Assembly: GCA_964016885.1 (NCBI GenBank)
Contig: OZ024762.1
Location: 14,136,001-14,200,000, forward strand
Reading direction: 5' to 3'
Source: Eledone cirrhosa
Taxonomy: Eukaryota
Length of the DNA stretch: 64,000 nt
Shown here: piece after piece, positions 1 through 64,000 of the stretch
How the letters are laid out: each line of letters starts with the position of its first letter
Position numbering within the stretch: the first letter of the stretch is position 1
Made by a program: the position numbers and the translations under genes
Notes under the pieces: model-generated
What the model saw: the letters and a program-made list of their open reading frames with translations, nothing else
Database searches by the model: none
Told to the model about the DNA's origin: nothing

Positions 1-130
1 ATTCGATTTATATGAGTGTATAAGTTGGCTGACAGATTAGGCACGTGTTGTTTTCTATGCCCCCTTTTTGTCCTCATTTGTTCCCGTTTCTTCAACATAT
101 CATACATTAATTTCTGTTTATCTTCTACTT

Positions 131-330
131 CTATCTCAATCTTTCTGGGAGGCTCCCGTACAGCTCTGAGTTTTCAATACTCAGTGTATACAGATTAATG
201 TTCAGAGCCATCCTCAGCATTCTCGTGTAGCACCCATCCACCATCTGAATGAGTTTCTTGGTCAGTGTCCAAGTCTCAGACCCGGACAGCAGCACAGACT
301 CCACGTATGTTGATGCCCTAAGGACATGGA
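131..330 (-). mobile_element. RTE-clade non-LTR retrotransposon ORF2 fragment (C-terminal to RT), decayed
   Basis: Translation VESVLLSGSETWTLTKKLIQMVDGCYTRMLRMALNI...NSELYG fits the RTE-type 'V.SVLLYG.ETWTL.....LD....RMLR..L' segment. Confidence 0.8.
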
Positions 331-523
331 TCTCGGGAATTTTACCCGCCCTAGAAAAATATATTATATGCAATGATTTTCAGATTTCGAGTATATATTT
401 CCGTGCAGTCGTTTAGCACAATGCTCAATAAAGATAACACTAATAGCAATATAAATCAGTCAAATGTTCTACTGACTAACTGAATTAAAATCAAACCAAG
501 GCAAATATATTAAACAGATATCG

Positions 524-598
<75 letters not shown>

Positions 599-1026
599 TA
601 TCGATAGAGAGAGATAGAGAGAATGGACAATCAGTTATTGGGACAGATCGATATGACTATCTGGGCAGATGGATAACTTTATATACTGACATAATTCTAT
701 ATACACACACAATGAAGTACACACATATACTGACGTACATACATAAAACCTCTCTCACACACACACATACAGATGTATAGCTTTATATACTGACATAATT
801 TTACAGATTTACACATAAAACCTCACACAAATACACACACACCCACACACATCCCATCACTCACACACACACACTACAGCACACACACACCCACTTTACA
901 GCAGAGGGAAGAAAGAGCCGACTCGTCATTGAGTTAAGTTTAGAGAAAGAGCAATTTCTAGCAAGAATTTCTTCGATATTTATTGGAAAATCAAACCTTG
1001 GATCAAACTATATATACTAGTGAATA

Positions 1027-1470
1027 TAACAGCAACAGTGACAACAACAACAACATATAACAGTGACAATAACAGCAACAACAACAACATATAACAGTGA
1101 CAATAACAGCAACAATAACAACATATAACAGTGACAATAACAGCAACAATAACAACATATAACAGTGACAATAACAGCAACAACAACAACATATAACAGT
1201 GACAATAACAGCAACAACAACATATAACATATAACAGTGACAATAACAACAACAACAACATATAACAGTGACAATAACAGCAACAACAACAACATATAAC
1301 TGTGACAATAACAGCAACAACAACATATAACAGTGACAATAACAGCAACAACAACAACATATAACAATGACAATAACAGCAACAACAATATATAACATAT
1401 AACAGTGACAATAACAGCAACAACAACAACAGCATATAACAGTAACAACAACAAAAGCAACAACAACATC
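1027..1470. repeat. Minisatellite, ~34-bp unit acagcaacaacaacaacatataacagtgacaata, about 12 copies
   Basis: cagtgacaat recurs at 1061, 1095 and onward; unit length varies with the (caa)n count. Confidence 0.9.
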
Positions 1471-1574
1471 GCTAACAAAAAACATTATTTCCATCACAAA
1501 ATATGTAACAAAAACTACAAGAAATATATATGAGAAAAATCAGGACAAGTTGTAAAATAAACACAGACATACAC

Positions 1575-1613
<39 letters not shown>

Positions 1614-1622
<9 letters not shown>

Positions 1623-2021
1623 TAAACAAATAATGAATAAACAATTTCTTATATTAAACAAAAAAAGTTCATTATTTAACGATCGTTTCTAGGATATATA
1701 TGTGTTAGAGTTGGCATGCATATTCAACAGATCTATGTACAAAATTATACAAAATTATACAAACTATCAAGATTAAATATACATACCAACACATATATAC
1801 GCCGTCTTCAGAAATAATTATTTCTGAAGACGGCGTATATATGTGTTGGTATGTATATTTAATCTTGATAGTTTGTATAATTTTGTATAATTTTGTACAT
1901 AGATCTGTTGAATATGCATGCCAACTCTAACACATATATATCCTAGAAACGATCGTTAAATAATGAACTTTTTTTGTTTAATATAAGAAATTGTTTATTC
2001 ATTATTTGTTTAATATTTTAT
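1614..2021. repeat. Perfect 408-bp palindrome: fold-back of an HHR-bearing element that continues to ~2156
   Basis: Centre gaaataa|ttatttc at 1817/1818; arms are reverse complements out to 1614/2021; flanked by (TA)n. Confidence 0.95.
1817..1964 (+). ncRNA. Type I hammerhead ribozyme with long stem II (mirror copy on the - strand at 1671-1818)
   Basis: Stem I attattt/aaataat; CTGAAGA 1824-1830; GAAA 1946-1949; stem III AC-gatc-GT with a palindromic loop; predicted GUU cleavage triplet 1955-1957. Confidence 0.75.
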
Positions 2022-2152
2022 CTTGACTCTGTATACCGTTTATCTTTCACCGAAAGTGATTTTTCATTACATTTCTTCTTTCCATGATATCCGGAATACA
2101 TTGAGTTCTTCATACGGATTGGACACTACCGTAAACTCTTGGTAGATTTATC

Positions 2153-2199
<47 letters not shown>

Positions 2200-2577
2200 A
2201 CATAACTGTATATCTATCTATCTATATTTGTATATATAACTGTATATCTATCTATCTATCTATATTTGTATATAGAACTGTATATCTATCTATCTGTATA
2301 TATATATATAACTGTATATCTATCTATCTATATATGTATATATAACTGTATATCTATCTATATATGTATATGTAACTGTATATCTATCTATCTATATATG
2401 TATATATAACTGTATATCTATCTATCTATATTTGTATATATAACTGTATATCTATCTATATTTGTATATATAAGTGAATATCTATATATATATATATATA
2501 TATACATTATACATAACTACATATATATATATATACACATTATATATACACACACACACACACATATATATACACAC

Positions 2578-2628
<51 letters not shown>

Positions 2629-2635
2629 TATATAT

Positions 2636-2682
<47 letters not shown>

Positions 2683-2858
2683 TCACACATTTTGTATATA
2701 TATACACACACACACGTTGAGAGAGAGAGAGAGAGGGGGGGAGACAAAGCAGGAATGATCCATGCTGTATGTAATAATGAGATTAAAAGAAAGAGGGAAT
2801 ACTGAACAAATATAAACGAAACAATGGTGAGGGGGGGGGCTGCTACCACCACCACCAA

Positions 2859-2918
<60 letters not shown>

Positions 2919-3056
2919 CAGTAGTAGTAGCAGTAGTACCATTTGTTAAGATATGTTACTATTCCCAGAGGTTATATTCATTCTTAGACATCAGAAGCAC
3001 TTACATAAATATTTACATACCTACATATATATATATATATACATATATATATACAC

Positions 3057-3149
<93 letters not shown>

Positions 3150-3228
3150 CATACATATATGTGATGCATACATAAATGTATTCACATGTGTGTAGGTGAA
3201 TTATATATTCATACATACATATAAGTAT

Positions 3229-3272
<44 letters not shown>

Positions 3273-3527
3273 TGTATGTATATTTGTGTATAAACATACA
3301 CAAATGTCGTTATCGATATGGTAATATATTCATAGATTTTTTTATATATACATGGAAAAATGCACAAAAAGACACCCGCGGATAAATATACACAAGAACA
3401 TATATACATACATACATATATGTGTATATATATTCCATATATACTGTGCCGTTTGTTTTGTTATTCTGTTTTCTTTTCACATACATACATAAATACATGT
3501 ATACATACGTACATACATATATATCTA

Positions 3528-3578
<51 letters not shown>

Positions 3579-3865
3579 GTATACACACACACACACTCCT
3601 AGGTATATACATCTATCAATGTATGTATCCGCCTATGTTTATATTACATCGTTTCCTTTAAAATCAAAACAGATAGTACATAATAAAGGCGATTGCCGCC
3701 AATACAAGCAATTTCAAAATGGCGGCTGGCTTACGGATTAATTTCTATCGATGATACATCGTTCCACTAACAAAGAAGGAACGGCTCTCATTTTGGTTGC
3801 CGATCTGTCCATCTTGAGCGGCATTTACCCATTCATTTCTTTATTATATCACCGAACTTAGCAAC

Positions 3866-3918
<53 letters not shown>

Positions 3919-4214
3919 TACATACATATATTTATTTATATATATCCCTCCAGACATCTCTCTCTCTCTTTATATATATATATATATACATACTCAATAT
4001 ATGAATACATACATATATTTATTTATATATATGTATACATTCTCTCTCTCTCTATATGTATGTATGTACATATAAATACTGAGGAAGCTATATATATATA
4101 TATATATACACACTAAATGTTATATAGGAAGTCCACAGCATGCAATTTGTATGCAGAGTGTATAAGTTCATTCGTTCATTTACATATATGAAGTCTGTAT
4201 ACACACACATACAG

Positions 4215-4650
<436 letters not shown>

Positions 4651-4809
4651 TTACATTCATATATATATTTGGAGGTCTGTGTACCTATATCTGAGTGTAT
4701 GTATTTACATATATTTGTTTTATATTACAATACACCCCCCCCCCCACACACACACTCACACAAGCACTCACACTCACAGTTGCACTCACAAGCACACTCA
4801 CATATATAT

Positions 4810-4856
<47 letters not shown>

Positions 4857-5358
4857 ATCTATTCCACTTATACATACATCTACACTGTTATATTTGATTG
4901 ATCATGAAGATGTCTAACTTATACTCTCTCTCTCTCTCTCTCTCTCTATACCTATCTCTGTCTACCACACTAACTCTCTGTTTCTCTCTCTCTCTCTCTT
5001 CTCCATCTATCCCCCTCCCCCTCTGTCTGACTCTCTTACTGTTTCTATCTCTCTTACTCCCCCCCACACTCTCTATGTGGATCTGTCTTTCAGTCTCTCT
5101 CCCTCTCTCTAATTTTCTCTTCTTTTCTCTGATTTTGTTGACACACACAACTACATACACATTCCCATACTTTGTATATACAAAAGGAAATACACACACA
5201 CATACACACGCACACAATACACACATACACACACACATAATACACACATACACACACATACAGACATACAGACACACACACATATATACATATATACAAA
5301 CACACACACACACACGCTCATACACTCACACATATATGTACATATCTACAAACACACG

Positions 5359-5428
<70 letters not shown>

Positions 5429-5429
<1 letters not shown>

Positions 5430-5562
5430 GTTATTCCGGGTTGAATCGGAGGTAACCACAGTAAGTAAGGTACTCGATACAAAGCAGAGTATAAAAGTTT
5501 TAATATAGATGAGATTCTACAGGACTAGAACTGTTTCATTCTTTAGAAATCATCAGGAATCT
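5429..5562 (-). mobile_element. Family B pLTR-like element with an intact minimal HHR (5512-5562)
   Basis: Minus strand: agattc CTGATGA tttc-taaa-gaat GAAA cag-ttctagtc-ctgt A gaatct; (TA)n on both sides. Confidence 0.8.
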
Positions 5563-5569
5563 ATATATA

Positions 5570-5604
<35 letters not shown>

Positions 5605-5941
5605 GCATATATATATATATATATATGTATGTGTATATATATATATATATGTATGTGTATATATATATATATATATGTATGTGCATATATATATATATAT
5701 GTATGTGTGTATATATATATATATATATGTATGTGTATATATATATATATGTATATATGTATGTGTATATATATATATATGTATGTGTATATATATATAT
5801 ATGTGTATATATATATATATATATGTGTATATATATATATATATGTGTATATATATATATATGTGTGTATATATATATATATGTGTGTATATATATATAT
5901 ATGTGTATATATATATATATATGTGTGTATATATATATATA

Positions 5942-5972
<31 letters not shown>

Positions 5973-6063
5973 GTGTGTATATATATATATATATATGTGT
6001 GTATATATATATATATATATGTGTGTATATATATATATGTGTATATATATATATATATATGTG

Positions 6064-6097
<34 letters not shown>

Positions 6098-6159
6098 TAT
6101 GTGTATATATATATATATATGTGTATATATATATATATATGTGTATATATATATATATA

Positions 6160-6232
<73 letters not shown>

Positions 6233-6251
6233 ATATATATATGTATATATG

Positions 6252-6299
<48 letters not shown>

Positions 6300-6301
<2 letters not shown>

Positions 6302-6490
6302 AACCCGACGGCTGAGCTCAAGCCGTTTCGACGGCTAATTCTGGACTAAATTTAGTCCAGAATTAGCCGTCGAAACGGCTTGAGCTCTGCCCTCGGGGTC
6401 CTACTTGTTCCTATTACCCACTCTACTACCCTAAGTATTGAGTACTTTAGTGCGTTATGGTCCACCTGGTTCCTTACCACATTTCCTTCG

Positions 6491-6493
<3 letters not shown>
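6300..6493 (+). mobile_element. Family A pLTR-like element: 3' half of an HHR, folded back
   Basis: Perfect 74-bp palindrome 6314-6387 centred at 6350/6351; GAAAC-GGC-ttgagctct-GCC stem III; tail ...ttccttaccacatttccttcgtta then (TA)n. Confidence 0.75.
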
Positions 6494-6536
<43 letters not shown>

Positions 6537-7159
6537 TTATATCTCGTATAATACACCGTCATTTTCCATCCTCACCTACTACAACTTCCCTCCTACCCAA
6601 CCACCTCTCTCTCCTCTTCCGACACCCTCTCCCCTTCCTCTTCACCCACTCTCTCCCCTTCACCCACTCTTTCCCCTTCCTCTTCACCCAACATTTCCAC
6701 TTCACCCACCCTCTCCCCTTCCTCTTTCCCCACCCCCACTCTTCGGCTACTTTATTGATGTAGAATAAACATCCATATTGGTTGGAATTGCTTGTCTTCT
6801 GTTGTTATTCAAGAATTTTTCCTGACGAGAAGAACCATTAATTGGAACGAAGACGTTTCCCAAGACTTTCAATCTGGGACTGGATTGATAGGTATATGAG
6901 AAAGGGTGGGGGGGTCCGGGCTGGAGAGCGGGAGGTTAAAGGAGGAGGAGGGGGAGTTCACGTCGTTATTGGCGGCCTCGGAGAGGTGTGGTGTTCGGGT
7001 TGGCTGAAGAGAGATTATTGGTGCTTAAAGGGTGGATCGATCGGTCTATTTTCTATATATATGCTTAAGTACCTGCAAAAAAAATAAAACTCCCCTCTTT
7101 AGCTATCTTGATATCGATCACATTATTTATCTATCGCTTGTCTATTTATTTAGAAATCC

Positions 7160-7198
<39 letters not shown>

Positions 7199-7208
7199 CT
7201 TTCCCTTG

Positions 7209-7246
<38 letters not shown>

Positions 7247-7264
7247 TTTTGTCTTCTTTTCAAC

Positions 7265-7335
<71 letters not shown>

Positions 7336-7725
7336 CATGTTGAAAAGAAGACAAAAGACATATATATATATATATACAGAGAGAGAGAGAGAGAGTGTGT
7401 GAGGAAGAAACGGATAGAGAGAAATATATATATACATTATATATATCTTTCTCTCTCTCCGTCTCTCCCTCCCTCTCTCTCTATTTACTCCTCCATCCTC
7501 TCTCGCTCGCTCTCCCCCTCTCTCTCTCTCTGTATCTCTCTGTATATGTATATATACATATATATATACACACCCTGTATATCCACTATATGTACACCGT
7601 ATATGCGCTTCATATCTATATAAAGTGTGTATATATATATATATATACACATTTTATATACACTATATACATATATACTATATATGTTCTCCAATGGGAA
7701 AAGAAAGGCCGATCCGATAAAGCTT

Positions 7726-7830
7726 AGCATTTGTGACGTGGCAACTCATTTCTACAGCGGAGTAATACTTTAGCAAGGTGAAATAAAGTGTCTTGCTGAA
7801 GGACACAGCGCCTCTCTCGGTCCGTGAATA
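7726..7830 (-). mobile_element. tRNA-derived SINE family S1, partial
   Basis: Reverse complement of the S1 body (gtgtccttcagcaagacactttatttcac...gtagaaatgagttgc). Confidence 0.7.
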
Positions 7831-7930
7831 CTCGGCCAACAGTACACAGATTTTAATGGGTTATAAGATGATTTCTTGTCAACCATTCAGGTAAAATAGT
7901 ATGATTAATTAACCAGATAAATGATAGTGA

Positions 7931-8975
7931 AGGCTCATGGCTCAGTGGTTAGAGCATTGCGATAGCAATTGATTCTCGAACTGGATGATGCATTGTGTTC
8001 TTGAGCAAGACTCTTTATTTCATGTTGTTCCTGTTTACTCAGCTGTAGATAATGAGTTGCGACGTCACTGGTGCCAAGCTGTATCAGTCATTGCCTTTCC
8101 CTTACAACATCATATATAGTGTATAATATATACTGTACACGGTGTATATATAATGTATATATACTGTGCATAGTGTGTATATATATATATAGTATATATG
8201 TTGTGATGTTACTGGTGCCAAGCTGTATCAGTTAGTGCCTTTCCCTTGGACAACATCATATATAGTGTATAATATATACTGTACACGGTGTATATATAAT
8301 GTATGTATACTGTGCATAGTGTGTATATATATATATAGTATATATGTTGTGATGTTACTGGTGCCAAGCTGTATCAGTTAGTGCCTTTCCCTTGGACAAC
8401 ATCATATATAGTGTATAATATATACTGTACACGGTGTATATATAATGTATGTATACTGTGCATAGTGTGTATATATATATATAGTATATATGTTGTGATG
8501 TTACTGGTGCCAAGCTGTATCAGTTAGTGCCTTTCCCTTGGACAACATCATATATAGTGTATAATATATACTGTACACAGTGTATATATAATGTATGTAT
8601 ACTGTGCATAGTGTGTATATATATATATAGTATATATGTTGTGATGTTACTGGTGCCAAGCTGTATCAGTTAATGCCTTTCCCTTGGACAACATCATATA
8701 TAGTGTATAATATATACTGTACACGGTGTATATATAATGTATATATACTGTGCATAGTGTGTATATATATATATAGTATATATGTTGTGATGTTACTGGT
8801 GCCAAGCTGTATCAGTTAGTGCCTTTCCCTGGGACAAGAATCGATGGTGTGGAGATGGGAGACTGGTATGTACGGGCGACTACTGACCTTCCACAAAACA
8901 AACCTTGCTCAGGTTTGTGCCTCTAGTGGCAAAACCATGGTCAATCGTGACCGCGTGGGGCCTCAAAAAAAAAAA
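7931..8975 (+). mobile_element. tRNA-derived SINE family S1 interrupted by an internal tandem array
   Basis: A-box-like tggctcagtggttagagc, S1 body, 3' region resumes at ~8837, A-tail at ~8965. Confidence 0.8.
8067..8836. repeat. Tandem repeat, 146-bp unit, 5 copies plus a partial
   Basis: actggtgccaagc at 8067, 8211, 8357, 8503, 8649 and 8795. Confidence 0.95.
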
Positions 8976-9246
8976 TGATAGAGATAAGGCGACATGACTA
9001 GACAAGCATTTGATAAAAAAATATTGCTACGGTGGTTCTGTTGTAGCAATGGTCTGAAAGGAGAGATTCGAAGAAGAAAGAACTGTGAGAGACTAGATTT
9101 ATATCTATATTTTTAACTGTTGGTCAATCAATGATAAACATTGATTGTCAGCTGAATTAATTGTAGAAATATTAAATATACTGAAGCGAAAACCAACCCA
9201 GATCAAACAGTGAGTGTGTTTTACTATATATTTCTGGCAATATTAA

Positions 9247-9428
9247 TGGCGAATTGGCAGAGTCGTTAGAATGTCGGATAGAATCCTTTACGGTATTCGT
9301 TCCTGCTCTCTGAGTTCAAATCCCACCGAGGTCAACTTTGCCTCTCGTCCTTTAGAGGTTGATAAAATAAAGTACCAGTAATGTACTGGGTATTTGCTGG
9401 CCTTGTGCCAATTGTAGAAACAATTATA
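9247..9428 (+). mobile_element. tRNA-derived SINE family S2
   Basis: tggcagagtcgttag A box, gagttcaaatccc B box, body gtcaactttgcc...taaagtaccag, tail ggccttgtgcc..gtagaaacaatta. Confidence 0.8.
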
Positions 9429-10215
9429 ACAACATGACCCCCCCCCCCCAAAAAAAAAAAAAAAACTATAACAAGAATTTAAGAAGGTTCGTTGCTATTT
9501 CGTAGAAGAAATGTTTGGGTGTATATTTTCTAGCTGTTCATGTTCCTTGCTCAGATCTCAAGATGAAATTTAAACCTTATCCTTTCCAGGGTCGATGACA
9601 TAAAGAAACACTAAATTACCAGGGTCGACATAATGAACTTTCCCTCCCTTTCTTACTTAAAATTGGCGACTTTGGGCCACAAAACATCAGCCATTTCTAA
9701 TCTAACATAAACACTTAGCTTAAGTTAGTTTAATTTAGGAGTGGATTTTTTTTTTTGTAGTTATTTTATAGGTAATTAGTCCCCGTGAGGGTTTTGTTGT
9801 TATTTAAGGATTAACTGTGCCAGGAAAACTAATCCCTAAACTGAAAGTTGACGGGAAAGAAAGAGGTGGTGCGTTATTGAGACGGTTTAAACCCCTTAAA
9901 CATGATGGCAAGCTTATTAATTAAAACTGACGGCAACGGCAACGGGATGATGCTGATGTTGGTGATGATGTTGGTGATGATGATGATGGCGAGAAATGTT
10001 ATTATTATTATTGTTGTTGCTGTTGCTGTTGTTGTTTTTATTATTATTGTTATTGTTATTATTATTAACAATGGCGGTAGTAAATGAGAAAAGAATAGAG
10101 GTGGCGTTGACAACGATCACGATCATGATGATGATGTTGTTGATGATGATGATGATGAGTAAGATAGTCATGTTGATGGTGATGATATGCATATATATAT
10201 ATATGTATATATATA

Positions 10216-10261
<46 letters not shown>

Positions 10262-10280
10262 TATATATGTATATATACAC

Positions 10281-10342
<62 letters not shown>

Positions 10343-10347
10343 GTATA

Positions 10348-10412
<65 letters not shown>

Positions 10413-10445
10413 GTATATATATGTATATATATATGTATATATATG

Positions 10446-10504
<59 letters not shown>

Positions 10505-10515
10505 GTATATATATG

Positions 10516-10650
<135 letters not shown>

Positions 10651-10685
10651 GTATATATATATGTATATATATATGTATATATATG

Positions 10686-10760
<75 letters not shown>

Positions 10761-10766
10761 GTGTAC

Positions 10767-10838
<72 letters not shown>

Positions 10839-11247
10839 GTGTACATATATATATATGTGTGTGTACATATATATATATATGTGTGTACATATATATATAT
10901 ATATGTGTGTGTACATATATATATCTATCTATATATGTGTGTGTATATATATATCTATATATATGTGTATATACATATCTCTCTCTCTATATATATATGT
11001 ATATATATATATATATCTCTCTCTATATATATATGTATATATATATATCTCTCTCTCTATATATATATGTATATATATATATATCTCTCTCTATATATAT
11101 ATATGTATATATATATCTCTCTCTCTCTATATATATGTATATATATATCTCTCTCTCTCTATATATATATATATTATCTAAATAATGTATGTTTATCTCT
11201 CTATCTTTGTGTGCATATATATATATATATATGTGTGTGTATATATA

Positions 11248-11308
<61 letters not shown>

Positions 11309-11356
11309 TCTATCGCTATCTCTTCCCCCTCTCTCTCTTTCACGCTCTCTCTCTCT

Positions 11357-11402
<46 letters not shown>

Positions 11403-11436
11403 TATATATATATATATAAAATATATATATATATAT

Positions 11437-11478
<42 letters not shown>

Positions 11479-11727
11479 TATACACATACACAGATTAGTT
11501 GCTACAATCTTTGTATGAAGCAAATCAATCGTCTAGATTCAATTCCCTCAAATATAATATTTACTATTTCTGGATTAACGTAGTTAATAGTAAATTAGGT
11601 TATCTTACGATAACTATTTATATCTATAGATTAAAACACGAGATCTTTACAGGGATATTATGAAGAGAGAAGAAACATTTAGATATAATTAGTAATAAAT
11701 TGTATCATACCCAAACTGCTCCTAGAT

Positions 11728-11817
11728 TCCTCGACTACGTAGTTTCGTGGCATAAACAAAAACAATACATAATAAAGATATAGAGTCCTTGCGAGGTCTG
11801 CCGACTTATCAAGAGGA
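11728..11817 (-). ncRNA. Type I hammerhead ribozyme with a U3-A8 core variant, within an element spanning ~11490-11865
   Basis: Minus strand: tcctc TTGATAA gt(c)ggca...tgccac GAAA c-tacgta-g TC gagga; 5-bp stem I, G10.1-C11.1, GUC site. Confidence 0.75.
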
Positions 11818-11880
11818 TACCTCATTTTACTAGCTTCAAGAACGCGTCTACACGACGTGAGAAAGAATATATATATATAT

Positions 11881-12150
11881 ATGTTCAACAAGCTGCCGAG
11901 GGATCTAAGAGATCTGCATGGTGTGGAGGTGGATGGCTTCAAGAAACATCTCGACACCTTGCTATCCAGGATCCCGGATGAGCCCACAGCAAGGCACGAG
12001 GGAAATCTAAGGGCAGCAGCAACAAACTCCCTCTTTCTAACACCGGTGGCCAACCAATACAAGCTGGAGATAAAAAGTGTAGCAACAAGGGCGGTGCCCC
12101 AGCATGGCCTCAGCTGGATGGCTGGAACAGGTAAAATAGTAAAAGAGTAA
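11881..12150 (+). mobile_element. 3' end of a non-LTR retrotransposon (CR1/L2 group, clade uncertain), 5'-truncated
   Basis: FNKLPRDLRDLHGVEVDGFKKHLDTLLSRIPDEP...RAAATNSL is an ORF2 C-terminus pattern; (taaaagag)-like tail; the same 3' UTR recurs at 24017-24069. Confidence 0.75.
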
Positions 12151-12170
12151 TAAACGTATATAAATACTAA

Positions 12171-12211
<41 letters not shown>

Positions 12212-12339
12212 ATATGTGAAGACTAAAATCCAAAGAGGGCTCGATAAGGATAAATAAGTTTCAGAAGATCCCGTTAAGGGTGAAAGCAGCGATTCTTTGA
12301 TTAAACATTAATCTGTTATTTTCACAAATATATGTATAT

Positions 12340-12516
12340 ATATAACCAAAAGTTAGTATGGTTCGTTGATTACTCAATGAATACAATTTTACAATAGATT
12401 AGAAGCACTCAACGGCGAAGTTTTCCTTGAGTTTTTAATATTATTCAAAATATTAACAAATGAAAAATATTCTCATAATAAAAAAATATACTTTATTATA
12501 TACATTTCAAAGGTAC
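12340..12516 (-). mobile_element. Family D pLTR-like element, truncated in HHR stem II
   Basis: Shares gattagaagcactcaac and ttatatacatttcaaaggtac with the copies at 23185 and 62783. Confidence 0.55.
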
Positions 12517-12597
12517 TGTGTTGTTTTTTATATATATCTCTATATATATGTATATATATATATATCTATATATATATATATATGTATATATATATAC

Positions 12598-12642
<45 letters not shown>

Positions 12643-12675
12643 CATATATATACATATATATATATATGTATCTAC

Positions 12676-12707
<32 letters not shown>

Positions 12708-12730
12708 GTATATATGTATATATATATATC

Positions 12731-12765
<35 letters not shown>

Positions 12766-12924
12766 ATATATATATCTATATATCTATATATATATATATC
12801 TATATATATATGTATATATGTATATATATCTATATATACATATATATATAGATATATATATAAATCTATATATGTATATATATATATCTATATATATATA
12901 TGTATATATATATCTATCTATATA

Positions 12925-12979
<55 letters not shown>

Positions 12980-13072
12980 CTGTCTATATATATATGTATA
13001 TATATATATATGTATATATATATATCTATCTATATATATATGTATATATATATCTATCTATATATATATATC

Positions 13073-13105
<33 letters not shown>

Positions 13106-13628
13106 CTATCTATATATATATATATATATATCTATATATCTATATATCTATATATCTATATATATATATATCTATATATATATCTATATATATATATATA
13201 TATATATATATCTATATATCTATATATATATATATATATATATATATCTATATATATATCTATATATATATATATCTATATATATATATATCTATATCTA
13301 TATATATATATATATATATCTATATCTATATATATATATATATATATCTATCTATATATATATATATATATATATATCTATATCTATATATATAGATATA
13401 TATATAGAGATATCTATATATATAGATATATATATAGAGATATCTATATATATATCTATATATATATATATATATATAGAGATATCTATAGAGATATCTA
13501 TATATATATCTATATATATATCTATATATATATCTATATATATATATATATATATAGAGATATCTATAGAGATATCTATATATATATCTATATATATATC
13601 TATATATATATAGATATCTCTATATATA

Positions 13629-13663
<35 letters not shown>

Positions 13664-13779
13664 ATATATATATATATCTATATATCTCTATATATATATA
13701 TATCTATATATCTATATATATCTATATAGATATATATATATCTCTATATATATATCTATATAGATATATATATCTATAT

Positions 13780-13836
<57 letters not shown>

Positions 13837-44509: not shown

Positions 44510-45510
44510 ATAGGAGGCTAAGAAGAAGTGTTTGGTTAAACGGTTTCTGTGAAACGACATGATGTAAATACGAGACTGGGGTACATGTAGAACTTGAGTG
44601 GTTTTATAACCACCTATGCGCTAAATATTAGACTCAGTAGAGTTTGGGTTCATGGTTTGTGTGAACGGTTATGCTGTAAATATGAGGCTGAAGAATTGGT
44701 AGAATTTATGTGGTTTCGGTGAATAGTCATGCGCTAAACATGAGACTAAGAAGAGTTTGGTTAAACGGTTACGTTGAATGATCAAGCGGTAAATACGAAG
44801 CTGAAGGACTGGTAGAATTTTCACGGTCTCGATGGACATTGAAGCTCTAAATATGAGGCTGTAGGACTGGTAGAAGTTATGGTCATGCGCTAAATATGAG
44901 ACTAAGTAGAGTTTGGAAAGAACCGATTCGGTGAGCGGTCAAGCTGTAAATACGAGGCTGATGGACTGGAAGATATTACGCGGTCTCGGATGATGGTGTG
45001 GCTCTAAATATGAGGCTGTAGGATTGGGGGAAATTAGGTGGTTCCTGTGAACTGTGAAGCTCTAAATATGAGACTGTAAAACTGGTAGAAGTTATGCGGT
45101 TTCTGTGAACGGTGAAGGTGTAAATATGAGGTTAAGAAATATATACACGGTTTCGGTGAACGTTGAAGCTGTAAATACGAGTCTGGGAGTACTGGTGGAA
45201 ATTATGTGGTTTCTGTGAAAGGTCATGCTCTAAATATGAGACTATTGGACTGACAAAAGTTATGCCATTTCTGTGAACTGTCAAGCTCTAAATACGAAAC
45301 TCTAGGTCGGGTAGAAGTTAGACGGTTCCAGCGAAAGACATGCAGTAAATACGAGATTCTAGGACGGGTAAAAGTTAAACACATTTAGTGAATGAACATG
45401 GTGTAAATATTAAGGTGTAGGACTGGTAGAAGTTATAGAGATGCGGTGAAAGATCATGCTCTAAACATGAGGCTATAAGACGGGTATAAGTTAGACATTT
45501 CTAATACGAG
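44510..45510. repeat. Old diverged satellite, ~57-58-bp unit, about 17 copies
   Basis: taaata(t/c)gag.ctg.aggactggtagaa.ttat..ggttt..gtgaa recurs with a ~57-bp period. Confidence 0.8.
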
Positions 45511-45701
45511 TTGATACATCTTAATTCAAATTTCATATATATATATATATATATATAGGAAAAGAGTCAGGACCCCGACAGCTGAGCTCAGGCCGTTTCG
45601 ACAGCTAGATGCGAATACTATCTATACATATATATACACACACACACATACATGAACGCGCAAAATCACACTTACATGTATACATGTACGAATGTGTATG
45701 T

Positions 45702-45751
<50 letters not shown>

Positions 45752-46899
45752 ATATAATGTATAATAGTTGATCTACAAAGGAAGATATCCGTGAATAATT
45801 GGCAACGTTGTACAAATACTTCCTCATCATAAGAAAATATATCCTCATGCATGTTATATTTTTTCTATATTCGCCATTTTGCTTTTATCGTTTTTTACAA
45901 ATTCCTGCATGGAAATTTGCTTTTTTCATCCGGAAAAAACTCATTCTTTCTTAGATTCTTTCCTCTTTTCTTTTTCTTTCTACTTGCTCTTCTTCCCATT
46001 GTTAATGCTGGAGCCATTCATGTCTTCTTTCATGTGTTGTAGGTGTACAAATGGTATTATTTATTTATATTTGTATCTATTCATTGATAGTCACATGGTA
46101 ACACGTGTAGCCTAAAGGTATTATATACACACAGACAGACGCACACCGCACACACACACACACACCACACGCAGACACTCATACACACACCACACACACA
46201 CCACACACATACACACACACCACACACATACACACACAAACACACCAACACACACACCACACACAGACACTCATACACACACCACACACATACACACACA
46301 AACACACAAACACACACACACACACAAACACACATACACACACCACACACACACACCAGAGTCACACACACCACACACACATATACACACATGTAACTGA
46401 TTATTTCGTTGTTTAGAGTCATAATAGTACAGATACACTGAAGCACACACAGACACACACACACACACACAGAAACACACACACACACACAGAAACACAC
46501 ACATATATGTAGACATGAACTTATGAAATAATTTTAAAATCAATTGTGTGTATGTATATGTACGCGAGTGTGTGCGTCATGCTGTATATGTATGATTGTG
46601 TCTGTATACATTTAGGTATGTGTGTGCATGTGTGTGTATCTTTGTGTATCTATGTGTGAGTATTTGTGTGTATCCATGTGTGTGTATGTGTGTGTGTGTG
46701 TATGTGTGTATTTGTGTGTATGTGTGTGTATCCATGTGTGTGTAAGAGTGTGTCTGTATTTGTGTGTGTGTGTGTGTATTTGTGTGTATGTGTAGGATGT
46801 CAATTTATCTTAGTTTCTAAATATGGATATAATTAAAGAAGGTAAAAATACTTAAAAGTAATGTGTTGGTATTGATAAATTGTTTGTACTGAGAAGAGG

Positions 46900-46957
<58 letters not shown>

Positions 46958-47064
46958 TTATATATATATATATACTTATATATATATATATGTGTATATA
47001 TATATATATATACAGACATATGTGCACATATATATACTTATATATATATATATATATATATATA

Positions 47065-47110
<46 letters not shown>

Positions 47111-47120
47111 TATATATATA

Positions 47121-47158
<38 letters not shown>

Positions 47159-47190
47159 CATATGTATATATATATATACACAGACATATA

Positions 47191-47236
<46 letters not shown>

Positions 47237-47246
47237 CACATATGTC

Positions 47247-47279
<33 letters not shown>

Positions 47280-47447
47280 TAGTGGAGATACATAACGTAG
47301 AAGGTGGTGTGTTGGTCTACTGATTGTAAAGCAATATTACAGGGCTGTGCCTTGTGTCCTTGAGCAAGTCTCTTCATTTCACATCGCTTCATTCCAATCA
47401 GCTCGGAAGAAAATGAATCGTATTCTTAATTCAAAGGGCCAGCTTTG

Positions 47448-47539
47448 TCATCATCATCATCATCATCTTCACCATCACCATCACCATCTTCATCACCATC
47501 ACCATCTTCATCATCATCACCATCATCATCACCATCACC

Positions 47540-47570
<31 letters not shown>

Positions 47571-48245
47571 CGACAGTGGTTATGAAGATGAAGATAAAGA
47601 ATAATGATGAACAGGTTGATGATGCTTATGATGTTGATGATGCTGATGATGATGATGATGATGCTGCTTATGATGATGATGATGATGATGATGATGCTTA
47701 TGGTGATGATGATGATGATGGTTATGATGATGGTGATGAAGCTTATGATGATGACGCGTATGGTGACGATGATGATGGTGATCATGGTGATGGTGGCGAC
47801 GATGATTCTGATAATGATGGTTGTGTGTGATGATGATGATGATGATGGTGATGTTGATTGTTATGAGGATGCGGTGATGATGGGTATGATTGTGACGGTG
47901 ACGGTTATGATGGTTATGGTGATGATGGTGATGGTTATGGTGGTGATGGTTATGGTAAGGGTTATGATGGTGATGGTGATGGTTATGATGGTGATGGTGA
48001 TGGTTATGATGGTGATGGTGATGGTGATGGTGATGGTGATGGTTATGATGGTGATGGTGTTGATGTTTATGGTAAGTGTTATGATGGTTATGGTGATGGT
48101 TATGATGGTTATGGTGATGGTTATGATGGTGATGGTGATGGTTATGATGGTTATGGTAAGTGTTATGATGGTTATGGTGCTGATGGTTATGGTAAGGGTT
48201 ATGATGGTTATGATGGTGATGGTTATGATGGTGATGGTTATGATG
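47448..48245. repeat. (CAT)n followed by (GAT/GGT)n triplet tracts
   Basis: Direct inspection; preceded by an S1 SINE remnant at ~47345-47420. Confidence 0.9.
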
Positions 48246-48811
48246 CTATATGTGATTAGGTACACAACCATCCTTTGATGTCCAGAAAATCAGAAACATT
48301 CCTCTTGTAAGTTTTAAACCTTCCATATTACTAATTGACTTACTCTCTCTCCCTCTCCCCTCTCCCCCTCTCTCTCCCTCTCCCCCTCTCTCTCTTATAC
48401 TCCTTCTCTCTCTGTCTTATACTCCCTCTCTCTCTGGCGCTCTCTCTCGTTCTATGTCTTACTTTCTCTTTTTCTTTTGTATTTCTCACTCATCCTCTTT
48501 CCGTTTTTCTCTCTGTCTATGTATCTGTTTGTCTAACTCTTTGTCTCTCTGTCCGTCGGTCTGCAGTCTCTCTCTTAGTCTCTCTCCCTCTCTTTGTCTC
48601 TCTGTATGTCTCCCTCTTTGTCTCTTGAGCTCTTCTCTCTCTCTCTCCCTTTGTATGTTTCTATGCCAGGCTTTCTCTTTCTATCTCTTTGTCTGAGAAC
48701 AATATATATACGTACACAAACATATATACACACACACACACATATATATATATACATATACATATAAATATATATATATATACATATACATATAAATATA
48801 CATAAATAAAA

Positions 48812-48878
<67 letters not shown>

Positions 48879-49181
48879 CAGATATAAAAAGAAATAGTAT
48901 TTGTGTGTATATATATATATATATACACACAAATACTATTTCTTTCTATATCTGCTTTCTTTATCAATTTCCTTTTCTTATTACTTCCAACTACCTATTT
49001 CCCCGCCTACAACTTTATTCGCTACCTTCCTGTCCCCTTTTTATCAAAATATTTCCCTCTCTTCCCTGTTTTCACCATTCTATTCATACCGACAGATATT
49101 TCTTTAACCTTATTCCAAACCCTTTCTTTTCCACCATTAAACCCAACAGAAATGAAACAATACTATATATATATATATATA

Positions 49182-49297
<116 letters not shown>

Positions 49298-49357
49298 TAT
49301 ATATATATATATGCATATATATATATATATATGCATATATATATATATATATATATA

Positions 49358-49457
<100 letters not shown>

Positions 49458-49578
49458 TATATATATATATATATATATATATTGTTATGCTTTGGGAGGG
49501 TCATGTTGCCATATTCAGAGACGAAATACATATATATACGCATATCTATATATGTAAGCAAGTGTGTATGTATGTATG

Positions 49579-49615
<37 letters not shown>

Positions 49616-50305
49616 GCATGTATATGTATGTAAATATGGATATGGTAAGTATGTGTATATGTATTTATATGCGTATATATATAGATATGTATTTATATAT
49701 GTATATGTATTTCAATGAAAATGTATGTATGTGTGTATATATGTGTGTGTATATATGTATATATACATATGTAGGTATGCATATATATATATATATGCAT
49801 GTATATATATATGTAAATATGGATATGGTAAGTATGTGTATATGTATTTATATGCGTATATATATACATATGTATTTATATATGTATATGTATTTCAATG
49901 AAAATGTATGTATGTGTGTGTATATATGTGTGTGTGTATATATGTATATATATGTATATATACATATGTAGGTATGCATATATATATATATGTATATGTA
50001 TGTATATATACATATGTAGATATTCATATATATATATATATTTATATATATATATATATATATATATGTGCATATATATACATACAACGTACAGCATTAA
50101 TAGGCACTCAAAACAATTCCCTACACGACATGATCCGGTCTCACTATCACCACCACCACCACCACCACCTCAGCCACGCCCTCCCAGACTCACAGCCACA
50201 CACTAAACCATTTTAGCTTCATTATAAGTACATTCCTTGCATACCTGACTAAAATATTCTCTGCTTTGACAAGCACAAAGGCGTAATTAAACGTGTAAAT
50301 AAATA

Positions 50306-50348
<43 letters not shown>

Positions 50349-50459
50349 ATATATGTATATATATGTATATATGTATATATATGTATATATGTATATATTT
50401 ATATATATGTATATATATATATGTATATATTTATATATATGTATATATTTATATATATG

Positions 50460-50490
<31 letters not shown>

Positions 50491-50507
50491 GTATATTTAT
50501 ATATATG

Positions 50508-50619
<112 letters not shown>

Positions 50620-50658
50620 TGTATATTTATATATATGTATATATATATATTTATGTAT

Positions 50659-50858
50659 NNNNNNNNNNNNNNNNNNNNNNNNNNNNNNNNNNNNNNNNNN
50701 NNNNNNNNNNNNNNNNNNNNNNNNNNNNNNNNNNNNNNNNNNNNNNNNNNNNNNNNNNNNNNNNNNNNNNNNNNNNNNNNNNNNNNNNNNNNNNNNNNNN
50801 NNNNNNNNNNNNNNNNNNNNNNNNNNNNNNNNNNNNNNNNNNNNNNNNNNNNNNNNNN
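50659..50858. other. Assembly gap (200 N)
   Basis: Run of n; contiguity and orientation across it are not guaranteed. Confidence 1.
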
Positions 50859-51070
50859 TGTGCGTGTGTATGTGTGTGAGCCTGTGTGTGTTATGGGTGT
50901 CTGCCTGTATGTGCGTGTGTGCGTGTGTGTGTGTGTATGTGTGTGAGCCTGTGTGTGTTATGGGTGTCTGTCTGTATGTGTGTGTGTGTATGTCTAAGTG
51001 AGTGTATGTATGTGTGTGTAATTATATGCGGATGTTTGCAAGTAAATTTTTACCTGTATTACATTCTTTC

Positions 51071-51144
<74 letters not shown>

Positions 51145-51145
51145 G

Positions 51146-51234
<89 letters not shown>

Positions 51235-51247
51235 GTATATATATATG

Positions 51248-51300
<53 letters not shown>

Positions 51301-51379
51301 GTATATGTATATATATATGTATATATATCTATATATGTATATGTATATATATATGTATATATATCTATATATGTATATG

Positions 51380-51411
<32 letters not shown>

Positions 51412-51422
51412 TGTATATATAT

Positions 51423-51900
51423 AGATGAGATTCTACAGGACTAGAACTGTTTCATTCATTAGAAATCATCAGGAATCTGGGTATCAAAAAATAAATATGG
51501 TATTTATAGGTCTCTACAAGTGGTAGGAGAGGGTGGGGAGTGGGATGGGTGCAGGTCATTGGTTGATAGAGAAGGGAATTCATTAAAGGCTAATTCTACA
51601 TAGCTATAGTTAATTTATATTTATTTATGTTTTTAGAGTAACAAAGGCAGACAGAAATCTATAAACAAGTTCCGGATGGCATACCATTCCTTGTCAATAA
51701 GTTTCTCTTAAGCTAGCAGATGTCTATAAAATCAGTAGGGGGTCATTCATGCTCGATAGAATTAAAGAAAAGGGAGATTCTTTAAAAGCTAAAGTCATTA
51801 AGTTCTGCTAAGTGACAAAGGTCTAGGGAATTCTGCAGACAGATTCAAAATACTGAGTGCATATCTTACTATTATCTTCGAACTTCTCCTAAACTAATCA
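51423..51900 (-). mobile_element. Family B element with an intact HHR (51428-51478) and a long upstream region
   Basis: agattc CTGATGA tttc-taat-gaat GAAA cag-ttctagtc-ctgt A gaatct; 51480-51560 matches 61436-61520; the upstream boundary is uncertain. Confidence 0.7.
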
Positions 51901-52216
51901 ACAATATGCCAAATCAACAGACACATTCACAAAAAAACAAAAAAACCCCAAAAAAACCAAAAAAACAGAAAAACAAAAAAAACCACACCTAAAAAAAACC
52001 AAAAAAACACACATACTCACTCACACACTTACGCGCAACCATAAACACACACATAAACACAAATACACACATAAAAACACACACACATATATAAAAAAAA
52101 GTATATAAATATATACAAATATATATTCATGTACACGCACATACATACACACATACATACATACATACATATATAAAATACATATACACATATACATACG
52201 CACACATATATAATAC

Positions 52217-52276
<60 letters not shown>

Positions 52277-52277
52277 C

Positions 52278-52343
<66 letters not shown>

Positions 52344-52462
52344 TACATATACACATATACACATATATATATATATATATACACACATACACACACACAC
52401 ACATACATACATATATATATACATATACATATATACACACATACATATATATACACAAATAT

Positions 52463-52499
<37 letters not shown>

Positions 52500-52684
52500 C
52501 ATACATATATATATATATATACATACACATATATATATATATATATACACACACACACGGATACACACACACATACACATACATACACACATACACACAA
52601 ATATATATACACAAGTAAATACACTCACACGCATACATACAAACACGAGTATACATATGTATAAATATCTATACACACACACAT

Positions 52685-52742
<58 letters not shown>

Positions 52743-52850
52743 ATATACACACATACATACACACACACATACACATATATACACATACACACACATATAT
52801 ACATATATATACATATATATACATACAAATATATATATATATACATACAC

Positions 52851-52895
<45 letters not shown>

Positions 52896-53149
52896 AATAC
52901 ATACATACACACACACACACATACATACATATATATATATCTCTCTAAATACACACATACAAATACATATATATATATATATACATATATATACACATGT
53001 ATATATATATATATATATACACATATATATATATATATATACACATATCCATACATACACAAACATACACATGCATACACAGACCTATACATAAATATAC
53101 ACATATATATACAGAGATATAACGCACAAATACACACACATATATACAT

Positions 53150-53196
<47 letters not shown>

Positions 53197-53221
53197 CACA
53201 CACACGCATACACACACACAT

Positions 53222-53273
<52 letters not shown>

Positions 53274-53341
53274 GCGTGCATACACACATACACACACCCA
53301 CACACAAAATATATATACACACACACATTCTCTCTCTCATG

Positions 53342-53445
<104 letters not shown>

Positions 53446-53494
53446 CATATACACAGACACATACAAATACATACATACACACACATACACATAC

Positions 53495-53535
<41 letters not shown>

Positions 53536-53694
53536 TATACATATATATATATATACACGCATGCATATACACATACATATACATATACATACACATACGT
53601 ACATACACACACACACATATATGTACATATACACTCACAAATACACACACAAACACACAGATATACATATACATACACACAAACACATACATAT

Positions 53695-53741
<47 letters not shown>

Positions 53742-53778
53742 CGCACACATATACACACATACACACGCACACGCACAC

Positions 53779-53819
<41 letters not shown>

Positions 53820-53832
53820 TACACATACATAT

Positions 53833-53872
<40 letters not shown>

Positions 53873-54057
53873 CCTATATATACATATATACATACATATA
53901 TATATACACATATACACATACACATACACATACATATACATATATACACATATATACACAGACAAATATATACACACATACACATATACAAACATACATA
54001 TACATACACATACATACACACACACATATACATACACATACAAATACATACATATAC

Positions 54058-54116
<59 letters not shown>

Positions 54117-54638
54117 TACAAATACATACATACACACACATACATACATACATATACATACATACACACACATACATACATACATACATACATAAATACA
54201 GACACATACAAACATATACCTGCATAAATATACACACATAAAACACGTATTCACACAAACATATATATATATATACACATATATACATACACACACACAT
54301 ATACATATATATATATATATATACATATAAATATATATACATATATATATATATACATATACACATATATATATATATATATACACATACACATACATAT
54401 ATATATACACACACAACACATACACATATACACATATACAGACAAATATATACACATACAAGTAAATAGGTACTCAATAAATATACGCATATACACAGGC
54501 ACATAAAGACACCTCTACAGGGAGAAAAAGTAGATACAAAAGAGGTACTCACATGACCATAGTGGCCGTATTTCAGGTTGAGGAGGGGTGGGGGTAGGGT
54601 GGGGAGGAGGTATAGGGGCCAATAGGGGGAGGTCGTTT

Positions 54639-54900
54639 TTAGCCATCGGGCTTTAACACTGGCTTAAAGTGTTTGAATGTTGCAAAGTTCTTGTGCATGC
54701 AGTTCGGGCAGTGTTCAGAGAGTTTGTTCAGTAGCGGGCCCTTGGCGAACAAAATTTCGTAACTCTCTGAGATACAAAGGTCGCAGCCCTTGTGTCCTCC
54801 GTCGTAAGAGCGCGCTTTCTGGAGTATTTTCCAATTAAGCGTGAAGGGGGTGGAGTTCCTTTTGAGGTCCCAAACGTAGGAGGCGAGTGTTGTTGGAGGC
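54639..54900 (-). pseudogene. Penelope-like element GIY-YIG endonuclease C-terminal fragment, 5'-truncated
   Basis: TTLASYVWDLK...FTLNWKILQKARSY...CDLCISESYEI...LLNKLSE...CMHKNF fits the PLE EN tail pattern 'T.LS..IW.LK....I.W.IL.....Y.....C.LC..EK..I....LLNKRSE...CRH'; followed by a C-rich 3' UTR. Confidence 0.8.
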
Positions 54901-55101
54901 GAGTGTTGTTTGGTTTGATTTATCCGGTCTTCTGAAGGAGTGGGTATGGGCATACCAGCGGGTCTTAAAGGTGTTGGATGTCATGCCGATGTAAGTTTTT
55001 TATATATATATGTATATATATATATATATGTATATATATATGTGTATATATATATATATATGTGTATATATATATATATATGTGTATATATATATTATAT
55101 G

Positions 55102-55212
<111 letters not shown>

Positions 55213-55219
55213 GTATATA

Positions 55220-55382
<163 letters not shown>

Positions 55383-55383
55383 G

Positions 55384-55486
<103 letters not shown>

Positions 55487-55497
55487 GTATATATATG

Positions 55498-55594
<97 letters not shown>

Positions 55595-55821
55595 GTATAT
55601 ATATATATGTATATATATATAAATATATATGTATATATATATATATATAAATATATATGTATATATGTATATATATATAAATATATATATATATGTATAT
55701 ATATATAAATATATATGTATATATATATATATATAAATATATATGTATATATATATATATGTATATAAATATATATGTATATATATATATATATAAATAT
55801 ATATGTATATATATATATATG

Positions 55822-55868
<47 letters not shown>

Positions 55869-55894
55869 GTATATATATATATATATATATAAAT

Positions 55895-55950
<56 letters not shown>

Positions 55951-55976
55951 GTATATATATATATATATATATAAAT

Positions 55977-56009
<33 letters not shown>

Positions 56010-56012
56010 AAT

Positions 56013-56067
<55 letters not shown>

Positions 56068-56070
56068 AAT

Positions 56071-56143
<73 letters not shown>

Positions 56144-56787
56144 TATATATAAATATATATATATATATGTGTGTGTATAAATATGTACATATATACTTAC
56201 ATACATATATATGTGTGTGTGTGTGTGAGTATTTCCGAAGAAAAAGCAAATATACATTATACATACATTTATACATACATACATACTTACATATATACAT
56301 ATATGGTGGCTGCCAACTCGTTTTCGAGTACGGCCACTACTTTATATCCATGTAGGAGAACCCCTACCGATGCGCTGAACAAGTGTGACTTTTTAGTCCA
56401 GCCTGCGACTTGAAAACTCTGGTACAAACACTACACTTGTGACAATTATTGATACATAGTGCTGGGCCCATGGTACCATGTGACGACAAGTGCAGAGAGA
56501 TCTCCAGATACAAAGCAATGCCTGTGCCGTGAAGCTTTTATAGTGAGCAAAGGCACTGCACAAAGCCAGTCCCACTCTCTTAACCAAGATATACATATAT
56601 ACATATATACATATATACATGTATACATATATACATACATACATTTATACATACATACATGTATACATATATACATGTATACATATATATATACATACAT
56701 ACATACATTATACATACTTACATATATACATATATACATATATACATATATACATGTATACATTTATACATATATACTTACATACAT

Positions 56788-56821
<34 letters not shown>

Positions 56822-57235
56822 ACATACACACACACACATACATACACACATACACACATACACACATACATACACACATACATACACACACACACACATA
56901 CATACACACATACATACACACATTCATACACACATTCATACACACATACACACACACATACACACACACATACACACACACATACACACATTCATACAGG
57001 TATGATAGCGAAAAGAAATCTTACATTCTTTAGGAAGCCCATCGCCTGTGTGTTCGTGCGTGCGTGTGTGTGTGTGTGTTTGTATATGTATATGTGTGTG
57101 TGTTTGTATATATGTATGTGTGTATATATATGTGTGTGTATATACAACCTTTCTCTTACATCATCATGGGGGTTTGCTTGGTAATGTAGCTAAGTGAAAT
57201 CCGTTACCAGCCCACCTGAGTGTATAAATATATAA

Positions 57236-57266
<31 letters not shown>

Positions 57267-57442
57267 TATATAGATGTATAACTTCTCTGCTCTATTTCAC
57301 ACACTGACGTAGAAACATTTACCTACATGTCTAGGAAACTCCGAGTAACATCTGCGGAAGTAATTTACTGTCACACACACACGCACATATATATATATAT
57401 ATACATTCATACATATATGTTTACACACACATACATACATAC

Positions 57443-57486
<44 letters not shown>

Positions 57487-57581
57487 TTACTTCTTTTGGG
57501 TTTTTTTCCTTTTTTTCTTCTTCCCCTTTTCTTTTTTTCTTCTTCCCCTTTTCTTTCTTCCTCTATCCTCACTATAACTTC

Positions 57582-57691
57582 TTTCCCTTATGGCTTTTGA
57601 TGGATAAAAGGCCATGGGCGCGATACGGATCGATGTTCTGTTTTAAGCGCCGAAACATCTAAGATCCGTAGTAAACAGCTGACGAAGGAAA
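57582..57691 (+). ncRNA. Family H: non-circularly permuted hammerhead-like RNA, copy 2
   Basis: gatgt-T-ctgttt (57632-57643), gcgcc-GAAAcatc (57647-57659), aaacag-CTGACGA (57673-57685). Confidence 0.7.
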
Positions 57692-57732
57692 ACTTTTCTT
57701 CTCTTGTTTACGTCTCGATTACCTTCTAACAC

Positions 57733-57802
<70 letters not shown>

Positions 57803-57989
57803 CCCACTCTCAAGAGCGTGAAATTAATAAACATTTGTTGTACTGCCTCTCTGTCTTGTCCCTGTTCAAATTTTTCCATTATATATATATATATACATGT
57901 ATACATTCATACATTATATGTATGTATACATTCATACAGATATGTATGTATACATTCATATACATTTCTCGAGAGGAAATTGCTGAAAC

Positions 57990-58033
<44 letters not shown>

Positions 58034-58036
<3 letters not shown>

Positions 58037-58170
58037 GGCCGTCTCTTCAATCTATCTAATTTCTCATTCTTTCTCCTGATGAAGGACTAGCATCCGAAAC
58101 GTTAAGACCCTCTTCTTGCTATTTCAAGCGTTAACCTAATATATTCCTTCCATATACCTGTTTACCTTTT
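58034..58170 (+). mobile_element. Family C element with a minimal HHR-like motif
   Basis: CTGATGA (58076-58082) a-gga-ctagca-tcc GAAACGTT. Confidence 0.6.
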
Positions 58171-58195
58171 ACATACATATAGTGTTAGCAAGTGA

Positions 58196-58320
58196 GGCGA
58201 CACTAACAAGAGATGGAGTGTTTCCTTTCATCAGTTGTCTATTATGGATCTTGTCTATAATGCGCTGACTCGTAGTAGACAACTTATGAAGGGAAACTGG
58301 CTATCCCTCGTGAGTGTCGT
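58196..58320. mobile_element. Decayed, folded-back family H copy
   Basis: Minus arm tagacaaCTGATGAaaggaaac; plus arm gat-C-ttgtct..gcgc...gtagacaaCTTATGAagggaaac; GAAA segment lost. Confidence 0.6.
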
Positions 58321-58457
58321 TATCAATAACCACACAGCGCCATCTCCCTCAATCCATATATTTGTGTGTATATTATATATACACTGGCCAAAATCTATCA
58401 AAGATAGATTTTGGCCAGTATTAGCCCAGGTCATGTCTAACTTAATAGCACCACCGT

Positions 58458-58635
58458 AATATAGAAATGGCTTCTACAGCACAAGAGCAGTTCCATCAGG
58501 AATGATGATTTACTTCGAATGAAACAGATCCAGTCTTGTAGAAGCCATTGCTATATTAAATTTGCTGTATGCACTCTACTAATGTATTGAGTACCTTACT
58601 TAATGTGGTTACCCCCTGAGGAAACCCGAGACTCA
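58458..58635 (+). mobile_element. Diverged family B element with an inverted arm
   Basis: aatatagaaatggcttctaca is inverted relative to tgtagaagccattgctatatt; B tail gagtaccttacttaatgtggttacc. Confidence 0.65.
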
Positions 58636-58671
58636 TATTATATATATATCCAGTGTAACGCGAGGTTACTG

Positions 58672-60333
58672 TAGGTTCACCCAGGTGAGCACTCGATGTT
58701 TAGGTTCACCCTGGTGAGCAGTCGATGTTTAGGTTCACCCAGGTGAGCACTCAGTGTTTAGGTTCACCCAGGTGAGCACTCGATGTTTAGGTTCACCCAG
58801 GTGAGCACTCAGTGTTTAAGTTCACCCAGGTGAGCACTCGATGTTTAGGTTCACCCAGGTGAGCACTCAGTGTTTAGGTTCACCCAGGTGAGCACTCGAT
58901 GTTTAGGTTCACCCAGGTGAGCACTCAGTGTTTAAGTTCACCCAGGTGAGCACTCGATGTTTAGGTACACCCAGGTGAGCACTCAGTGTTTAGGTTCACC
59001 CAGGTGAGCACTCGATGTTTAGGTTCACCCAGGTGAGCACTCAGTGTTTAGGTTCACCCAGGTGAGCACTCGATGTTTAGGTTCACCCAGGTGAGCACTC
59101 GATGTTTAGGTTCACCCAGGTGAGCACTCGATGTTTAGGTTCACCCAGGTGAGCACTCAGTGTTTATGTTCACCCAGGTGAGCACTCGATGTTTAGGTTC
59201 ACCCAGGTGAGCACTCGATGTTTAGGTTCACCCAGGTGAGCACTCAGTGTTTAAGTTCACCCAGGTGAGCACTCGGTGTTTAGGTTCACCCAGGTGAGCA
59301 CTCAGTGTTTAGGTTCACCCAGGTGAGCACTCGATGTTTAGGTTCACCCAGGTGAGCACTCAGTGTTTAGGTTCACCCAGGTGAGCACTCGATGTTTAGG
59401 TTCACCCAGGTGAGCACTCGATGTTTAGGTTCACCCAGGTGAGCACTCGATGTTTAGGTTCACCCAGGTGAGCACTCAGTGTTTAGGTTCACCCAGGTGA
59501 GCACTCGATGTTTAGGTTCACCCAGGTGAGCACTCGATGTTTAGGTTCACCCAGGTGAGCACTCAGTGTTTAGGTACACCCAGGTGAGCACTCAGTGTTT
59601 AGGTTCACCCAGGTGAGCACTCAGTGTTTAGGTACACCCAGGTGAGCACTCAGTGTTTAGGTTCACCCAGGTGAGCACTCGATGTTTAGGTTCACCCAGG
59701 TGAGCACTCAGTGTTTAGGTACACCCAGGTGAGCACTCGATGTTTAGGTACACCCAGGTGAGCACTCAGTGTTTAGGTTCACCCAGGTGAGCACTCGATG
59801 TTTAGGTACACCCAGGTGAGCACTCAGTGTTTAGGTTCACCCAGGTGAGCACTCAGTGTTTAGGTACACCCATGTGAGCACTCGGTGTTTAGGTTCACCC
59901 AGGTGAGCACTCGATGTTTAGGTACACCCAGGTGAGCACTCGGTGTTTAGGTTCACCCAGGTGAGCACTCGATGTTTAGGTACACCCAGGTGAGCACTCA
60001 GTGTTTAGGTTCACCCAGGTGAGCACTCGATGTTTAGGTTCACCCAGGTGAGCACTCGATGTTTAGGTTCACCCAGGTGAGCACTCGGTGTTTAGGTTCA
60101 CCCAGGTGAGCACTCGATGTTTAGGTTCACCCAGGTGAGCACTCGGTGTTTAGGTTCACCCAGGTGAGCACTCGATGTTTAGGTTCACCCAGGTGAGCAC
60201 TCGGTGTTTAGGTTCACCCAGGTGAGCACTCGATGTTTAGGTTCACCCAGGTGAGCACTCGGTGTTTAGGTTCACCCAGGTGAGCACTCGATGTTTAGGT
60301 TCACCCAGGTGAGCACTCGATGTTTAAGTTCAC
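58672..60333. repeat. Minisatellite, 29-bp unit taggttcacccaggtgagcactc(ga/ag/gg)tgtt, 57 copies plus a partial
   Basis: Exact 29-bp phase from 58672 to 60325; internal hairpin tcacc-ca-ggtga; no spacers. Confidence 0.97.
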
Positions 60334-60380
60334 GCCAGTATCGAGGTGTAGAGCTAGACAACAGAGTGTAATATAATATT

Positions 60381-60400
60381 CGTCGGGGTCATACTTGTTC

Positions 60401-60443
<43 letters not shown>

Positions 60444-60589
60444 AACAAGTATGACCCCGACGGCAGAGCTTAAGCCGTTTCGACGGCTATTTCTGGGCCA
60501 GAAATAGCCATCGGGGTCATACTTGTTCCTATTACCCACTCAACTACCCTAACTATTGAGTACTTTGGTGCGTTACCACAATTCCTTCG

Positions 60590-60592
<3 letters not shown>
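60381..60592 (+). mobile_element. Family A element, doubly folded back
   Basis: Inverted about (TA)n (60381-60462) and about ctgg-g-ccag (~60496); A tail to 60592. Confidence 0.75.
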
Positions 60593-60620
<28 letters not shown>

Positions 60621-60625
<5 letters not shown>

Positions 60626-60770
60626 GTAGAACACTGGAAGGTAATATGCGTAGTGGTAGAGCACTCAGTCCATGGGACGAGTTAGGTAGAAGTGGTTACA
60701 CAACAGTTAGTTCACCATACCGAGAACAAATGTTTCACCTCAGCGGATCCTCAGCTCGTAATGGACAACC

Positions 60771-60772
<2 letters not shown>
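60621..60772 (-). mobile_element. Family G element with HHR (60721-60758)
   Basis: Minus strand: cgag CTGAGGA tcc-gctga-ggt GAAA c-attt-g TT ctcg; tail matches 15777-15844. Confidence 0.8.
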
Positions 60773-60812
<40 letters not shown>

Positions 60813-60839
60813 ATATAGGTATATATATATATATATACA

Positions 60840-60887
<48 letters not shown>

Positions 60888-61334
60888 TATATATATATAT
60901 AAACTTATTTATATTTACTTTTATACACATACGCACACACACGTAAACTTAAGGATATTTATTTATATATGTATATAAACTTCTCTATATTTATATATCT
61001 ACATATAAGTGTGTGTGTGCATGTGTGTGTGTGTGCATGTGTTTCTGTTTAAGCACGCATATATACACACACACACACACACAGATTCCAGTTGAACGAT
61101 TCTGCCAGTTCGCTGCCATCTGTACTTATATTAATAATTAGTTTAAATGGATTATTTTGCCACTGTCTACAGCCATACTTGTTAATGTAGTGTATTCTTA
61201 GCGCTTCTTTCTGGCGCTTAAAGGAACATAAATAGGATCTTTTGCCAAACTTTAGCTACTTATGTTCAAAATAATAGCCTACATCTTGCAACATGCCTTT
61301 GTACCTTGAAATATATATATATATATATATATAC

Positions 61335-61580
61335 GTTATTCCGGGTTGAATCGGAGGTAACCACAGTAAGTAAGGTACTCAATACATTGCAGAGTATAAA
61401 AGTTTTAATATAGATGAGATTCTACAGGACTAGAAAATGACCTACACCCATCGCACTCCCCACCCTCTCCTACCACTTGTAGAGACCTATAAATACCATA
61501 TTTATTTTTTGATACCCAGATTCCCGATGATTTCTAATGAAACAGTTCTAGTCCTGTAGAATCTCATCTATATTAAAACT
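61335..61580. mobile_element. Family B inverted pair: 3' tail on - (61335-61435), upstream region plus mutated HHR on + (61436-61580)
   Basis: Near-identical to 5429-5530 and to the reverse complement of 51423-51560; core reads CCGATGA. Confidence 0.8.
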
Positions 61581-61671
61581 TATATATATATATATATATA
61601 TAAATTTTGCTCTGGTACTTACATAGAGCACTCTTCATTCCTATGACTTTTTCAATTTTCAACGGAAACTT

Positions 61672-61724
<53 letters not shown>

Positions 61725-61727
<3 letters not shown>

Positions 61728-61858
61728 CAGCTTCCTCTTTCTCCGATCGTGGCCTTTTACTGATGAAGGACTAATATCTGAAACGTTGAAACATTCTTGT
61801 TCCTTTTACTACAAGCGTGAAACTAATAACTGTATCTCTGTATTGTATTCGTCTCCTT
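61725..61858 (+). mobile_element. Family C element
   Basis: CTGATGA (61760-61766) aggactaatatct GAAACGTT; tail caagcgtgaaactaata. Confidence 0.55.
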
Positions 61859-61882
61859 TATATATATATATATATATATATA

Positions 61883-61984
<102 letters not shown>

Positions 61985-62003
61985 ATATATATATATATAT
62001 ATA

Positions 62004-62067
<64 letters not shown>

Positions 62068-62094
62068 ATATATATATATATATATATATATATA

Positions 62095-62139
<45 letters not shown>

Positions 62140-62210
62140 ATATATATATATATATATATATATACCATATATATATATATATATATATATATACCATATA
62201 TATATATATA

Positions 62211-62247
<37 letters not shown>

Positions 62248-62356
62248 ATATATATATATATATATATATACCATATATATATATATATATACCATATATA
62301 TATATATATATATATACCATATATATATATATATATATACCATATATATATATATA

Positions 62357-62389
<33 letters not shown>

Positions 62390-62564
62390 ATATATATATA
62401 TATATATATATATACCATATATATATATATATATACCATATATATATATATATATACCATATATATATATATATATATATACCATATATATATATATATA
62501 TATATACCATATATATACCATATATATATACCATATATATACCATATATATATATATATATACC

Positions 62565-62595
<31 letters not shown>

Positions 62596-62626
62596 TACAC
62601 CATATATATATACCATATATAGTGAA

Positions 62627-62731
62627 GGCATGTGGCAGAGTGGTTAGAGAATTGGATTCGCAATCGTAAGGTTGTGAGTTCGATTCCTGGACCAGGCGAT
62701 ACGTTATGTCCTTGAGCAAGACACTTTACTT
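62627..62731 (+). mobile_element. S1 SINE head
   Basis: Near-identical to 20044-20148. Confidence 0.8.
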
Positions 62732-62743
62732 TATATATATATA

Positions 62744-62782
<39 letters not shown>

Positions 62783-62785
<3 letters not shown>

Positions 62786-62943
62786 AATGAGTTATTTGTT
62801 TTGTTTATTATTCAACAAAGTTAATTTATAACAGATTAGAAGCACTCAACAACATTTTTCTGGAGTTTCATTAATATCAATAATATTAATAAATGGAAAA
62901 TATGGTTTTATAAAGATATTTTCCATTTATTAATATTATTGAT

Positions 62944-62947
<4 letters not shown>
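62783..62947 (-). mobile_element. Family D tail with fold-back
   Basis: aatatcaataatattaataaatggaaaata / tattttccatttattaatattattgatatt inverted arms. Confidence 0.6.
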
Positions 62948-62992
<45 letters not shown>

Positions 62993-63031
62993 GTATATAT
63001 ATATGTATATATATATGTGTGTGTGGAGAGA

Positions 63032-63310
63032 GGCACGTGGCCTAGTGGTAAGGGCGTTGGACTTACGATCATAATGTTGTGGGGTCGATTCCTGGGCTGG
63101 GCTGTGTGTTGTGTTCTTGAGCAAAACACTTCATGTCATGTAGCTCCAATATACTCAGCTGAAAATGAGTGCCAGTAATAGCTGGGGAGTTTAACCCTGT
63201 GATGGACTGGCATCCTGTCCAGGGGGAAGTCTTGTATTCTAAGTCACTTCACGCCATGAAACCGGGATAAGCGCCGGCCAAATGAGCCTTCTGGTTTAAG
63301 AGACTTTAGA
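63032..63310 (+). mobile_element. Full-length tRNA-derived SINE with a different central domain
   Basis: A/B boxes; S1-like first half; aaccctgtgatggactggcatcctgtccagggg...gaaaccggga domain resembles V/Meta-SINE cores (assignment uncertain). Confidence 0.75.
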
Positions 63311-63325
63311 CACACACACACACAC

Positions 63326-63431
<106 letters not shown>

Positions 63432-63514
63432 TAAAAAAACAACAACACAGGAGTACAAGTTTACGAAAGGTATATATCTATATATATATATAGGAAAATC
63501 TGCTTCGTAGAATT

Positions 63515-64000
63515 CTAAAGTGATACTTAAAGAAAGGAATCAATTGTTGTCCGGAGAAAAAGGCATCTGTGCTCAGTCCTCTCAACCTCGTCCACCATAT
63601 AACTTCTTTCACCATAGCCACCGTACAGAGGAAAACCGCCTCTCTTTCGTTTTTGAAAGAGGCTGGCGGTTTGATCTTTACTATGGGCTCGGCAGTCAAC
63701 TGGATTTGTCCCATACGCGACAGCAGTTGTTCTGCATAGTTCCACAGGTCGCTTACGCCCGGGCAGTGTACAATTGCGTGCAGGACTGTTTCAATATCCT
63801 GCGCGCATCTTGGACACGTCCTCTTGGAAGGATCCCTGCCGGGCCGTCGGTGCCTGTAGATCTTGTCACAAACCGGTAGAGCTCCTCGGTAGCACTGCCA
63901 GGCCAGGGACCTCTGGAAGTTGTTCATAGGTCCCGGGCGGAAAATCCTACCAAACAGGCTGGTGAGCTCATCGTCTTCGACGCCCAGAGTCTCTCCGAGC
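63515..64000 (-). mobile_element. L1/Tx1-clade retrotransposon ORF2 C-terminal zinc-knuckle region; runs off the window
   Basis: RSLAWQCYRGALPV...CPRCAQDIETVLHAIVHCP...LW is a zf-RVT-type CX2CX8HX4C motif. Confidence 0.85.

Follow-up and report, generated by a model that had tools for sequence, protein, structure and literature searches.

What is the compact fold at 57582 of the window (by which we mean the whole 64,000-nt stretch of Eledone cirrhosa DNA analysed here), and what might its job be? On balance, we favor the view that it belongs to a multi-thousand-copy, non-coding repeat that probably folds into a self-cleaving hammerhead and would cut tandem transcripts into unit-length RNAs. 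The conserved motif of ~110 nt carries its blocks in the order site-GAAA-CUGANGA. Ahead of the GAAA, a short linker joins stems I and II; of the 84 parsed copies, 37 have one of 3 nt and 47 one of 5 nt. Read from the letters, the block order is the type-SGC permutation, a non-circular form of the hammerhead described by Eckert et al. 2023 (PMC10085705), but with block C split. In the available portions of that paper, SGC ribozymes are known only from metatranscriptomes and CSG ribozymes only from metagenomes, both cleave in vitro, and none occurs in the genome of a known organism except for one weak bacterial GCS candidate. Block C is also assumed there to be uninterruptible, an assumption that the A9-to-10.1 break described here violates and that must be counted against our preferred reading.

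What follows A9 in the motif is not a canonical stem II, which we tried and rejected (a mean of 2.2 of 5 pairs over the 84 parsed copies vs. 4.1 of 5 for the upstream strand), but helix IIa, closed by the 5' end of the motif, and then, without a gap, hairpin P and the stem II strand. Block C is thus interrupted, with IIa and usually P sitting between A9 and 10.1, and we infer a four-way junction at A9/10.1, through which stem IIb would stack on the core and serve as stem II. In the copy at 57582, the displaced strand (57617..57621) makes five of five pairs with 57647-57651 (GCGCC), and all five show two-sided change across the family; the duplex energies are -0.7 kcal/mol for a canonical stem II vs. 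-8.4 kcal/mol for one built from the upstream strand, and stem I alone comes to -3.6 kcal/mol as a duplex. Helix IIa appears with other letters in other subfamilies (UUUCC/GGAAA, UAUCC/GGAUA and GUCC/GGAC), as does hairpin P, which keeps its position in subfamilies B-E and G and is absent from subfamily F (older; L188-L216), where IIa stands without P between IIa and IIb and the A9/10.1 insert would be a simpler junction. The outer helix comes after the stem II strand and before the stem I strand; it lies 5', not 3' as in SGC.

The letters of the cleavage site obey the NUH rule, although the search did not select for them: U16.1 is kept in 79 of the 84 copies and H17 is something other than G in 81, neither having been asked for by the search pattern, and among 89 aligned copies H17 is G in only 2 and otherwise A, C or U. 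For the copy at 57582, the sequence-based prediction is a cut between 57637 and 57638, after GUU. Both intact copies in the window, this one and the one near 42795, have the CUGANGA and GAAA core letters and fold better than dinucleotide shuffles (z of -2.8 and -3.3), although nested folding is blind to the two crossing helices and favors a hairpin made of stem III and the outer helix. A minus-strand reading is ruled out, since that strand carries no core letters. An Rfam search of 57540-57730 gave no hammerhead match at E up to 10, as is to be expected when the order is permuted and pseudoknotted, and over the whole window nothing reached gathering level, the only matches being microsatellite-driven ones to miRNA families.

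Much of this had been proposed in an initial annotation made from the window alone. Each of the helix strands and core motifs that it named occurs once, in the expected place, in the copies at 57582 and 42795, which share their order and differ in their letters; its placement of the GUU site at 57635-37 and of an intact C11.1 (57651, next to G12 at 57652) was correct; and the decayed copies at 29605 and 58196, from which it argued for a dispersed family that folds back, are both dead members (Table 1). It had also called the copy at 57582 a good assay candidate, and here the verdict is mixed. The core letters are intact. Against this, the copy has a mismatched A (G.A-type) at 57623, a position atop the outer helix that forms a C-G pair in 81 of 89 copies; helix IIa contains a C.A mismatch; hairpin P is short by one base; the 5' end of the unit is truncated; and the site, as throughout subfamily A, is GUU, without the kink-turn adenine. 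GUU is probably a slower NUH triplet, although the literature that we searched gave no rate for such sites. Units of the array described below, or members of the AUC- or AUA-site subfamilies with a full kink-turn, would be better first constructs.

Table 1. Copies of the motif in the window and parts of the copy at 57582 (window positions)
Feature	Positions	Strand	Remarks
5'-truncated repeat unit copy, subfamily A	57527..57732	+	ends at (TA)n run
Helix IIa, 5' strand	57582..57588	+	pairs with 57686-57692; one C.A mismatch (57585/57689)
Hairpin P	57589..57616	+	strands 57590/57606; flush between IIa and IIb; arm of predicted four-way junction
Stem II(b), 5' strand (10.1-10.5)	57617..57621	+	GGCGC; displaced upstream of cleavage block
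Outer (interaction) helix, 5' strand	57624..57631	+	pairs with 57663-57670; covaries in family
Block S	57632..57643	+	stem III strand 57632-36; predicted site GUU 57635-37; stem I strand 57638-43
Linker and block G	57644..57659	+	3-nt linker; stem II 3' strand 57647-51; GAAA 57652-55; stem III strand 57655-59
3-nt bulge, then GA and outer helix 3' strand	57660..57670	+	kink-turn position; no standard kink-turn in subfamily A
Split block C	57673..57692	+	57673-78, strand of stem I; 57679-85, CUGACGA; IIa 3' strand follows in place of stem II
Second copy, subfamily B	42764..42950	+	core intact; AUC site 42840-42
Dead subfamily B copy	29583..29700	+	stem I 3' strand and CUG deleted
Dead fold-back copy	58196..58330	+	GAAA block deleted; core mutated; inverted piece 58219-58240

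How large is the family, and is its structure real? Three exact patterns run against the 3.0-Gb genome returned 2688, 918 and 288 matches vs. 8, 2 and 1 for the reversed or control patterns; these counts are lower bounds, the first pattern being disjoint from the other two by design, and for CUGANGA and GAAA, which the patterns required, only the excess over the controls counts. We sampled ~150 loci, nearly all from one contig (C1), together with 30 close relatives of the window copy, and subfamily A is overrepresented in the sample because of those relatives. Of 124 motif matches, 84 are full length and 40 are truncated or rearranged. For the alignment, 156 matches with a 34-nt span from GAAA to CUGANGA were reduced to 97 by a sequence filter and, after 8 truncated ones were dropped, to 89 copies in 71 columns.

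Among the 88 distinct copies, 90.5% of the cells pair vs. 71.9% when partners are shuffled and 32-45% when they are slid, and two-sided changes occur in 20 of the 22 pairs, both crossing helices included. Stems I and III are each 93.4% paired (two-sided change in 6 of 6 and 4 of 5 pairs), and the outer helix is 91.9% paired (5 of 6); the weakest helix is IIb, at 82.7%, with 10.1-11.1 non-standard in 35 of 88 copies. Several changes are transversion pairs: G-C, A-U and U-A at 10.2-11.2, and U-A, G-C and C-G at 1.2-2.2. In the majority sequence of every one of the seven subfamilies, stem I makes 6 of 6 pairs, and among 5040 reassignments of the 3' strands only 6 do as well for stem I, 28 for IIb, 12 for stem III and 1 for the outer helix; the motif itself was the basis for clustering, which makes the subfamilies dependent on the stems, and the copies are related, so that shuffle counts are not probabilities. 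In a blind test, we specified only the 3' half of the motif and barred the stem I letters already known; the upstream partners matched (at least four of six Watson-Crick positions) in 21 of 24 cases, the remaining 3 being truncated. The window motif is a real and strongly conserved structure, then, and the selection on RNA structure that the initial annotation read from two copies is backed much more strongly by the covariation of the family, in which the stem I and IIb pairings that it singled out are maintained.

We also applied a structural descriptor with fixed offsets: 56 of 94, 20 of 25 and 11 of 29 matches from this genome pass it (rates that include truncated copies) vs. 1 of 78 distinct matches from viral contigs, and we have treated the 96 viral-contig matches as chance. 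Metagenome contigs gave no pattern matches. When four representative units from different subfamilies are compared, the alignment is confined to the motif and a CT-rich patch, and across the 71 nearly gap-free columns the helix lengths are fixed. Three loci (L193, L204 and L205, at 1501) may hold a further subfamily, with a 32-nt span from GAAA to the core and different stems I and III.

The repeat that carries the motif has the look of a retrozyme. Units are ~510-720 nt overall, ~70% pyrimidine and low in GC, with one motif each and no long ORF (in four low-complexity units, the longest Met-ORF has 35-131 aa). The initial annotation had raised the possibility that long copies adjoin ORFs of Penelope-like elements; what they adjoin is further units of themselves: the upstream neighbor is another unit and not an ORF, with ~570-720 nt from motif to motif in dimers. 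One array (C1:81550001-81630000; L218-L225) holds at least 155 units of 502-540 nt at ~97% identity, with 150 intact motifs; satellite-like, with alternating stem I variants, it fills all 80 kb that we examined and runs past both ends. The copy at 57527..57732 is 90.3% identical over 207 nt to a longer copy at another locus (L038). Insertions end mostly 25-110 nt after the core, 82 of 97 copies have a microsatellite in the 260 nt downstream, compared with 44% of random windows from the same loci, and inverted truncated or fold-back pieces are common (58219-58240 and 42968-42990 in the window; L017 and L080 elsewhere). These ORF-less tandem units with microsatellite ends resemble the non-LTR retrozymes, which, in the accessible text of PMC7229834 and 10.64898/2026.07.22.740005, are likewise ORF-less tandem units, from dimers to long arrays, with one motif per unit, low GC and a relation to Penelope-like pseudo-LTRs. 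The retrozymes differ in having type I hammerheads and units of ~150-450 bp and in being expressed as highly self-paired circles, whereas our family has units of ~510-720 nt, a pyrimidine content of ~70% and a non-circular permutation. The main texts of these two papers contain no mention of octopus or other cephalopods.

How might such a motif close on itself? A kink-turn of the box C/D type has, as its consensus, a 3-nt bulge followed by tandem G.A/A.G pairs. At the junction between stem III and the outer helix, 77 of 84 copies have a 3-nt bulge and then GA (the pattern did not ask for GA), and in four of the seven subfamilies the bulge is followed by GA opposite GA and then U.U. These four, together with the Octopus Naiads introduced below, share with box C/D kink-turns, by their letters, the G.A and A.G pairs, the U.U at 3b-3n and the C-G at -1; the coral, clam shrimp and hydrozoan Naiads differ in having other junctions. 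Over the 89 copies, 1n is A in 60 and 2n is G in 40; 2n is U in two other subfamilies, and in subfamily A, 1n is C and an ordinary G-C pair stands there. By our rough estimate, a sharp bend at this junction would bring the outer helix to the tops of stems I and II, a closure within one molecule that is geometrically tight but possible.

In the fold that we propose, stem II would be rebuilt from the upstream strand and stacked on the core through the four-way junction at A9/10.1, and the outer helix, which in most subfamilies would bend at the kink-turn, would support stems I and II at their tops, like the "interaction" helix of SGC ribozymes. Transcription through tandem units would be followed by cleavage after NUH and by ligation to a circle, which a Penelope-like enzyme might reverse transcribe at a (TA)n nick, as has been proposed for non-LTR retrozymes; such reverse transcription would give truncated, inverted and longer-than-unit insertions of the kind we see.

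Compared with type SGC as available in PMC10085705 (HRIMA-1 and its variants), the window family shares the order site-GAAA-CUGANGA, the short linker between stems I and II, all core letters and a G-to-C linker helix that would connect stems I and II at their tops. It differs in that SGC has a whole block C, with stem II after CUGANGA, whereas here the stem II 5' strand lies upstream, as does the interaction strand; IIa, usually together with P, closes the A9/10.1 gap; stem III is connected to the outer helix by a kink-turn-like bulge; and the motif belongs to the genome of an animal. With type CSG (two metagenomic sequences in the same paper), the family shares the circular order of strands, but the circle is opened here between A9 and 10.1 and not at the III/outer junction. 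Our search of the literature, which lay largely outside subscription journals, found no non-circularly permuted hammerheads in eukaryotic genomes or in Naiads, and none with a split block C; in the portions available, PMC13725137 cites just two sources for alternative forms, the 2023 paper and one on a fungal virus, and PMC10162972 has no comparable variant.

Where, then, did these repeats come from? The Naiad clade of Penelope-like elements, which in the available parts of Craig et al. 2021 (PMC8557442) is stated to lack canonical hammerheads, with some elements marked as "core" or "half core", shares with our family its (TA)n targets, its inverted truncated copies and a motif near the 3' end. 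Tails listed from the 54 Naiad consensus sequences there were parsed by eye, a procedure that misses motifs split by line ends, and at least ~11 of the 54 show the layout IIa-P-IIb-outer-III-site-I; elements with the fold, in which the helices are retained in unrelated letters, come from octopus, squid, coral, other cnidarians, clam shrimp and ctenophore. Naiad_Obim and Naiad_Ovul show the full layout with the 34-nt span and with the hairpin loop and kink-turn letters of subfamilies found here. Three near-identical Acropora Naiads have UAGGAU/AUCCUA as stem I, GGCUCC/GGAGCC as IIb and the linker UUAAU, as in this genome, and a coral Naiad joins a 12-bp stem III without a gap to a 10-bp outer helix. 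The layout is also full in Naiad_EuTe and in three elements of the part of the file that runs from hydrozoans to cubozoans and acanthocephalans; it is weaker in Naiad_Esco and one ctenophore element. Against generality, the tail ends of Naiad_Omin, Adux, Ppla and 1_Skow, in the same material, have no such motif, and no bivalve Naiad tail is among the core matches listed.

Six Naiads in the nematode part of these data (Naiad-1, -2 and -3_Nbra, named by header, and three others placed by file order) are, by eye, of the CSG type, with a whole block C, a canonical stem II and GUC sites. They have the same circular order as the window family, opened at the III/outer junction rather than at A9/10.1, and this order, with its canonical stem II, supports IIb as the real stem II. 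In several spider and ostracod Naiad tails (File S5, as available), a GAAA lies upstream of CUGANGA, and a helix made with a neighboring strand comes right after the core; these are possibly another permuted variant.

It is likely, going by architecture, that the repeats descend from a Naiad tail. We argue from architecture because the Octopus Naiad motif is absent from this genome (no matches with two patterns) and what we find of the ORF is a decayed remnant: the repeats have no ORF, and their letters are unlike those of the Octopus Naiad motif; the 1.5-kb flanks of the sampled loci contain no Naiad ORF motif; and degenerate patterns for the ORF gave 0 matches in this genome and then 1 vs. 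4 in controls, the one (L217, ~900-1530) being a heavily decayed Naiad-like ORF remnant, recognized by eye from short peptide motifs and without a hammerhead motif, with which a DNA search returned only an unrelated flanking repeat. We also considered as parent a Hydra-clade family, with ORFs near three loci (L062, L041 and L065), and rejected it, since its 3' end is different and the motif occurs in none of 30 loci among the matches listed; the adjacency is likely to reflect shared (TA)n targeting. This young Penelope-like family (L127-L156, on many contigs), with 107 scored matches at 97-100% identity, has many open frames of 713 aa, for which Pfam gave no match, and a long 3' UTR, and near its 3' end there is a type I-like hammerhead layout in which CAGAAGA replaces CUGANGA. 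It is a candidate trans-mobiliser of the repeats.

The Naiad tails also bear on the alternatives to a hammerhead that closes within one molecule. One alternative keeps the same chemistry and swaps the partners: stem III and the outer helix would form a rod, and the loop of this rod would pair with another copy, at whose far end lie the stem II and stem I/CUGANGA strands. The two active sites so formed would be confined to tandem transcripts or to contacts between circles. This would suit the tandem arrangement of the units, the nested fold is exactly that rod, and minimal hammerheads of Penelope-like elements reportedly cleave as dimers; the gapless run of 12-bp stem III and 10-bp outer helix in the coral Naiad, moreover, looks hard to close as a monomer. 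Still, we think the domain-swapped dimer unlikely, because a monomeric CSG fold suits the nematode Naiads, which open at the III/outer junction, because the helix lengths are fixed and a putative kink-turn sits just where a monomer must bend, and because some natural SGC ribozymes in the available part of PMC10085705 themselves join the interaction helix to stem III without a linker. Catalysis of one kind or the other, by monomer or by dimer, seems to us very likely from the sequences.

Could the motif instead be a hammerhead by descent that is now kept as a non-catalytic structure, such as a recognition site for the Penelope-like RT/endonuclease near the 3' end of the RNA? Insertions do end ~25-110 nt after the motif, where such an enzyme would start, and many of them contain the uncut site; 10.1-11.1 is often mismatched, and we found no tested precedent for a split at A9. 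We nevertheless judge this quite improbable, since U16.1 and a non-G H17 are kept though unselected, and an H17 that is A, C or U and almost never G is a signature of cleavage chemistry, not of protein binding; as for the mismatch, canonical hammerheads of the Hydra clade often have U.U at 10.1-11.1 too (PMC8557442 File S2, as available). That the inverted repeats are a DNA-level by-product, made or corrected by template switching at insertion and without RNA function, is very improbable and already largely refuted by the covariation and descriptor results, for, common as fold-back copies are in the family, two covarying helices of only 5-6 bp each cross the nested hairpin, several of the changes are transversion pairs and the six-helix layout recurs in Naiads of several phyla.

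What would it mean if our preferred reading, the self-cleaving hammerhead, were extended to the Naiads themselves? The tail motif likely cuts Naiad RNA, and we consider a broader claim, read from the same comparisons, rather probable: that Naiads, which are among the most abundant invertebrate retroelements, use non-circularly permuted hammerheads, of type CSG in nematodes and of a seventh topology, beyond the six published, in cnidarians, ctenophores, a crustacean and cephalopods (in this topology a four-way junction would split block C and a kink-turn would act as brace), and that their non-autonomous offspring are circular-RNA retrozymes with thousands of genomic copies. What is new here is probably a variant of a known ribozyme class, together with its host element. 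If true, the motifs would provide the first cases of non-circular RNA permutation in eukaryotic genomes for which the host element is known; non-circular permutations would move from a few environmental contigs into animal genomes, with a host and a job; and a topology would be added that the published scheme of six orders excluded. Hammerheads would have seemed to be missing from Naiads because the searches used circular (type I-III) descriptors, and any census that relies on Rfam or on type I patterns would overlook thousands of motifs in each genome. As two openings of one circle, the forms in nematodes and elsewhere would offer a natural test of permutation evolution.

Two further features of the window deserve mention. 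Beside the dead copy at 29583, a near-perfect inverted repeat of 52 bp (29718-29824) belongs to the end of another repeat and has an Rfam miRNA match far under threshold. Several other short repeats in the window have type I-like cores, with CUGANGA and then GAAAC, at 5556(-), 14030, 42618 and 51472(-); at 16062, 58076 and 61760; at 15870 and 60754(-); and at 43126, and the base of stem II is U.U in some of these, a feature shared with Hydra-clade elements.
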